A DNA stretch of 64,000 nucleotides from the NCBI GenBank assembly GCA_016186485.1, contig JACPLN010000008.1, forward strand, positions 8,673 to 72,672. Direction: 5' to 3'. Shown in pieces: positions 1 to 64,000 of this stretch (position 1 is the stretch's first letter; each line of letters opens with the position of its first letter). A model generated the notes under the pieces. That model ran no database searches. It saw only the letters and a list, made by a program, of their open reading frames with translations, and was not told the origin of the DNA. Both the position numbers and the translations under genes were made by a program. This stretch comes from Candidatus Nealsonbacteria bacterium (GTDB lineage: Bacteria > Patescibacteriota > Minisyncoccia > Minisyncoccales > UBA6532).

Positions 1-905
1 CCTGCCTTTGCCAAAACCTGTCCCCTTTCCACATCTTCTTTCTTCAAACCTCTAAGCAATATTCCTACGTTATCTCCAGCTCTTCCTTCGTCCAAAATTT
101 TGTTGAACATCTCAATGCTGACAACGACTGTCTTGGCCGTCGGCTTAATGCCAACCAGCTCCACTTCTTCGTTTGACTTTACAATACCTCTTTCAATTCT
201 GCCGGTTGCAACGGTGCCTCGCCCTTCAATTGAAAAAACGTCTTCTATGGCCATCAAAAATGGCTTGGCAGTATCTCTAACCGGCTCTGGAATATATTCA
301 TCCAAAGCCTTTGCCAGTTCTAATATCGGCTTTACAGCTTCGTCGTCCGCTGTTTTAGCTTCAAGTGCTTTCAAAGCCGAACCCTTGATTATTGGAGTCT
401 GGTCTCCGGGATAATTGTATTTCTTTAGAAGCTCCCTAACTTCCGATTCAACCAATGCGATCATTTCCGGATCGTCAACCATATCAACCTTGTTCATAAA
501 TACAACTATTGACGGCAAGCCAACCTGCCTTGCAAGCAAAATATGCTCTCTCGTCTGAGGCATGGGGCCGTCCGGAGCAGAAACAACCAAAATAGCGCCG
601 TCCATCTGAGCGGCTCCGGTAATCATGTTTTTAATGTAGTCTGCGTGCCCCGGGCAATCAATATGAGCATAGTGCCTCTTTTCCGTTTCGTATTCCAAAT
701 GAGAAATGGAAATAGTAAGACCCCGGGCTTTTTCTTCCGGAGCGGCATCAATTTGGTCTACGTTTTTCTCCATCGCCTTAAAGCCCTTCAGCTTCAAAAC
801 ATGAAGAAGCGATGCCGTTAGGGTGGTTTTGCCATGGTCGACGTGTCCGATGGTGCCTACGTTAACGTGAGGCTTCAGTCTTTCGAATTTTGCTTTTTCA
901 GCCAT
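1..905 (-). CDS. tuf: Elongation factor Tu, N-terminal ~300 aa (gene runs off the window start)
   Basis: Own minus-strand translation from ATG at 903-905: [29 protein letters not shown]...[26 protein letters not shown]. It is missing from the ORF track only because no stop lies in the window. It sits last in the order rpsL-rpsG-fusA-tuf. Confidence 0.93.
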
Positions 906-976
906 AATTTTGTTTATTTTTATTTTTTTATTTATTTTATATACATTTATTATCTTATTACAACCTTTGGCGTTTG

Positions 977-1180
977 TCAAACTGGCAAGTCTTCAATTGT
1001 TAACTCTTCCAGTTTCTTGTTTGGGTTGTCCAGACCAAAACTTTCTTTGCTTTCTTTTTTGTTCAGCTTAACTTTGTACTCGTCAAAACCCGCCACTACC
1101 AAAGTAGGCTTGCCATTTTCAACAATAATAATTTTTCCGCCGTCTACCTCTATTATATCTTTTATTTCGTTTAAGTCCAT
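977..1180 (-). CDS. Small hypothetical protein with a weak Phd/YefM-antitoxin-like N-terminus
   Basis: 67-aa ORF filling the fusA-tuf spacer. [21 protein letters not shown] resembles the Phd/YefM core (recalled pattern, unverified). No toxin partner is adjacent. Confidence 0.4.
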
Positions 1181-1197
1181 AATTTAATTGAAGATTC

Positions 1198-3303
1198 TTA
1201 CTTTCTTTTTCCTTCAATTACCTCCTGAGCTATATTATGAGGCACCTCTTCATATTTGTCAAACTCCATTGTAAACGTTCCTCTGCCTTCTGTCATTGAC
1301 CTTAAAGCGGTTGCATAACCGAACATTTCAGACAAAGGAACCTTTGCCGAAATAACCTTGAGATTAATTCTGTCTGAAGTTTCTTCAATTCTCCCTCTTC
1401 TGGCATTTAAATCTCCGATTGCGTCTCCAAAGAAATCTGCGGGGACAATGGTTTCTACTTTCATTACGGGTTCCAACAAAACCGGTTTTGCCTTTTTTGC
1501 AGCCGCCTGAAAGGCCTGGGAACCCGCAATCTTAAAAGCTATTTCTGAAGAATCAACTTCGTGGTAAGAACCGTCATAAAGAATCACCTCTATATCAACC
1601 ATTGGATATCCGGCTACAACTCCTTTATCCTTTGCTTCTTTTACGCCTTTTTCAACCGCAGGAATAAATTCTTTCGGTATTACCCCTCCCTTAATTTCGT
1701 CAATAAATTCAAAACCTTTTCCTTTCTCTTTCGGCTTCACTCGAATCCAAACATGGCCATATTGCCCCCTGCCGCCAGACTGCTTTATGTATTTGCCTTC
1801 GGCTTCCGATTCGCCCAAAATAGTTTCCTTGTAGGCAACTTGAGGCCTTCCCACATTAGCTTCAACCTTGAATTCTCTCCTTAATCTGTCGGTAATAATT
1901 TCCAAATGCAATTCTCCCATTCCGGAAATGATTGTTTCAGCCGTTTCAAGGTCGCTTCTTATTCTAAACGTAGGGTCTTCCTCGGCTAGTTTTTTAAGGG
2001 CCATGCCCATCTTCTCCTGATCAGCCTTTGTCTTTGGCTCTATTCTAATAGAAATAACAGGTTCTGGAAAAATAATCTTTTCCAATAAAATAGGGTTGTT
2101 TTCGTCGCAAAGCGTATGGCCGGTAGAAGTATTCTTTAGGCCTACGGTTGCCGCGATGTCGCCGGAAAAAAGCTCGTCAACGTCTTCTCTGGAATTGGCG
2201 TGCATTCTTAAAAGCCTGCTGATTCTTTCTTTTTCTCCCGAAGTTGAATTTAAAAGATAGGAACCCTTTTTTAAGCTTCCGGAATAAACCCTGAAGAAAG
2301 TCAGGGTGCCAACGTAGGGATCTGAAGCAACCTTAAAAGCAAGGGCCGCGAAAGGCGCGTCGTCGCTTGCCTCCCTTGTTATTGTTTCCCCGGTTTTCGG
2401 ATCTATGCCCTGGATAGAAGGCAAATCAATCGGGCTTGGAAGATAATAAACTACCCCATCCAGCATTAGCTGTACCCCCTTGTTCTTCAGGGCGGAACCG
2501 GCAAAAACGGGAATTAGCCTGTAATTGATGGTTGCCTTCCTTAAAACCATCCTCAGTTCGTCAACGGTTGCTTCCTGTCCTGCAAGGTATTTTTCCATCA
2601 ATACTTCGTCTTCTGCAACGATTTTTTCAACCAAATTCTTGCGCCACTCCTTTGCCTTTTCTGCTAGATCCCGAGGTATCTCTGATTCTTTTATAACCTG
2701 GCCCAGATCTCCCTCAAAATTCAAAGCCTTCATTGTCAAAAGATCAATTACGCCTGAAAAATTGCTTTCGCTTCCAATTGGCAGCTGCAAAGCCAAGGCA
2801 TTCGGAGAAAGCTTTTTCAATATGGAATCAAGGCTTTTTTCAAAAGAAGCTCCGGTTCTGTCTAATTTGTTTATAAAACAGATCCTTGGAACTTTAAATT
2901 TGTCGGCTTGACGCCAAACAGTTTCTGATTGCGGCTCAACTCCGGCAACTCCGTCAAAAACAACCACTGCTCCGTCTAAAACTCTTAATGATCTTTGGAC
3001 TTCAGCGGTAAAATCAATATGGCCCGGGGTATCAATAATGTTTATCCTATACTCATTATCTTGTTTTTTTTCTTTGCCGAAAGGAGTCCAAAAACAGGTA
3101 GTGGCAGCGGCAGTAATTGTAATGCCTCTTTCTCTTTCCTGCTCCATCCAATCCATAATTGTAGTTCCCTCGTGGACCTCGCCTATTTTATGCGAAATTC
3201 CCGTGTAAAACAAAATTCGCTCGCTTACCGTTGTCTTGCCGGCGTCAATGTGAGCGATAATTCCAATGTCTCTGACTCTTTCTATCGGATACGATCTTGG
3301 CAT
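1198..3303 (-). CDS. fusA: Elongation factor G
   Basis: [17 protein letters not shown] and NKLDR GTPase motifs with full-length EF-G-like sequence. Start moved to the ATG at 3301-3303 ([12 protein letters not shown]...), 7 nt after the rpsG stop. Confidence 0.95.
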
Positions 3304-3310
3304 ATTTTTA

Positions 3311-3781
3311 TCACCAGGCGAAATGGGCAAAAGCCCTATTGGCTTCCGCCATTCTGTGGGTGTCTTCTTTTTTCTTTACTGCCGATCCCGTGTTATTAGC
3401 CGCGTCAATCAGCTCCTGGGCTAATTTTTCTCTCATCGGCTTGCCTTTCTTTGATTTGGCGGCATTAATTATCCAGCGCATCGCCAAACTGTTTTTTCTT
3501 TCCGGTATTACAGGGGTTGGAACCTGGTATGTCGCCCCCCCTATTCTCCTTGGCCTAACTTCCAGCAATGGAGAAGTATTTCTCATCGCAGCTTCAAAAA
3601 TTTCTACCGGCTCTTTTTTGGTTTTTTCTTTTACAATGTTAAAGGCTCCGTAGACAATTTTCCTGGCTATGTTTTTTTTGCCCCGCCTCATCAAGGAATT
3701 GATAAGTTTTGAAACTCCGGTATTTTTATAAATTGGATCGGGGGCTAATTCGCGTTTTTCTTTTTTCTTGCGCCTTGCCAT
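3311..3781 (-). CDS. rpsG: 30S ribosomal protein S7
   Basis: 156 aa, [20 protein letters not shown]...[10 protein letters not shown], typical S7 ends. Sits in str operon context. Confidence 0.95.
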
Positions 3782-3783
3782 AG

Positions 3784-4194
3784 TTACTTTGCCTTTTTAG
3801 CGCCGTACTTTGACCTTTCTTGTTTTCTTCCTTCAACTCCTGCCGTATCCAGCATGCCCCTAACAACATGGTATCTTACCCCGGGCAAATCCTTTACTCT
3901 TCCGCCCCTGACCAAAACTATTGAGTGCTCCTGCAGATTGTGGCCCTCTCCCGGTATGTAAGCCGTAATTTCCATGCCATTGGTCAATCTGACCCTGGCT
4001 ACCTTTCTCAAGGCGGAATTGGGCTTTTTGGGGGTGGTGGTAAAAACTTTTAAGCATACTCCTCTTTTGAAAGGAGAAAAATAATCTTTAGGCCTGTCTT
4101 TTTTCGTATTAAAACCAAAAGTCAGGGCCTTAGCCTTAGGCTTCTTTTTTCCGGTCTTTCTTCCTTTTTTGATTAATTGATGGATAGTTGGCAT
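3784..4194 (-). CDS. rpsL: 30S ribosomal protein S12
   Basis: [13 protein letters not shown]...[19 protein letters not shown]...GVRYHVVRG, a canonical S12 sequence. Confidence 0.96.
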
Positions 4195-4195
4195 A

Positions 4196-4339
4196 CCCCG
4201 TAGTAGAAATTCGACAACGAGTTATAATTTCGCAAAAATTCATTGTCGTTTTTTATCGTAAATTAGATATATTTAGATAATGCCCCGGAGTCTATTTCTA
4301 TCATAACTCGTCAAGAAATGTCGAATTTTCACTACGGGG
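4196..4339. mobile_element. Hairpin MITE-like element, copy 1 (144 bp)
   Basis: Left end CCCCGTAGTAGAAATTCGACA, right end TGTCGAATTTTCACTACGGGG (inverted). A second inner inverted pair is ACGAGTTAT/ATAACTCGT. Flanked by the direct repeat CATA (4192-4195 and 4340-4343). Confidence 0.6.
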
Positions 4340-4372
4340 CATAAAAAACGAAAGCGCAGAGCGCTCATCATT

Positions 4373-4401
4373 AATTTAACAAATCGTAAAACCGGTGTCA
4401 A
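4373..4401 (-). promoter_or_regulatory. Putative sigma70-type promoter of the str operon (TTGACA-17-TAAATT)
   Basis: Minus-strand reading gives TTGACA (4396-4401), a 17-nt spacer, then TAAATT (4373-4378). It lies between MITE copies 1 and 2. Confidence 0.45.
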
Positions 4402-4402
4402 A

Positions 4403-4464
4403 CCCCGATAGTAGATTTTGGACTTACTCCGTAAAATGAAATTTGTCCAAAATTCACTACGGGG
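4403..4464. mobile_element. Hairpin MITE-like element, copy 2 (62 bp)
   Basis: CCCCGATAGTAGATTTTGGAC...GTCCAAAATTCACTACGGGG. Flanked by the direct repeat TCAAA (4398-4402 and 4465-4469). Confidence 0.6.
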
Positions 4465-4492
4465 TCAAACAAAAAAGGCATACAAAGATGCC

Positions 4493-5317
4493 TTATAGTA
4501 TTATGAACGGGATGGCAATGAGCGACACTACCAAAAATATGGTTACTAAGCTTGCAACGCCGGTTATTATATCTTTGGTTCTATATACGTTTACTATGTC
4601 CGACTTACCGTTATGTATCACATGATCGAGAACAAGTACCAGAATTAAGGCAAATGTATTGAATATTCTTCCTCCGTCTAGAGAACCAATAGGCAAAGCG
4701 TTAAATATGGCTAAGCTAAGATTGACAAGAATAATCACGAAAAACAGAGAAAATACTGCTTCATTTGCTCCCAGGAACGCCCGGTTTAAAAGAAGGCCGG
4801 GTATTGCGAGCAGGGCAACAACAAAGTTACTTACAATGCCCGCTGACGACACTTTAATTTGATCCTTAAATCCTTTCTCAATGAGCGAAAGTTCATCAAT
4901 CTCGCAGAAAGCTCCGATTGGAAATCCTAAAAACAACATTAGTCCCATTGATCGTACTCCGACCCCAACTGACCTTGCCGCCACGCCATGCGACAACTCA
5001 TGAACAGCTATGGCTATTATTATGGCTATCCAGCCAGAAAAAATCGGTAGGAAAGGATTCAGCCCGGGAATCAGCAACGATGACTGGACTCCCGCCTTTT
5101 TGACTTGCTCTAAAAGAACTGAATCAGAGAAAAAGCCGAAGATCTGGTAAATAATCAAGTACAGCCCTCCTATCATCAAAAGAGGGACAACTAACACCCA
5201 AAGCCAGTTTAAGGACCTAATAACCTTTATCCTACTCAGCCTTTCTATGAATCCCAACCCCCTTTTGGTTCTAATAAAAATCAGGGGAATCCTTAACTCA
5301 ACAGTCTTTTCTGTCAA
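4493..5317 (-). CDS. Site-2 protease family (M50) membrane metalloprotease
   Basis: Multi-TM protein with an HELSH zinc motif (AIAVHELSHGVAARS) and a distal LDGG motif. Confidence 0.8.
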   Translation of the reverse strand: MTEKTVELRIPLIFIRTKRGLGFIERLSRIKVIRSLNWLWVLVVPLLMIGGLYLIIYQIFGFFSDSVLLEQVKKAGVQSSLLIPGLNPFLPIFSGWIAIIIAIAVHELSHGVAARSVGVGVRSMGLMLFLGFPIGAFCEIDELSLIEKGFKDQIKVSSAGIVSNFVVALLAIPGLLLNRAFLGANEAVFSLFFVIILVNLSLAIFNALPIGSLDGGRIFNTFALILVLVLDHVIHNGKSDIVNVYRTKDIITGVASLVTIFLVVSLIAIPFIIL

Positions 5318-5409
5318 TCGCCATTCACCTATTTTTTAAGAAGCTAAGATGTTTATAGCAGAAATTAAAAGAGGTGTCAATGCCTTATTTTTCTTTAGCA
5401 AGCTTAATA

Positions 5410-6048
5410 TCAAAAAATGGGCAGCTGTCCGGTTGTTAGGACGTAAAGAAACAAAGCGCCGAAAGAAACCAATTGGATTCCTCCCAAAAAAAAGATTAAA
5501 AAGATAAGAATGAAAAATCCGTACTGCGACATTATGACTTTCAATTTCCAAAACCTGTCCGGTAAAATAGAGAATAATAGATGGGAACCGTCTAGGGGCG
5601 GGATAGGAAGCAAATTAAACAAGGCTAAAAGAAAATTCATAATGACAATAATGCTGAAAAGGTAAAGCAAGGGAAGGGGCAAGGGAAGAAACCTTATCAA
5701 AAGCCCGAAGAAAACTGCCAGTAAGATATTGGAAAGAGGCCCCGCCAAAGCCACTTTTACGCTATCCCATCTTGGATTCTTAAAATTGTTTGGATTTATA
5801 GGAACCGGTTTTGCCCAGCCAAAAATTAAACCCTGCCCTGTTATGCTTGCAAAAAATACGAGCATAAGCGGAAAAATTACAGAACCAAAAAGATCTAAAT
5901 GGGCGATTGGATTTAAAGTAAGGCGGCCGGCGTATTTTGCGGTTTGGTCGCCCAGAGCCAAAGCAACCGTGCCGTGAGAAAGCTCGTGGATAATAACCGA
6001 AAACAGCAGAACTATTAAAGAAAATATGATAGTAATCTCTATTGGCAT
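5410..6048 (-). CDS. Site-2 protease family (M50) membrane metalloprotease, short form
   Basis: IIHELSHGTVALALGD...LNPIAHLD...PPLDGSHLL, an M50/SpoIVFB-like pattern. 212 aa, polytopic. Confidence 0.8.
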   Translation of the reverse strand: MPIEITIIFSLIVLLFSVIIHELSHGTVALALGDQTAKYAGRLTLNPIAHLDLFGSVIFPLMLVFFASITGQGLIFGWAKPVPINPNNFKNPRWDSVKVALAGPLSNILLAVFFGLLIRFLPLPLPLLYLFSIIVIMNFLLALFNLLPIPPLDGSHLLFSILPDRFWKLKVIMSQYGFFILIFLIFFLGGIQLVSFGALFLYVLTTGQLPIF

Positions 6049-6081
6049 AATAATTAATATATGCTAGCATTTATAATATAT

Positions 6082-6303
6082 ATGGCAAAAGAATGCGCAA
6101 TCTGCGCCAAAAAAGGAGTAAGGGTCTGGAGGCTGGTAAAACTTCGCGGCAAATACAACCCCACTGTCAAAAGATTAAAAAAACCCAATTTGCAATGGGT
6201 TCATTTAGCATCGGGCGTAAAGCCCCGTGGGGGCCACGCCCCTCTACGGGGAAAAAGAGTGAAAGCCTGCGCTAAATGCATCAAGGCAATGAGCAAGCTC
6301 TAA
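6082..6303 (+). CDS. rpmB: 50S ribosomal protein L28
   Basis: From the ATG at 6082: MAKECAICAKKGVRVWRLVKLRGKYNPTVKRLKKPNLQWV, which matches the L28 pattern (C..C.K....G...SH....T.R...PNLQ). Confidence 0.8.
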   Translation: MAKECAICAKKGVRVWRLVKLRGKYNPTVKRLKKPNLQWVHLASGVKPRGGHAPLRGKRVKACAKCIKAMSKL

Positions 6304-6309
6304 TAGAAA

Positions 6310-6381
6310 CGGGGTATAGTATAACGGTTATTATGCAGGGCTGGGGGTCCTGTGACCTCGGTTCAACTCCGAGTACCCCGA
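6310..6381 (+). tRNA. tRNA-Pro (anticodon GGG)
   Basis: Hand-folded cloverleaf. Acceptor CGGGGTA/TACCCCG, anticodon stem CAGGG/TCCTG with loop CTGGGGG, T arm CTCGG-TTCAACT-CCGAG. No encoded CCA. Confidence 0.8.
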
Positions 6382-6588
6382 CTGCTTTAAATTTGGCGGA
6401 AAATAAAAAGGCCCTACTTGCCCCCGCTAAGAAAATCTCTGTTAAAAATCTAGGTGGGCGCCCTCACCAAGCCGCCACGGCGGCTTGAAATTTTAGGCTC
6501 CCTTAAAATGGTTATCACAGAATCTAGTAAAGGGTCTTTGTAGGACCACTTTCATTATAGCAAAAACACGCGTCAAGGCAAATTATTT

Positions 6589-7188
6589 CTAAAACATTAT
6601 ATCCTCTTCGGCTCTTTTGTAATCGTTTATTTCTTCTGGAGCAAACCAAAAATTAATTTCGTGCTCTGCTTCCTCCGGGGTTTCTGAAGCATGGACTATA
6701 TTGTGTATTCCCCTCTTATCTCTGTTCGCGGCAGTGGCGTCGTCAACGGAAAAATCGCCGCGTATAGTTCCCATTTCGGCGTCAGCCGGCATGGTAGCCC
6801 CGGCAATCTTCCTGACCATATTAACGGCATGAATTCCTCTTACCACCATTTTTACCAAAGGGCCTGAAGTCATATAATCCATTAGCCATCCCCTGACTAT
6901 CTTGCCTATTTCAAACGGATCTTCGCTCCCAAACTCTTTTTTGGGATCTGCGCCGTAGGTTTGGTAATTCTTTATGGTTTTTTGCCCAATTCTGGTAATC
7001 CAGGCCTCGTCCTTTGGATAGTGCTCATCAATCTGATCTTTTTTGGGCTGGAACATTTCCAAGGCAATAACTTTTAACCCCCGTCTTTCAAAACGGGAAA
7101 TAATTTCTCCAATCAAACCGCGCTTGACGCCGTCCGGCTTTATGAGAACGACTGTTTTTTCTTCTTTTGGATGTTGTGTTACGGCCAT
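6589..7188 (-). CDS. ndk: Nucleoside diphosphate kinase (long form with an internal insertion)
   Basis: TVVLIKPDGVKRGLIGEIISRFERRGLKV...GTIRGDF...NIVHASETPEEAEHEINFWF. NDK motifs include the catalytic His (VHAS). Confidence 0.88.
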   Translation of the reverse strand: MAVTQHPKEEKTVVLIKPDGVKRGLIGEIISRFERRGLKVIALEMFQPKKDQIDEHYPKDEAWITRIGQKTIKNYQTYGADPKKEFGSEDPFEIGKIVRGWLMDYMTSGPLVKMVVRGIHAVNMVRKIAGATMPADAEMGTIRGDFSVDDATAANRDKRGIHNIVHASETPEEAEHEINFWFAPEEINDYKRAEEDIMF

Positions 7189-7218
7189 ATATTATATGTA
7201 TATCACCAGCGCAAGAAA

Positions 7219-7247
7219 TTGACAAATATAAGCATAAAGATTATATT
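7219..7247 (+). promoter_or_regulatory. Putative promoter TTGACA-17-TATATT
   Basis: TTGACA at 7219-7224 and TATATT at 7242-7247, 18 nt upstream of the 7265 ATG. Confidence 0.5.
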
Positions 7248-7264
7248 TTAGCCAGATCTTCAAA

Positions 7265-7687
7265 ATGAAAATATTCCTGATTTCTCCGGTTAGAGGAATT
7301 ACCGATGGAGAGCTTGGAAGAGTAAATCGTTACGAAAAGAAATTAAGACAACAGGGGCACAGCGTTCACCTGCCAATAAGAGACACAAACCAAGATGACC
7401 CCATTGGCCTTCGTATATGTCAAGACAACAGAAGGGCCATTAAAGAATCTGACGAAATCCACATTTGGTGGTCGGAAAAATCCCAGGGGTCTCTGTTTGA
7501 CTTTGGTATGGCTTTTATGGCCCAGCTTTTTCTTCCGAAGATAAGAATTGTTTTGGCGAACCCGAAAGACACAATGCCCACGCCAATCAAAAGCTTTAAC
7601 AACGTATTACTCACCTTGCATGGGATAGACCTCAAACCCTATTTATTAATGCTGGCGGTGAAAAAAGATGAAGGTAAAATCCGTTAA
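7265..7687 (+). CDS. Nucleoside 2-deoxyribosyltransferase-like protein
   Basis: MKIFLISPVRG... and SDEIHIWWSEKSQGSLFDFGMAFMAQ resemble the deoxyribosyltransferase-like fold pattern (recalled, unverified). Confidence 0.45.
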   Translation: MKIFLISPVRGITDGELGRVNRYEKKLRQQGHSVHLPIRDTNQDDPIGLRICQDNRRAIKESDEIHIWWSEKSQGSLFDFGMAFMAQLFLPKIRIVLANPKDTMPTPIKSFNNVLLTLHGIDLKPYLLMLAVKKDEGKIR

Positions 7688-8147
7688 GGATTCAATGATT
7701 GAAACCCAGTTTTATTCAGTGAAGCCTACCGACCTTAATGCTTTGGAAACAATATACGGCGGAAAAATAGTAGACCTTATTGACTCTCTTGCAGCGATTA
7801 TTGCCAGACGCCATTCTGGAAAAACATGCGTTACTGCCTCAATGGACAGCATTGACTTCGTTCGGCCGGCAAAATCAGGAGATCTCTTAGTGCTAAAAAC
7901 GGCTATCAATAAGGTTTGGGACACCTCTTGTGAAATAGGGGTAAAAATATTCGTAGAAAACCAGGAAACAAAAGCAAGAAAGCATCTCGCCTCGGCTTAT
8001 TTAACTTTTGTAGCCCTGGACGAAAATGGAAGACCGACCCCAATGCCAAAAATCATTCTTAAAACCAAAGAGGAAAAAAGAAGATTTAGGGAAGCCGAGG
8101 ATAGGAGGAAAATAAGGCTTGCAAGAAAAACAAAGATTCGAGAATAA
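7668..8147 (+). CDS. Acyl-CoA thioesterase (hotdog fold, YciA-like)
   Basis: YGGKIVDLIDSLAAIIARRHSGKTCVTASMDSIDFVRPAKSGDLLVL...AYLTFVALDENGRP. An alternative start at 7695 would avoid the overlap. Confidence 0.75.
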   Translation: MKVKSVKDSMIETQFYSVKPTDLNALETIYGGKIVDLIDSLAAIIARRHSGKTCVTASMDSIDFVRPAKSGDLLVLKTAINKVWDTSCEIGVKIFVENQETKARKHLASAYLTFVALDENGRPTPMPKIILKTKEEKRRFREAEDRRKIRLARKTKIRE

Positions 8148-8158
8148 CTCGAATCTTT

Positions 8159-9070
8159 TTATTCTATCTCGTGACTTGCGCCGTCGCTTATAATCTTAAT
8201 GTCGCCGTCTTGGTCTGTTCTTAAAATTTCAATTCCAGAAAGAGTTTCTAAAGTTTCCTGGTGGGGATGCCCGTATTTGTTGTCTTTGCCGACGGAAATG
8301 ACAGCGACTTCCGGGCTGACCGCCCCAATAAACTCCGGGGCCGTTGACGTCTTACTGCCGTGGTGCCCTACTTTCAAAACATCCGAATCGAGCTGTTGCC
8401 AAGTCTGACTTGGCTGTTGCTTGGCCCGGCCGAGCAATTGTCTTTCAATAGATTTGTAGGCGTCGCCGGTGAATAGAAAAGAGGTTTCTCCAAAAACAAG
8501 CTTGATAATTACTGAAGTGTTGTTGCTGTCTTTAAATTCTTGCCCCTCCAAGCTTTCAAAAGGATGCAGAACTTCACAATGGCAAACATCAATTTTTTGG
8601 CCTGCCTGAGCAATTATAATTTTGGCGTTTTCTTTGTTTAAAACTTTTACCCACTCCTTATATTCTTCGGTATCCCTGACAACTCCCGTCCACAAAACGT
8701 TTTTAACTTCATATCTTTTTAATACCTCAATAAGCCCGGCAACATGGTCATGTTCCGGGTGGCTCAAAATGACTAAGTCAATCGTTCTGTCCCAAAAAGG
8801 CATTTCTTTTCCGAGTTTCTCCAGAACAGCGGAGGTCGGACCTCCGTCAATTAAAGTTTGCCATCTTTCCGGAGTTTCAATGAAAATCGCATCCCCCTGG
8901 CCAACATCAAAGAAGGTGACTTCGAGAAGCTGGGGTTTTGCAAACTCAAAAGCCGCAACCCAGGCTAAAATATTAAGACAGAATAAAACAGCTAAAATTC
9001 CAAAGATAACAAAAACAGGATTTTTTTTCATTTTTACTAAACCTAGCTTAGCATAATCCAGCCCCCGCAA
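8159..9070 (-). CDS. ComEC/Rec2-related metallo-beta-lactamase domain protein, membrane-anchored
   Basis: FFDVGQGDAIFIE, LVILSHPEHDHVAGL and VLKVGHHGSKTS motifs. The likelier start is MKKNPVF at 9031. Confidence 0.75.
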   Translation of the reverse strand: MRGLDYAKLGLVKMKKNPVFVIFGILAVLFCLNILAWVAAFEFAKPQLLEVTFFDVGQGDAIFIETPERWQTLIDGGPTSAVLEKLGKEMPFWDRTIDLVILSHPEHDHVAGLIEVLKRYEVKNVLWTGVVRDTEEYKEWVKVLNKENAKIIIAQAGQKIDVCHCEVLHPFESLEGQEFKDSNNTSVIIKLVFGETSFLFTGDAYKSIERQLLGRAKQQPSQTWQQLDSDVLKVGHHGSKTSTAPEFIGAVSPEVAVISVGKDNKYGHPHQETLETLSGIEILRTDQDGDIKIISDGASHEIE

Positions 9071-9074
9071 AAAC

Positions 9075-9102
9075 TTGACAAATTATTGACTAAGAGTAAA
9101 AT
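9075..9102 (+). promoter_or_regulatory. Putative promoter TTGACA-16-TAAAAT
   Basis: TTGACA at 9075-9080 and TAAAAT at 9097-9102. Confidence 0.5.
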
Positions 9103-9129
9103 CTATCCTGTGGGGCAGGCGAAATAAAA

Positions 9130-9414
9130 GTGGAGATTAAGATAAGTAGAGGAATAGAAGGAAGCAGTGACTTTGTAGTAATAAGCACACTTCAACGTTT
9201 TCTTAAGAATGCAATCAAGAAAGCAGAAATGGAAAGAGAAATGGAAAGAGACGAAAGACAGGAGCAACTTAAGATACTAATCTTATGGGAAAAGTGTCTT
9301 AATAACATTTGTGAAGAAACTCATATAGCCGATCATGAACAAAGGTCAACTAAAAAAAGTTTTGAGTTCTTATTCGGAAAGACCTACAATATACAAAAAA
9401 TGATTCCTGCCTAA
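9130..9414 (+). CDS. Hypothetical K/E-rich protein (GTG start)
   Basis: ORF bracketed by the 9075 promoter and the 9431 terminator. No recognisable domain, and it could be a non-coding transcript. Confidence 0.35.
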   Translation: MEIKISRGIEGSSDFVVISTLQRFLKNAIKKAEMEREMERDERQEQLKILILWEKCLNNICEETHIADHEQRSTKKSFEFLFGKTYNIQKMIPA

Positions 9415-9430
9415 AGATAATTATTAATAG

Positions 9431-9461
9431 GAAGAACCATATGGTTCTTCCTCTTTTTTTT
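9431..9461 (+). terminator. Rho-independent terminator
   Basis: Perfect palindrome GAAGAACCATATGGTTCTTC followed by a CTCTTTTTTTT run. Confidence 0.7.
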
Positions 9462-9478
9462 CTCCGCCCCTCTACTAC

Positions 9479-9507
9479 TTGACAGTAATAGGATATTATG
9501 ATATAAA
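9479..9507 (+). promoter_or_regulatory. Putative promoter TTGACA-17-TATAAA
   Basis: TTGACA at 9479-9484 and TATAAA at 9502-9507. Confidence 0.5.
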
Positions 9508-9532
9508 CCAATGAGATGGTGTCTTGGAAAGA

Positions 9533-9766
9533 ATGAAGAAAAATCTTGAAATAATAGTGTGGTCAGTAATACTAGGCGTGGTATTTATAAACTCTCTCTT
9601 CGGAATAGAAATGTTTGGAGGAAAAGAAATTACCAGTAGACTTACAGGGTTAACATCTGCGCTATCGATCGGCCTAGCATTTTATTACACATCCAATCAA
9701 GAAAAATTTTTAGCGGGAGTGTTTGGGTCCATCGGAATACTCAATCTTCTCCAAGCTATCCAATAA
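9533..9766 (+). CDS. Small membrane protein (2-3 TM), hypothetical
   Basis: MKKNLEIIVWSVILGVVFINSLF... Hydrophobic. ATG at 9533 is in frame with the track ORF at 9524. Confidence 0.5.
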   Translation: MKKNLEIIVWSVILGVVFINSLFGIEMFGGKEITSRLTGLTSALSIGLAFYYTSNQEKFLAGVFGSIGILNLLQAIQ

Positions 9767-9939
9767 CATAGTTCTGTAAAATCTCAGCTAAGAACTTTCT
9801 TCTAAGACGGGCAGACCAAAATCTTGCCCGCTTTTTTGTTTCATACGAAGTCATTTCCGCTTGTCAGAATATGGAGAGGACAGTCCTCTCCATATCCTCT
9901 CCATCTTCTACAAAAATCTATAAAAATAAAGGTGCCTTT

Positions 9940-10482
9940 TTAGGCAGCCTTTTGTTCTTCCAGATAATCCTTTACTCCCCTTACAAAAATCGGGGCCAGC
10001 TTGTATTCTTCAAAGAACACGCTAATGGATGAAACTGCTTTTAGCGATTGATACTGCACGGCCCACAAAAATCTGTAAATAATAAGGGCGGCGACTATCT
10101 GCAGAATTCTCCCTTCTTTTTGAACCTTATTCTCAACGCCGGCTATATTTTTGGCTTCTAAAAGAATATCTTTGGCAATCTTATCGGCTTCTTCTTCTTT
10201 TTCCATTATATTCCTTTCAGGATCCTCAACTTCAAATACAACCCAAGCCGTAAGAAAAGCTAAACTAATCTCCCTGCTTGCTCTTGCCCATCTCTTTTTC
10301 AGCACCTCTCTTCTGAACTCCTTAAGATTTTCATCAAGCAAAGCTAAAACGCCTTGGGGCAACCTGGACTTAAGCTGTTCTGCGCCGTATCTGGCTAATT
10401 CGTAACCTTCAAGAAGTTCTTTAAGCAATAAATCGCCAAGCTTGCCCCTCAGAGCTATCCAAAGCAAATCTTCAATGTTCAA
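9940..10482 (-). CDS. Hypothetical all-helical protein (TTG start)
   Basis: 180-aa ORF divergent from the 10585 gene. No recognised motif. Confidence 0.45.
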   Translation of the reverse strand: MNIEDLLWIALRGKLGDLLLKELLEGYELARYGAEQLKSRLPQGVLALLDENLKEFRREVLKKRWARASREISLAFLTAWVVFEVEDPERNIMEKEEEADKIAKDILLEAKNIAGVENKVQKEGRILQIVAALIIYRFLWAVQYQSLKAVSSISVFFEEYKLAPIFVRGVKDYLEEQKAA

Positions 10483-10537
10483 TTCAAAGACCTGGTTAAG
10501 TATAACATATTTCTATTACTGTGTCTACTTTTATCTG

Positions 10538-10566
10538 TTGACAAATACGAATTTGTACTGTATAAT
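10538..10566 (+). promoter_or_regulatory. Perfect consensus promoter TTGACA-17-TATAAT
   Basis: TTGACA at 10538-10543, 17-nt spacer, TATAAT at 10561-10566. The ORF start follows 19 nt later. Confidence 0.65.
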
Positions 10567-10584
10567 AGGACTAGTGACATATAG

Positions 10585-11919
10585 TTGAACCTTCAAAACA
10601 ATGTAGTAATCGTCACCCATCAATGGGTTGACGGCGATGGACTAATAGCCATCGCGAAACTGAAGCGTTTCGGGGAAAACAAGATACCGGGTATATCTAG
10701 CGCAGACATTCACTTTCACGACGGAGACACCGATCGGCTGCTGGAAATCACAAAATACTATCCTACGATAGTCTTTGTGGATAAAACGCCAGACGGAGAA
10801 TTCGAAGCAGTAAAGAAAATGACTACGGTAAGGATTGAGGCCTTTGACCACCATCCTCACGATAAGTTTCCTGGCAAGACAGCAACAAGCATAGTTTCAG
10901 AGTATCTCGGACTAAAAGATAATTTAAGCCAGAAATTAGACCGCTGGGCAAGCCGGTTTGACTTCCAAACTGGCGGAGACCCAATGGATCTAAGGTTTCT
11001 GGTAAAGGAAATGCATCATGCGTACACCGAGAAAGAAGTGACTGACTGGTTCATGGAACTAATGGATGCCTGCCACGAAACCGAAGACACCAAAGCAGAT
11101 GCAAAGACCGGACGAGAATTCTTCACTAAGGCCCTGGAAGAGCATCTCAATAAAGACCAAGACATGCCAGCAAAAGACATCTTCCAAAAATGGCTAGAAA
11201 GATCTAGAGGAGGGAAACCAATTGAAGATGACATGCATATAATCAACGCCGCAGGAAAGGTACTTGAAGTATTCGGCGAAAACAAAACTAGCGTATGGCT
11301 GGCTAAAGTATTCAACGCTGTAAATGACGGCCAAAGAGTATTCCAGAAAGCAAAAGAGGACTTGAAAAAATCAGAAATATCGGTATTCGGAAACATAGTA
11401 CTCATCAGCGCTGTAACGGAAAACCCGAGATTCAACCGATTCGTTAGAAGCCAGCAAGGAAATAATATGCTGCCTCTGTCAGCGCAAGAAAAACTTGGCA
11501 AAGGACACAATCCTATTGTCTTGCAAATCTGGCCGGAAAGAAAAGGATTCCAGATTTTCGGCAACGGATTAAAACTAAGGGATGTAGTTGGGGCTCTCAG
11601 GGCAGAACTTCTGAAAATACGAGGCAAACAAATACCGACTCACTGGACAGTGCTTAAAGACGGAGGAACAATCAGTAACACCGATCCTCTATACTACCAA
11701 ACAGGGGACTTCGAAATGCTGATGTGGGGCTCGCTAACCAGAAGCAAGGTGGCGCCTGTTGATATGCCGGAAGAAACAATAAAGAAGGCGGTAACTGTGG
11801 CTCTCGATCAGACATACCTCCACAAAGACTGCAAAGATTGCACTAACAAGGGTTGCCCATTCTACGAATGGCAGCTATACCGCTGCACACAACGCCGAAG
11901 AAACCCAAACGCTACCTAA
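10585..11919 (+). CDS. Divergent DHH-family phosphoesterase-like protein with a C-terminal Cys cluster
   Basis: DHH motifs in order: THQWVDGDG (motif I), IVFVDKTPD (II), AFDHHPH (III), GKTATSIVSEYL. The C-terminus is CKDCTNKGCPFYEWQLYRC. TTG start. Confidence 0.55.
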   Translation: MNLQNNVVIVTHQWVDGDGLIAIAKLKRFGENKIPGISSADIHFHDGDTDRLLEITKYYPTIVFVDKTPDGEFEAVKKMTTVRIEAFDHHPHDKFPGKTATSIVSEYLGLKDNLSQKLDRWASRFDFQTGGDPMDLRFLVKEMHHAYTEKEVTDWFMELMDACHETEDTKADAKTGREFFTKALEEHLNKDQDMPAKDIFQKWLERSRGGKPIEDDMHIINAAGKVLEVFGENKTSVWLAKVFNAVNDGQRVFQKAKEDLKKSEISVFGNIVLISAVTENPRFNRFVRSQQGNNMLPLSAQEKLGKGHNPIVLQIWPERKGFQIFGNGLKLRDVVGALRAELLKIRGKQIPTHWTVLKDGGTISNTDPLYYQTGDFEMLMWGSLTRSKVAPVDMPEETIKKAVTVALDQTYLHKDCKDCTNKGCPFYEWQLYRCTQRRRNPNAT

Positions 11920-11947
11920 GGGGGACGAAAGTCCCTTTATTTTTTTA
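11918..11947 (+). terminator. Rho-independent terminator
   Basis: AAGGGGAC-GAAA-GTCCCTTT stem-loop followed by a T run. Confidence 0.65.
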
Positions 11948-11971
11948 TATTTTTCTACGCATTCCATAATA

Positions 11972-12000
11972 TTGACAAAATTTTCAAGATAGAGTATAAT
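11972..12000 (+). promoter_or_regulatory. Perfect consensus promoter TTGACA-17-TATAAT
   Basis: TTGACA at 11972-11977 and TATAAT at 11995-12000. The ATG at 12018 follows. Confidence 0.65.
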
Positions 12001-12017
12001 GTAGCCGTGATCCTTGA

Positions 12018-13259
12018 ATGACACAAAAGAAAAAAGGAGAAGTAAGGAAAACCTCAGGAATGGGAGGAGGAATAGACCTAACGAGACTCATTGAAAAGAC
12101 GGTAAAACCCGCCGAAAAACTGGAGTCAGCTGCCTCAGTCCAGACCACAGCACAACAAACAGCACAGAAACAACCCGAGCAAACGGCCATTGACGTAATG
12201 GAAACGATCGGAGTCACCAAAAAGCTGGTGACCTCACTTAAAGAGAAACGTTTCAACCCAGAGAAAGTCAAAGAGTACTACAGCCACCTGCAAGAGAAGA
12301 CAGAAGAAGACGCGGAAGCAATAGGTAAGCTCAACCAAGTGAAAGCGTTCCTTGAAAGAAGAAAGACGATGATGATCAGCGGCCCAGAGGACGAAAAGAG
12401 ATACTGGCTGCCTTCAATGGAAAAACAACACCTTGATGAGGTGATAAATCTGATCAACGAACTGAGAAAACTCAATACGATGGCTGCTAAGCTTGCGGAT
12501 GAGAAAGCCAAGTATATCAATGAGCAAAGAAGAGAAGTCTGGAGAATCCAGCACGAAGCTGAAGTAACAGCAATCAAACGCGGAAAGGAAGGAGAACAAA
12601 GGATTTCCCTGCACGAAGGATGTGAAGAGAAAGAAGGATTCATACCCCTAAAAGTCAGATACACAGACAGGGTAACGGGAAGAGACTTAGAAGCCTGGAT
12701 CAAAATCCAGGTTCTGGAGGGAAATGCCAGAATAGTTGAGGCGGAAAGAATAGCTCGCTGGATGGTCAATTACGGAACAGACAGAAACGGACAGCCAAAC
12801 TGGGTAAGACTAGACCCAGACACCAACTTCGGTTTCCGGGATGGAGAATCAGGATGGCCAAGAGCAATATCAGGCATATTGCCTCCTGCGCTTACCTCCC
12901 TCTACGAATGGGAGGAAACCAGGAAGATGGAGAAAGAGGAAGCGAAGAAGGTCTTACAAGAGGAAAAGGACAAAACAACTATAACGGTCTGCCAACTCCT
13001 GGAAGGAGAAAAAGGATACGTTGGCGGGCTCTCCAAAGGAGACTGGCAAAACATGAAATCCGGCAAAGTTGGATACTTGGCCGTCAGCGTAGAAGGAACC
13101 GGAGACCGCAAAGTGGTAGTGCGGTTTGTGCAAACACAACTTCACCAGCACTTTGTTCAAATGCTAGACAAAGAACAAAGCCTTGCCGACCTAGATCGCC
13201 AGCTGAAAGCCTTTCTCAACTGGCACGCAAACGGGGAGGAATCTAAAACTCCCGCATAA
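12018..13259 (+). CDS. Hypothetical protein, 413 aa (coiled-coil N-half, globular C-half)
   Basis: Long ORF with its own promoter and a downstream hairpin. No recognisable family. Visibly GC-richer than its neighbours. Confidence 0.55.
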   Translation: MTQKKKGEVRKTSGMGGGIDLTRLIEKTVKPAEKLESAASVQTTAQQTAQKQPEQTAIDVMETIGVTKKLVTSLKEKRFNPEKVKEYYSHLQEKTEEDAEAIGKLNQVKAFLERRKTMMISGPEDEKRYWLPSMEKQHLDEVINLINELRKLNTMAAKLADEKAKYINEQRREVWRIQHEAEVTAIKRGKEGEQRISLHEGCEEKEGFIPLKVRYTDRVTGRDLEAWIKIQVLEGNARIVEAERIARWMVNYGTDRNGQPNWVRLDPDTNFGFRDGESGWPRAISGILPPALTSLYEWEETRKMEKEEAKKVLQEEKDKTTITVCQLLEGEKGYVGGLSKGDWQNMKSGKVGYLAVSVEGTGDRKVVVRFVQTQLHQHFVQMLDKEQSLADLDRQLKAFLNWHANGEESKTPA

Positions 13260-13348
13260 TAAACCCAATAAGGGGTTTTCATAAGCCTCCTGAATCAAGT
13301 CTAACTTGGTGAAGGAGGATTTTTTATCGTTTGTTTTTGTAAAAGATT

Positions 13349-15235
13349 ATGTTAAAATTTAAAGTACGTAATAATATGAAACAAAAAAACCCAATCAAAA
13401 GCTTAGCAAACAATTTCCTGGCCATCATTTTAATCTTCCTGATGGTATCGGGCGTTTTTACTTTATTGTGGCAAGACTTTGAAAGGCCTACGGAAATCCC
13501 TTTAAGCCAGCTGGTGAAAGACATAAATAAAGAGGAGGTAAGTAAAATTACCGTTTCGGGAAACGACATTTTTATTGAATACCGGGACGGAAAAAAATCA
13601 CAATCCAAAAAGGAAGCCGAAGGATCTCTTTCTGAATCCCTGATTAACTACGGCGTAGATAAAAATAAGTTAAACTTATTGCAGGTTGAATCTAAGGAAC
13701 CCTCGGGAATTGCTGCCTGGATAGGCCCGATAATCATATTTATAGTCCCCCTGATATTATTTGGCGCATTTTTCTGGATGATATTCAGACAGGCAAAAAC
13801 AGGGGCAATGCAGGCTTTTGATTTTTCCAGAGCAAAAGCAAGGTTATTCGGCGCCGAAGGTCATCTTAAAGAAAGAATTACGTTCAAAGATGTTGCCGGG
13901 CTGCAGGAAGCCAAGGAAGAATTGAAAGAAATAGTTGACTTTTTGAAAAACCCAAAGAAGTTTCTGGCAATCGGAGCCAGAATTCCAAGAGGAGTGCTTT
14001 TGATGGGTCCTCCGGGAACTGGAAAAACCATGCTTGCAAGGGCGGTTGCCGGCGAAGCCAGGGTGCCGTTTTTGCATATTTCGGGTTCTGAATTCGTAGA
14101 AATGTTTGTTGGGGTCGGAGCTGCCAGAGTAAGAGACCTTTTCTCAACCGCAAAGAAGGCGGCCCCAGCCATTGTCTTTATTGACGAACTGGACGCGGTT
14201 GGAAGACATAGGGGAGCCGGGCTCGGAGGAGGACACGACGAAAGAGAACAAACCCTTAACCAAATTTTGGTGGAGATGGACGGTTTTGAAAGAGATACCA
14301 ATGTTATAGTCGTAGCGGCCACCAACCGCCCCGATATATTGGATCCCGCCCTACTGAGGCCGGGGAGATTTGACCGCAGGGTCGTTTTGGATTTGCCGGA
14401 TATTAAAGACAGGGAAGAGATTCTGAAAATTCACTGCAGGGAAAAACCTCTGTTTCAAGATGTTAAGCTAAGAGAGATAGCGGAAAGAACGCCTGGATTT
14501 TCAGGAGCGGACTTGGCTAACCTGGTAAACGAAGCAGCAATCTTAGCTGCAAGAAGAAATAAACAGCAGATTTACCAAGAAGAACTTTTAGAATCAATAG
14601 ACAAGGTTCTTTTGGGGCCGGAAAGAAAAAGCCACATCTTATCTCAGGACGAAAAGAAAATAGCCGCTTACCACGAAGCTGGCCACGCTTTAGTTGGCGT
14701 TTCCCTTCCTGGGGCAGAACCTGTAAGAAAAATATCTATTGTTTCTCGGGGCAGGGCCGCCGGATACACCCTGAAACTGCCGACGAAAGAAAAGCATTTA
14801 AAAAGCAAATCGGAATTCATGGCAGAAATAGCAACGGCCCTTGGGGGATATTGCGCAGAAAAAATAGTCTTTAAAGACATAACCACCGGCGCAGCCAACG
14901 ACCTGGAGAAAGCTTCTGACCTTGCCAGGCGCCTGGTAAAAGAATACGGGATGTCGGAAAAGTTAGGGCCGATTGCTTTTGGCGAAAAAGAAGAGCTGGT
15001 GTTTCTGGGAAGGGAAATCGGGGAACAAAGAAATTACTCTGAAAAAATAGCTGCCCAAATAGACAAAGAGGTCGCCAACATTATTAACAAAGCAATGAAG
15101 ACGGCAATTGGCGTTATCGGGAAAAAAAGGAGGATTTTAGACAGAATAGCAAAAACTTTGGCTGAAAAAGAAACAATTGAAAGAGAGGAATTTGAAAAAA
15201 TCATTAAATCCGGTGGGTCTAAAAAAAATGTATAA
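13349..15235 (+). CDS. ftsH: ATP-dependent zinc metalloprotease FtsH
   Basis: GPPGTGKT Walker A, DELDAVG, the SRH region, and the HEAGHA zinc motif. An alternative start lies at 13376 (MKQKNPIK). Confidence 0.95.
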
Positions 15236-15968
15236 GCTAATAATTTTTGATTTTGACGGCCCCATACTGGATTCTTTTAAAGTCGGGAGGGAGTCTATTT
15301 CGTTGGCAAGAAAAAGATTGATAGCCGAAGGGCTTATCGTTGCAGAAAAATTGCCGGAGCTTTCGGAAAAATCAATCATTGCCAACTGGGGCTACCCCGG
15401 CCCAATTGCCATCAAAAAATTATTTCCAGAACTTAACGAAAAGGAGGTTGCCGCTCTTGGCGTTGTCTGGGGCCAAACCCAGCAAGACAAAGAAATACCT
15501 TTTGTAGAAAAGACCGCGGAAACTTTAAAATACCTTAAAGACTCAGGTTACGCGATAGGGCTCCTAACGTCAAGAGTTTTTAATTTAGACTATCATCTTG
15601 AAAAGGGAAAACTATTTGAATATTTCAATTTTATCCAAAGCTGGCTGTACCCCGAAATCAAAAACCAAAAACCCATCCGCGAAAACCATTTTTTGGAAGT
15701 AGCATTCAAGCCAAATCCAGAAGTTTTTGAAAAAGTGCTTTTGTGGGTAAAGCAAAACAGCATAAAGAAAGAGGAGATATTAATGATTGACGACTCTTTA
15801 GTCGGCCTTAACGCCGCCAGAGGAGCTAACATTGAATTTTTAGGAGTTCTCACCGGACCCATGGCTTCAAAAGAAAAATGGCAAGAGTATGGAAACTTGG
15901 GGCCGGAATGTGTTATAAACTCTATAGCCGATCTGCCAAGCTGGCTTGAAAACCAAAAGCGCGTGTAG
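15228..15968 (+). CDS. HAD-superfamily hydrolase
   Basis: [16 protein letters not shown] (DxDG motif I), LLTSR, and [12 protein letters not shown]. The ATG overlaps the ftsH stop (ATGTATAA). Confidence 0.75.
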
Positions 15969-16032
15969 CTCAGTTGGTTAGAGCACCACTCTTATAAAGT
16001 GGGGGTCGATGGTCCGAGTCCATCCACGCGCA
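15959..16032 (+). tRNA. tRNA-Ile (anticodon UAU)
   Basis: Acceptor GCGCGTG/CACGCGC, D arm GCTC-AGTTGGTTA-GAGC, anticodon stem CCACT/AGTGG with loop CTTATAA, T arm GATGG-TCCGAGT-CCATC. The 5' end overlaps the HAD stop codon. Confidence 0.85.
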
Positions 16033-16051
16033 CAAAAACTAAATTGACCTA

Positions 16052-16080
16052 TTGACAAATTTTGGAAACCGATGTATAAA
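16052..16080 (+). promoter_or_regulatory. Putative promoter TTGACA-17-TATAAA
   Basis: TTGACA at 16052-16057 and TATAAA at 16075-16080. The track ORF start at 16052 is the -35 hexamer itself. Confidence 0.6.
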
Positions 16081-16135
16081 GCACCTGGGAGACGTGATAA
16101 GAACGAGCGATGGAGTGACGGTTACGACTGTTGTT

Positions 16136-16405
16136 ATGTCCGCGGTGACAATAACCATAATTTTAGCCTTTGGTACATTGCCTGGATTATTTGCCGATGA
16201 ACAAAAAGCAATAGATATATTAGAGAAACAGGGTTTCAGTAATATAAAGATAGTTAATAAAGACTGGGTATTTGTAGCACTTGTTGGATGCGGACAAGGA
16301 GATGCTGCCATGTTTACTGCTCAGGCAACGAACCCGATCGGGAAAAATGTAGAAATAAAAGTCTGTGTTGGTTGGCCATTTAAAGGCGCAACAATCAGAA
16401 ATTAG
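16136..16405 (+). CDS. Small membrane-anchored or secreted hypothetical protein
   Basis: The start must lie downstream of the promoter, at ATG 16136 (MSAVTITIILAFGTLPG...) or GTG 16094. Followed by a hairpin and T run at about 16423-16450. Confidence 0.45.
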   Translation: MSAVTITIILAFGTLPGLFADEQKAIDILEKQGFSNIKIVNKDWVFVALVGCGQGDAAMFTAQATNPIGKNVEIKVCVGWPFKGATIRN

Positions 16406-16489
16406 TTTCTGCGTAACAAAAAGAGGTCAGAAATGACCCCTCTTTATTTTTGATAAAATATGGTGTATATTTAGAATTAGTTGGAGAAA

Positions 16490-16515
16490 GGGCGCGTAGC
16501 TCAATTGGTTAAAGC
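16490..16515 (+). pseudogene. Orphan tRNA 5' fragment (acceptor 5' strand plus D arm only)
   Basis: GGGCGCG-TA-GCTC-AATTGGTTA-AAGC is tRNA-like through about position 26, then diverges. No anticodon arm, T arm or CGCGCCC 3' strand lies downstream. Confidence 0.5.
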
Positions 16516-16546
16516 CAAGGTATACATCTAATTGTGAATAAGTTGT

Positions 16547-16575
16547 TTGAAAATTAGTACCTCTGAGCGTATAAT
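16547..16575 (+). promoter_or_regulatory. Putative promoter TTGAAA-17-TATAAT
   Basis: TTGAAA at 16547-16552 and TATAAT at 16570-16575, 7 nt before the 16582 ATG. Confidence 0.55.
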
Positions 16576-16581
16576 GTATAA

Positions 16582-17277
16582 ATGAGATCAAAGTGGTACG
16601 AATTAAGGGGTACTGCGATCGGGCTGCGCAAAAGGGGGCTTTCAATGAACACAATTGAAAAGCGGTATGGAATAGCTCGCTCCACCCTCAGTGGTTGGTT
16701 TAGAAACGTAAAACTTACGCCAGCACAAAAGAAAAAATTATCACAGAACTCAAACGCTGCGTTAATTTCGGCACGTAAAAGGGCGGTTTTGTGGCATAAC
16801 GCACAAAAACAACGAAGGCTCAGAGAGGCAAAACTGCAAGCACTCCATACATTAAGAAAAATCAATCCTAAAAACAGGCATATTCTTGAACTCACGTTGG
16901 CTATCCTCTATCTTGGTGAAGGAAATAAAGCAAGTGTCGAAACAAGTATTGGTAACTCCGATCCACTAATATTAAAGTTTTTCTTATCTTGTTTGAGAAA
17001 AATATATAATTTTAATGTCGATAAGATAAGGTGCGAATTACATTTGAGAGCTGATCAAGATCCTGAAAGAATAAAACGTTTCTGGGCTAAGAAACTTAAG
17101 CTATCGTTAAGTAATTTTAAACAAGTCACTATTGATAAAAGAACGCTCGGATCAAAAACTTTCGCCTATTATAAAGGGGTCTGCGTACTCAGGTGCGCTA
17201 ATGTAGCAATCCAAAGAAAGTTATTATATCTTGCACGTTATTTTTGTGAACAAATAATAAAATCGTCGGGCTCATAG
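16582..17277 (+). CDS. LAGLIDADG-type homing endonuclease-like protein with an N-terminal HTH
   Basis: A single motif, LTLAILYLGEGNK, matches the GLYLGDG variant of LAGLIDADG. The N-terminal GLSMNTIEKRYGIARSTLSGW looks like an HTH. The stop codon TAG lies inside tRNA-Val. Confidence 0.55.
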   Translation: MRSKWYELRGTAIGLRKRGLSMNTIEKRYGIARSTLSGWFRNVKLTPAQKKKLSQNSNAALISARKRAVLWHNAQKQRRLREAKLQALHTLRKINPKNRHILELTLAILYLGEGNKASVETSIGNSDPLILKFFLSCLRKIYNFNVDKIRCELHLRADQDPERIKRFWAKKLKLSLSNFKQVTIDKRTLGSKTFAYYKGVCVLRCANVAIQRKLLYLARYFCEQIIKSSGS

Positions 17278-17342
17278 TTTAATGGTAAAGCGCGTCGTTG
17301 ACATCGACGAGAGCGCAGGTTCGATTCCTGCTGAGCCCACCA
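17268..17342 (+). tRNA. tRNA-Val (anticodon GAC), CCA encoded
   Basis: Acceptor GGGCTCA/TGAGCCC, anticodon stem CGTCG/CGACG with loop TTGACAT, T arm GCAGG-TTCGATT-CCTGC, then ACCA. Confidence 0.9.
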
Positions 17343-17363
17343 TCGCTAAGTTAAAAAAACAAA

Positions 17364-17990
17364 ATGCAAAATGCAAAGATTCTTTATGAAGACGAAAATA
17401 TAATAACGTATGATAAACCGGCTGGACTAAATTCAGATGATATTCCCCGTAGAATCCATAGGTTAGATAAGGATACCTCAGGTATATTCCTGGTAGCCAA
17501 AAACGATAGAACTCTAGAGTTTTTGCAAAAGCAGTTTCAAGGAAGAACGGTTGAAAAAAAGTATATTGCTTTGGTTGTCGGAAATGTTAAAAATGATAAG
17601 GGAATAATAGAAACTTTGCTTGGCAGATCTCCTAAAGACAGAAGAAAACAAAAAGTTTATTTCCAGGGCGAGCCCTTGTCTGAAGGAAAAAGGGAAGCAA
17701 AAACACTGTATAAAGTGTTGCAAAAATTCCAAAATTATGATTTACTTGAAATTGAGCCCAAGACCGGGCGAAAACACCAAATAAGAGCCCATCTTGCCTA
17801 TCTTGGCCACCCAATAGCCGGAGACAAACTTTATGGATTTAAAAATCAACCTTTTCCGCCGGGACTCTGCCGGCAATTTCTTCACGCAAGTTTTTTAAGA
17901 ATAAAATTGCCTTCCGGCGAAATAAAAGAATTTAATTCAAATTTACCAGAAGATTTAAAACTATGTCTAAAAACTTTGAAGCGTTTATAG
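17364..17990 (+). CDS. RluA-family pseudouridine synthase (no S4 domain)
   Basis: [16 protein letters not shown] catalytic motif, [26 protein letters not shown]. Confidence 0.85.
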
Positions 17991-18352
17991 GTTCACAACT
18001 GAAAGTAGATTTACCCGATATTCGTCCGGGTGATACTGTTCGAGTTTACCAAAAAATACCCGCCTCCGCCAAGTCTGATCTGGCTAAGACGAGCAAGAAA
18101 GAAGGCGTCAAAGAAAAGTCCCAGGTCTTTGAGGGCTTTGTTTTGGCGAGAAAACACGGGAAAGAAGCAGGAGCCACTATTACGGTAAGAAAAGTTATCG
18201 GCGGCGTGGGGGTAGAAAAAGTTTTTCCCCTGCACTCAAGAAATATTGAAAAAATAGAGGTTGTAAAAAAGGAAAAAGTCAGAAGGGCAAAATTGTATTA
18301 CTTAAGAGAGGCTAAGGGCGAAAGAGCAAAATTGAAGAGAAGGGAAGAATAG
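17963..18352 (+). CDS. rplS: 50S ribosomal protein L19
   Basis: [14 protein letters not shown]...[42 protein letters not shown]. Confidence 0.9.
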
Positions 18353-18355
18353 TCT

Positions 18356-18440
18356 GCGGACGTGGCGGAATTGGTATACGCGTATGCTTGAGGTGCATAT
18401 GCCGTAAGGCTTGGAGGTTCGAGTCCTCTCGTCCGCACCA
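18356..18440 (+). tRNA. tRNA-Leu (anticodon GAG), CCA encoded
   Basis: Acceptor GCGGACG/CGTCCGC, anticodon stem TATGC/GCATA with loop TTGAGGT, long variable arm, T loop TTCGAGT. Confidence 0.9.
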
Positions 18441-18473
18441 AAACTACGAACTCTGCTCAATGCGTATGAGAAG

Positions 18474-18545
18474 GGGCACTTAGCTCAGCGGCAGAGCGAC
18501 CGCCTTACACGCGGTAGGTCGGAGGTTCAAATCCTCCAGTGCCCA
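18474..18545 (+). tRNA. tRNA-Val (anticodon UAC)
   Basis: Acceptor GGGCACT/AGTGCCC, anticodon stem ACCGC/GCGGT with loop CTTACAC, T arm GGAGG-TTCAAAT-CCTCC. Confidence 0.9.
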
Positions 18546-18651
18546 CTAAAATCTGACTTTTCATAAAGCTCTTACAGGCTTTTTTTCTTTCAATAAAACA
18601 AAACACCCCGATTTTAATCGGGGCGTCCTATGTAAACTAAGGTTAACGCGA

Positions 18652-20976
18652 TTATTTCACGATAATCTTTCCTTTCATGTTTGGATGGAAACCGCAAAAA
18701 TATTCATAGCTGCCCGTGGTTTTTGGAACAATCAATTCTGCGGTATCGTTTTCTTTGAGATCTCTCAAAGAAAGCTGTCCTCTAACGTTATGAAGGACGC
18801 TGTCATTGTTTTTAAAAATAACCTTGCCGCCCGCAGCTACCTCTACTACTGAGGGAGAAAAAGAAAAACCCTTAATTGAAACATTTACCGTAAAAGGAAT
18901 TTGCTCTATTTTAAGGCCGATGTCTTCAGAACCTTTTTCCGGAACAAACTGGCTTTTTTCAACAGCAGGCTGTTCTTTAGTTTCTGTTTCCGATCTTGGA
19001 ATTTCAATAGGTTTTGCTTCAACTGGTTTTAACTCAGCCGGTTTTACCTCTATTGATTTTTGCTCTGCTGGTTTCACGGCAGGCATGGGCACAGTTCTTA
19101 CTTCGGTTATACTAAGCGCCCGAAGAAGAATTTCCTTGGCGCCCCTTAATAGATTCAAAGCGGAAGTAGATTCTCCGAATGATTTGCCAAAATTGCCCTG
19201 CTCAAAAGCATCTTTTGCTCTTTGAATATGTTTGGCTGCTTCTTCAATCTTTTCATTGAATAACCTTTTGTATTTTAAGACCACCGCTTCGTCTGAAATC
19301 TTCTGGAATGTACCATCGGCTTCCTCTTTCAGGCTTTGAATATTTGTTTCTACGTTATCAATCCTTGCTTTTGCCTCTTCTTCTTTAATGTTCTTTTTAA
19401 GAACATTTTCGCTTCTAACCTCAACTTTTTCAATCAAATTGGGACGGAACTGTTCCACCGTAGAACGGTTACCGGGTTCCAGTCTGATTTTTTCTTCAAA
19501 AACTTTAAGCTTGCCGGGATCCTCAATGAATTCAATTTTTTGCTCAATGCGTTTTACCTGGTTAAACATCAGTTCTTGGGAAATCGGGGCTCCCAGCTTT
19601 TGCTGCATGCCTTTTATTACTCCGATATTGTCCGGGTTGTCGTCAACCAAGGCGCGAACCTTTTCTGCTCTTTCCCCCGAACTCCTGCTTCCCTGTATTT
19701 GTTCCTTAATACGATTGATTGACCCTTCTTTAAGGTCTTCTGCAATGTTTTGCTTATCTTCAGGGAGAGCTTCTTTTATATCTTCAAATACTTCCACCTG
19801 CTTCACATCTGCAAACCTTTCATTAGACTCCCTAACAAACTCTTTTACTTTATCTTGGGTATCAAGAAAGTCTATCTTGGTCCTGAACTTTCCGATTGCC
19901 TCCTGTTTTACTTCAAGAACCTTAGAAGACAAGGCGGGATCAAAATTGTCTTCAATGTCTTTTAACGCCCGCAAGCCTTCTACCGTTCCGTCGTTGATTG
20001 GGGAAAGAAACTCTTTTACAAGTTCAGGATTTTCATTTCTTGCTTCATTAAGCCTTTGCTCAAAACCATTAAGAAATTTTTCTTTGGCCTCATTAACATT
20101 TTTTTGAGCCTCTTCAGAAACAGGAACAAATTTCATGTGGTCAAATACTTTTACATACCGCACTTCGTCTCCGCCGATTCTTTGTACATAGTCGCCTAAA
20201 AGTTCTCTCTGCCCCTTTGGAAGCTGCTCAAATTTTTCTTTAAAGCGCTTTAAAGAATTTTCCTGCGCTTGGCGAATAGCATCTTTGGCTTGCTCTGGCA
20301 CCTTTTCTTCAACTGCCTTAAGCACCTCTAAATTTCTAAGGGGTTTGAAAGAGCTTCCTTCGTCGGACAATGCCGTCGCAACAACTTCTTTTATCTTTTC
20401 CTGGTCTTTAACGTTTTCTATAACGCCTCCGAGATGTTCAATGGTTTTTCCCCTTGTCTCTTTAATTCCGGCGATAACTCCCAAGGGAGCTTCTTTCTCA
20501 AAGTTTCCCAAAAGCACTTGATGCTTTAATTGGTCGCCCAAAGACTTCTCTGAAAACTTCTCAACAAATTCGGGGTTTTTATCTTTAAGGTTTTCGGCTA
20601 TTTTATTTGCTCCCTCAACGTCCTTTTCGTAATTCTTTAGGTGCTTTTCCAAGACCTTAAAATTCCCTTTCTCCGCCAGTTTTTGGGCTTCAATAATTTT
20701 TTCATTGGCAAACTGCAATTTTAACTCCGCTTTCCTTTCCTGATTAAACGTAAGGGCCGACCTCACTCCCCGAAAAGTGTTTTTAAAGAAATAAAACGGG
20801 CTATCCGGCAAAATGCCCGAATCCCCGACGCCCAAATCTCCTGCTAAAACCGCCTCGTCCTGAGCAACAAGTGCATTAACGTTTGAGGCCGGCAAAACTT
20901 CCTCTTGGGCGTTTGCAAGAAAGGCCAGGCCGGCAAATAAAAATATAATAAACGATATAGTAATTATTTTGTTCAT
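18652..20976 (-). CDS. Secreted long helical protein (DUF5667-like N-region) fused to a C-terminal type-1 copper cupredoxin domain
   Basis: Signal peptide MNKIITISFIIFLFAGLAFLANA. The LPDSPFYFFK motif is recalled as DUF5667-type (unverified). The C-terminus reads VIFKNNDSVLHNV...YEYFCGFHPNMKGKIIV (H...C..H..M ligand pattern). Start trimmed to 20976 because the upstream 24 codons read through MITE copy 3. Confidence 0.75.
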   Translation of the reverse strand: MNKIITISFIIFLFAGLAFLANAQEEVLPASNVNALVAQDEAVLAGDLGVGDSGILPDSPFYFFKNTFRGVRSALTFNQERKAELKLQFANEKIIEAQKLAEKGNFKVLEKHLKNYEKDVEGANKIAENLKDKNPEFVEKFSEKSLGDQLKHQVLLGNFEKEAPLGVIAGIKETRGKTIEHLGGVIENVKDQEKIKEVVATALSDEGSSFKPLRNLEVLKAVEEKVPEQAKDAIRQAQENSLKRFKEKFEQLPKGQRELLGDYVQRIGGDEVRYVKVFDHMKFVPVSEEAQKNVNEAKEKFLNGFEQRLNEARNENPELVKEFLSPINDGTVEGLRALKDIEDNFDPALSSKVLEVKQEAIGKFRTKIDFLDTQDKVKEFVRESNERFADVKQVEVFEDIKEALPEDKQNIAEDLKEGSINRIKEQIQGSRSSGERAEKVRALVDDNPDNIGVIKGMQQKLGAPISQELMFNQVKRIEQKIEFIEDPGKLKVFEEKIRLEPGNRSTVEQFRPNLIEKVEVRSENVLKKNIKEEEAKARIDNVETNIQSLKEEADGTFQKISDEAVVLKYKRLFNEKIEEAAKHIQRAKDAFEQGNFGKSFGESTSALNLLRGAKEILLRALSITEVRTVPMPAVKPAEQKSIEVKPAELKPVEAKPIEIPRSETETKEQPAVEKSQFVPEKGSEDIGLKIEQIPFTVNVSIKGFSFSPSVVEVAAGGKVIFKNNDSVLHNVRGQLSLRDLKENDTAELIVPKTTGSYEYFCGFHPNMKGKIIVK

Positions 20977-21026
20977 ATAGCATATTATAAAGTATTTAAA
21001 AATTGTTGCCAGATTTGTTTTCCACA

Positions 21027-21086
21027 CCCCGTAGTAGAAATTAGACAATCTGCGATTATGAAATAAGTCTAATTTCTACTACGGGG
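21027..21086. mobile_element. Hairpin MITE-like element, copy 3 (60 bp)
   Basis: CCCCGTAGTAGAAATTAGAC...GTCTAATTTCTACTACGGGG. Flanked by the direct repeat CACA (21023-21026 and 21087-21090). Confidence 0.6.
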
Positions 21087-21138
21087 CACAGCTTCTTGAA
21101 TAACGAAAATTAAGATGCTAATATCAAAAGTAGATTTA

Positions 21139-21210
21139 GCCGAGGTAGCTCATTGGTAGAGCTCTTGTCTGAAGAACAAGGAGTAGGGAGTTCGATTCTC
21201 CCCCTCGGCA
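21139..21210 (+). tRNA. tRNA-Phe (anticodon GAA)
   Basis: Acceptor GCCGAGG/CCTCGGC, anticodon stem CTTGT/ACAAG with loop CTGAAGA, T arm GGGAG-TTCGATT-CTCCC. Confidence 0.9.
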
Positions 21211-21255
21211 CCGTGGGCCTTCGCCTCGCCGAAGCGGGGCTACGGCTACGCGAAA

Positions 21256-21329
21256 GCGGGTGTAGCACAATGGTAGTGCATCTGGTTGCCAATCAGAGTA
21301 CGTGGGTTCGATTCCCATCACCCGCTCCA
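21256..21329 (+). tRNA. tRNA-Gly (anticodon GCC), CCA encoded
   Basis: Acceptor GCGGGTG/CACCCGC, anticodon stem TCTGG/TCAGA with loop TTGCCAA, T loop TTCGATT, then TCCA. Confidence 0.9.
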
Positions 21330-21389
21330 TAATCAAAAAAGAGGAGTCCGTTTCCTATGACACCTCTTTATCTTTATAAATTGTATTTA

Positions 21390-21824
21390 TTATAGCCTAT
21401 TAAGAGCTTTCTGGTGTAAGCTTATCAAGGCTTTTCCTAAATAGACAAGACTTACGACAAGACTTACGACAAGACCTACGACAAGACCTGAGACAAGACC
21501 TGAGCCAAGACCTACGACAAGACCTACGACAAGACCTGAGACAAGAACTACGCCAATATCATATCTATTGTATCCCAGATTTTCTATAGCAGGGGACAAC
21601 CAAAGAAAGACAGCCAATATCAAATTAAGATAAAGTGGAAAAAGAAAGACATCAAACCAACGGTTAATAGTCAGGGAAAACGAACCGATAACAAACTTAT
21701 AAGTTGGTGGCGCGTTAGTCAACCAGCTAATCAATCCCCAAGCAACAGCATAGGTTATGGCACCCCAGAAAGCAGCGATAGCCATTAAAGCCAATTTTCT
21801 CTTTTGGGACATTTGCTTATTCAA
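21390..21824 (-). CDS. Polytopic membrane protein with a C-terminal (G/S)LVV tandem-repeat tract
   Basis: Hydrophobic 144-aa ORF ending in GLVVGLVVGLGSGLVSGLVVGLVVSLVVSL, which is encoded by the 12-bp repeat. Confidence 0.6.
   Translation of the reverse strand: MNKQMSQKRKLALMAIAAFWGAITYAVAWGLISWLTNAPPTYKFVIGSFSLTINRWFDVFLFPLYLNLILAVFLWLSPAIENLGYNRYDIGVVLVSGLVVGLVVGLGSGLVSGLVVGLVVSLVVSLVYLGKALISLHQKALNRL
21444..21551. repeat. Nine tandem 12-bp units (GACAAGACYTAC/GA)
   Basis: Counted directly: GACAAGACTTAC x2, GACAAGACCTAC, GACAAGACCTGA x2, GCCAAGACCTAC, GACAAGACCTAC, GACAAGACCTGA, GACAAGAACTAC. In frame within the 21390-21824 CDS. Confidence 0.85.
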
Positions 21825-21904
21825 TTTTCAACCCTAACATTACTAGTAAAGAGTATATCATATCCCTTTTATGATGTCAAGAAGAATCTCTCTTGGCTAA
21901 AACA

Positions 21905-21935
21905 AAAAGCCCGTAACCGCTGGACAATTTCCATT
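21905..21935. repeat. Copy of the CGCTGGAC intergenic motif (family shared with 48.3-51.1 kb)
   Basis: AAAGCCCGTAACCGCTGGACAATTTCC. Compare GCCCGTAAGG...CGCTGGACGG at 48343-48378. Confidence 0.4.
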
Positions 21936-22153
21936 TAAGAAATAGTGAGTGGTGGGGTAAATCTATTTATTTGATTTTCGTCACCTCCGATGTTAAATCG
22001 GGAATAAAGGACAATTCAGTCGTATCTCTCCAATAGGTTCTAACGTCCTCCACTATCCCGCTCCACAATTTGACTTTCCTAACCCACTCATAAAACCTGT
22101 GGCCTCTTGACAAAATGAAAGAACTTTAATAGGATAGTGAATAGTGATATGTA

Positions 22154-22528
22154 ATGGGTGAAATAGTGTACGTCTTTACTCTGCACGACGATGAACATGA
22201 TTTCCGTATTAGAGGTGCGGTTTTAGCCCGTTCGCCTAGAGAAGCAGTATCTTTTTTGGGTGGCGAATTCATCGAAGTTGAAGGATGGCCCATGGGTAGC
22301 TCAACAAACGTAGACGAATTGAGTCTTTTCGGCAAAGTTAGATTTGCCCCAGAGCTTTTCCGCGAGTACAGCGACAAAGAGCTTGCCCAGATGCCGCTAG
22401 ATTACAATCCAGGACGATATTACAAAAGGGGCCTTGGGCTCCTCCTTTGGGAGAAACGTGGAGAAAAAGGAAAAGAATTAGTATTGCGTAGAAATTTTGT
22501 ATCTCTTCCAGAGTACTTAGTTCATTAA
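22154..22528 (+). CDS. Hypothetical protein, 124 aa, GC-richer than its surroundings
   Basis: ORF preceded by TTGACA (22107-22112)-17-TAGGAT and followed by the hairpin AGTGGCACTGTTGCCACT plus a T run. No recognisable domain. Confidence 0.5.
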   Translation: MGEIVYVFTLHDDEHDFRIRGAVLARSPREAVSFLGGEFIEVEGWPMGSSTNVDELSLFGKVRFAPELFREYSDKELAQMPLDYNPGRYYKRGLGLLLWEKRGEKGKELVLRRNFVSLPEYLVH

Positions 22529-22710
22529 GCGTTTTGAGTGGCACTGTTGCCACTTTTTATTTCCCCCAATCTTGACTTAAAGATAAGTAGCGGGATAGAT
22601 AACCCTTGCTTTTCCTTTTGAGTTCATTTGATTTTCAGCCCCCTCCTTCCTCCGGCGATAAACTAAGAATGAAAAAGCGTTCGGAAGCCAGACTTCCTTC
22701 GGTTATGGAC

Positions 22711-22738
22711 TTGACTTTTTCCTCTGGACGAGTATAAT
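22711..22738 (+). promoter_or_regulatory. Putative promoter TTGACT-16-TATAAT
   Basis: TTGACT at 22711-22716 and TATAAT at 22733-22738. Confidence 0.55.
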
Positions 22739-22768
22739 AGAGGATATCCCCTTAAGGGGATTTTTATT

Positions 22769-23242
22769 ATGAAAAACCAAAACAAAATAAAAAACGTGGT
22801 TTTTGCTGCCCTATTTTTGGCTGGTTTTTTGGCGTTTGACGCCAATCCCGCCCCCAGTTCAGCCCTGGAAGCGCCAGAAGAAAATTCTCTGCTGATCGCT
22901 CAAAACAACTCTATTTTGCCGGTTTCAAATCCCCCGTTGGCAAGGGTAGTAAAAAGAGTGCCGGTTGTTATTACGGCCTATTCTTCTTCCCCCATGGAAA
23001 CAGACGAAGACCCTTTTACTACGGCCGCTGGAACAAGAGTAAGAGACGGTGTAGTGGCCAACAATCTCCTTTACTTTGGAACTAGAATCAGGTTTCCCGA
23101 GCTTTACGGAGATAAAATATTTGTTGTAGAAGACAGAATGGCGAGCTATAAAGGCTACTACCATTTTGACATCTGGTTTGAAAACAGGCAGGAAGCCCTG
23201 AACTTCGGAACAAAAAACACCTACATTGAAATCCTCAACTAA
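22769..23242 (+). CDS. Secreted 3D (MltA/RlpA-like) domain protein
   Basis: Signal peptide, then VVITAYSSSPMETDEDPFTTAAGTRVRDGVVA...IFVVEDRMASYKGYYHFDIWF, a 3D-domain pattern. Confidence 0.7.
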   Translation: MKNQNKIKNVVFAALFLAGFLAFDANPAPSSALEAPEENSLLIAQNNSILPVSNPPLARVVKRVPVVITAYSSSPMETDEDPFTTAAGTRVRDGVVANNLLYFGTRIRFPELYGDKIFVVEDRMASYKGYYHFDIWFENRQEALNFGTKNTYIEILN

Positions 23243-23337
23243 CACGCTGACTAAGTTTGGCTTGGTTGACTAAATCCTATCGGCTGTTAAGATTAAATCG
23301 GACTTAATAAATCCGATTTTTTCTTAGTGCGGCTACA

Positions 23338-23763
23338 ATGAAAATATCTGCCCAATCTTACTACGGTTTAAAAGCAGTAACTTTTCTTGCTAAAGAAAGC
23401 AGGGTTTTCTCGGTAAAAGAAATTGCGGACGGGGAGCGTATTCCTTACGATTACTTGGAAAAGATAATGCAAAAATTAACTAGAGCGGGACTGGTAACTT
23501 CAAAAAGGGGAAGCGCGGGAGGTTATTCCTTAAAGCGTCCAAGCAGCAAAATTACTGCCAAAGATATTTTAACGGCCCTAGACGAAGCAATTCTTCCGAT
23601 TCTTTGCGTCATGTCAAATAAAAGCCGGAGCTACTGCATTATGGAAAAAACCTGCCTTAGCAAAAACGTCTGGCAGAGAATGCAGAAAGCCATAAATTAC
23701 AGTTTAAATTCTATAACCCTGGCTGATTTAGTTTATGTTAATCCTAAAAAATCTAAGCGCTAA
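23338..23763 (+). CDS. Rrf2-family transcriptional regulator (IscR/SufR-like)
   Basis: MKISAQSYYGLKAVTFLA...IPYDYLEKIMQKLTRAGLVTSKRGSAGGYSL. A three-Cys region follows (PILCVMSNKSRSYCIMEKTC). Confidence 0.85.
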   Translation: MKISAQSYYGLKAVTFLAKESRVFSVKEIADGERIPYDYLEKIMQKLTRAGLVTSKRGSAGGYSLKRPSSKITAKDILTALDEAILPILCVMSNKSRSYCIMEKTCLSKNVWQRMQKAINYSLNSITLADLVYVNPKKSKR

Positions 23764-24448
23764 AATTAATAACAAGGATATTTTAAGAGATATAAGTTTT
23801 ACTTTTGAGGAAGGAAAGGTCTATGCCCTAATGGGCCCTAACGGATCGGGCAAATCAACTTTAGCCTTCAGCGTCATGGGGCACCCCAGCTATTCTTTTC
23901 CTGAAAAATCCAAAATAATCTTTGACGGGAAAAACATTACCCGCCTGAAACCAGAAAGAAGAGCCAAACTTGGCATATTTTTGTCTTTCCAGTCTCCCCT
24001 AGCCCTTTCTGGCGTTAACGTCTTCCAACTCTTAAGATACGCCTCGCAAAAGAAAATTGATCCTTTGTCTTTAAAAGAAAAATTGGAAGATTATTCAAGG
24101 AAACTAAAAGTTGCAAAAGAGCTTTTAGAAAGGCCCCTTAACGAAGGTTTTTCGGGCGGAGAAAGAAAAAAGATGGAAATCTTACAGGCCGCCATTTTAA
24201 ATCCAAGGCTTGCCTTTTTTGATGAAATTGACACCGGCGTGGACGTTGACGCCTTAAAAACAATAGCCCTCTTCCTAAATGACCTAAAAAAAGGAGGGAA
24301 AACATTTGTTTTGATAACCCACTACAACAGAATTTTAAAGCACATAAAACCGGATGCCGTATTGGTAATGAAAGAGGGCCGATTAGTAAGGGTCGGGGAC
24401 GGAAAACTAGTGGATAAGATTGAAAAAGAAGGCTATGAAAAAATTTGA
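23735..24448 (+). CDS. sufC: Fe-S cluster assembly ATPase SufC
   Basis: GPNGSGKST Walker A, the FSGGERKK signature, and FFDEIDTGVD. Confidence 0.9.
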   Translation: MLILKNLSAKINNKDILRDISFTFEEGKVYALMGPNGSGKSTLAFSVMGHPSYSFPEKSKIIFDGKNITRLKPERRAKLGIFLSFQSPLALSGVNVFQLLRYASQKKIDPLSLKEKLEDYSRKLKVAKELLERPLNEGFSGGERKKMEILQAAILNPRLAFFDEIDTGVDVDALKTIALFLNDLKKGGKTFVLITHYNRILKHIKPDAVLVMKEGRLVRVGDGKLVDKIEKEGYEKI

Positions 24449-25823
24449 TTTCAAATATAAATACGGATTCTCAATGCCGGAAAGGGCGGTTTTTAAGACG
24501 AAACCCGGGCTTTCGGCAAAAACCGTTGAGGAAATATCAAATATAAAAGAGGAGCCCGCCTGGATGCGCGACTTCAGGCTAAAATCCTACCAAACATTTG
24601 TCCAAAAGCAGCTTCCAAGCTGGGGAGGCGACCTGTCCAAGATTAATTTTGACAATATCGTGTATTTTATTAGAGCGATAAAAGACAGGGCAAAATCTTG
24701 GGAAAATCTGCCTAAAGAAATAAGAGAAACATATGAAAAAATAGGGATTCCGGAAGCTGAAAAGAAGTTTTTAGCCGGAGTAAGCTCGCAATACGACTCT
24801 GAAGTTGTCTATGAAAGCGTCCGCCAAGAACTCCAAAAGCAAGGGGTAATATTCTGCGATACAGACAGCGCGGTTAAAAAGTACCCCGCTATTGTCAAAA
24901 AGTATTTTGGAAAGCTGATTCCTCCCAACGACAACAAATTCGCTGCCTTAAACTCGGCTGTTTGGTCTGGCGGAAGTTTCGTTTATGTGCCAAAAGGAGT
25001 GAAAGTTTCCTTGCCTTTGCAAGCCTATTTCAGAATTAACGCCAAAAATTTCGGCCAGTTCGAAAGAACTCTAATAATCGCCGAGGAAGGAAGTTCTGTT
25101 CACTATGTAGAAGGTTGTACGGCGCCAATTTACTCTACCGATTCCCTTCATGCTGCAGTTGTAGAAATATTTGTCAAAAAAGGAGCCAGGGTTAGATACA
25201 CCACGGTTCAAAACTGGAGCAAAAATGTCTATAATTTAGTTACCAAAAGAGCGAAAGCGGAAGAAAATGCAATTATGGAATGGATAGATTGTAATTTGGG
25301 AAGCCAACTTACAATGAAATATCCGTCGGTATATCTTTCTGGCAAAGGGGCAAGAGGCGAGGTTTTGTCTATTGCTTTGGCCGGCAAAGAGCAGCATCAG
25401 GATGCCGGAGCAAAAATGATTCATCTGGCTCCCGATACTTCTTCAAGAATTATTTCAAAATCAATTTCCAAAGACGGAGGAAGAACTTCTTATAGGGGCC
25501 TGGTTTACGTTGCGCCCGGCGCCAAAAACTCTTCTGTCTATGTTTCCTGCGACGCCCTGATAATGGATGAAAAATCAAGGTCCGACACTTATCCATATAT
25601 GAAAGTGATCCAAAAAGATACCCGGGTTCAGCACGAAGCAACGGTTGAAAAATTAGGCGAAGAGAAGCTTTTCTATTTAACCTCAAGGGGCATTAAAAAA
25701 GAGGAGGCGGAAGGCATTTTAGTAAACGGCTTTATTGAACCTGTAGCAAAAGAAATTCCCTTTGAATATTCAATAGAGCTCAACAGGTTAATTAATTTAG
25801 AAATGTCGGGATCGGTCGGATAA
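24420..25823 (+). CDS. sufB: Fe-S cluster assembly scaffold SufB
   Basis: 467 aa with a typical SufB C-terminal half (VHYVEGCTAP...HLAPDTSSRIISKSISKDGGRTSYRG...EATVEKLGEEKLFYLTSRGI). An alternative start lies at 24435. Confidence 0.9.
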   Translation: MKKKAMKKFDFKYKYGFSMPERAVFKTKPGLSAKTVEEISNIKEEPAWMRDFRLKSYQTFVQKQLPSWGGDLSKINFDNIVYFIRAIKDRAKSWENLPKEIRETYEKIGIPEAEKKFLAGVSSQYDSEVVYESVRQELQKQGVIFCDTDSAVKKYPAIVKKYFGKLIPPNDNKFAALNSAVWSGGSFVYVPKGVKVSLPLQAYFRINAKNFGQFERTLIIAEEGSSVHYVEGCTAPIYSTDSLHAAVVEIFVKKGARVRYTTVQNWSKNVYNLVTKRAKAEENAIMEWIDCNLGSQLTMKYPSVYLSGKGARGEVLSIALAGKEQHQDAGAKMIHLAPDTSSRIISKSISKDGGRTSYRGLVYVAPGAKNSSVYVSCDALIMDEKSRSDTYPYMKVIQKDTRVQHEATVEKLGEEKLFYLTSRGIKKEEAEGILVNGFIEPVAKEIPFEYSIELNRLINLEMSGSVG

Positions 25824-25825
25824 AT

Positions 25826-26392
25826 ATGGCTATTCTTAACTTCACAAAAGATAAAAAGCGCCTTGTTTTCCTTTTCAATCATTCGGGAAAAATAGACATA
25901 AAAGCGGCAAAACCCGGTCATAGCGTTTATATCTGCGGTCTGTTTTTGGGCAAAAACAAAGATGTTTTTGAGATTAAAACACTTCAGCACCATAAAGCTC
26001 CCGACACATTCTCCAATCTATTGATAAAAGGGGTATTCTTTGATAAATCAAGGTTTCATCATCAAGGTTTAATAAGGATTGAAAAAAGCGCCCAACGGTC
26101 TCATGCCTACCAAAAAAGCCAAAGCTTGGTGATGTCGGGGGAAACCTTTGTTGAATCTGAACCGTTTCTTGAGATATTGGCTGACGACGTTATGTGCAAG
26201 CACGGCTCAACAACGGGAAAATTGGAAGACGACCAAATTTATTATCTTAAAACAAGGGGGCTTAGCGAAAAGAAGGCGAAACATGCTCTTATAGATGGCT
26301 TTATTAACGACTTATTCTTAGAAATTGAAAAACTGGGATTTAAAAACGAGGTTAAAAACTATAAAAAACAATGTTCAGCGTTAATAAAATAA
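25826..26392 (+). CDS. sufD: Short SufD-like (SufBD family) protein
   Basis: 188 aa. LADDVMCKHGSTTGKLEDDQIYYLKTRGLSEKKAKHALIDGF matches the SufBD C-terminal core. Truncated relative to the canonical ~430 aa. Confidence 0.7.
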   Translation: MAILNFTKDKKRLVFLFNHSGKIDIKAAKPGHSVYICGLFLGKNKDVFEIKTLQHHKAPDTFSNLLIKGVFFDKSRFHHQGLIRIEKSAQRSHAYQKSQSLVMSGETFVESEPFLEILADDVMCKHGSTTGKLEDDQIYYLKTRGLSEKKAKHALIDGFINDLFLEIEKLGFKNEVKNYKKQCSALIK

Positions 26393-27597
26393 AAAAGGAT
26401 TTTCCGGTTTTTAAAAACCACCCCAAACTGGTTTACCTTGATTCTGCGGCTACTTCTTTAAAGCCAAGGGGTGTAATTGTGAAATTAGTGGAATATTACG
26501 AGAAATACCCGGCTAACGTTTTCAGGGGAATCTACAAAATTTCAGAAAAGGCGACCGAAGAGCTTGAAGAAACAAGAAAAATCGTTGCTGATTTTATAGG
26601 AGCTAAAACGCCGAAAGAAGTAATTTTTACCCGCAACACCACCGAATCAATCAACCTGGTCAGTTACGCATTGGGAGAAAAAATATTAAGAAAGGGCGAT
26701 GAAGTCGCTCTTTCAATAGCGGAACACCACTCTAACTTTGTGCCCTGGCAGCAGCTAGCTAAGAAAAACGGAGCTGTTTTTAAAATAATAGATGTAAACG
26801 AAGACGGAAAACTGATTATCAAAAAAGGTTTCTTTTCAAGAAAAACAAAAATTCTGGCCCTAACTTATGTTTCAAATGTTTTGGGAACGATAAATCCAAT
26901 AAAGGAAATAATAAAGCTGGCGAAATCAGAAAACCCTGGGATAATAACCGTTATTGACGCCGCCCAAGCCATCCCCCATCTTAAAATAGACGTTAAAAAA
27001 CTGGGAGCCGACTTCCTGGCTTTTTCTTCCCATAAAATGCTGGGCCCGACAGGCCTGGGAATTTTGTGGGGAAAAGAAAAAATCTTGCAGGAGATGAAAC
27101 CATTCAATTTCGGCGGAGAAATGGTAGAAGAGGTTTCAATCAAAAAAACTACGTTTAAAGAGCCCCCTCTCAAGTTTGAAGCCGGCACGCCGGATATTGC
27201 GGGAATAATCGCTTTGAAAGAAGCAATAAGATACCTTTCAAAAATTGGTTTCAAGAATATAAGAAGACACGAAATTGAAATTACAAGATACGCCATGGAA
27301 CGGATGCTCAAAGAATTCGGAGAAAGAATAAAGATCTTCGGGCCAAAAGACCCGCGAGATCGGGGCGGAATAATATCTTTTGCGCTTTCGGGCCTGCATC
27401 CTCATGACGTTGCCCAAATTTTAGACGAAAAAAACATATGCGTCAGAGCGGGGCACCACTGCGCCATTCCCCTTCATAAAAGATTAGGGGTTCCTGCCAC
27501 AACCAGGGCCAGCTTTTACATTTACAACGACAAGAAAGATATAGATAAATTAATTTTAGGGCTGAAGAAAGCATGGATTCTATTTACAAAGAAATAA
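26371..27597 (+). CDS. sufS: Cysteine desulfurase SufS
   Basis: YLDSAATS, the PLP-Lys region FSSHKMLGPTG, and the active-site RAGHHCA. Confidence 0.9.
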   Translation: MFSVNKIKKDFPVFKNHPKLVYLDSAATSLKPRGVIVKLVEYYEKYPANVFRGIYKISEKATEELEETRKIVADFIGAKTPKEVIFTRNTTESINLVSYALGEKILRKGDEVALSIAEHHSNFVPWQQLAKKNGAVFKIIDVNEDGKLIIKKGFFSRKTKILALTYVSNVLGTINPIKEIIKLAKSENPGIITVIDAAQAIPHLKIDVKKLGADFLAFSSHKMLGPTGLGILWGKEKILQEMKPFNFGGEMVEEVSIKKTTFKEPPLKFEAGTPDIAGIIALKEAIRYLSKIGFKNIRRHEIEITRYAMERMLKEFGERIKIFGPKDPRDRGGIISFALSGLHPHDVAQILDEKNICVRAGHHCAIPLHKRLGVPATTRASFYIYNDKKDIDKLILGLKKAWILFTKK

Positions 27598-27941
27598 TTC
27601 TTGAATACTATAAAAACCCGAAGAATTATGGCAGAATAAAAAAACCGACCAGTAGCGCCTTTCTCGCAAACCCCCTTTGCGGAGACAAAATAAGAATTGA
27701 TGTTATTTTGAAAAAAGGAAAGGTAAGAGAAATTAAGTTTTCCGGGGATGGCTGCGCGATTTCTCAGGCTTCGGCTTCCTTGCTCACGGAATACAGCAAG
27801 CAAAAAAAAGCGACTATTCTTAAGAAAATCGGCCCCAAAAAGGTTTTGCAAATGCTTGGGATAAAAATCGGCCCCGCAAGGCTAAAATGCGCTCTTTTAC
27901 CCTTGGAGGTTTTTAAAAAAGCAATTAGCAAAACCCCGTAG
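27573..27941 (+). CDS. sufU: SufU/IscU-like Fe-S scaffold or sulfur acceptor
   Basis: NPLCGDKIRIDV...FSGDGCAISQASASLL...RLKCALLP, a three-Cys SufU pattern. The last two codons and stop lie inside MITE copy 4. Confidence 0.85.
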   Translation: MDSIYKEIILEYYKNPKNYGRIKKPTSSAFLANPLCGDKIRIDVILKKGKVREIKFSGDGCAISQASASLLTEYSKQKKATILKKIGPKKVLQMLGIKIGPARLKCALLPLEVFKKAISKTP

Positions 27942-28011
27942 TGAATTTTTGACTTATTTCACAATATTAGTTTTTCTTTTAAGAAAAACTTGTCGAAAAT
28001 CTACTACGGGG
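27934..28011. mobile_element. Hairpin MITE-like element, copy 4 (78 bp)
   Basis: CCCCGTAGTGAATTTTTGAC...GTCGAAAATCTACTACGGGG. Flanked by AAA(A) on the left and AAA(G) on the right. Confidence 0.55.
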
Positions 28012-28044
28012 AAAGGTCGTAAAAAAATAAATAAATTTTTATTC

Positions 28045-28509
28045 ATGATTAAAACCTTAAAAGCTAAAGCCCATTGCGATATTCCCTGCTCAATTTATGA
28101 GCCGACTCCGGCTAAAATCGCCGCCAAAACCGTTCAAAGAATGGTAGAGCAATTAGAAGAGTTCTCGGCTCCAAAAGACATGTCTGACAAAAAGGCTGTT
28201 CTTCACTACTTCAACTATGTTTCAAGAAGAGTAGCAGCAAAAGAAGAACACTCCCAGATATGCAAAAAAGAGCTTTCAATTCTCTGGACCGATTTCTTCA
28301 AGCAAGAACACCTTGATAAGTTTCCGAATTTGCACGACGTTTTTTGGAAAGCCTTAAAGCTTTGCTCAAAGAACAAGCAAGAGGTTAGTCTGGAATCAGC
28401 CAAAGAACTGGTTAGGGCCGTTGACGAAATAGCTAAAATTTTCTACGAAACAAAGGGCGACAAAGACCGCTATGGAGCTTATCAAGAAATCACCGATAAA
28501 CTATATTAA
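28045..28509 (+). CDS. sodN: Nickel superoxide dismutase precursor
   Basis: MIKTLKAKA | HCDIPCSIYEP is the Ni-hook (HCxxPCxxY) after a short pro-peptide. LWTDFFK and IAKIFYETK match Streptomyces NiSOD. Start trimmed from 27949 because that extension reads through MITE copy 4. Confidence 0.85.
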   Translation: MIKTLKAKAHCDIPCSIYEPTPAKIAAKTVQRMVEQLEEFSAPKDMSDKKAVLHYFNYVSRRVAAKEEHSQICKKELSILWTDFFKQEHLDKFPNLHDVFWKALKLCSKNKQEVSLESAKELVRAVDEIAKIFYETKGDKDRYGAYQEITDKLY

Positions 28510-28774
28510 GCACTCCCTTTTCAGGGTAAAGATTGAGGGGGAAAGCTGCTGGCCAAAACTTATTCCCGGCAAAACTTACCTTGGAACTTGTATTTTTAAA
28601 CCTAGGGTTGGCGATTTTGTGGTTTTTAAAAACGCGGGGCAGGGGCTTTTGGTAAAAGAGGTTAAAGCTATAAATTACCAAGGTTATATTGTCGGAGGAA
28701 CGCTGTCTTTTGCAAAAAATATGAGAATCAATAAAAACTCTATTCTTGGCAAAATATGCCTGTGTCTGAATTGA
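28472..28774 (+). CDS. sodX: SodX-like S26-family peptidase (NiSOD maturation protease)
   Basis: VKIEGESCWPKLIPGK corresponds to GxSMxP, and GDFVVF...LLVKEVKA to the K general-base region. Lies directly after sodN. The exact start is uncertain. Confidence 0.6.
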   Translation: MELIKKSPINYIKHSLFRVKIEGESCWPKLIPGKTYLGTCIFKPRVGDFVVFKNAGQGLLVKEVKAINYQGYIVGGTLSFAKNMRINKNSILGKICLCLN

Positions 28775-29061
28775 CGAATAAAATAATGGAGGGGCTTGAA
28801 AAAGTAATGGACCCGGAGCTTAATATCTCAATAGTGGATTTGGGACTGATTTTAGCGGTGCATGAAAACAAAGGGAACGTTCATATAAAAATGACCCTCA
28901 CAACAATGGGTTGTCCCTTATTTTCTACAATTGAAGAAGAAATCAAAAAGAAGCTGTCTCAAATCCCCGGCATAAAAAATATCATTGTAGAATTAACTTT
29001 TGACCCGCCTTGGACGAAAGACCGCCTCTCTTCCAACGCTAAGGCCCTACTCGGACTTTAA
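28756..29061 (+). CDS. sufT: DUF59/SufT-type Fe-S assembly protein
   Basis: VMDPELNISIVDLGLI...VHIKMTLTTMGCPLFSTIEEEI..., an MIP18/SufT pattern. Confidence 0.75.
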   Translation: MPVSELTNKIMEGLEKVMDPELNISIVDLGLILAVHENKGNVHIKMTLTTMGCPLFSTIEEEIKKKLSQIPGIKNIIVELTFDPPWTKDRLSSNAKALLGL

Positions 29062-29087
29062 TAAAAATCCGCCTTAAAAGGCGGTCC

Positions 29088-30248
29088 TTAATCGTACCCG
29101 GGGCATTGATCCGAAGCAATACTAATATTGCTGTATCTTTTATCGTCGGTAACCTCTTTTACAACTTGTAAAAACGGCGGCAGTCTAAGTTCTTGCTGTT
29201 CTTTAGTAAGCTCGACTTCAAGCCTTACCAGATTCATCGGGGAAGAAATTACGTCTAGCTGGAAATACTGATCTTCCCATGAAAAATTATATCGTTTTTT
29301 AACAATCGGCTGTTTTTCGGGATCCTTTTCCGAAAGCAGTATCAAGAACTCTCTAGCGCTGATTATTCTTTCAACTTCCTGCCTGACCCCCGGTTTAATA
29401 TCCTGCTTTTCTGTATAGGTATAGACCGTTCCCCCGCCGTCAATTTGCTGGCGTTTCCTTATTCTTCTTATGATATTGCTCTCTTTTGGCAAAAGATAGA
29501 CCTGGTTGATATCTGAGGCAACAAAAGGAACCGTTATGTCTTTAACGAGGGTTGCTTTTGATAAAAGGAAGCTTCTTTCAATTTCCAATGGAACCGGAAT
29601 TCCCAGGGTCTTGCAAACTGCCTGCAAAAGCAGATCCATTTTTTCCTTAAAGGTTATTCTCCTTTTTCTTTTTCCCGCCAGCTTGGTATTGCTAATAATG
29701 GTGAGATGTTCGTGCCCAAGCCAGGCATTTAATGTTCTTGCGTCAGTTAAACGAGCTTCTGCCGGCGTTTCATAACGAACCGGGTTATTGTAACCATAAG
29801 AACTCTCTGCTCCTTCTGCAGCAGTCACCAGATGAAACACTGCGTCGTTGCGCTTATCCCTCAGGCTTGTTTCGTCAAAACCCATATCTTCTATCATTGC
29901 GTCAAAAACAAACGGATCCATAAAAGACTTAATGTCCATTGCTCCTCTGTCCGCAATCAATACCTTGTTTTGCCCCGGCTGAATTCTGGCAAATTTCTTC
30001 ATTTGGTCTTCAAGCATTAACTGGGTTAAAAGCATTTGTCTTTGGAACTCAAAATATAGCTTTGGATCTCCGGCGATTTTCTTTATGTTAATCCCGCATG
30101 AAAAAACCATTGTTGCGACTTCCGGGACCAAAAACGGAGTAATTCCGTAATCCTGGAGCTTTTGCATCAGCATTGACAATCCGGTGGTTTTACCAGAGCA
30201 AGGCCCGCCGGTTAAAACTATCTTCCTAATTCTCTTTTTTTCTTTCAA
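29088..30248 (-). CDS. P-loop ATPase (AAA_28/NadR-like) fused to a C-terminal CYTH-like domain
   Basis: The N-terminus has IVLTGGPCSGKTT. The C-terminus has a CYTH-type beta-barrel pattern beginning LEIERSFLL and ending LVRLEVEL. The ExExK lysine is replaced by Ser. Confidence 0.6.
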   Translation of the reverse strand: MKEKKRIRKIVLTGGPCSGKTTGLSMLMQKLQDYGITPFLVPEVATMVFSCGINIKKIAGDPKLYFEFQRQMLLTQLMLEDQMKKFARIQPGQNKVLIADRGAMDIKSFMDPFVFDAMIEDMGFDETSLRDKRNDAVFHLVTAAEGAESSYGYNNPVRYETPAEARLTDARTLNAWLGHEHLTIISNTKLAGKRKRRITFKEKMDLLLQAVCKTLGIPVPLEIERSFLLSKATLVKDITVPFVASDINQVYLLPKESNIIRRIRKRQQIDGGGTVYTYTEKQDIKPGVRQEVERIISAREFLILLSEKDPEKQPIVKKRYNFSWEDQYFQLDVISSPMNLVRLEVELTKEQQELRLPPFLQVVKEVTDDKRYSNISIASDQCPGYD

Positions 30249-30331
30249 AGTGCTTGACCTAGATTAGGTATAGTGAAAAATTTACTTTCAGTCAAATAAA
30301 AAAACCGCCCGGCTGGCGGCTGACTTTAACC

Positions 30332-30829
30332 TTATTCTAAAAACCGAAGTTTCCCGACCAGTTTTGTATTAGACCACCGTTGGCCAAAACCTAACCAGCG
30401 CCCGGAGCCAACGAGAATCAAAGCCAAGATAACAAAAATATAGATTATGTGTTCGTCCAAAAACGGGTTGTGTTCCGGTGGCATGAATCCTGCGGTATAA
30501 AAGAAAGTCAGCATTAAAATAGCCACCGACCCTCCTAGCCTCAACAAGACGCCAAAAATAAGAGTAATTCCGGCAAATAAAAGGCCTAACATAAAAAGCC
30601 AATCAACCAGAGGGTTCCCGGCTAAGCTTTGATAAAATGGGGCGAAAATACCTTTAGTTGCAAACTTCAAAAAACCAAAGGTTGGAGAACTTCCCGCAAT
30701 CCAGGATTTTTCCGGAAGAGTGCTGAATCCCAGCCCGAACAGTTTGTCAATAAAAGCCCAGAAAAAAATCCAGCCCATAGCCAATCTTAAAAGCCCGAAA
30801 GCGTATTTTGCCTTGTTTTCTCTTTCCAT
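30332..30829 (-). CDS. DoxX-family membrane protein
   Basis: From the ATG at 30829: MERENKAKYAFGLLRLAMGWIFFWAFIDKLFG..., 4 TM. The longer track ORF overlaps the SDR gene. Confidence 0.7.
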   Translation of the reverse strand: MERENKAKYAFGLLRLAMGWIFFWAFIDKLFGLGFSTLPEKSWIAGSSPTFGFLKFATKGIFAPFYQSLAGNPLVDWLFMLGLLFAGITLIFGVLLRLGGSVAILMLTFFYTAGFMPPEHNPFLDEHIIYIFVILALILVGSGRWLGFGQRWSNTKLVGKLRFLE

Positions 30830-30833
30830 TTTT

Positions 30834-31589
30834 TTATTTAGCCAGCCACCCTCCGTCAATGTAGAAAGTGGCGCCGGTAATATAGCTGGCTTCTTTTGAA
30901 GCCAAAAAAACGACCAGGGCCGAAACCTCTTCTGGTTTTCCAATACGCTGCAATGGAACCCTCAAACGAATCTCTTCTTTCAACTCTTCGCTGACCGGCC
31001 CTATCATCGGCGTTTCAATCGCGCCAGGAGATACTGCGTTAACCGTAATCCCCAAAGGCGCTAATTCTACGGCAAGAGTTTCTGTCATGCCGATAATTCC
31101 TCCTTTTGAGGCAGAATAATGGGCCGCTCCCTCAAAACCGATGCCTGTTCCCCCCGAAGCGATTGAAGAAATATTTATAATCCTTCCCCATTTGTTTTTT
31201 GCCATTTCTTTGGCTGCAATTTGGGCGCAAAGAAACTCTCCCCTTAGATTGATATTGATCGTTCTGTCCCATTCTTCCTCAGTTATGTCTAAAGCAGATT
31301 TTGGAGAAAAAATACCGGCGTTATTTACCAAAATATCAAGGCTGCTAAAGCGCTTTATTGTCTCTTTAATTACATTTTCTATTTCGGATTTTTGGGAAAC
31401 ATCCATTTTAAAAGAAACCGCTTCACCCCCTTTCTTTTTAATCTCGTCTGCAACTTGCCGGCACTCTTTTTCGTTAATATCGGTTACGGCTACTTTTGCG
31501 CCGCTTTGGGCAAGCAAAATAGAATGGGATTTTCCCATACCCCGTCCTGCCCCGGTTACTAAAGCAACCTTGCCCTTAAGGTCAAACAT
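30834..31589 (-). CDS. SDR-family oxidoreductase (FabG-like)
   Basis: TGAGRGMG cofactor motif, NNAG, and the YSASK catalytic motif. Confidence 0.9.
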   Translation of the reverse strand: MFDLKGKVALVTGAGRGMGKSHSILLAQSGAKVAVTDINEKECRQVADEIKKKGGEAVSFKMDVSQKSEIENVIKETIKRFSSLDILVNNAGIFSPKSALDITEEEWDRTININLRGEFLCAQIAAKEMAKNKWGRIINISSIASGGTGIGFEGAAHYSASKGGIIGMTETLAVELAPLGITVNAVSPGAIETPMIGPVSEELKEEIRLRVPLQRIGKPEEVSALVVFLASKEASYITGATFYIDGGWLAK

Positions 31590-31595
31590 AATTTA

Positions 31596-33704
31596 TTATA
31601 ACTTATTTTTCCGCAAAATCATTGCGTTTATTGCCACAATTACCGTTGAGGCAGACATAAAGATTGCTGCTACCGCCGGCTCCAAAAGTATTCCTTTTGA
31701 AGCTAAAATTCCTGCCGCCAAAGGCAAAGCAATAACATTGTAACCGGTAGCCCAAAAAATATTCTGCATCATTTTACCGTAGGTAAGCCTTGAAAGACGA
31801 ATTATTTTTGGAATGTCTCTGGGGTCGTTCCTAACCAAGATGATTCCGGCTGATTCAATGGCAACATTGGTCCCGGCTCCAATGGCAATGCCAAGATCGG
31901 CCTGGGTTAAAGCCGGAGCATCGTTGACTCCATCTCCCACCATAGCTACCCTCACCCCTCTGCGCTGCAGAAATTTTACTTTGCCTGCTTTTTCTGCCGG
32001 CTCAACCCTTGCAAAGTACTCGTCAATGCCAAGTTCCTGGGCCGCAAAAGCGGCAACATCTTCCGAGTCTCCGGTTACCATGGCAACCTTTACTCCCTGT
32101 TTTTTCAGCGCTTTCACCGCTTCCTTTGATTCCTCCCTGATAAGGTCGGCTAAAGCAATGGCTCCGGCAAGTTTTCCTTCAGAAATTACATATATAACCG
32201 TCTTTCCCTGCAAGGAAAGAGAATTTACTTCATCAACAAATTCCTTTTCTGGTTTAATGTCCATTTCTTTCAAAATAGCTTCGCTTCCTACTATAACCTC
32301 CTTTCCTTCTATTTTCCCCCTCGCCCCTTTTCCCGGGATTCTCTGAAAATCCATCACCTCAGAAAGCGTAATGCCTTTTTTACCAGCCTCTTTTACCATT
32401 GCTTTGGCAATGGCATGTTCTGAATTGCGATTCACGGACGAGCCGAGAAAAATGACCTCTTTGTCTTCAAGACCAAAAGCGGGAATAACTTTATCAATGC
32501 CGAATTCACCCTTTGTAAGAGTGCCTGTTTTGTCAAACAAAACAATGTCAATGTTTCTTGCCGCTTCCAGGGCCAGACGCTGTTTAACAATGAAGCCGTG
32601 GCGGGCAGCCATATTCGTGGAAATGGAAGCAACAAGAGGAACAGCCAGCCCCAAGGCATGGGGGCAGGCAATCACCAGTATTGCCACCAAACGGGCCACG
32701 GCAAAAGTTATTGCGGCCCCAACAAAAATCCAAGCGGAAAAAGTCAAAATTCCTGCACCAATAGCAACCAAAGTCAGCAAAAAGGCCGCTTTGTCAGAAA
32801 GCATCTGGAGGCGGGATTTTGAAACCTGGGCCTGGGCTACCAGCCTTGCAACCCCGGCTAAAAAAGTATCTTCGCCTATTTTCGCGACCTCAACTTTTAG
32901 GCTGCCGTCACCGTTTATTGTGCCGGCAATTACTTCCTGGCCCGGCCTTTTTAAGACAAGCCTTGATTCTCCGGTAACGATTGCTTCGTTTACTTCCGAC
33001 TGTCCGTCAACAACCTTAGCGTCGGCCGGGATTTTAGCCCCCGGTTTTACCAAAACAATATCCCCAACCGATAATTTATTAATAGGAATAACCGCGATAT
33101 CGTTTCCTCGGATTACTTCGGCGTTTTCAGGCAAAAGCTTAGCCAGCTCTTTTAATGCTCCCCTTGCTCCCTGGACCGCCTTCATTTCCAGCCAATGCCC
33201 CAAAAGCATTATTGTAATCAAGGTGGCTAATTCCCAGAAAAGAGGTTTTAGCCCTGCGAAGGCAGCATAGACGCTCCAGAAATAAGCTGCGCTGATTGCC
33301 AAGGCAATTAAAGTCATCATCCCGGGCAATTTTGCCTTTAATTCTATAAAAGCTCCTTTTATAAATTCCCATCCTCCGTAAAAGAAAACTACGGAGCCGA
33401 ATATCAACATTAAGTAATCGGAACCGGGAAATAACGGGGCTTTCCATTTTAAAATGATTTCAGGTAATTCTGAATAAAGAATAATTGGAAAAGTCAGCAA
33501 AAGACTTACCCAAAACTTTCTCAAAAACATTTCGGTGCTGTGCCCGACGTGTTTATCATTATCATGGTTTTGAAATTTGGGTTTTGAGATTTGAGATTTT
33601 ATGAGGTTCATTCCGCACTCAGGACAAATTCCCGGCTCGTCTTGCCGTACTTCAGGATGCATTGGGCAGGTATAAAATGTTTGGTTGACGCGATTATGAT
33701 CCAT
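31596..33704 (-). CDS. copB: Copper-translocating P1B-type ATPase, CPH (CopB-like) subtype
   Basis: N-terminal CPMHPE...CPECGM metal-binding motif, TGES, the CPH TM motif (VIACPHALGLA), DKTGTLT, and GDGVNDAPAL. Confidence 0.9.
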   Translation of the reverse strand: MDHNRVNQTFYTCPMHPEVRQDEPGICPECGMNLIKSQISKPKFQNHDNDKHVGHSTEMFLRKFWVSLLLTFPIILYSELPEIILKWKAPLFPGSDYLMLIFGSVVFFYGGWEFIKGAFIELKAKLPGMMTLIALAISAAYFWSVYAAFAGLKPLFWELATLITIMLLGHWLEMKAVQGARGALKELAKLLPENAEVIRGNDIAVIPINKLSVGDIVLVKPGAKIPADAKVVDGQSEVNEAIVTGESRLVLKRPGQEVIAGTINGDGSLKVEVAKIGEDTFLAGVARLVAQAQVSKSRLQMLSDKAAFLLTLVAIGAGILTFSAWIFVGAAITFAVARLVAILVIACPHALGLAVPLVASISTNMAARHGFIVKQRLALEAARNIDIVLFDKTGTLTKGEFGIDKVIPAFGLEDKEVIFLGSSVNRNSEHAIAKAMVKEAGKKGITLSEVMDFQRIPGKGARGKIEGKEVIVGSEAILKEMDIKPEKEFVDEVNSLSLQGKTVIYVISEGKLAGAIALADLIREESKEAVKALKKQGVKVAMVTGDSEDVAAFAAQELGIDEYFARVEPAEKAGKVKFLQRRGVRVAMVGDGVNDAPALTQADLGIAIGAGTNVAIESAGIILVRNDPRDIPKIIRLSRLTYGKMMQNIFWATGYNVIALPLAAGILASKGILLEPAVAAIFMSASTVIVAINAMILRKNKL

Positions 33705-33709
33705 TGGTC

Positions 33710-33994
33710 TTATGGTCGTGAAAGTAATTTATTGTACAGCCAGGCGAATAAATAAGCGGTAAGGTATGTGTATAATAATATCGGCAACAATCCCAAAATG
33801 AATGTGACAAAAGTCACTTCAACTCCGCCAGCGAACTTTTCTACATTGACGATATGAAGCATCCATCCTAAAAACTTTAGGGCTGCATCTGGTGCGATTG
33901 CAGTAAACGCTGCGCAGACCGCATAAACAATACCCATAGTTACCGTGGCCGCAAGTGAAAGTTTGTTTGCATTTAATTCCATATTTTTATACAA
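33710..33994 (-). CDS. Small 2-3 TM membrane protein adjacent to copB
   Basis: 94-aa hydrophobic ORF 6 nt downstream of copB. Confidence 0.5.
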   Translation of the reverse strand: MYKNMELNANKLSLAATVTMGIVYAVCAAFTAIAPDAALKFLGWMLHIVNVEKFAGGVEVTFVTFILGLLPILLYTYLTAYLFAWLYNKLLSRP

Positions 33995-34016
33995 TTTTAT
34001 TTTTTATCGACCTTTG

Positions 34017-34883
34017 CTATGCTCCGCATCCGCTGTTTGATTTGCGCTCTAACGGAGTTATTTGGTTTAATATTTGGCGATAGCCCCAGGCGCTTGAAAA
34101 ATTATATCCCAATATCTCTTTCGGATTCGCTTTCTCAAAGGAAATACTTTTTGTTTCAAGATATTGTGCAATGGCAAGATATGTGTCCGGGAACCAATAT
34201 GAATTCACCCGGAGGGCGACGCGATACATTTCCTCCTCCGAAACACCCTGCGAGGCCATCAATTCAAGAAGACCAAGCATAGCCATACCGTGATTGCAGT
34301 CGGGAAAATAAGTCGGGTTATTGCAGCAGGGGCGATAGATATTCTTTGAAACCCGCTCAACCAGCGCCTGCTGTTCTTTAGTCAAAACGATGAAGGAATG
34401 AGAAGAATAATGGTCCATGGCATCGCCCTTTGCCAAAGTCCATCCGCCGGTTGAGGCGAAATTTCCCGGACCGCCGTACCCTGCGTCCATCATCGGCCCT
34501 TTCTCTAAAATATCATTTTTATTACCTAATCCCAAGGCCCATAATATGTTCAAAATTATCCCGGAGTTTTCAGGGGTAATTTCAAGGTTATCCTTACTGC
34601 CTTGAGAAAGCAAACCCTGGTAGGCAGGCCCGAGTTTCTCCGGGTCAATTACTCCTGCGTCAGCCATTTTCACCCCAATATCCCCCAAAGAAACCGGCAA
34701 AACCACTCCGTCCTCCGGCAAAACAAAATTTTCTAGATTTAAAGAATTGTCTTTAGCGCCAAAAATCCAGCTAAAAACAAGAAAAGTAAAAAATCCAAAT
34801 ATAGCCGCCCATTGCCAATAATTAACTTTTAATTTTTCCCGCCTGCCGGCCAGGCAAAGTTTCTTAATTTTATTCAGCAACAT
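34017..34883 (-). CDS. Membrane-anchored extracytoplasmic protein with a CCNNPTYFPDCNHG motif
   Basis: N-terminal TM, then a conserved-looking Cys/His cluster. Sits in a metal/thiol cluster context. Confidence 0.5.
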   Translation of the reverse strand: MLLNKIKKLCLAGRREKLKVNYWQWAAIFGFFTFLVFSWIFGAKDNSLNLENFVLPEDGVVLPVSLGDIGVKMADAGVIDPEKLGPAYQGLLSQGSKDNLEITPENSGIILNILWALGLGNKNDILEKGPMMDAGYGGPGNFASTGGWTLAKGDAMDHYSSHSFIVLTKEQQALVERVSKNIYRPCCNNPTYFPDCNHGMAMLGLLELMASQGVSEEEMYRVALRVNSYWFPDTYLAIAQYLETKSISFEKANPKEILGYNFSSAWGYRQILNQITPLERKSNSGCGA

Positions 34884-35251
34884 TTTTTAAGTTTTTCTTT
34901 TAATTCTTCCACTGTTTTGAGGTTAGAACCGGATTTTTGCCGGAAAAACAAAACATATCCTAAGACCAAAAGCACTATAATTGATCCAGCAACAGTCACT
35001 AAACTAATGTTTTTAAGCCCAATGTACGCTAAAGACATGCCAAAAACAATTACTGCCGACTTCCACAACAAAGATCTGCCCGCTCTCATGGCAACGCCGG
35101 CAACCGTGCCTCCCATTAATAATGCGGCTGCCGTCTGCCAGTTTTCGTAATCCAAGAAGCCGCTGTAGATACCTGCCAGAATCAAAACCCAGGACAGAGA
35201 AACCCCGGCGCAAACCGGACAAACTTTAACGGATAAAATCTTATTAATCAT
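34874..35251 (-). CDS. Membrane protein with an N-terminal CPVC and a C-terminal CC
   Basis: From the ATG at 35251 (MINKILSVKVCPVCAG...), overlapping the ccdA stop (ATGA). Confidence 0.5.
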   Translation of the reverse strand: MINKILSVKVCPVCAGVSLSWVLILAGIYSGFLDYENWQTAAALLMGGTVAGVAMRAGRSLLWKSAVIVFGMSLAYIGLKNISLVTVAGSIIVLLVLGYVLFFRQKSGSNLKTVEELKEKLKKCC

Positions 35252-36030
35252 AAAAGGAAAATTATAACGCCAAGCATGACCATTGCTATTCCGGCACCCA
35301 GCCTCATGGTTTTTCTTTCGCTTTGCTGCCAAGAGCTAACCCTCTCCAGCAATAATTTATCGCTGGCCATAAAAAGCATAAGGACTAAGGGCAGGATAAA
35401 AATAAGGTTGTACAGCAACAGATATCCTACTCCCTTAAAATAAGTAGCCTGGTCGTGCAGAAGCCCCAAGACCATGAGATAGGGCCCTCCGGTGCAGGGG
35501 AATTCGCATAACCCAACCAGCGCTCCCAAGAAAAATGCAGTGGGCACCGATCCTTTTTCCATAAGTTCTGCGATTTTGTGGTGGACAAAACGAGGAATGC
35601 GCAATTTAACCGGAAAAGCAGGGAAAAATTCATTGATTATGTTGATAGACCCCAAAACGATAAGTAAAACTGCTCCGGCTTTCGCCATGAAATGGGGCGT
35701 ATTAAATATATGAAGCGTCTGAAGAATTCCCAGGCCAATCAGTATATAGACAAGGAAGATGCCTGCAATGTAGGAAATGCCTATTTTCAGGATGCTAGAC
35801 CTAAGCTTCCCTATGCTGAAGAGAAAAGCAATGGTAAGCAAAAGAACGGAGAAGGCGCAGGGATTAATACTGTCAATGAGGGCTGCGACGCTCACGAGCG
35901 GCAAGAGCCATTTGCCGCCGTTGCTAAGGTTCCAAATAAGTAATGTTCCGGCAGCGCTTTGCCTTAAAAATATGACCAAGGCAAAGATAAGAAGGGTAAG
36001 GGCTATAAGAATAACAATCTTTTTATTCAT
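35248..36030 (-). CDS. ccdA: CcdA/DsbD-type thiol-disulfide transmembrane electron transporter
   Basis: INPCAFSVLLL and GLCEFPCTGGPYL motifs. 6 TM. Confidence 0.8.
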   Translation of the reverse strand: MNKKIVILIALTLLIFALVIFLRQSAAGTLLIWNLSNGGKWLLPLVSVAALIDSINPCAFSVLLLTIAFLFSIGKLRSSILKIGISYIAGIFLVYILIGLGILQTLHIFNTPHFMAKAGAVLLIVLGSINIINEFFPAFPVKLRIPRFVHHKIAELMEKGSVPTAFFLGALVGLCEFPCTGGPYLMVLGLLHDQATYFKGVGYLLLYNLIFILPLVLMLFMASDKLLLERVSSWQQSERKTMRLGAGIAMVMLGVIIFLL

Positions 36031-36035
36031 AGTCG

Positions 36036-36539
36036 TTATGGGGTAACTGTTGCAAAAAATGTCAGTTCCAGCGGACTCCCTCCGCTATTCTCAAGATAAA
36101 CCGCTCTTTCAATGCGCCCTATACCGGAAGGCCCGTGAGCCGCAGGATCAAAAACCGCCTCAACAATCGCCTCTTCATTTTGAGAAATTGTTGCACTTAT
36201 CTTGGGAATGAATCCGTGGCCCGGCATGCCGTAGGGGCCAAAGGACCTGCCGGCGCTGATTAGCTTTGCGGTGGTGCACATGCAAGAGGTATAGATTTTT
36301 TCAATTTTCAAAGGCCCCACTCCATCATTCTTTATTTTGAACTGATGGCTGACTTTGCCTTTACTCATTGATATCTCCCCGAAATTAAATACTGGCTCTT
36401 CTGCTGCGATTTCTCCTGCAGCCGCCTGGTTAATATCCGCAGTCCCCGTATTTGGGTTAGACGGTTTTGCAACCCATATAACGCCTGCGAAAAATAGAAC
36501 GATGACTATAACGCCGATGATTGTTTTTAAGTTATTCAT
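36036..36539 (-). CDS. DUF1573-like secreted protein
   Basis: PVFNFGEISMSKGKVSHQFKIKNDGVGPLKIEKIYTSCMCTTA. Start taken at MNNLKTII (36539). Confidence 0.65.
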   Translation of the reverse strand: MNNLKTIIGVIVIVLFFAGVIWVAKPSNPNTGTADINQAAAGEIAAEEPVFNFGEISMSKGKVSHQFKIKNDGVGPLKIEKIYTSCMCTTAKLISAGRSFGPYGMPGHGFIPKISATISQNEEAIVEAVFDPAAHGPSGIGRIERAVYLENSGGSPLELTFFATVTP

Positions 36540-36603
36540 GGTTAAATTTATTTTAATAAAACAAAAATCCTCTCCTGCCCAACAACAGGAATAGGTCTGC
36601 TTC

Positions 36604-36999
36604 TTATAAAGAAGACGGGCTTTTTTCGCGAAGCGCAAGCCATCTGGAAAACCAGATTTCTTGCAGATAAGACGATTCTTTTTTTGTTTTCAGCTGGTAT
36701 TGAAAAACGGACGGGAAATATCGCAAAAATCCGCCAGTTAGCGCTAAAACCAATAAAAGAAGCGTCATCATGCCTAAAGAGCCGCCGAAAACAGCCAAAG
36801 AGAAACTTTCAAAGGCGCCGAAATGAAAACTGATAAACGAGAAAACATCGCTATTTTCCTGGCAATCTTGGCCCAAGGTCCTAGCCGCAATACAGCCGCT
36901 ATGGCTATGGCCCAATTCTTGATTCATCGCAAAAACGCCAAAAACAGCAATTGAGACAAAAGCCATAACCAACAAAATTGATAATAAGGGCGACTTCAT
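36604..36999 (-). CDS. Membrane protein with an HSHSGC motif
   Basis: 131-aa ORF with 2-3 TM, heading the metal/thiol cluster. Confidence 0.45.
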   Translation of the reverse strand: MKSPLLSILLVMAFVSIAVFGVFAMNQELGHSHSGCIAARTLGQDCQENSDVFSFISFHFGAFESFSLAVFGGSLGMMTLLLLVLALTGGFLRYFPSVFQYQLKTKKESSYLQEIWFSRWLALREKSPSSL

Positions 37000-37020
37000 G
37001 TTTTTAGTCTAGCAAAAAAC

Positions 37021-37707
37021 CTATTTCAATTCAACAAAATCGCTGCTCCAAGAACAATATTGGCAAAAAGGACTGCTTTTTGGAATTGGGCCCAAAAGCG
37101 TTTTTATGCCGTCTTGAAACAATTTTAAGGCCATCTCGTGGCTGGTTTCCATCTTTTTTACACCAACCTGAAAATTGATTATTCCCTTATCTGCTACGTT
37201 ATCGGGTTTATAATAAACCAGGTAAGCAATGCCTTTTGTCTTGTATCCCCCCTGCTCTAAGAGAAAGTTGTAAATATTAAGCTGGTGCTGATAATACTTC
37301 TTGGCGTTTTCTTCAAAAGCCGCGGATCCCGTCGTTTTAAAGTCAACCGGTATATAGTATTCGCCGTCAAAAAGGCAATCATCCAAAGCCCCAACCAAAA
37401 CAAAATCGCTCTGTTCCTTGTCTTGGTATGCCAAAACCGGCCTCATGGCGTCGCGCCATCGATCTATCAATCCCTGGTCTGGCATCAGCTTGCCCTCAAC
37501 CTGCCCCACCAATTCCGGGGGCAGCTCACCCTTGGCTCTGAACTTATCAAAATAAGGCTTTAAAATCCTGTCAAAGTTGTTCTGCAAAGCAAAACTCTGC
37601 TCGGGCTTCTTTACTCCCTTTGCCTTATAGGCCCAAAAACATTTTGGGCATTCCAAAAATAAGTTTAAGCTTGATGCCGATAATCTAATTTGTTGGCTGT
37701 TTCTCAT
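37021..37707 (-). CDS. PD-(D/E)XK nuclease family protein (Cas4/RecB-like, Cys-cluster type)
   Basis: N-terminal LFLECPKCFW and C-terminal CQYCSW cysteines, with a central D...D/ExK-like GALDDC...VDFKT. Confidence 0.7.
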   Translation of the reverse strand: MRNSQQIRLSASSLNLFLECPKCFWAYKAKGVKKPEQSFALQNNFDRILKPYFDKFRAKGELPPELVGQVEGKLMPDQGLIDRWRDAMRPVLAYQDKEQSDFVLVGALDDCLFDGEYYIPVDFKTTGSAAFEENAKKYYQHQLNIYNFLLEQGGYKTKGIAYLVYYKPDNVADKGIINFQVGVKKMETSHEMALKLFQDGIKTLLGPIPKSSPFCQYCSWSSDFVELK

Positions 37708-37789
37708 AATAATTTATTGTAACAAAAAAGAGAAAATTCAAATACTCCTGCTTTACATTTTCTATTTAGCGAGTATAATATTAAATCAG

Positions 37790-38059
37790 GTGAAGAAATT
37801 GGGAATAATCTCCAGGATCTTTCTTTTAATAGGGATAAGCCTTGTTTTAGTGGCGCTGATCTCTACCGGATTCTTATTTGCGGCTGTTGGAATTTCGTCA
37901 CTAATAGGATTAAAAAGCGCGTTTGGAATCATAGAGATGGAAGGAATAACAATATCTTGGGCCATAACTTTTGCCTTAATGGGCGTAGCAATACTCGCCC
38001 TGATAGCGCTCACGATTGTTCTAAGCCTAGCTAGTAAAATCAAAAGGCAGCGAGCTTAA
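37790..38059 (+). CDS. Small 3-TM membrane protein (GTG start)
   Basis: Preceded by TTTACA (37752)-16-TATAAT (37774). Hydrophobic, 89 aa. Confidence 0.45.
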   Translation: MKKLGIISRIFLLIGISLVLVALISTGFLFAAVGISSLIGLKSAFGIIEMEGITISWAITFALMGVAILALIALTIVLSLASKIKRQRA

Positions 38060-38109
38060 ATAATAAAACGCCGGACATCTAAGGATGCGGCGTTTTTTAA
38101 ATAGCCGAT

Positions 38110-38571
38110 TTAAAAAATTATCTTTATTATCGCTTTTTTAATGCTTTCCGTTCCGTCAAAATCGCATCCGGGCCTGTGTATTTCGCCTGGCATCATTACC
38201 ATGAATTCTCCTGCCTCCAGCGGGAAAAATTCCTCGTTTTCCACAAAATCGTAAAGAATGTAATCGTCTTCTTCGTTATAATCGGTTTTAGCTTTGTTGC
38301 CCGGATTTTCTTTTGCGATTCCTATTTTTTCTTTGCCTGAAATTATGTAGTGGATATCGGCTTTTTTCTTATGCAATTCAGCCGCTTTATCCTTTGGCTT
38401 TTGCGTTTGATATTCCAAACAAAAAATAAACGATTCGCCTTCAACAATCGGTTTTCGTTCTTTTCCCAAACTGGAAAAATCAGCGCTTTTTAAAAATTTC
38501 AGCGCCTTTTTTGTTTTTTCCTGCAAATCAGAACTTTCAATATCAAAATCTTCCAATTTTCCCTTTATCAT
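38110..38571 (-). CDS. YhcH/YjgK/YiaL (DUF386) family protein
   Basis: HKKKADIHYIISGKEKIG...GEFMVMMPGEIHRP cupin-like pattern. Start moved to 38571 because the upstream part overlaps the small ORF. Confidence 0.6.
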   Translation of the reverse strand: MIKGKLEDFDIESSDLQEKTKKALKFLKSADFSSLGKERKPIVEGESFIFCLEYQTQKPKDKAAELHKKKADIHYIISGKEKIGIAKENPGNKAKTDYNEEDDYILYDFVENEEFFPLEAGEFMVMMPGEIHRPGCDFDGTESIKKAIIKIIF

Positions 38572-38588
38572 GACTTTCCCCTTCCGTC

Positions 38589-38723
38589 TTATTTCTTGGA
38601 AATTTTCTGCCAGAGCCAAATGCCGAGAAGTGCGAGGTCTATTGCCACCAAAATCCAGATGACATCGCCTCCAAACCCCACAGCTCCACCCATCATGCTC
38701 CAGTTATTAAAATATCCCATCAT
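38589..38723 (-). CDS. 44-aa Gly/Met-rich single-TM peptide
   Basis: Own translation: MMGYFNNWSMMGGAVGFGGDVIWILVAIDLALLGIWLWQKISKK. A paralog-like ORF lies at 48136-48315. Confidence 0.4.
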   Translation of the reverse strand: MMGYFNNWSMMGGAVGFGGDVIWILVAIDLALLGIWLWQKISKK

Positions 38724-38796
38724 ATATCAATTATAGCATTGTTTTGGCTTTTTCCTCATAGGGTCAATAAAAAATGCCCCGTAAAGGGCTTTTGAT

Positions 38797-39771
38797 TTAG
38801 TTTGTAAAACTTTTTGGCGCCAGGCAATTGCGCCAACTCTTGTCTTCGCGGATGCGGATAAACCATTTATTCCTAAGTTTCCCGCTGGAGAATCTTATTT
38901 CAAATCCAACCTGCAAAACCGCAGGCCCTGTCCCCCCTTCCAGAATCTCTTTTATTTTTCGGCGCGTTTCGCCTGAAAAACTGCCTAGCCTTCCGCAATC
39001 AAACTCTTTTTTGGTTACAGGATCTATCTGAAGCAAAACAACTTCTTTAAGCTTGGCCGGATCTTTATCTTGCGGAATCCATTCCCTGACAATAAAATCA
39101 TCTTCAAATACCGGTTTCCATTTATAGCATCCTTCCGGACGTTTCGGAGATTTGCCGTCCAAACGGATTGATGCGGTAAAATCTTTGTCGTAGAGAACCA
39201 ATCCTTCCCAGCCGCTGTTTCTAACCATGTTTTTGGCTTCGTTAAAGGCCGCGTCAACAACCGTCAGAGGCATGACGTATCCGGGTTTGCCTTTAGCAAG
39301 AACTCTTTGTATATTTTCTAAACGTGAAGAGTAGGGCTGGCTAAGAGAGCATCGTCCTTCCCAAAAAGCTATATCAAAAACCATGAATTTGACTAAGCCA
39401 TTTTGCCGCTGCATCTCAAGCGATTTTTGGGGTTTGGAGTTAAAAACAGATCCGACTCCCAAAAAGTTATCGTTGCCGTCTAAATCTACGATGCCCTCGC
39501 CTATCAGCATGCTGTTTTCCGGTATTTCCAGATTATCTAATTCCTTTTTAATGTGAGGCAAGCGCTCGGTTACCTCTCTTGTGCTGTCGGTATATACCTT
39601 CCACCCTTTACCAGATTTCACGGCAATCAATTTCCAGCCATCCCGTTTGCGGGTAATAATAAGTTTTCTTTTTTTCTCAAGCTCAAAGATTGTTGACTCA
39701 TCGTACGCTTCCCTCTGAAGCGGTTTATAAAAAACAAAGCCTTCGGGTAAAGGATCTAGCGAAAACTCCAA
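38797..39771 (-). CDS. ATP-dependent DNA ligase (compact form, TTG start)
   Basis: Motif I KRDGWK, motif III MVFDIAFWEG, motif IV WEGLVLYD, motif V CYKWKP. Confidence 0.72.
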   Translation of the reverse strand: MEFSLDPLPEGFVFYKPLQREAYDESTIFELEKKRKLIITRKRDGWKLIAVKSGKGWKVYTDSTREVTERLPHIKKELDNLEIPENSMLIGEGIVDLDGNDNFLGVGSVFNSKPQKSLEMQRQNGLVKFMVFDIAFWEGRCSLSQPYSSRLENIQRVLAKGKPGYVMPLTVVDAAFNEAKNMVRNSGWEGLVLYDKDFTASIRLDGKSPKRPEGCYKWKPVFEDDFIVREWIPQDKDPAKLKEVVLLQIDPVTKKEFDCGRLGSFSGETRRKIKEILEGGTGPAVLQVGFEIRFSSGKLRNKWFIRIREDKSWRNCLAPKSFTN

Positions 39772-39869
39772 CCAACATCATCACTATTTCAATTTTAAGG
39801 TGCGGATACCCTAATTTATAACAGAACGGCCGGCTGCCGTCAATCCGTTCTATGCAATAACGAATAATT

Positions 39870-40037
39870 TCATAATTTTTTGTTTTCCTCGGCGTGAGCC
39901 GTGATTTCTATATTACAGCTCTTATGTTCTAGGCACCATGCCTCGCATTTCTCGGCCCACTCTTTATCTTCATAGCGAAAACCGCACTCCTCGCACTGGT
40001 ACAGCTCCTTGTTTTCTTTTTGCGCTATTTTGACCAT
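39870..40037 (-). CDS. Small zinc-ribbon protein
   Basis: MVKIAQKENKELYQCEECGFRYEDKEWAEKCEAWCLEH, carrying CxxC plus C/H ligands. Confidence 0.5.
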   Translation of the reverse strand: MVKIAQKENKELYQCEECGFRYEDKEWAEKCEAWCLEHKSCNIEITAHAEENKKL

Positions 40038-40041
40038 TCGG

Positions 40042-41217
40042 TTATTTAACCTGGAAAATAAAGCCAAATGCGCTTAGTAAGCTGGCTTGAACAAGTTGAA
40101 TAAAATTCTTTATAGTTTCTATGATTTTTTGTTGGATTTCCATAACCCTAGCCTGAATTCCCTCAAGAGTTGTTTTTGTGGTCGCTTCCGGCGTCTCGGC
40201 GGTCACTATAATTTCTGCCCTCGCCTCAGCTATCTTAGATTCCCTTTCTGCAATAACCTTGGGATGGTATGTACCGGAAGATAGGTAATTGCAGGCATCA
40301 TCCGCCTCTTTTGAAACCGCAACAATGCTATTGTATTGAACATCGTAACCTGAGGCAATATTGGTGCCGGAATCAGAACGATCACAATAAAAGGTGTAAT
40401 TAATGGTGCCGGCAGCTGTTCCCGAAACATCAGCCGTAAGGTCAACACCATTTAATGGGGCTGGACCCGAAGAAGCGCTGGCGGTCAAAGTCACAAAAAG
40501 AGTCGGGCTAGGGGCAATGCTAAAGGAAATAGTAAAGTCATCGGTATTGACATTACCACTGTTATCAGAACATCTGACATAATAAGTGTATGGATTGTCA
40601 CCGCTTAAACCCGTAATCAAGACGGAATGCGATATCCCGCCAGTGATTGAAAATGTGCTCGGCATCAAACCGTAAACTACGCTAGTAGTAGAATAACGAC
40701 AAGTAGCTGGCTCATTGGTGACTAAGCTAAGATTAGCTTGGGTTGTCCCGACGGCTAAACTTCCTGATGGCTGCCCATTGGAGATAACGGGAGGCGTAAC
40801 ATCAGGGGGTGTGCTAAAAGAGATTAAAAAATCATCGGGATTAGCATTGCCTCTTGCGTCGCTGCATTTGACATAATAATTATACGTAGCGTCACTGCTT
40901 AAACCTGTCACTAGTACAGAATGGAAAAATGTACCAATGGCTGTGAAATTAGTATTTATGAAATCGCTGGACATCGAATCATAAAGAACCTGCCTATCGT
41001 TTGAATACCTGCAATTAGCTAGTTCATCGGTTTCCACAGATACTGTTGTTTGGACGGTGCCGGCTGCTAAGATCCCTTTGGGCTGACCGCTTATTATTCT
41101 GGGTGGCGCATGGTCATCGGTAGTAGTGGCTGCATTAGAAACGGAAGGGAATATAAAAATCCCTAAAAGCAGGAAAAGGATAAAGGGAATTGCGGATAGA
41201 ATTTTTTTGTTAGACAT
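40042..41217 (-). CDS. Secreted protein with two tandem Ig/FN3-like repeats
   Basis: Signal peptide. Repeats PPRIISGQPKG...CRYS...YYVKCSD..GN and PPVISNGQPSG...CRYS...YYVRCSD..GN. Confidence 0.6.
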   Translation of the reverse strand: MSNKKILSAIPFILFLLLGIFIFPSVSNAATTTDDHAPPRIISGQPKGILAAGTVQTTVSVETDELANCRYSNDRQVLYDSMSSDFINTNFTAIGTFFHSVLVTGLSSDATYNYYVKCSDARGNANPDDFLISFSTPPDVTPPVISNGQPSGSLAVGTTQANLSLVTNEPATCRYSTTSVVYGLMPSTFSITGGISHSVLITGLSGDNPYTYYVRCSDNSGNVNTDDFTISFSIAPSPTLFVTLTASASSGPAPLNGVDLTADVSGTAAGTINYTFYCDRSDSGTNIASGYDVQYNSIVAVSKEADDACNYLSSGTYHPKVIAERESKIAEARAEIIVTAETPEATTKTTLEGIQARVMEIQQKIIETIKNFIQLVQASLLSAFGFIFQVK

Positions 41218-41361
41218 TATTAAAATTTAATAAGGTAAAAATTCGGTAGTAAACCCTCTTTTTTATTATAAAAGAAAGCGGGATAAAAGGGAAGAAGGAT
41301 TCTGCCGCTATAAATAAAAACTGCCTTCTTGGCGAGGGTTCTGCCTCGCCATGCATCTCCT

Positions 41362-43281
41362 CTATTGTTTGTATTTCTCCAGGTGAAGTTGGAAAAGACG
41401 TATTGAATTTATAATCGGTATGAAATCCGTAATGAAATTATAGGCTGAAGCTGTCGTCGGTAAAAAAACGGCTGGCACCAAGCCGCTGAATACCAAAGAA
41501 AGGCCGATAACGTTAGTAATCGCCCAGATGACAAAATCTTGCCTGGTGACGTGTCTGGTATATTTCGCAAGACGCATGGTTTCTAAAATTTGTTCCAGGT
41601 TATCCTGCATCAAAACTATATCTCCGGATTCAACGGTAACATCGGCCCCGATACCGCCCATGGCAATGCCGATATCCGCGGCGCTTAAAAGTGCCGCGTC
41701 GTTTACGCCGTCTCCGATAGCTATAACTTTGTGTTCCGTCCCGAGGTATTTTTTAAGGTAATTTAATTTATCTTCCGGCAAAAGATTGGCATGGTATTCC
41801 GTAACGGCGAGTTCTTCCGCGACCCGCTCAGCGACCTTCTCATTGTCTCCTGTCAGCATCACGAATTTCTCTATGCCCGACTTTTTTAGGCCTTCGATGA
41901 CTTGTCTGGCATTCTGTCTCACCTCATCGGCAAGAGTGAAAAATCCCGCAAGCTTTCCGTCATATCCTATGAGAGTTGTATTAAAACCTTCATCTTTTTC
42001 ACGCTCTACGTCGGCTATTTGATGTTCGGTAATTTTAATGCCAAGTTCCTTCATAAAAGCCAATTTGCCGCTGGCAATCATTTTACCGTTGAGAATGGCA
42101 GTAACGCCCCGACCGCTTTTTTCTTCTAATTTCTCCGGCTGTTTCAAGGAAATACCGCGTTCCTCGGCATACCGCAGAATTGCTTTCGCGGACGGATGGT
42201 TTGAAAGAGACGAAACTGTGGCGGCCAGCTTCAAAATATCTTTGCTCTCCCATTCATTAAAGGCAAAAAGGTTTTTAACCCTCAGTTCTCCGACAGTTAA
42301 AGTACCGGTTTTATCGGCAACGATCACCTTAGCTTCGTTCAATCCTTCAAGAAAATCGCCGCCTTTAATAATCACGCCGTGCCTGGCCGCATGTCCTAGG
42401 GAAGCTATAAAAGCCAGGGGAATCGCCACGGCAATATCGTCGGCGCAAACTACGAGCACGACTGCCAAAACTAAAGCAAAATTATGGGTAGCGAAATATA
42501 AGGCAATTGAACCCAAGAGCATCAGCGCTACATACCAGCTAGCAAAACGATCTGCCATTGTGGTGATTGCAGGCTTGTGGGCCGCCGCTTTTTCAACCAG
42601 TTCAATCATTTTTTCAAGCGTAGTTTCCTTTCCTATTTTTTCGGCTTTGATTATCAAATTTCCAGACACCACAACCGTGGAACTGAAAACCCGACTGCCG
42701 GCTTTTTTGTTCACAGGCAGAGACTCGCCGGTAAGAGAAGATTGATCAACTTCTGCCTCGCTTTGGATGACAATGCCGTCGACAGGAATGCGTTCGCCAA
42801 GCTCCACCATTATCTCATCGCCTCTTTTTATGTTTTTTACTTTTATCGCAATTATTTTATCACCGGCCCTTATTCGCGCTATTTCCGGTTTTAGCTTAAG
42901 CAGGCTTTGGATAGCTCGGCGGGAACGATTTTCGGTGTAGCGATCAAGGATTCTGGCTGAAGTCAGCATCAAATTGATAAAAGTGGCGGAAGCCCATTCG
43001 TGGGCTAAAAGCGAAAAAATCAAAGCAATGCTGGCAAGCAAATCAATTGTGATTTTTTTATTTTTTAAAGATTCAAAAGTATTTTTTAAAACCGGCAAAG
43101 CGGCAAAAGCTGCCAGAACTGCCAGAATAAAACCATCTATTTGATGATAAATAAAGTTAAAATAAGCGTTCAAATAGTGAACTGCCAAAAAAAGCGTTAG
43201 TAGCGCTAAAAGTGCGCCGTCAATAGTCAGAAGTTGGTATTTTCCTAGAAATTCTTTAAATTGCTGAAAAATCTTTATCAT
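41362..43281 (-). CDS. P-type cation ATPase, heavy-metal-like, lacking the N-terminal metal-binding domain and with an atypical TM motif
   Basis: TGES, DKTGTLT and GDGVNDAALL are present. VLVVCADDIAVAIPLAF stands where P1B pumps carry CPC, CPH or SPC. Confidence 0.8.
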   Translation of the reverse strand: MIKIFQQFKEFLGKYQLLTIDGALLALLTLFLAVHYLNAYFNFIYHQIDGFILAVLAAFAALPVLKNTFESLKNKKITIDLLASIALIFSLLAHEWASATFINLMLTSARILDRYTENRSRRAIQSLLKLKPEIARIRAGDKIIAIKVKNIKRGDEIMVELGERIPVDGIVIQSEAEVDQSSLTGESLPVNKKAGSRVFSSTVVVSGNLIIKAEKIGKETTLEKMIELVEKAAAHKPAITTMADRFASWYVALMLLGSIALYFATHNFALVLAVVLVVCADDIAVAIPLAFIASLGHAARHGVIIKGGDFLEGLNEAKVIVADKTGTLTVGELRVKNLFAFNEWESKDILKLAATVSSLSNHPSAKAILRYAEERGISLKQPEKLEEKSGRGVTAILNGKMIASGKLAFMKELGIKITEHQIADVEREKDEGFNTTLIGYDGKLAGFFTLADEVRQNARQVIEGLKKSGIEKFVMLTGDNEKVAERVAEELAVTEYHANLLPEDKLNYLKKYLGTEHKVIAIGDGVNDAALLSAADIGIAMGGIGADVTVESGDIVLMQDNLEQILETMRLAKYTRHVTRQDFVIWAITNVIGLSLVFSGLVPAVFLPTTASAYNFITDFIPIINSIRLFQLHLEKYKQ

Positions 43282-43636
43282 GAGATTATTTTACCACTTG
43301 CGATATTCAAATAAAAATACTCTGTTTTGAACCCGCGAAAGGGATGACAAGTTCTCCAAAAATTGCTATAAAAAAAGAGCTAAGATAACTGACGATCCCA
43401 AAAAAGAGATTGAGGAACGAACTAGACTGCTTCAATTGCTTGTTGAGAAGAAAATAACGGCCTATTCCGAATTTTCCAATATCATCCGAGAATTCCATCT
43501 GGACAGGCAATCTCTATTTACTAGGCTAAACTTGTTACAATCATAAAGGACTCAAAGAGTCCTTTCTTTTATTGTAGGATCTAGCGAGAGTTTTATCTAA
43601 TTATTATTTAACGTTTTTGTAGATCTTAATCGGAAT

Positions 43637-46273
43637 TTATTTATCCGGGAAACACTGCTTGCAGAGGTCGTAACTTTGAGAACCCGGCCCGCCAAGAAAA
43701 CTGCAGCTTGGAACTAAGGCAAACTGAGGACAAAACTGGGTGTAATCAAATTGTTCTTGGCCGCCAGAAAGGCTTGAACATTTACCTGCGCTTCCTGCTT
43801 CAAAGAGAGATCGCGCTTCCGATTCGCTTAAAGCCCTATTATACACGGAAACCTCATCAATTAAACCGTGGAAAAACTCGGAGCGCTGGTCATTCCATGC
43901 CCCGATTGTAAAGGACGATCCACTGGTTGATTGAGAATTTGCCGCTTGCCGAAGAATTGTGCCCTGTGACTGGCCGTCTACATATAATTGTATCCTGCCC
44001 AGGCTGTCTTTCGTAGCCACGGCATGATGCCACTCTCTAGCGCTAATGGGCGTAGTAATAATGCTTTGGCCATCCGATTGGGTGGTTGCCCCGACAGAAA
44101 ACTCTAATTGTTGGCCTATCCTCAACCAATATCCGGATCCGGCGTCGGGTCCATAATTTGATTTTCTAATAATGTTATTTACAACTTGTCCTGCTCCTTC
44201 GCCAGTCCAATTAAACCAGGCCTCCAATGAAAACGGGCCGGTTCCAAAGTTTAAATTCGCAGGGTTCCCCATGTTTATGTATCCGCTAGATCCATCAAAC
44301 TTAAATGCGTTTCCGACTTCCCCGGAAGCGATATTAACTCCACCAATAATTGTTCCATTATTCTCACCGAAATAATCCTCTGCCGTATCCCCCCGCCACC
44401 AGCTAATTAAACCCGAAAGAACTGGAACGCAACTCTGTGCCACCGGCGAACCACCACCGCCACCACCGCCTCCGCCGCATTCCTCAGGATGCTCTGTACA
44501 GTAAGTTACGCATTCTTCTTCTGATGTACAGCCGCCGGGACCGCCAGGAAATCCACCTCCGCCAGCTGGCGGACCGCCGCCGGGAGGTCCTCCGAATCCC
44601 TGGCAATCTTCAGGATGCCCTGTGCAATATTGTATGCATTCATCCGTGCTTTTACAGCCGCCGGGTCCGCCATTGAATCCTCCTCCCCCGAAATTACCGC
44701 CGCCGCCAAATGACTGCTCTAATTGCTGAAAACAACTTTCCAAACTTTCAAAATCCAAATCCTCGCCAAGTTCACCGCTCTGCAGTTTTTGCAGCCCCTC
44801 CTCCCCAACCGCATCTTTTATACACTGAGCGGCTTCCGGCGGAATATTTTGAAGCTGCTGACTAACTCCTTTAGTCATTTGAGCGAAACAAGACTTCATT
44901 TTACCCTCCAGCGTCCTGTCAAACATAGGTTTGCCCTCAAGCATATTATTGAAATTGCTTTCTCCAACGGCATCTTTGATACACTGGACCGCTTCCGGAG
45001 GCATTTTATCAAGCTCCTCTTTAAAACGCTCCATCCCCTTTTTCATCCTAGATAAATCCTCGTCTGAAATAAGGCCGTTTTCTTTTGCAAAATTGAAACA
45101 CTCTTCCTGGTTTTCAGAACAATATGCGTCGCACTGGTTTTTGCTTCGGCATCCGCCAGGGCCTTTGCCGCCGGTTTTTTTAATCATCTCTCTTTCCTCT
45201 TTAGAGAGCAGGCCGGCTTTGTCGGCAAAAGCAATGCATTCGTCCATATTTTCTTCCTCAAAACAGTATTTCTCACACTGTTCTTTAGAGGTGCAGCCGC
45301 CGGGAGTCTCGCCTCGGCGCATAAACTCCATCATCTTTCTGGCCTGGGCTATTTCTTCCTTTGGCAAAAACCCCGATTCCTCTGCAAAATCAAGGCATTC
45401 TTCCATGTGGCTGGCGTCATTGCAGTAAACCTCGCAGCCATTCCTGTCTTTGCATCCTCCGGGGAACTGCTTTCCCGCCCTAACCAACTCTTGAAACTTT
45501 CGAGCCTCGGCAAGTTCGTCGGGCGAGTAATATCCGGATTCTTCGGCAAAAGCAATGCATTCGTCAAGACGATCAACATTATTGCAATAACTCTCGCAAG
45601 ACGCCCCGGAGCTGCATCCGCCAGGACCCTTATTGACGTTTAAAAAACGATCAGCCGCCTCTTTTTGTTCCTGCTCTGAAATTAAGTTATATTTTTTTGC
45701 GAACGCAAAACACTCTTTGGCATGGATAGAAGCATCGCAATAGGTGCGGCATTCCTGTTCACCCGTGCAGCCCCCGAGTTCCTTAACCGGATATTGAACA
45801 TCGGAAAGGGTCAATTCTGTTGGCTTTTTTTCAACCTTTTCCTTGCCCGCCGTAGCCTTGGCAGAGGCGGGTTCTTTTACAACCGGGGCAGGCGCCTCCT
45901 CTTTTTTTTCAATTTTACTTTCGGATACGCCGTTAACCGGCGCGGGGATTTCCAACTTAGTGGTGTTATTTGCGCAATCAATAATGTAAGCCTGTATTGA
46001 CGGCAAAAAATCCTCCGGCAAAAGAGTTAAATTATTGTCATAAGAGGTTGGACAGCCGGCCAATAATCCCCCGTATGGCAGTTTGCCGGACGGCGTTATT
46101 GAAAACTCTAAAATTCCATCGGGATCAGTGATGGTAAAAACAAATAATTGGAATTCTGTTTCGCTTAAGTTTATTGATGAATCGGAGGCTGCGGCCTGAA
46201 CCTGAAAAATTAAAAAAACTGAAGATAAAGCAGTTATTGCAATAAAAATTGGTAGCAGTAAAATTTTTTTCAT
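43637..46273 (-). CDS. Large secreted protein with 7 Cys-rich GGCxxxxxCxxYC...EC repeats, a Gly-rich linker, and a C-terminal LamG/ConA-like lectin domain
   Basis: Signal peptide. The repeats span aa 167-600. The C-terminus has FDGSSGYINMG...WHHAVATKD...LYVDGQS...FHGLIDEVSVYNRALS (Laminin_G_3 pattern). Confidence 0.75.
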   Translation of the reverse strand: MKKILLLPIFIAITALSSVFLIFQVQAAASDSSINLSETEFQLFVFTITDPDGILEFSITPSGKLPYGGLLAGCPTSYDNNLTLLPEDFLPSIQAYIIDCANNTTKLEIPAPVNGVSESKIEKKEEAPAPVVKEPASAKATAGKEKVEKKPTELTLSDVQYPVKELGGCTGEQECRTYCDASIHAKECFAFAKKYNLISEQEQKEAADRFLNVNKGPGGCSSGASCESYCNNVDRLDECIAFAEESGYYSPDELAEARKFQELVRAGKQFPGGCKDRNGCEVYCNDASHMEECLDFAEESGFLPKEEIAQARKMMEFMRRGETPGGCTSKEQCEKYCFEEENMDECIAFADKAGLLSKEEREMIKKTGGKGPGGCRSKNQCDAYCSENQEECFNFAKENGLISDEDLSRMKKGMERFKEELDKMPPEAVQCIKDAVGESNFNNMLEGKPMFDRTLEGKMKSCFAQMTKGVSQQLQNIPPEAAQCIKDAVGEEGLQKLQSGELGEDLDFESLESCFQQLEQSFGGGGNFGGGGFNGGPGGCKSTDECIQYCTGHPEDCQGFGGPPGGGPPAGGGGFPGGPGGCTSEEECVTYCTEHPEECGGGGGGGGGSPVAQSCVPVLSGLISWWRGDTAEDYFGENNGTIIGGVNIASGEVGNAFKFDGSSGYINMGNPANLNFGTGPFSLEAWFNWTGEGAGQVVNNIIRKSNYGPDAGSGYWLRIGQQLEFSVGATTQSDGQSIITTPISAREWHHAVATKDSLGRIQLYVDGQSQGTILRQAANSQSTSGSSFTIGAWNDQRSEFFHGLIDEVSVYNRALSESEARSLFEAGSAGKCSSLSGGQEQFDYTQFCPQFALVPSCSFLGGPGSQSYDLCKQCFPDK

Positions 46274-46278
46274 AACTA

Positions 46279-46512
46279 TTATCTAAGCGGGTTTTTATAC
46301 TTAAACGGGTTGGCTAGGTCAAGAGGATTGACTTCGGGCACATTCTCGCCGGGATTTGTAGAAATTTCCGGCACACTTTTGGTTGCCTCTTTTGCCGCTC
46401 CTATGGTTCCTTTCAGCTCCGGTTTTGGTTTAAAGAAATAAAAATAACCGACGACCACCGCGGCAACAATTATTACTGCTGTTATTAACAAAACAATTTT
46501 TTTATTAAACAT
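46279..46512 (-). CDS. Small membrane-anchored protein
   Basis: 77 aa with one N-terminal TM. Confidence 0.45.
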   Translation of the reverse strand: MFNKKIVLLITAVIIVAAVVVGYFYFFKPKPELKGTIGAAKEATKSVPEISTNPGENVPEVNPLDLANPFKYKNPLR

Positions 46513-46593
46513 ATTTGCTTACTATATTTTACCACTTAATCAAAGCAAAAGAAAAAGCGGCTTTTCCACAAGCCGCCTTTTCTTCTCTATTCT

Positions 46594-46932
46594 CTAAAAA
46601 CCGGATAAATCGCTTTGTATATCCTGAAGTTCTGCATCAAGACCGGAAAGATCGGTGCCCAGCATATCGGCTTCAATAGCGCTAAGGTCGTCAGAACTGC
46701 GAACGCTTTGAAGATTCTTGGCTTCTTGGTCTACTCCTGATGGAAGCTTAATTCCCTCCCCCGCAAGAACTTGCTGTTCTTCCGAAGTCAAAGAAACCGA
46801 AGACAAATCTTGCTCTACAGAAAGCGACTCTTTTTTCTCAAAGGAAATCGGTTTGTACCCTTTTGTCACAAAGAACGCGAGTCCGGCAACAACAACGATG
46901 GCAATAAGAATGATGATAATTTTTTTGTCCAT
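46594..46932 (-). CDS. Small membrane-anchored acidic protein
   Basis: 112 aa with one N-terminal TM and a D/E/S-rich tail. Confidence 0.45.
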   Translation of the reverse strand: MDKKIIIILIAIVVVAGLAFFVTKGYKPISFEKKESLSVEQDLSSVSLTSEEQQVLAGEGIKLPSGVDQEAKNLQSVRSSDDLSAIEADMLGTDLSGLDAELQDIQSDLSGF

Positions 46933-46936
46933 AAAG

Positions 46937-47632
46937 TTATTGGGACAAAGCTTTAATGGCCAAAACTATCTCTTTTAATTTAGCGTGGAGATTCTCTGTT
47001 TCGGTTTTCAGCTCTTGGGCGATTTGGCGCGCCTCCTCCCCGATTCCTTGAGGATTCTCGCCTTCAAGAAGCGACTCGTATTTTGCCTTAAGCTCTTCCA
47101 GTTTGGCCCGGTTTTGGACGCTCATGTTCTTTGCTTCTTCAATGAGCGGCGTTACGGAAGAAACGTCAATGCCCTTCTCCTGGAGTTTTTGCGTTCTTGA
47201 TTCCAATCGGCCCAGAATATGGTCAAAACGGGCTGCCGCCGATCTGAAACGGTTCAACATTCTTAAACCCTTTCCGTGAGCTGCCGCAATGCGGGCTCTT
47301 TCTTTTACGTCCTTAATCTTTTCTCTAAAACCGGTCCTCAACTCCTGCGCTTTTTCTTTAACATTTTGGCGAAGCTCTTCGGCTCCTTTGCGCAAATCTT
47401 CTCTTTTATTCTGTAATTCCTTTTGTATATTCTGTTTTTGTTCTGGAGTTGCGCTCTTGCTCTTTATATTCTGCAAAAGCGATTGGGATTCTTGTTTCAG
47501 CGTTTCCCTTTGGGTCTGCAGTTGGGTTTTTAAATTCTGTCTCAGGATTTTAACATTCGTTTCTTGCGCCAAAACGACAGAAAAAGACATTAAGAATCCC
47601 AGCGTAATTGCTGCAAAAATTTTTCTCTGCAT
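46937..47632 (-). CDS. Secreted coiled-coil protein
   Basis: Signal peptide MQRKIFAAITLGFLMSFSVVLAQ, then Q/K/E-rich heptad-like sequence. Confidence 0.55.
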   Translation of the reverse strand: MQRKIFAAITLGFLMSFSVVLAQETNVKILRQNLKTQLQTQRETLKQESQSLLQNIKSKSATPEQKQNIQKELQNKREDLRKGAEELRQNVKEKAQELRTGFREKIKDVKERARIAAAHGKGLRMLNRFRSAAARFDHILGRLESRTQKLQEKGIDVSSVTPLIEEAKNMSVQNRAKLEELKAKYESLLEGENPQGIGEEARQIAQELKTETENLHAKLKEIVLAIKALSQ

Positions 47633-47704
47633 AAATCCTCTCGGGTTAATTACTAATTATTTTTGGATATCGACCTTTCCCTTATTTTATTTTATCAAAA
47701 TAAT

Positions 47705-48160
47705 TTAGGGCTGGAAAAGCTCTTCCGGCAAAAACCTGACTTGTTGGACTTCCGGAAATTGCTTTGCCGTGGCCTCTATTTGAAACCAAAGAATGCCAAC
47801 CCTGCAGGCTCCCCCAACGGTTTTATTCTTAGGGTCTTCAAATTCCAGAGTTAAGAAGCCGTCTTTTAACGAGGCGCCTTTTAGGGAGACCCCCTCTAAA
47901 TCGGCGAGTCCGCTCGAAAGCAAAAGTTTAACGGTGTCTTGAATCGGAGTTTGGGTGGTTGGAATTTTCCTCTCCACCGGCACCAGACCCTTACGGCTGC
48001 AAAGGATATTTCCATTTTCGTCTTTGTCCAACTCCTGGCTATAGTAGTATAGTTTTATTTCCCGCGAGGGCCGGCTAGCGGATTGAAAAACAAAATAGCC
48101 GGCCACGACCGCGGCCGTCATTACAATCGCAGTGATTACTTTTTTGTAATTTGTTTCCAC
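47705..48160 (-). CDS. GerMN-domain-like membrane-anchored protein (GTG start)
   Basis: LYYYSQELDKDENGNILCSRKGLVPVERKIP...TPIQDTVKLLL...LTLEF...QVRFLPEELFQP. Start set at GTG 48160. The upstream track extension overlaps the small ORF in another frame. Confidence 0.55.
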   Translation of the reverse strand: METNYKKVITAIVMTAAVVAGYFVFQSASRPSREIKLYYYSQELDKDENGNILCSRKGLVPVERKIPTTQTPIQDTVKLLLSSGLADLEGVSLKGASLKDGFLTLEFEDPKNKTVGGACRVGILWFQIEATAKQFPEVQQVRFLPEELFQP

Positions 48161-48315
48161 AGCCAGATTGCAACTAAAATTCCTACAATCAGCCAGACAA
48201 CATAAATGGATGTAATCAACCAAGAAGCAAATCCTCCCTGCCCCATTCCCATCATATTGCTTCCCCACATCTGCATCATCTGCCGCATCGTATCTGTTGA
48301 AAATACATTTTCCAT
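48136..48315 (-). CDS. 59-aa Gly/Met-rich single-TM peptide
   Basis: Own translation: MENVFSTDTMRQMMQMWGSNMMGMGQGGFASWLITSIYVVWLIVGILVAIWLWKQITKK. Confidence 0.4.
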   Translation of the reverse strand: MENVFSTDTMRQMMQMWGSNMMGMGQGGFASWLITSIYVVWLIVGILVAIWLWKQITKK

Positions 48316-48328
48316 ATATTATATGCTA

Positions 48329-48427
48329 CCAAAAAATCGCCCGGCCCGTAAGGCATAGGGCGATTTTTCGCTGGACGGAAACCTATTTGGTGAAATAAAA
48401 AGAGGAGAAACCTCAGGGTACTCCTCT
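48329..48427. repeat. Conserved 3'-flank module, copy A (hairpin 1, CGCTGGAC motif, A-run, hairpin 2)
   Basis: AAAAAATCGCCC..GGGCGATTTTT, then CGCTGGAC (48369-48376), then GGTGAAATAAAAAG, then the hairpin AGAGGAG..CTCCTCT. Confidence 0.5.
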
Positions 48428-48443
48428 ATTAACTTTTATAGCT

Positions 48444-48992
48444 CTAATGCCAAGGACTCTCCCAGTCGTAAGCCTCCTTAAGGCGCCCTAAACATCTCAG
48501 CTGAAGATATTTATAGGTCTTTTCGCCGCAAATCTCTCTTACAACAGAAAGAAAGACTAAACGCTTATCTTTACTGATCCTGCTCCCCTTTTCCGTGACA
48601 AGCTTGTCAAGTATACCCTGAAGAATTTCTACCGTTGGACGCCGGCTGACCAGAAAAAATCTCAATACTTGTGCTTGGTCTTGGATATTCATGTAGCCTT
48701 CGCTATCCCATATAGCAACGATGTCGGCCGAATTGAGCTCGCGAGATGTTAGTGTCGATATGGCTAATTTATAAAGCCTGCCGTTAATACCACCTCGTTG
48801 AAGGAAAATAAGCAAATCGTGTATTGCGAAGCGATGCGGTTGATCTTCAAGGAGATTCGCCAGTAATAGATTAAGTTCTCTGCATTGTCGTGGCGTCACG
48901 CCATCTATCGCATACTGGTATTGCCTAGTGTTCCACTTCTTTATTAGTTGTTTAAGTTCTATATCTGCAATATCCTTGGACTGTGTATTCAT
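48444..48992 (-). CDS. Hypothetical protein (182 aa from ATG 48992)
   Basis: ORF with an AAAGGTG ribosome-binding-like site 9 nt upstream. No recognised domain. Confidence 0.5.
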   Translation of the reverse strand: MNTQSKDIADIELKQLIKKWNTRQYQYAIDGVTPRQCRELNLLLANLLEDQPHRFAIHDLLIFLQRGGINGRLYKLAISTLTSRELNSADIVAIWDSEGYMNIQDQAQVLRFFLVSRRPTVEILQGILDKLVTEKGSRISKDKRLVFLSVVREICGEKTYKYLQLRCLGRLKEAYDWESPWH

Positions 48993-49096
48993 TTCTATTC
49001 GCACCTTTCAAATGAAACTACCATAGTCTATAAAAACTGTAAACCCCCAGGTTGTGGCCCCGCCTACGAGACCCTGCCTACCGGTAGGCAGGGATA

Positions 49097-50071
49097 TTAT
49101 AATCTGATTTCTTTCTCCAGCCAATCAATGTGTTGAGTTTTGCGTTTCCAGAAAATATCTTCCCAGATGTAGTGAGAAGCTAATTTCTCCCAATCCGCAT
49201 ATCGTTTTTTGAGGAAAAAAAGAATTTTGTTGACCGAAACGAGTTTCTTCTTAAATAACAGTCTTGAAAATATCTTTTGCTCCCATGGCGGAATTGTTTC
49301 TAAGGTACCGCAATGGTAGAAGTCATCGAAAAGAAGATATTCTACGGACGCCTTGCCAATTCCATAAAGTTTTAGGGCTTCTTTTTTCGCTTCATCTCTG
49401 GGCAATTTTCTTAACCGATATTCGTCTATTTCGCCGCTCGCGAACTGTTCCGAAATTCGCTTAAGAAACTTTGCGCGATAACCCAGTTTAAGCTTTCTCA
49501 AAACATCTTCGCTTACCCTCGCTATCGCTCGCGGTTTCCAAAATGCGGAAAGTATTTTGCCATCAAATTTCACCCTTTTGCCAAATCGCTTAAAAAGATT
49601 TTCTAACATCTGATGCGTTCGCCTTACCGTCGCATTTTGCAAAACTATGTAAATAATAAGCGTCTCGTAAAGAGAGTTAGCAGCTACTGGCTTCATACCC
49701 TTCCATTTTTTGATGAAAGGCGCCAGAACCCTGTCCTTTTTAAAGCGATTAATAAAATCGGCTATATCGTTCTCTGTATTAAAACGATATTTTATCTCTG
49801 GAATAAGCTTCTTAATAAATTCTTTATTGAGAGCCCTTTCTGAAAACACGCTTATTCTGATTTTAGGCCTATTGATAGTTCCGTCGTTTTCTAACTTAAA
49901 TCCCAATACTTTGCCGCCCCAAATCACTGTGATCCAATACTTTCCCTTCATCCATTCGTTGTCTGAAGATGGAAAATGAGACGGTTTGTGTATGGTTGCG
50001 TCAAAATTATATGGTGGTTTGGGCTGTAGGCTAAATGATGTTTTCGAATTTAGATTTAAAACTTTAGTCAT
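49097..50071 (-). CDS. HhH-GPD superfamily DNA glycosylase (AlkA/Ogg-like)
   Basis: LYETLIIYIVLQNATVRRTHQMLENLFKRFG and LKLYGIGKASVEYLLF (HhH). Start at MTKVLNLN (50071). The upstream track extension covers module copy B. Confidence 0.68.
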   Translation of the reverse strand: MTKVLNLNSKTSFSLQPKPPYNFDATIHKPSHFPSSDNEWMKGKYWITVIWGGKVLGFKLENDGTINRPKIRISVFSERALNKEFIKKLIPEIKYRFNTENDIADFINRFKKDRVLAPFIKKWKGMKPVAANSLYETLIIYIVLQNATVRRTHQMLENLFKRFGKRVKFDGKILSAFWKPRAIARVSEDVLRKLKLGYRAKFLKRISEQFASGEIDEYRLRKLPRDEAKKEALKLYGIGKASVEYLLFDDFYHCGTLETIPPWEQKIFSRLLFKKKLVSVNKILFFLKKRYADWEKLASHYIWEDIFWKRKTQHIDWLEKEIRL

Positions 50072-50114
50072 ATTTAATTCAGCATCCAACTTATCCGCAT
50101 TTAATAATCTTATC

Positions 50115-50213
50115 AAAAAACATCGCCCGCGGCGATGCTTATCCAATTTTGCTCCGGGCGCTGGACTATTTTTGGAAATAAAAAAAGCGGGTTGAAGTTA
50201 TCGCACCGCATTT
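50115..50213. repeat. Conserved 3'-flank module, copy B
   Basis: AAAAAACATCGCCCGCGGCGATG, then GCTCCGGGCGCTGGACTATTTTTGGAAATAAAAAAAG, then a hairpin, then a T run. Confidence 0.5.
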
Positions 50214-50238
50214 ATTTTTTGTTGAAACTAGCGCATCT

Positions 50239-50508
50239 TCACTCGGGCTTGCCTTCGGGCATGAATTTCTCGGGACCTCCGGGGGGCAAATCTACCGGTT
50301 CAGTGTACTTGACAGCCCCGCGTTGTACAACTTTGAGATCCGGCGCATCGAAAGTTTTAGACTCTGGCAGTTTACCGTCTTTTTCAACCATTGGTTGAAC
50401 ACTTATCCGGTCACAACCATTTAGATATCGATGAAGTGCCACCGCGATGCCTTTAAATCCTGAAACCCGGTCCTTCACCAGATCACCAAGTTTCGCTTTG
50501 TGATTCAT
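50239..50508 (-). CDS. Hypothetical 89-aa protein, GC-richer
   Basis: Own TTGACA-17-TAACTT promoter (50536-50564, minus strand) and a strong AAAGGAGGTG site. No recognised domain. Confidence 0.55.
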   Translation of the reverse strand: MNHKAKLGDLVKDRVSGFKGIAVALHRYLNGCDRISVQPMVEKDGKLPESKTFDAPDLKVVQRGAVKYTEPVDLPPGGPEKFMPEGKPE

Positions 50509-50630
50509 TCTTTCATTTCACCTCCTTTCCTAAATAAGTTATCACACGTATAAAAAATTGTCAATCCCCATGGTTACATTCTACTCCGAAATGCAACACG
50601 AAACAGGAATTGTTTAATTAACCATTTCTT

Positions 50631-50700
50631 TACTGACTCCGGACGTTGGACTATTTTCGGGAAACAAAAAGAGGAAGAACCTTATGGTTTCTTACCTTCT
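50631..50700. repeat. Conserved 3'-flank module, copy C
   Basis: TTACTGACTCCGGACGTTGGACTATTTTCGGGAAACAAAAAG, then the hairpin GAGGAAGAACC..GGTTTCTTACCTTC. Confidence 0.5.
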
Positions 50701-50716
50701 TATTTTAAGAGACGGT

Positions 50717-51058
50717 TTACCTTGCAGAAAGGCTAGCGGGAATCCAGATCTCCCTTCTGTTAGAACTACAAGCATCCAATACTAATAGTTTCCCTCTTAT
50801 CTTTTTAGCATAATCTTGTAAGGCCGCAGTCGGCGTTCTGCCTTCACCATAAGTGCTAATCAATAATCCATCATCCTCATCTTTTTTGGTCTCAGAATTC
50901 TTAAACTCACAGGTGAATCTATGATCCTGACTTGGAATATTTGGAAAACGCGTGATAACTAAGTCTCTTCCTATAATGTCAGCAAGCTCGCATATATTCA
51001 TCTTATTCGTCTCCCCGTCTCTAATAATGATGTTAGCATTTACATGTTTTTCTGTCAA
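50717..51058 (-). CDS. Hypothetical protein (start uncertain: TTG 51058 or the internal ATG at MNICELAD)
   Basis: 113-aa ORF. The internal ATG has GGGGAG 8 nt upstream. Confidence 0.45.
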   Translation of the reverse strand: MTEKHVNANIIIRDGETNKMNICELADIIGRDLVITRFPNIPSQDHRFTCEFKNSETKKDEDDGLLISTYGEGRTPTAALQDYAKKIRGKLLVLDACSSNRREIWIPASLSAR

Positions 51059-51366
51059 CTCCTACAGAACTCCATAACATGTTGGAAAACAAAACCGCCT
51101 TCTCCTTCGGTTTTATTCAGGACAGGTTGGCGATTTTTCACGGCTTGCGCTGAGTTTGTCGAAGTGCTCCCCAGTTCAACAATTAACCGACTTGTGGTGA
51201 GCCGAATCGAACCAAAGCTTATTTCTATTCTGGAGAACAGGGAGTATATGACGATGTTGAAGGAGAAACTGGCGGAAATTAAGCGGTTTTGCAGGATGCC
51301 AGCCTTAACTTCAGCAAATTAAAAAATGGCTGCCTAGGATATTCCTGACAGCCACTTATAAACATT

Positions 51367-51915
51367 TTATTTTATAGAGAGAACTGGCGTTGTGTACCAT
51401 CCAGGATGAGAGCCATCAAGACATTTAATTTCTATGCCATCGCTAACGCTCAAGTAAATTATAATACAACGAGTAAAATCAAGGGGGTTGCCATCTCGAG
51501 AAACAGTCCTTTCCCCCTTTTGGTTAGCTTCGCCAAACCGATATACCGAATTACGAGTGGTAACGATAATAGCCTTTGTGGGAATTTCTGCCATTTTTTG
51601 AATAAGGGGGTTGGGGATATTGAGAGCAAGATAAATATTAGCGAGCGATCTTCTGTTTTGCGTACCCGCATGCCCTGGCGCGTCAGCACTACCCTTAATA
51701 TCTGGATGTTGATATTGCCAATTACTTTCCCATTCCTTTTCACATTCAATCAAAACTTCGTCAACAGATTTATTGTTTTCATTTGCAAATAGAAAGATAC
51801 TTGCAATCACAATTTGACCGTCTTTAGAAAATCCTCTGTTTAAGAAGTCTTCAATTCGCCTAATCTCACCACTTGTAAAATGAGCTTCCAATTTGACTTT
51901 TATTTCGCTATCCAT
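51367..51915 (-). CDS. Hypothetical protein (~182 aa)
   Basis: AAAGGAGGG precedes two in-frame ATGs. The second (51915) has ideal spacing. No recognised domain. Confidence 0.5.
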   Translation of the reverse strand: MDSEIKVKLEAHFTSGEIRRIEDFLNRGFSKDGQIVIASIFLFANENNKSVDEVLIECEKEWESNWQYQHPDIKGSADAPGHAGTQNRRSLANIYLALNIPNPLIQKMAEIPTKAIIVTTRNSVYRFGEANQKGERTVSRDGNPLDFTRCIIIYLSVSDGIEIKCLDGSHPGWYTTPVLSIK

Positions 51916-51989
51916 TACCATCCCTCCTTTTTAAATTACTATAGCTATACTACAAAATTACAAAGCAAAAAGCAATACTATTCAAAAAA

Positions 51990-52008
51990 GTTCGAGTCCT
52001 GCCCCGGG
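51990..52008 (+). repeat. Inverted, diverged copy of the tRNA-Asn 3' end
   Basis: GTTCGAGTCCTGCCCCGGG on the plus strand against GTTCGAATCCTGCCCGCGG in tRNA-Asn on the minus strand, about 60 bp away. Confidence 0.5.
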
Positions 52009-52068
52009 TAAGTCAAAATTCCGCCAAAATAGCGGAATTTTTAAGCTAAAGTTAGACTAAAATGGTTG

Positions 52069-52140
52069 CTCCGCGGGCAGGATTCGAACCTGCAACCTAG
52101 TGCTTAACAGGCACCCGCGCTACCATTGCGCCACCGCGGA
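52069..52140 (-). tRNA. tRNA-Asn (anticodon GUU)
   Basis: Acceptor TCCGCGG/CCGCGGA, D arm GCGC-AATGGTA-GCGC, anticodon stem GGTGC/GCACT with loop CTGTTAA, T arm GCAGG-TTCGAAT-CCTGC. Confidence 0.9.
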
Positions 52141-52144
52141 ATAA

Positions 52145-52390
52145 CTAATTTTTGCCTAAAATTCTTTTAATAAATCTTCTTCCCGCCGCAGATTTAAAAT
52201 ATTTTTCTCTTTTTCTTGCCTCAAGAATATTCAGGAATTCTTCTTTATATATTAACATCCATGGTTTGTATTTTTTAGAAAATTCTGTCTTTCCCGATTT
52301 GTGCTCTTTCATTCTTCTTGCTATATCAGTAGTACTCCCTACGTAAGTTTTTGGATATTCTATACTTTTTAGAATATAAACATAATTCAT
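52145..52390 (-). CDS. Small GIY-YIG nuclease family protein (81 aa)
   Basis: MNYVYILKS...KTYVGSTTDIARRMKEHKSG...YKEEF...EARKREKYFK carries the GIY/YIG, R and E motifs. The start is trimmed to 52390 because the upstream 20 codons translate the tRNA fragment and hairpin. The stop lies 4 nt from the tRNA-Asn 5' end. Confidence 0.75.
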   Translation of the reverse strand: MNYVYILKSIEYPKTYVGSTTDIARRMKEHKSGKTEFSKKYKPWMLIYKEEFLNILEARKREKYFKSAAGRRFIKRILGKN

Positions 52391-52396
52391 AAAAGA

Positions 52397-52464
52397 CCCC
52401 GCGCTACCCGCCTCGACTCGCTGAAGCGAGCCTTCGGCGAGGCGGGCCATTGCGCCACCGCGGA
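52397..52464 (-). pseudogene. Duplicated tRNA-Asn 5' fragment (nt 1-27) interrupted in the D loop by a 40-nt GC-rich palindrome
   Basis: 52447-52466 is identical to 52123-52142 (CCATTGCGCCACCGCGGAAT). 52398-52408 is identical to 52114-52124 (CCCGCGCTACC). The insert at 52407-52446 is CCCGCCTCG...CGAGGCGGG. Confidence 0.75.
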
Positions 52465-52497
52465 ATGTATCTTATTTTACAAATTTTTAATGAAAAA

Positions 52498-53685
52498 TCA
52501 ATACCCCTTGAGCTTCTTTAGGCCGCGGTGATCCCTGATTCTGTCTAGGGCCTTGGCTTCAATTTGGCGGATTCTTTCTCTGGTCACCCCGAAAACTTGG
52601 CCCACCTCTTCCAGGGTATGGGTAATTCCGTCTTCTAGGCCAAAACGCATTGAAAGAATCTTCTGCTCTTTTGGAGTTAAGTCAAAGAGAATTTCCTTTA
52701 GTCTCCCCCTCAAAAGAGATCTTGCCGCATCAAGAGATGGAGCGGTAATTTTTTCATCCGCTATAAACTCGGCTAAAACGCTGTCTTCTTTATCCTCGCC
52801 AACCGGGGTTTCCAAAGAAACGGTTTCCTGGGAAATCTGCATAATGTGCCTAACCTTTTCTACGTCAAGCTCCATTTCTGACGCTATTTCTTCCGGAAGG
52901 GGTTCCCTGCCTAAATCCTGCAGAAGTCTTCTCCGAACCTGAGTGTATTTTGAAATTGTTTCTACCATGTGCACGGGAATCCTAATCGTTCTTGCCTGAT
53001 CTGCCAGGGCTCTGGTTATAGCTTGCCTTATCCACCAAGTGGCATAAGTAGAAAACTTATATCCCCTCCTCCAATCAAACTTTTCCACCGCCCTGAATAA
53101 TCCCAGGTTTCCTTCCTGTATTAAATCCAACAAGGTCAAATTGGGAGACCTGCCGACGTATTTCTTAGCGATAGAAACAACAAGCCTTAGGTTTGCCTGA
53201 GCAAGCTTCTTTTTCGCTTCTTCGTCGCCTTTCTCTATTTTTTTTGCAAGCTCTTTTTCTTGATCTGCGGTCAAAAATGCGGTTTTGCCGATTTCTTTCA
53301 AATACATCTGAACTGGATCCGGATGCGCTTCTGCCGGGACTTCCAAATAACGCGATGTTTCTCCAGGCTTTTTTTCAGGAGTCCCCAGAAGCTCTACCGA
53401 TTCTTTTACTTCTATCCCCCGCTTTTCCAATTCCTGATAAAGCGAGTCAAGCCCCCTGACATCGTTTTCAATATTTGGGAAAAAATAAAGAATTTCTGAA
53501 TAGGTGACAAACCCGCGAGATTCCCCTTTTTTAATCAAAGACTCTATATCGTCCAAAGAGAAAACTGGGCCCTTGCCTCGCCTGGGCCTTATCTTCTTTG
53601 CTCTTTTGGAAAACCTCCTTTTTCTAATGGGATTTGTCTTCCCTTTTTTTCTAATTTTTAGCTTCTTTTTCTTCTTTTTTGGCAT
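52498..53685 (-). CDS. rpoD: RNA polymerase primary sigma factor
   Basis: Region 2 ([13 protein letters not shown]), region 3, and region 4 ([24 protein letters not shown]). K/R-rich N-terminal tail. Confidence 0.95.
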
Positions 53686-53706
53686 AATTAATTACTGTTT
53701 AGGAAG

Positions 53707-55461
53707 TCAAACTTCCCTTAATTGCAAAGAGATTTTTTGAAACTGCTCAATAAGATTGCTGACTTTGTCTTTGTCTTTTTCTTCTTCGGCTTTTTTAATA
53801 GCCTTGGCAACGTCGTCCATGGCGCTCTTTATCCCCAAAGACCTTATTTCTTTCAGAGAAGTTTGAATTTCCTCTGCGGGATCCGCATCGCTCAATTCTT
53901 CGGTTTCCGCTTTAAAGCACAAAAGACTTAGGGAGTCCTGCAAATGAGGAGGCAGGCCCGCCAGCTCCGCCTCGGGGCCATGACGCAGATGATCCAAAAT
54001 TTCCCTGGTTTTGGGGGAAAGGAAACTCAAATGTTCTTCTTGAATAAGGGAAGAACTTTCCGGAAACCTTATTATCAAAGAAATCAGGCTTTCTTCCAGC
54101 AATTCCTTTCTGGTTTTTTGGGCAATGTTTTGGGTGCCGATTTTCTCTTCAAATGCCTGGGAAAAATACTGGTTATTTTCGTCTTTTACTTTTTTAAGCT
54201 CTTCTTCTACGTCTTCGTCCCTGACTCCCAGTTTTCTAGCCAAGCTTTGAATCCAGGAAAATCTTTCAATTTGGTTGGGTATCCTTTTAATAATCGGCAG
54301 AAGGATTTGAGCAATATTCTTTTTTTCTTCAGGGACCTTGGGATTAAAGCGGGAAAAAGTGTTTTCAAAATAGAATTCCAGGATGGAACAAGAAGAGTCA
54401 ACCAAGACGCCCCATTTTTGAGGGTCTGCGGAAACAACGTCTGCCGGGTCTTTAGCTTGAGGCATGGTTATAACCCTGATATTAAAACCCGCCGCTTGGG
54501 CCAAATCTATTCCTCTTTTAGTTGCGGTGTTGCCCGCAACATCCATATCAAAAGCGGTAAAAAGATTATTCGTGTACCTGCTTAATATTTTCAACTGATT
54601 GCCTGTGAGAGCGGTTCCGGAAGTCGCCACCACGTTTGAAGAACCGGCCTGGGAAACCATTATTGCGTCAACATAACCCTCAACCAAAATTACAAAGTCC
54701 TTTTTCCTAATATCAACCTTTGCCTTGTCTAACCCGTAAAGAATCCTGCCTTTATCGTATAAAATAGCGGCCGGAGTATTGACGTACTTGGCTATTTCCT
54801 TGTTTGCCCTCTCTCCGAAAACCCTGCCGCCGAATCCAACCACCTGAGAATTTAGGTCAAAAACCGGGAACATAATCCTTGCCCTGAATCTGTCATAATG
54901 CTTTCCGGATTCATTCTTTATGGCTAGCCCGGCCTTTTCCACCTCCTCCCCCTTATAACCCTGGCCGGCCAAAAAATCGGACAAAGAACTCCATTCTTCC
55001 GGGGAATAACCCAATCTCCACTTCTTCAAACTATCTTCAGAAATCTTCCTTGATAAAAGATACTCTTTTGCTTCCTGGCCCTTGCTTCCAAAATTAAGCT
55101 GTTTTTCAAAAAACCTGCAAGCCAGCTCATTTATTTCATAAAGCCTTTGGCGCTCCGTTTTCAGTTTCGGGTCTTCCCTTTTAAGCTCTATCCCGGCTTT
55201 TTTAGCAAGCATGGAAAGCGCGTCTCCAAACTCAACTCCTTCAATCTGCATCACAAATTTAAAGATATCTCCCCCTGTTTGGCATCCAAAACAATGCCAA
55301 ATCTGCCGGCTTGGCGAAACAAAAAAAGAAGGCTTTTTTTCTGAATGGAAAGGGCAAACTGCCCTGAAATTTATCCCGGCCTTCTGAAGCTTTATATAGG
55401 CGCCCACTAGATCCACTATATCAAGCCGATTTTTAATTTCTTCTATTGGTGAGGCAAGCAT
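53707..55461 (-). CDS. dnaG: DNA primase
   Basis: Zinc ribbon CPFHSEKKPSFFVSPSRQIWHCFGC and Toprim EGYVDAI...DMDVAG. Start at MLASPIEEIKNRLDIVD (55461). Confidence 0.9.
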   Translation of the reverse strand: MLASPIEEIKNRLDIVDLVGAYIKLQKAGINFRAVCPFHSEKKPSFFVSPSRQIWHCFGCQTGGDIFKFVMQIEGVEFGDALSMLAKKAGIELKREDPKLKTERQRLYEINELACRFFEKQLNFGSKGQEAKEYLLSRKISEDSLKKWRLGYSPEEWSSLSDFLAGQGYKGEEVEKAGLAIKNESGKHYDRFRARIMFPVFDLNSQVVGFGGRVFGERANKEIAKYVNTPAAILYDKGRILYGLDKAKVDIRKKDFVILVEGYVDAIMVSQAGSSNVVATSGTALTGNQLKILSRYTNNLFTAFDMDVAGNTATKRGIDLAQAAGFNIRVITMPQAKDPADVVSADPQKWGVLVDSSCSILEFYFENTFSRFNPKVPEEKKNIAQILLPIIKRIPNQIERFSWIQSLARKLGVRDEDVEEELKKVKDENNQYFSQAFEEKIGTQNIAQKTRKELLEESLISLIIRFPESSSLIQEEHLSFLSPKTREILDHLRHGPEAELAGLPPHLQDSLSLLCFKAETEELSDADPAEEIQTSLKEIRSLGIKSAMDDVAKAIKKAEEEKDKDKVSNLIEQFQKISLQLREV

Positions 55462-55528
55462 TAATTTTGATATAGAAAATTCTAATTCAAATATAGCAAA
55501 TTTAAAAAGCGGGGACAACCCCGCAAAT

Positions 55529-56335
55529 CTATTTTATTAAACACTTTTTGCAGACTCCGCACCGCAAGTTTTCGGATTGGCCGAAGAAATCCGGCGGACA
55601 AACCATCTGCCTTTGTTCTTTTGTCAGCGTCTGCCACCAATGAACATCCGTAGGACGAAGCAAATTCCTGCCGCGCAATTCATGAGAAGGAAAAATTACC
55701 GACCCTACAGGCAAATCGGGCGGCACCTCGCCCTCTACTGTAAGATAGCATAGCCTGAATCCGTATTTTTCGTGCGTCCTTTTGGCCTCCTTCCAGTTAT
55801 CTTTATCTGCGGACAGATTAACAACTAAATTGCTGACTCCAAGCAAGGGTTCAATGAACGGAAAAGAGCGGGTGTAAATCCAAAAGAAAACTTCCGGCGA
55901 AAGCATGCAAACGTGCCTGATAAACAAAGCGTATTCCAGAGAAAATATATCCCCGGAAACGTGCCACCTGAAGCCATCTTTGCAGCGCTCTTTTGCCCAT
56001 TTGGCAAAAGCGATTGCGGCGTATCTTGCGTATGCCGGATTGCAAACAATCCTGCGGATGGAAACGCTGTTTTGGCGGTATTTCTCGTGAACGCCGCTTT
56101 CCGCCTTTTCAAGCTTGTGGACATAGCATACGCTCATGCAGGTTTCCGTGGCATAAGGACAGTCTTTTACCTGGACGATTGAAAAAGCGTTTGCCTTTGG
56201 GTTTGAAAACGGACGCCCTTTCAGAGTAATTTTGCCGTTGCCGTCAAACCAGAAAGTAAATTCAGCGCCATCTGGCATTACCAGATCCATTTTTGCTAAA
56301 GCAAATTTTGTAGACACTTTTCCACCCAATTTCAA
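55529..56335 (-). CDS. Hypothetical Cys-rich protein, possibly GP88-like phage-associated family
   Basis: CPYATETCMSVCY and FRWHVSGDIFS motifs (family assignment from memory, unverified), with a C-terminal CGVCKKC. GC-richer. An alternative ATG lies at 56290. Confidence 0.45.
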   Translation of the reverse strand: MKLGGKVSTKFALAKMDLVMPDGAEFTFWFDGNGKITLKGRPFSNPKANAFSIVQVKDCPYATETCMSVCYVHKLEKAESGVHEKYRQNSVSIRRIVCNPAYARYAAIAFAKWAKERCKDGFRWHVSGDIFSLEYALFIRHVCMLSPEVFFWIYTRSFPFIEPLLGVSNLVVNLSADKDNWKEAKRTHEKYGFRLCYLTVEGEVPPDLPVGSVIFPSHELRGRNLLRPTDVHWWQTLTKEQRQMVCPPDFFGQSENLRCGVCKKCLIK

Positions 56336-56382
56336 GGAGCCAAACCAAGAGTATCACGGATTTATATACCGGTCAACCATTT

Positions 56383-56742
56383 TTATAAAATAATTTCTTT
56401 TGCTCTTTCAAAGTTCTTTTCTTCAACTAAGAGATAATTTGTTTCGTAGGTTGAAATATTGAAAACGCTGATTCCGTTTTCCGCCAACGGTTTTGTCAGA
56501 GAAGCGATTATCCCCACGGAATAGATATCGGCGACGCTTTCCAGCTTAAAAGCCCTCCAGTCTTTTTCAAATAAAACGCCGCCCGGAATCTTTTCTTGAG
56601 GATAAACAATGGACAGCTCCTGGCTAGTCCGGGTAATCGAGAAAAAATCTCCCTCCAGAGCCCAATCTGGAATCGGGCTGTTTTTGTCAAAATGGCAAAT
56701 GCCCAATTTTTCCGGCAATATTGAAAGTTTAATTTTCTCCAT
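56383..56742 (-). CDS. ACT-domain-like small protein
   Basis: 119 aa. GIIASLTKPLAENGISVFNISTYETNYLLV is a typical ACT_7-like C-terminus. Confidence 0.55.
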   Translation of the reverse strand: MEKIKLSILPEKLGICHFDKNSPIPDWALEGDFFSITRTSQELSIVYPQEKIPGGVLFEKDWRAFKLESVADIYSVGIIASLTKPLAENGISVFNISTYETNYLLVEEKNFERAKEIIL

Positions 56743-56794
56743 ATTATTTAATGGTTATTAATAAATTATTAATATCCAACGACTTTATTATATT

Positions 56795-57098
56795 CTATTG
56801 ATGTGGATGGGCAAGTTTTTCTTTGACGGCAAATTCTTTCTGAAAATTCTTTGAAATATATTCGGGCACAATTCCCAAATCTAAATACTTTTTTTGAATA
56901 TCTGGCGGCAAATACTTAAAATCACGAATGCGTCCTCGGCAACTTTTACTACCGCATTGGCAATCCATTCCCCAATCATCCTCATCCATTGTCGTAGAAT
57001 AATCAAAAGTTATTTCACCCCTTATCGAAATTCTTAGCAGTAAAAATTCCTTTAGCATTTTGGGTATTTTTAACTACGAGAATTTTTTCGCTTTCCAT
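56795..57098 (-). pseudogene. Degenerate SET-domain gene (internal deletion plus frameshift)
   Basis: Frame A from ATG 57098 gives MESEKILVVKNTQNAKGIFTAKNFDKG*, a SET N-terminus. Frame B gives GEITFDYSTT...CQCGSKSCRGRI, the SET C-terminus plus post-SET. The central NHSCxPN region is absent. Confidence 0.55.
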
Positions 57099-57157
57099 GT
57101 ATAATTCGCTACAATTATAAAAAACGACTCAAATTAGTGAGTCGCTTTATTTTCTTC

Positions 57158-57838
57158 TTATTTCTTTTTCTTCTTTTTAAGAACTATCTTGCCGTCTAGT
57201 ATGTCTTTTTTTAAAGTCGCGTCTTCTCGTTTTAGCATAATTTCTTGATGACCGACATGCGTGCCATTTTCGTCAACGACTTCGACGAGACGGGTGTAGT
57301 ATGGCGCATCGTAGCAGTCTCCGCTCTTCAAAATCTGTTCTGTTTCGTAGGCGGTGTTAACTCTCCTCTTATATTCGTCTTTAATATCCTCAAATACTCC
57401 GCTTACTCCAAGACCCAGCCCTCGCACCTCCTGAGAAGCATACGTTAACGCCTCAACTGTGGCAGCGTAAAGCCAGTATCGAAATTCTTGGGTCCATTCA
57501 CCATTTTCCACCTTTACCTGCGGAACTCTCTGAATAAATCTGGTAAACGCGTAGTTGAACTCTCCGAGATACGCGCCCTGGTAGCCGTACTTCTCGCCCA
57601 CTTCGTAAATTGCCAAAGCAAGATTAGATTCAGAACTATCTTTAATTTCCTTGGACCCCGATAAACGATCTGCTAATGAATGCGCAACATCAAGAAAAAT
57701 AGATTTGTATACCTCAATCAAAGACAGGTTATCGCTTATCCCTCCCGCCGCTTCTTCTGCTAAAACCTCTACGGCTTTATCAAGAACTTCCCTATCCGTT
57801 GACTTCCCATCAGTCTTTTTACTAGGAACGTATGGCAT
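57158..57838 (-). CDS. Hypothetical protein, 226 aa, GC-richer, poly-K tail
   Basis: Long ORF followed by the terminator AGCGACTCAC..GAGTCGTTTTTT (minus-strand sense). No confident family. Confidence 0.55.
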   Translation of the reverse strand: MPYVPSKKTDGKSTDREVLDKAVEVLAEEAAGGISDNLSLIEVYKSIFLDVAHSLADRLSGSKEIKDSSESNLALAIYEVGEKYGYQGAYLGEFNYAFTRFIQRVPQVKVENGEWTQEFRYWLYAATVEALTYASQEVRGLGLGVSGVFEDIKDEYKRRVNTAYETEQILKSGDCYDAPYYTRLVEVVDENGTHVGHQEIMLKREDATLKKDILDGKIVLKKKKKK

Positions 57839-57925
57839 TTATTTTTTCCCCCTTATAAAGGTATTATTGCACTTTTTGGGTGATTTTGCCAAAGCGAGTT
57901 TGAGGCACATGGGTCAAAAAGATTA

Positions 57926-58261
57926 TTAAATTTTCGTGATCTTTTTAATAATTGAACCTTCAAATAGTCGGAAGCACAATCTTTTTTCTTTCTTATATAG
58001 CCAAGGGGCACCGATAAGTTGATGACATTTTTTACATATTAGCTTTGGAATTTTCTTGAGAGAGAATTTTTCAAGTTCGGTGAGGCTTTCTGGGGCGAAA
58101 ATCCTATCTAGGTACATTCGTTTGAGTGGACCCGGCCCATCTTTTTGGTATAAAGCAACGAAGTTGCCACAATTCTCGCAGTTTATTTTCAGTAAACGCG
58201 AGTAACCTCCTCGCGATTTCCTGTACTTATCTTGTTTGAGTTTCCTCACTTTTCGAACCAT
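57926..58261 (-). CDS. Basic zinc-ribbon protein
   Basis: CENCGN...CKKCH, two CxxC pairs. 111 aa. Confidence 0.5.
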   Translation of the reverse strand: MVRKVRKLKQDKYRKSRGGYSRLLKINCENCGNFVALYQKDGPGPLKRMYLDRIFAPESLTELEKFSLKKIPKLICKKCHQLIGAPWLYKKEKRLCFRLFEGSIIKKITKI

Positions 58262-58383
58262 GTAAATCGCTTGATAAAAATAATGTAAACGTAATACATT
58301 GTGATGGCGAAACGTAATAATTTCTTTCAGAAATTAAACGTTTCAGCAGCGTTTAAATTTTTCTTGAAAAATTTATTAAGCTG

Positions 58384-58465
58384 CGGAGGGTGTGGGAGTC
58401 GAACCCACAAGTCCTTGCGGACGCTGGTTCTCCAAACCAGTGCCATACCATTAGGCGAACCCTCC
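58384..58465 (-). tRNA. tRNA-Ser (anticodon GGA)
   Basis: Acceptor GGAGGGT/ACCCTCC, anticodon stem CTGGT/ACCAG with loop TTGGAGA, long variable arm, T arm GTGGG-TTCGACT-CCCAC. Confidence 0.9.
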
Positions 58466-58501
58466 ATTATGTCCCTTTGATTCTATCGGATAAGCTGCCT
58501 T

Positions 58502-58951
58502 TCACACTACACGCACTCTATTATGATGGCCAAATAATTTTTGATCAATATACCAAATTTCAACTGGCTTAACAAGATAAAAGATGTGGTCAGAAGCAAA
58601 TTCATCTACCCACTTAAAACGTTTTTTATAAAGCGCGTAAACTGAGGGGTAATATTTTTTTGAAACTTTTGACGCCTTACCGGTTATTTGAAGTCCCTTT
58701 ATGGTGCCGTCAGCGTTTTTCCAATCATGGTTAATAACTACGGAGACAAAAGGATTTCTTTTTAGATGCTGACAATGCTTCGTATCTGGACGCGAATAAA
58801 AAATAAGGTTGAATTCCTTGTCAAATGCGTAAAACACCGTAGCTGCCCAGGGTTTATTATTCGCTGCGGTTCCCAGGGCCATTAAGCGATTTTTACCTAA
58901 GTACCGAAGAACCATCTTCTTTATAGTTTCTTTTTTAGAAATCTTTTTCAT
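58502..58951 (-). CDS. Pyridoxamine 5'-phosphate oxidase-like FMN-binding split-barrel protein
   Basis: LMALGTAANNKPWAATVFYAFDKEFNLIFYSRPDTKHCQHLKRNPFVSVVI. Start at MKKISKK (58951). The longer track ORF overlaps tRNA-Glu. Confidence 0.68.
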   Translation of the reverse strand: MKKISKKETIKKMVLRYLGKNRLMALGTAANNKPWAATVFYAFDKEFNLIFYSRPDTKHCQHLKRNPFVSVVINHDWKNADGTIKGLQITGKASKVSKKYYPSVYALYKKRFKWVDEFASDHIFYLVKPVEIWYIDQKLFGHHNRVRVV

Positions 58952-58971
58952 TAGTAGTTTCTTTTTTGTCT

Positions 58972-59046
58972 TGGTGGCCCCAACGGGAGTCGAACCCGTG
59001 TTTTGGCCTTGAAGGGGCCGCGTCCTAACCATTAGACGATGGGGCC
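58972..59046 (-). tRNA. tRNA-Glu (anticodon UUC), CCA encoded
   Basis: GGCCCCATCGTCTAATGGTTAGGAC... aligns with E. coli tRNA-Glu. The anticodon loop reads CCTTCAA, which by my hand numbering puts C rather than U at position 33. Confidence 0.82.
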
Positions 59047-59111
59047 GTTTAAGTTAGTAAATGATAGCTATTTTGATTGAAAAAGGCAACTTTTTAAGCT
59101 AAATTATACTT

Positions 59112-60257
59112 ATGAAGATTTTAGCCGTTGAAACGTCTTGCGACGAAACAGGAATTGCTATTTTAGACAACCTCAACATCTTAAGCAATGTTGTGGCTTC
59201 GCAAGTTAAGATACATCGGAAATACGGAGGAGTCTATCCTGCCCTGGCAAAAAGGGAACACCAGCGCAATCTTGTTCCTGTTTTGGGGCAATCTTTATCA
59301 GAGGCAAGATTGCTAAAATTAAAACTCAAAACTAAAAACTCAAAAGTAAAAGTCAAAAGTCAAAAGTTAAAGAAAATCTTGGAAAGGGAACCGGAATTGT
59401 ATGTACGCTTGGAAAACTTTTTAACAAAATACGAGAAGCCGGATGTCGATGTTATTGCCGTAACGGTAGGGCCAGGTTTGGAACCGTGCCTATGGGTGGG
59501 AGTGAACTTTGCCAGGGCCTTAGCTTACTTTTGGGATTTAAAAATAATTCCGGTGGACCACATGGAGGGGCACATTTACGCCAATTTTGTTGGCTCAAAT
59601 CCGAAAAATGTTTTTCCGGCAATGTGTTTAACCGTTTCCGGGGGACATACCCAATTGGTATTTATGAAAGGGCACGGAAAATTCAAAATTATAGGAGAAA
59701 CCAGGGATGACGCTGCCGGAGAGTGTTTTGATAAAACAGCCAGGATTTTGGGACTGGAATACCCGGGAGGACCCGCCGTCGCCGCTGCTGCGGCTCTGGC
59801 GGGCAAGCCTGCCATTACTATTAAGCTGCCGAGGCCTATGATAAACAGCAAAGATTACGATTTCAGCTTCTCTGGGCTAAAAACTGCCGTTCTGTATGAT
59901 TTTCAAAAAAGGCCGGGGAATGTGAAAAAATCAAAAAAGTATATTAGGGCAATGGCAGCCGAAATCCAGCAAGCGGCGATTGATGTTTTAATTAAAAAGA
60001 CAATTAAAGCGGCCAAAAACTATAAGGCAAAATCCGTTCTTTTGGGCGGAGGAGTCGCCGCAAACAAAGAGCTTAGAATGCAGCTGGCCAGGAAAATTAA
60101 GAAAGAAATACCAAACGCTAAATACCACATACCGAATGCCTTGCTTTGCACCGACAACGGCGCAATGATTGGAGCGGCAGGGTATTTCAGATCGCTGCAA
60201 AGAAAATTTGCGCCCTGGAAAAAGATTGAAGCCAATGCCAACTTAAGGTTAGAATAA
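59112..60257 (+). CDS. tsaD: tRNA N6-adenosine threonylcarbamoyltransferase
   Basis: MKILAVETSCDETGIAI, VGPGLEPCLWVG, HMEGHI and CTDNGAMIG. Contains a ~35-aa K-rich insert. Confidence 0.9.
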   Translation: MKILAVETSCDETGIAILDNLNILSNVVASQVKIHRKYGGVYPALAKREHQRNLVPVLGQSLSEARLLKLKLKTKNSKVKVKSQKLKKILEREPELYVRLENFLTKYEKPDVDVIAVTVGPGLEPCLWVGVNFARALAYFWDLKIIPVDHMEGHIYANFVGSNPKNVFPAMCLTVSGGHTQLVFMKGHGKFKIIGETRDDAAGECFDKTARILGLEYPGGPAVAAAAALAGKPAITIKLPRPMINSKDYDFSFSGLKTAVLYDFQKRPGNVKKSKKYIRAMAAEIQQAAIDVLIKKTIKAAKNYKAKSVLLGGGVAANKELRMQLARKIKKEIPNAKYHIPNALLCTDNGAMIGAAGYFRSLQRKFAPWKKIEANANLRLE

Positions 60258-60263
60258 GATTGT

Positions 60264-62006
60264 ATGGAGCTTTCCAAGGCATATGAACCAAAACAGGTTG
60301 AAGATAAGATTTACGCTTTCTGGCGGAAGCTTGGTTTTTTTAATCCAGACCACGCAAAGCCTCGCTCTGATCTTGCACGTAGCAGGCAAACTTATAGTAT
60401 CGTTTTGCCGCCTCCTAACATTACCGGGTCTTTGCATATGGGGCATGCCCTTAATGCGACGATACAAGACATTTTAATAAGGCGGAAAAGAATGATGGGC
60501 TTTAAAACCCTCTGGCTGCCGGGCACAGACCACGCCGGCATTGCCACCCAAAACGTAGTTGAAAAGGAATTGAAAAAAGAGGGAATAACCCGTTTTGATT
60601 TGGGCAAGGAAAAATTCATTGAAAGAGTTTGGGTCTGGAGGGAAAAATACGGAAATATCATTTTAGACCAGTTGAAAAAAATGGGGGTGAGCTGCGACTG
60701 GTCAAGAATCAGATTTACCCTGGACAAAGATTACTCCAAAGCGGTAGATGCCGCTTTTTTGCATTACTATAAAAAAGGCTGGATTTACCAGGGAGAAAGA
60801 ACTGTCAACTGGTGTCCTAGGTGCCAGACCTCTCTTTCCGACCTTGAAGTTGAATACAAAGAAGAGCAAGGCTTCCTCTATTATATTAAATACGGCCCCA
60901 TGACCGTTGCTACCGTAAGGCCGGAAACTAAACTTGGCGATACCGCCGTTGCCGTGAACCCCAAAGACGAAAGATACAAAAAATACATTGGCAAAACCAT
61001 TAACATTAAAACAGTTCTGGGCCCGGCAAAAATGAAAGTTATCGGAGACGAATCGGTTGACATGAAATTCGGGACGGGGGCGGTGAAAGTGACTCCGGCT
61101 CACGACTTACACGACTTTGAGTTAGGAGAAAAGCACGGCCTTGAGAAAAAACAGGTCATAGGGCAAAACGGCAGAATGACAAAGTTAGCGGGGAAATACG
61201 AGGGAATAACGGTTAACGAGGCCAGAGAAAAAATAGTAGAGGATATGAAAAAAATAGGCATACTGGAAAAAATGGAGCCCTACCGCCACAATATTGCCCG
61301 CTGCTACCGGTGCAGCGCGGTATTGGAACCGATTCTCTCAAAACAATGGTTCCTGAAAATGCCAGAACTCGCAAAAATAGCTATTAAAGCGGTGAGAATC
61401 GGCAAGGTAAAATTTGTCCCGAAAAGATGGGAAAAAGTTTACTTTAACTGGCTAAATGATGTTAGGGACTGGTGCATTTCCCGCCAGCTCTGGTGGGGAC
61501 ACAAAATTCCTCTGGAAGGAGTTGACGACGTCTTAGACACCTGGTTTAGTTCGGCTTTGTGGCCGTTTGCCACTCTCGGATGGCCCAAGAGCACTAAAGA
61601 TCTAAAAGAATTTTATCCAACCAGCGTCCTTTCCACTGACCGAGGAATTGTAAACCTCTGGGTGGCAAGGATGATTTTCTCAGGATTGGAGTTTATGAAA
61701 AAAGAGCCATTTAAAACAGTATTTGTTCACCCAACCGTTCTTACCAAAGAAGGGCAAAGGATGTCAAAATCTTTAGGGACAGGGATTGACCCTTTGGGGC
61801 TTATTGAAAAATACGGCGCGGACGCAACGAGATTCGGCATTGCCTGGCAGTTAACGGGCCTGCAAGACATAAAATTCACAGAGGACAACATAGTGATGGG
61901 AAGGAAATTCTGTAACAAAGTGTGGAACGCAGCGAGATTTGTTCTTCAACAAATCTCCAACCCAAAAGTCAAAACTCAAAACTACAACCTAAAACTAAAA
62001 ACTTAG
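60264..62006 (+). CDS. valS: Valyl-tRNA synthetase, catalytic part (frame 1, ends in an A-rich tract)
   Basis: PPPNITGSLHMGHA (HIGH), the editing domain, and KMSKSLGT (KMSKS). The ORF stops after NPKVKTQNYNLKLKT. Confidence 0.9.
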   Translation: MELSKAYEPKQVEDKIYAFWRKLGFFNPDHAKPRSDLARSRQTYSIVLPPPNITGSLHMGHALNATIQDILIRRKRMMGFKTLWLPGTDHAGIATQNVVEKELKKEGITRFDLGKEKFIERVWVWREKYGNIILDQLKKMGVSCDWSRIRFTLDKDYSKAVDAAFLHYYKKGWIYQGERTVNWCPRCQTSLSDLEVEYKEEQGFLYYIKYGPMTVATVRPETKLGDTAVAVNPKDERYKKYIGKTINIKTVLGPAKMKVIGDESVDMKFGTGAVKVTPAHDLHDFELGEKHGLEKKQVIGQNGRMTKLAGKYEGITVNEAREKIVEDMKKIGILEKMEPYRHNIARCYRCSAVLEPILSKQWFLKMPELAKIAIKAVRIGKVKFVPKRWEKVYFNWLNDVRDWCISRQLWWGHKIPLEGVDDVLDTWFSSALWPFATLGWPKSTKDLKEFYPTSVLSTDRGIVNLWVARMIFSGLEFMKKEPFKTVFVHPTVLTKEGQRMSKSLGTGIDPLGLIEKYGADATRFGIAWQLTGLQDIKFTEDNIVMGRKFCNKVWNAARFVLQQISNPKVKTQNYNLKLKT

Positions 62007-62329
62007 CTGGCGCAGACAAAAAAATCCTGGCAGGGCTGAATAAGGCAATAAAGTCCGTAGGTAAAGACTTGGAGAATTTTCAATTCGGAAAAGCGGCGCA
62101 AACTCTGTATAATTTCTTTTGGCATGATTTTTGCGATAAATACCTCGAGCAAAGCAAATCCCAGATTACGAATCCCAGATCCCAAAAAGCGACCCAAAAA
62201 ACTTTATTGTACGTATTGCTAAAATCTTTAATGCTGCTTCATCCATTTATACCGTTTATCACAGAAGAAATTTATCAAACACTGCCGGTCAAAAACAAAA
62301 AGAAATCTATAATGATTGAAAAATTATGA
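61922..62329 (+). CDS. valS: Valyl-tRNA synthetase, anticodon-binding part (different frame; functional portion from about 62005)
   Basis: LAGADKKILAGLNKAIKSV...FQFGKAAQTLYNFFWHDFCDKYLEQSK is the class Ia anticodon-binding helix bundle. It overlaps the end of the previous ORF by 85 nt in another frame. Confidence 0.7.
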   Translation: MERSEICSSTNLQPKSQNSKLQPKTKNLAGADKKILAGLNKAIKSVGKDLENFQFGKAAQTLYNFFWHDFCDKYLEQSKSQITNPRSQKATQKTLLYVLLKSLMLLHPFIPFITEEIYQTLPVKNKKKSIMIEKL

Positions 62330-63045
62330 ATTATCTTTTATACGTTGCCCTGGGTTTTCTGCCCAGTTTAATTTGGTTAAGCATTTATTTAAGGAAAGAT
62401 TCGCACCCGGAATCCAACTTAATGATTCTGAAAATTTTTGCTTTTGGAATGCTGGTTACTGCCCCAGCCGTACTTTTAGAAATAGGTTTCTTTGAAGAGC
62501 TGAAAAAACTGTCTTTGCCGAGCTTGTTAACAATCTTTATGTATTCAATTTTTGGGGTAGCGCTTATTGAAGAAGGGTTAAAATACCTAATAGTTAAGGA
62601 AAGGGTTCTAAAAAACCCGGAGTTTGATGAACCCATTGACGCCATGCTTTATATGATTATTGTCGCTTTGGGTTTTGCTGCGGTTGAAAACGTACTGATT
62701 ATTTTCAATTTCGGGAAAAATTCCCTCTCTTCATTCATTTTCAGTATTGCCATTCTGCGCTTTGTGGGGGCCACCTTCCTGCACACCCTTTCTTCCGGAA
62801 CAATAGGATACTTTTTAGCCAGATCCCTGTTTTTACCCAAAAGAAAATTAACCTATATGGCTTCAGGATTCGCGATTGCCGTTATCTTGCACGGCCTTTA
62901 TAACTTTTCTATAATAACAGCAGACGGATACTCAAAGGCATTGATTCCGATGGCAATTTTAACAAGCTTGGCATTTTTTTTAACCTGGGGTTTCAATGAT
63001 CTTAAAAGGTTAAAAAGCGTCTGCCAGCCATTTATTAAAAAATAA
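62326..63045 (+). CDS. PrsW-family intramembrane protease
   Basis: Polytopic. EEGLKYL and FLHTLSSG motifs typical of PrsW (recalled). Confidence 0.7.
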   Translation: MNYLLYVALGFLPSLIWLSIYLRKDSHPESNLMILKIFAFGMLVTAPAVLLEIGFFEELKKLSLPSLLTIFMYSIFGVALIEEGLKYLIVKERVLKNPEFDEPIDAMLYMIIVALGFAAVENVLIIFNFGKNSLSSFIFSIAILRFVGATFLHTLSSGTIGYFLARSLFLPKRKLTYMASGFAIAVILHGLYNFSIITADGYSKALIPMAILTSLAFFLTWGFNDLKRLKSVCQPFIKK

Positions 63046-63046
63046 C

Positions 63047-63553
63047 ATGTCTTTTCTTGATAAACTAAAACAGAATATCGCTTTTCAGGAAACCAAAAAG
63101 GAAGGAGGAATAAAAAAGCCCAAAAACCAGCCGAAAGCTAAAACGGCAAAGCAGACAGAGAAAAATATGAAGATAAAAAAAGAAGTGGTCCAATCCTATC
63201 TTCGGGTTCAATCAGACGGGCAACTGGCAATAGATGTCTATGAAACGGAAAACGAATTTATCATCCGGTCTGCAATAGCGGGAATTAAAACCGATGATCT
63301 GGATATTTCTATTGAAAACGGAATTGTGGCAATAAGAGGAAACAGGGTTAGGCCTGATAGCGAAAACCCAGCAAAATATATATACCAAGAATGCTACTGG
63401 GGCCCTTTTTCAAGGCAAGTTATGCTGCCAGAAGAGGTTGATAACTTAAAAGCCGAAGCCTCTATGAAAAACGGCGTTTTTGTATTGAAGATTCCAAAAC
63501 TTAAAAAGAAAACCACAAAGAAAATTGTGATTAAAGAAGAAATCTCCGAATAG
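63047..63553 (+). CDS. Hsp20/alpha-crystallin small heat-shock protein
   Basis: AIDVYETENEFIIRSAIAGIKTDDLDISIENGIVAIRGNR...FSRQVMLPEEVD...ASMKNGVFVLKIPK. Confidence 0.85.
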   Translation: MSFLDKLKQNIAFQETKKEGGIKKPKNQPKAKTAKQTEKNMKIKKEVVQSYLRVQSDGQLAIDVYETENEFIIRSAIAGIKTDDLDISIENGIVAIRGNRVRPDSENPAKYIYQECYWGPFSRQVMLPEEVDNLKAEASMKNGVFVLKIPKLKKKTTKKIVIKEEISE

Positions 63554-63557
63554 CGAG

Positions 63558-63639
63558 TGCTCCCGGCAGGATTTGGACCTGCAACCCTTTCGGGACAGCG
63601 TCCTAAGCGCTGCGCGTATACCAGTTCCGCCACGGGAGC
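63558..63639 (-). tRNA. tRNA-Leu (anticodon UAG)
   Basis: Acceptor GCTCCCG/CGGGAGC, anticodon stem CAGCG/CGCTG with loop CTTAGGA, long variable arm, T loop TCCAAAT. Confidence 0.88.
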
Positions 63640-63734
63640 TGAATGCAACCCTATCTTAAATCTTTTTCTAAACAAAAGCAACCGAACGCTCAAACCATGG
63701 GCGCTCAGCTGCTATAACTGAAATAATCCCTTTT

Positions 63735-64000
63735 TTAAGCCCCCGGGGTTACAATTTTTTGCACTAAACTAATCAGACCCTTTGACAACAAAGCGACAAT
63801 CACTCCAATAAGAGCGTAAAGCACAAAATCCCTTGCTGATTTTACTTTTTCCGGGTCTCCTTGGGCAGTAACGAAATTGAAAGCGGCAAACAGTATGAAC
63901 AGCCCGGCTACTGATAAAAGCAATGTAAAGGCCCAGTTAGTAATGTTTGTTAATGAAGCAACAACGTCTATATCTGTAGGCCCTGATGCTGCCGCTGCGG
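63735..64000 (-). CDS. TrbC/VirB2-like (T4SS-pilin-like) small membrane protein, 5' end outside the window
   Basis: The frame stays open to the window end: ...AAAASGPTDIDVVASLTNITNWAFTLLLSVAGLFILFAAFNFVTAQGDPEKVKSARDFVLYALIGVIVAL. The two-TM pilin-like pattern is recalled and unverified. Confidence 0.5.
   Translation of the reverse strand, partial: AAAASGPTDIDVVASLTNITNWAFTLLLSVAGLFILFAAFNFVTAQGDPEKVKSARDFVLYALIGVIVALLSKGLISLVQKIVTPGA

Follow-up and report, generated by a model that had tools for sequence, protein, structure and literature searches.

A 324-bp unit with a GIY-YIG nuclease gene inside a tRNA-Asn gene of Candidatus Nealsonbacteria, a probable miniature selfish cassette

In the window, i.e. 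the whole stretch of 64,000 nucleotides of Candidatus Nealsonbacteria DNA that was analysed, a tRNA-Asn gene is accompanied by a partial duplicate of its own 5' end, a bulged palindrome and a gene for an 81-aa GIY-YIG protein. On balance we think that a miniature selfish cassette occupies 52123-52446, within the 5' part of the tRNA-Asn transcription unit, and that it rebuilds the gene which it splits; it probably spreads by nuclease-triggered recombination.

The cassette belongs to a large family, in which lineages are tied to particular tRNA isotypes. The design recurs at many tRNA genes in several bacterial phyla and, as far as we could find, appears to be previously undescribed: no description was met in the literature searched, which included the 2006 survey of GIY-YIG proteins (PMC1564403) and the tRNA-fragment paper, and which had subscription-only papers outside its scope.

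Layout of the tRNA-Asn locus

Read on the minus strand from 52501 to 52068, the locus consists of a promoter-like site, nt 1-18 of tRNA-Asn, a 40-nt bulged GC palindrome, tRNA nt 19-27, the GIY-YIG ORF and an intact tRNA-Asn (Table 1). A sequence-only reading of the same DNA had described the order tRNA fragment, GIY-YIG ORF and intact tRNA-Asn on this strand, and all these elements were found where it had placed them. The exact direct repeats that it listed were recovered by a repeat search as well: one of 20 nt, with copies 324 nt apart, and one of 11 nt, with copies 284 nt apart. A 19-mer of the repeat occurs at two sites only in the window, against 0.01 expected.

Table 1. Features of the tRNA-Asn locus, in window positions.
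Feature	Position	Strand	Evidence or remark
rpoD (sigma-70), upstream neighbour, outside the cassette	52498..53685	-	Pfam Sigma70 regions 1.1-4; synteny
Promoter-like site TTGATT-16-TAAAAT	52474..52501	-	overlaps the rpoD stop codon; ends 7 nt 5' of the displaced tRNA piece
Displaced original tRNA-Asn 5' piece: leader AT + nt 1-18 (ATTCCGCGGTGGCGCAATGG), ending in the D-loop GG	52447..52466	-	exact 20-nt repeat of 52123-52142
Imperfect palindrome, 40 nt, CCCGCCTCG...CGAGGCGGG	52407..52446	-	repeat search, fold
tRNA-Asn nt 19-27 (TAGCGCGGG) as a short copy, inward of the palindrome	52398..52406	-	11-nt repeat if the ambiguous GG is counted
7-nt linker GTCTTTT ahead of the start codon	52391..52397	-	sequence
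81-aa GIY-YIG nuclease gene (predicted)	52145..52390	-	Pfam PF01541, E = 5e-16
Cassette-borne replacement copy, leader AT + tRNA nt 1-18, completing a functional tRNA gene	52123..52142	-	exact repeat
Intact tRNA-Asn(GUU), anticodon GTT in DNA	52068..52140	-	ARAGORN; Rfam RF00005, 72.4 bits
Inserted unit, 324 bp (palindrome, nt 19-27, linker, ORF, replacement nt 1-18)	52123..52446	-	boundaries inferred

The length of the unit equals the start-to-start spacing of the 20-nt repeats. It is also the unit that is tandemly repeated in the arrays of relatives, where the replacement tRNA piece forms the end of the repeat unit, and it is absent from relatives L081-L084 and L086. That the nuclease ORF and a replacement tRNA 5' part make up an inserted unit, as had been proposed from the sequence, is borne out by relatives with an empty rpoD-tRNA-Asn locus and by recurrence at many tRNAs. 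The insertion had been placed after nt 27, with a length of about 290 bp; it fits better at the palindrome, between nt 18 and 19 (GG/TAG, the slash marking the junction), and the junction of the resulting 324-bp unit is ambiguous by the GG dinucleotide. The identity of the short inner tRNA copy stops sharply after nt 27, and the gap between the ORF and the intact tRNA-Asn is 4 nt.

At the window locus the displaced 5' piece takes the position, behind the promoter-like site, that is held by the intact tRNA in relatives. This site is the sole sigma-70-like match within 51900-52600 and, taken alone, does not exceed shuffle expectation. A -10 box lies at an equal distance ahead of tRNA-Asn in relatives with an empty site, and of 46 loci, 28 have a -10-like hexamer (at least 5/6) upstream of the fragment and 13 have one upstream of the intact tRNA. 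The site is presumed to be the original tRNA-Asn promoter, which would now drive both the cassette and the tRNA.

The upstream gene rpoD served as a conserved anchor for the comparison with empty sites. When 51000-53500 was searched against Rfam at E <= 1, the tRNA was the sole match, with YrlA, PhotoRC-I and anti-hemB far below threshold. A fragment resembling a tRNA 3' end lies on the plus strand at 51990-52012, 56 nt past tRNA-Asn; its full partner was not found within the window.

Since tRNA genes are classical integration sites, the locus could be viewed as the remnant of an integrase-type island, a view to which the separate 3'-end-like fragment on the other strand lends something. However, it is the 5' end that is duplicated here, the unit is only 324 bp long, and neither a recombinase nor a 3'-end att core is present: the unit has no integrase, and in the 12 kb beyond it, where ten ORFs at 40-51 kb were compared with Pfam, there are no integrase or phage genes. 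An assembly artefact is excluded by the same layout in dozens of independent assemblies, among them L161, L233, L234, L162 and more than 40 GTDB loci. Both explanations are effectively refuted, and the earlier judgement that the footprint is not of the integrase type stands.

Further candidates were rejected on the anatomy of the locus. A group I intron disagrees with an Rfam result of tRNA only, with insertion in the D-loop region and with a tRNA that is contiguous downstream. For a MITE or classical transposon the transposase is absent, and the tRNA is contiguous around the palindrome without target duplication. A REP/RAYT or IS200/IS605 hairpin element has a similar hairpin shape, but the sole ORF here is GIY-YIG and there is no HUH (Y1) transposase. 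Finally, had a circle opened at the palindrome integrated ends-in, the palindrome would have been lost.

The nuclease and its relatives at other tRNA genes

The Pfam GIY-YIG domain (PF01541) covers residues 1-69 of the 81-aa protein (E = 5e-16), and Y5, Y16, G18, R26, H30, E50, E62, K66 and G70 are invariant in 40 homologues. The AF2 model (pLDDT 95) has a beta-beta-alpha-alpha-beta-alpha-alpha core. The only sequence matches in PDB are 1zg2 (E = 6e-5) and 1ywl (E = 3e-4), both UPF0213 proteins. Foldseek ranks UPF0213 1zg2 best, followed by the Slx1 nuclease domain (6seh/7cq3), with TMq 0.65-0.69 and rmsd 1.7-2.7; I-TevI and UvrC reach a TMq of 0.52-0.57, below Slx1/UPF0213. On sequence and modelled fold, the protein is a stand-alone catalytic domain of the Slx1/UPF0213 type and a predicted nuclease. 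Its constant pairing with a bulged palindrome points towards structure-specific cleavage of branched or hairpin DNA as a candidate activity.

All of the protein is catalytic domain, and the modular build of SegB-like homing endonucleases (GIY-YIG domain, linker and DNA-binding domain) is not found in it. The only NCBIfam match is TIGR01453 (group I intron endonuclease), which at 23 bits against a cut-off of 56 is sub-threshold. Since the DNA-binding domain of the classical GIY-YIG enzymes is absent, "homing endonuclease" is used for this protein as an analogy and not as demonstrated membership. The sequence-only reading had seen a homing-endonuclease cassette; the insertion-like unit agrees with this, while the bare Slx1/UPF0213-type domain, without a DNA-binding domain, does not.

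The ORF predicted for the window is longer, 101 aa, starting at an ATG in the D-loop copy (AATGG) and continuing across the palindrome. M-x-[YF]-[VIT]-Y is the beginning of all 40 aligned homologues, and the NCBI entry for the identical protein gives 81 aa, so the 20 extra codons are an artefact, as had been suspected.

Relatives of the protein are encoded at 80 GTDB loci, from CPR/Patescibacteria, Bacteroidota, Ignavibacteria and Planctomycetes MAGs. In 68 of these a same-strand tRNA abuts the ORF, downstream in 56 (-23 to +150 nt) and upstream in 12; of the other 12 loci, most are at a contig end or have a tRNA that contains an intron or was not called. On the far side of the ORF lies a partial copy of the same tRNA, split by the palindrome in the D arm or T loop, with alignment scores of 36-46 against a shuffle maximum of about 25. 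The displaced pieces differ from the host's own tRNA by 8 mismatches in 535 nt, 6 of them from one mis-registered locus. The long repeats differ in length, between about 9 nt and 31 nt or more, while their left end is always the tRNA 5' end; ordinary target-site duplication was rejected as their origin on account of this variable length and fixed left end.

Two arrangements can be distinguished. In type A the ORF is upstream of the tRNA and the palindrome lies within the acceptor/D-arm copy, while in type B the ORF is downstream and the palindrome lies within a T-loop or D-loop copy. In all cases the hairpin is at the outer end relative to the ORF, which is the 5' end for type A and the 3' end for type B. 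Further, the nearest protein neighbour has the same tRNA isotype in 53 of 71 cases, compared with 12.8 expected. Contigs often end at a cassette. In three tRNA-Asn genes (L161, L002 and L066) a group I intron co-occurs with the cassette.

The palindrome, empty sites and arrays

The palindrome has a GC basal stem of 9 bp (CCCGCCTCG/CGAGGCGGG), then a bulge of 6 nt on one side, and an apical stem of 6 bp. As DNA it folds with -15.6 kcal/mol (z = -3.7), and it is single-copy in the 64-kb window (0 expected). The sequence-only reading had treated it as something extra in the D loop; it is instead a conserved hallmark of the family. It adjoins the ORF in at least 60 of the 80 related loci, and all 53 strict matches in 409 kb fall within 170 nt of a GIY ORF, a zone that makes up 13 % of this sequence; control loci of CPR DNA contain 1 strict match in 385 kb. 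The CCCGCC...GGCGGG palindrome divides the partial tRNA copy exactly, with no tRNA bases lost or duplicated. Its orientation relative to the ORF is 18:12, it is inverted between the window and L161 (an 84 % identical relative), and of the bulges 24 are 5' and 20 are 3'. From these patterns we infer that the palindrome acts at the DNA level.

A function in RNA is another candidate. The tRNA piece and hairpin could form a structured leader (a trailer in type B) by which the nuclease mRNA is stabilized or regulated, or by which transcription of rpoD is terminated; selection for expression, and not for mobility, would then maintain the duplication. As RNA, fragment and palindrome fold into a long stem with UCUUUU behind it (-41.7 kcal/mol, z = -2.7), which is in line with this, and so is the constant place of the hairpin at the outer end of the ORF transcript; an inverted palindrome would also still give an RNA hairpin. 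However, the CCCGCC/GGCGGG terminal stem is conserved across phyla while the interior changes strand, and an RNA motif would hold its strand. Neither the wide variation of palindrome position within the tRNA copy nor the lack of an Rfam match fits well, and arrays and empty sites are left unexplained. We regard this explanation as very unlikely, and it is in any case compatible with mobility and not an alternative to it. A role as rpoD terminator in particular was rejected: no T run follows directly, the palindrome flips, and in type B it is downstream of the ORF.

Across relatives the junction is found at nt 7/8, 8/9, about 10, 18/19, about 22 and in the T loop. It differs even at one and the same rpoD-tRNA-Asn locus, being at 18/19 in the window and at 7/8 in L233 and L234, and L233 carries in addition a decayed palindrome remnant at 18/19. 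A search for other nuclease/tRNA junctions with the same breakpoint, which the sequence-only reading had suggested, thus gives a divided answer: junction types recur, but the position varies between relatives. Several or tandem palindromes are seen within one fragment in L043, L048, L058, L021 and L080. In L093 a TIR-bounded insertion in the D loop (CCCGCCCAAATTTTTT / AAAAAATTTAGGCGGG) holds a whole tRNA-Asn and no ORF.

Such variation would be expected if the palindrome itself were the primary mobile entity, a REP- or MITE-like hairpin homing to tRNA-like DNA of the GG/TRG type. The GIY-YIG protein would then be a trans-acting structure-specific nuclease, as for REP/RAYT or IS200-type ends, and the ORF and partial tRNA duplication would be by-products of hairpin-induced breakage and repair. 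The palindrome does appear to move independently of the ORF, it is inserted in both orientations without target duplication, and its conserved basal stem with one-sided bulge resembles recombination hairpins. The multiple palindromes per fragment, the insertion in L093 and a nearest fold, Slx1, that cuts branched DNA can be read in the same way. On the other hand, the palindrome is never away from a GIY ORF in the 409 kb and nearly absent from the control DNA, i.e. it is not a dispersed repeat family, and the window holds one copy. Further, this idea does not in itself account for an ORF that always has the direction of the tRNA and is always flanked by the intact tRNA on one side and the partial copy on the other. 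We consider this account unlikely.

To return to the cassette, it had been suggested that empty and occupied tRNA-Asn loci be compared, and both exist among relatives. With empty sites present and junction types recurring, neither of the comparative grounds that the sequence-only reading had named for giving up a mobile cassette applies. In the closest relatives by rpoD (76, 67, 66, 66 and 62 % identity) an intact tRNA-Asn follows 45-156 nt after rpoD, with no ORF and no palindrome. In total the rpoD-tRNA-Asn locus is empty in L081-L084, L086, L096, L115 and L141 and occupied in the window, L233, L234 and L129. L233 has an rpoD 58 % identical to that of the window and a GIY protein 67 % identical; for L234 the values are 60 % and 70 %. 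By rpoD, these two occupied hosts are more distant from the window than its closest relatives, whose sites are empty. The occupant in L129 is a GIY protein of only 33 % identity. No occupied/empty pair from one species was found, and exact-sequence look-ups of the window rpoD and of the 81-aa protein gave no record. It should be kept in mind that empty sites are not proof of gain, since scar-less loss by recombination between the repeats gives the same presence and absence.

Tandem units, 2-9 in number, are present in 11 loci. The array in L026 has 9 copies that are at least 99.6 % identical, while other arrays consist of divergent units: L044 (75 %), L052 (65 %) and L010, where two different families are combined. 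The sequences of the arrays, some with divergent units, indicate repeated insertion.

These observations also bear on a host function, in which a housekeeping GIY-YIG protein would be co-transcribed with tRNAs, the partial copies would be old duplications kept identical by gene conversion, and there would be loss only and no current mobility. The ORFs are indeed intact and conserved, with catalytic residues invariant over very deep host divergence; lineages follow the tRNA isotype, as old vertical paralogues would; and phage or plasmid vectors were not found. In addition, a function of bacterial Slx1-like proteins on RNA was once considered on account of a TrmH(Gm18)-GIY-YIG fusion (PMC1564403). 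Against this stand the patchy distribution among close relatives at one locus, and the presence at that same locus of an unrelated family member (L129) and of differing junction positions. Divergent units within one array are difficult to explain unless new insertions occur, contigs frequently end at the element, and a pseudo-tRNA split by a palindrome at every copy is needless for a housekeeping gene. Such a domesticated arrangement is, in our view, quite improbable.

Proposed spread and known systems

For the selfish cassette the following course of events can be proposed. A tRNA gene without a cassette would be broken or nicked by the nuclease, in a loop or at a junction (GG/TAG for tRNA-Asn), and recombinational repair would copy the cassette from an occupied gene, with highly conserved tRNA sequence on both sides as homology. 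The replacement nt 1-18 would fuse with the resident nt 19-76, so that the essential tRNA is kept intact, while the old 5' piece would retain the promoter. The nuclease mRNA may thus come from the tRNA promoter, with the tRNA excised from the 3' end of the nuclease transcript. Re-cutting of the intact tRNA in an occupied gene could add extra units and thereby generate tandem arrays. The palindrome would interrupt the target in the displaced copy, which would protect this copy and prevent nuclease-induced deletion between the repeats, and it may also be the structure that is bound by the Slx1-like nuclease.

There are difficulties with this model. Since a DNA-binding domain is absent, it is difficult to see how the protein could home to a specific sequence, unless a partner assists it or the substrate is a structure. 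An occupied gene retains the presumed target in its intact tRNA, so re-cutting would have to be tolerated or the gene protected in some other way. Homing across species would join a donor 5' part to a resident 3' part and so give chimeric tRNAs; the perfect host match of both copies therefore calls either for an extra step, such as gene conversion or selection, or for a mechanism by which the target is duplicated in situ. The short tRNA piece inside the palindrome is without a role in the model.

The lack of vector-type relatives in phage and plasmid collections also counts against it. IMG/VR contains no relative of the 81-aa protein, and tblastn of 50,697 phage records gave no match to it. 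A 15-mer of the palindrome has 70 viral matches, of which just 2 form palindromes; both are in phages of about 68 % GC and are thus ascribed to chance. Among plasmids there are two weak matches only (40 % identity), in rhizobial replicons.

A possible, though doubtful, interpretation is that the palindrome and the bare Slx1-like nuclease represent a class of mobile element not recognised before. Its insertion into loops or junctions of tRNA genes, sites that are maybe recognised as DNA structure, would be driven by a structure-specific nuclease in place of a transposase, recombinase or modular homing endonuclease. By building or carrying a partial duplicate of its target, such an element would allow the essential gene to survive. 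If true, this would be the first function for part of the UPF0213 family; to our knowledge the bacterial UPF0213 proteins, which were structural-genomics targets, have had no function assigned since 2005.

If the selfish-cassette reading holds, the unit of about 320 bp is among the smallest protein-coding selfish elements known in bacteria. It would occupy an essential gene in a new way, using no intron or intein but a partial duplicate that rebuilds the gene, and a promoter borrowed from the tRNA. The reading links the stand-alone bacterial Slx1/UPF0213 nucleases, an orphan family, to a concrete genomic behaviour, and the nuclease and bulged palindrome are a compact pair on which the way of a bare GIY-YIG domain to its substrate could be studied. 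In CPR bacteria, with their single-copy tRNA genes, and in Bacteroidota, tRNA loci are shaped by cassettes, which can accumulate as arrays. Cassettes also matter for annotation and assembly: they break assemblies and create pseudo-tRNA fragments, and gene callers extend the ORF through fragment and palindrome, as for the window, with many database entries of the family looking likewise extended.

Integrase islands and prophages resemble the cassette in that they target a tRNA gene, carry a partial copy, leave the gene intact and have a tRNA fragment at the other end. They differ in duplicating the 3' end via an att core, in being kilobases long and in using a tyrosine or serine recombinase, whereas in the cassette the duplicate is often of the 5' end, the length is about 320 bp, a recombinase is absent and a palindrome sits at the junction. 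REP/RAYT elements, IS200/IS605 ends and integron attC sites share with it DNA hairpins formed by imperfect palindromes with unpaired bases, insertion without target duplication and the possibility of cassette-like tandem arrays. In contrast, these systems depend on HUH enzymes or tyrosine recombinases, while the only enzyme of the cassette is the GIY-YIG nuclease and its palindrome is restricted to tRNA-derived sequence beside the ORF.

The bacterial UPF0213 proteins BH0048 (1zg2) and EF2693 (1ywl) belong to the "Slx1 cluster" of Dunin-Horkawicz et al. 2006 (PMC1564403), a survey in which linkage of UPF0213 to tRNA genes or palindromes is not mentioned. This group contains the best sequence and fold matches of the cassette protein and has the same minimal stand-alone GIY-YIG domain; eukaryotic Slx1 differs by a RING domain and by its dependence on Slx4. 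The structure specificity of Slx1 (flaps, junctions, stem-loops) would fit a palindrome as partner.

The free-standing GIY-YIG homing endonuclease SegB is encoded in the tRNA gene cluster of phages T4/T6, recognises a T-psi-C stem-loop motif of tRNA-gene DNA and is preferentially inherited by homing (PMC2330249; PMC13096335). Its cuts lead to recombination-dependent tandem amplification of the segment with tRNA and segB, SegB homologues are statistically linked to tRNA genes, and SegB has a DNA-binding part, with C-terminal truncation abolishing toxicity (PMC2330249; PMC13096335). Both systems thus place a GIY-YIG nuclease gene among tRNA genes. However, SegB is of phage origin, while the cassette protein, with 81 aa and nothing but a catalytic domain, is a chromosomal member of the Slx1/UPF0213 branch and has no phage matches. 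Further, SegB lies between tRNA genes and the cassette inside one, which it rebuilds with a partial duplicate, and a palindrome is not described for SegB.

Group I introns with homing endonuclease genes occur in tRNA genes, including tRNA-Asn of Patescibacteria (PMC13011429; PMC3984707). Like the cassette, they are selfish insertions that bear an endonuclease and leave the tRNA functional, but they do so by RNA splicing in the anticodon loop, whereas the cassette has no ribozyme and restores the gene at the DNA level by its duplicate. In "fractured genes", a free-standing homing endonuclease gene lies between the halves of a split host gene (PMC2677866). Here too an intron-less homing endonuclease gene sits in a host gene whose function is otherwise rescued; the rescue is by split inteins at the protein level, and in the cassette by partial duplication of an RNA gene.

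The locus and its predicted nuclease

The locus joins a partial tRNA-Asn copy, split by a palindrome, to a short GIY-YIG ORF and a complete tRNA-Asn gene. The two exact repeats of 20 and 11 nt on which the sequence-only reading was built are real; the 19-mer has no further copy in the window, where 0.01 would be expected. The same reading assigned the ORF to the GIY-YIG family and dismissed the first 20 codons of the track ORF, and both hold: a GIY-YIG domain is found, and the homologues as well as an identical NCBI entry, from a Candidatus Nealsonbacteria MAG, all begin at MNYVY. The 101-aa track ORF takes its start codon from the D-loop AATGG, and its reading frame crosses the palindrome.

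Features of the tRNA-Asn locus in the window
Feature	Position	Strand	Remark
rpoD end (stop codon)	52498	-	
Promoter-like site TTGATT-16-TAAAAT	52501-52474	-	
Leader AT and tRNA-Asn nt 1-18	52466-52447	-	
40-nt palindrome CCCGCCTCG...CGAGGCGGG	52446-52407	-	
tRNA nt 19-27	52406-52398	-	
7-nt linker	52397-52391	-	
81-aa ORF	52390-52145	-	GIY-YIG, Pfam E = 5e-16
4-nt gap	52144-52141	-	
Complete tRNA-Asn(GTT)	52140-52068	-	

The fragment lies 33 nt past the rpoD stop codon, the place of the tRNA in relatives. Hence it represents the original 5' end, promoter included, and the 5' part of the intact gene arrived with the cassette or was made with it. We take the cassette to be the 324 bp from the palindrome to nt 18 of the intact tRNA (52123-52446).

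Beyond the tRNA, GTTCGAGTCCTGCCCCGGGTAAG at 51990-52012 on the plus strand resembles a tRNA T-loop and 3' acceptor end, with 18 of its 23 bases equal to the tRNA-Asn 3' part. It is on the strand opposite to tRNA-Asn, 56 nt past the 3' end of that gene, with a hairpin (52015-52041) in between. The window holds no full tRNA partner for this piece, and no integrase or phage genes are present in the next 12 kb. For the duplication at the cassette, an integrase att remnant is excluded.

All 40 aligned homologues have the catalytic residues Y5, Y16, R26, H30 and E62. AlphaFold predicts the fold with confidence (pLDDT 95), and among solved structures it comes closest to UPF0213 BH0048 and the Slx1 nuclease domain (TMq 0.65-0.69, rmsd 1.7-2.7 A), which rank above I-TevI and UvrC; sequence matches in the PDB are to UPF0213 only. 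The protein thus belongs to the Slx1/UPF0213 branch of the GIY-YIG superfamily. Its catalytic domain is the whole 81-aa protein, with no DNA-binding module. A 2006 GIY-YIG survey describes a protein of Erythrobacter in which an Slx1-like domain is fused to TrmH, the tRNA G18 2'-O-methyltransferase (PMC1564403). G18 is in the D-loop GG, beside the palindrome site of the window, and any relation to this fusion may be coincidence.

Among 1.84 billion cluster representatives, 529 clusters match at E <= 1e-10 and 6484 at E <= 1e-3. Representatives with an N-terminal surplus of 20-60 residues are common, and many are 100-146 aa long and match from residue 20-67 (for instance P0121, P0127, P0133, P0140 and P0150). 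We suspect a start-codon artefact as in the window, with the start inside the tRNA fragment or palindrome.

Recurrence of the layout and empty sites

Relatives were sought with the alignment of 40 homologues, taking one genome per species, which gave 80 loci (L-numbers) from CPR/Patescibacteria, Bacteroidota, Ignavibacteria, Planctomycetes and a few MAGs labelled otherwise. In 68 of them ARAGORN finds a same-strand tRNA touching the ORF, either downstream (56 loci; gap -23 to +150 nt, mostly -23 to +14) or upstream (12 loci; gap 18-167 nt). Of the remaining 12, most are truncated at a contig end, some have an intron in the anticodon loop of tRNA-Asn, and in one the tRNA is uncalled. Eight isotypes are involved, namely Asn, Leu, Gln, Arg, Val, Ala, Glu and Met. 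Since the ORF extends into the tRNA (ATT CCG CGG TAG), the C-terminus of many homologues is IPR, IPG or IPA.

When the tRNA is downstream (type A), an exact copy of its 5' end precedes the ORF, with local alignment scores of 36-46 vs a shuffle maximum of about 25. This copy is always split by a GC-rich palindrome of the window's kind, past which the tRNA resumes at the next base, continues for 4-18 nt and stops sharply, with the start codon 0-40 nt further on. When the tRNA is upstream (type B), the ORF is followed by a short T-arm piece, a palindrome in the T loop (GGTTC, palindrome, GATTCC) and the tRNA 3' end; in two type B loci (L078, L019) the trailing copy is split in the D loop instead. 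The general rule is an intact tRNA, a co-oriented ORF and a partial copy in which the tRNA's outer end is retained and the palindrome is present. The same layout in independent assemblies, e.g. L161, excludes an assembly artefact.

In three loci (L161 640-1182, L002 from ~3255, L066 from ~2305) the cassette-bearing tRNA-Asn is also interrupted in its anticodon loop, in L161 by a 105-aa HNH-type ORF followed by structured sequence. A group I intron is known from Patescibacteria tRNA-Asn (PMC13011429), and the L161 insert is probably this intron, in which case two distinct selfish elements would share one tRNA gene. In L040 (2565-3533) a second, decayed tRNA-Gln copy with two palindromes lies directly past the intact tRNA-Gln, followed by a 243-aa ORF whose C-terminus resembles a T5orf172/GIY-YIG-type domain; it may be a larger relative at the same site.

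With rpoD as anchor, 80 metagenome loci were compared. The closest relatives by rpoD identity are L081 (76 %), L082-L084 (66-67 %) and L086 (62 %), then L096, L115 and L141. In all eight, rpoD is followed by 45-156 nt including a -10 box and an intact tRNA-Asn, and neither an ORF nor a palindrome is present. The tRNA 5' half of L084 is identical to that of the window. Such empty sites could also be obtained by scar-less loss. A -10-like hexamer precedes the fragment in 28 of 46 loci and the intact tRNA in 13 of 46, and flavobacterial loci have TAnnTTTG ahead of the fragment.

More distant hosts are occupied at this locus too. L233 (rpoD 58 %, GIY protein 67 % identical) has its palindrome between tRNA nt 7 and 8 and a decayed remnant at 18|19; L234 (rpoD C-terminus 60 %, GIY protein 70 %) also has it at 7|8. 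L129 (760-1120) holds a GIY-YIG protein of only 33 % identity, and its tRNA copy reaches about nt 50, is split by two short, different palindromes (CTGCCTGCCGGCAGGCAGG, TCCCGCTATGGTGGGA) and takes in 5' leader as well, 18 nt as far as the rpoD stop codon. In L093 (3849-4100) the D loop of the old tRNA-Asn is split by an insertion with 16-bp inverted repeats (CCCGCCCAAATTTTTT / AAAAAATTTAGGCGGG, starting CCCGCC) that contains a complete second tRNA-Asn without nuclease ORF, perhaps a version of the cassette that is ancestral or has no ORF.

The palindrome and probable repeated insertion

The loci, 409 kb in all, contain 53 strict palindrome matches, and none is more than 170 nt away from a GIY ORF; this zone makes up 13 % of the sequence. 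Control loci (385 kb, mostly CPR) give one match, which is terminator-like, and the 64-kb window has a single copy. CPR palindromes have CCCGCCTCG...CGAGGCGGG in common, those of Bacteroidota and Planctomycetes CCCGCCCG...CGGGCGGG. As DNA they fold into a basal stem of 8-9 bp, a one-sided bulge of 4-6 nt and an apical stem-loop, and after orienting the interior is also conserved (CGTCGAC ... GCGAGTCGAGG).

Both orientations occur: relative to the ORF they are split 18:12, and the bulge is on the 5' side in 24 cases and on the 3' side in 20. The palindromes of the window and L161, whose proteins are 84 % identical, are mutually reverse-complementary, as are those of L035 and L053. This points to a role at the DNA level, because an RNA motif would keep its strand. 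A function as RNA leader or stabiliser is compatible with mobility and no substitute for it.

The position in the tRNA copy varies (after nt 7, 8, ~10, 18 in the D-loop GG, ~22, or in the T loop); in the tRNA-Asn clade both of the sites used read GG|TAG or GG|TGG. Fragments in L021, L043, L048, L058 and L080 hold two or three palindromes or tandem runs. At L043 (~2680-2790) and L048 (3255-3400) at least three head-to-tail palindromes with a period of ~35-40 nt adjoin the ORF. The palindrome may itself be what primarily moves, served in trans by the nuclease, and its independent moves and multiplication support this; against this reading, it is never seen apart from the ORF in the 409 kb of loci.

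Tandem units, 2-9 per locus, are found in 11 of the 80 loci, in the order palindrome, inner tRNA piece, ORF, outer tRNA piece, and the element is where many contigs stop. The nine units of L026 are at least 99.6 % identical, and the pairs in L073 and in L024 are identical. Divergent units also share one tRNA: 75 % identical in L044, 65 % in L052, and from two different families in L010. The nearest protein neighbour has the same tRNA isotype in 53 of 71 cases (expected 12.8, maximum 26 in 1000 shuffles). Displaced 5' pieces have 8 mismatches in 535 nt to the tRNA of their own host, six from one mis-registered locus, and are otherwise exact; in contrast, the GIY proteins are only 50-65 % identical between hosts. 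That both tRNA copies match the host perfectly calls for gene conversion or duplication in situ. The arrangement may also be a domesticated operon kept by gene conversion. Three observations count against this reading: the distribution is patchy, arrays are divergent, and an unrelated family has invaded the same locus.

Proposed mechanism and known systems

Most likely, the cassette is mobile and resides within the tRNA transcription unit, with the tRNA processed out of a common transcript. Expression would come from the tRNA promoter in type A and by read-through from the tRNA in type B. The nuclease would damage an unoccupied tRNA gene at a loop or junction position, and repair would then copy in the cassette of an occupied gene, with conserved tRNA sequence to either side serving as homology. 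As the target persists in the rebuilt tRNA, further rounds would add units and produce arrays. In the displaced copy the palindrome would destroy the target; if this copy could still be cut, the repeats would anneal and the cassette would be deleted. Possibly the palindrome is also a branched-DNA substrate or binding site of the Slx1-like enzyme. The inner tRNA piece is unexplained by this mechanism, and the protein's lack of a DNA-binding domain is a further weak point.

A precedent is the phage protein SegB, a GIY-YIG endonuclease of the free-standing kind. It recognises T-loop DNA of tRNA genes and homes, and it causes recombination-dependent tandem amplification of a tRNA and segB segment (PMC2330249, PMC13096335). 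The cassette belongs to none of integrase islands, group I introns, MITEs or HUH hairpin elements. The literature searched does not describe a triad of ORF, palindrome and partial tRNA; papers on it could exist beyond that scope. The nuclease-palindrome pair has a real chance of being a new mobility mechanism. By analogy, the cassette would work similarly to a free-standing homing endonuclease gene, for which specific cleavage and gene conversion are decisive; one defining feature of such genes is a modular DNA-binding protein, and the protein of the cassette is without it.
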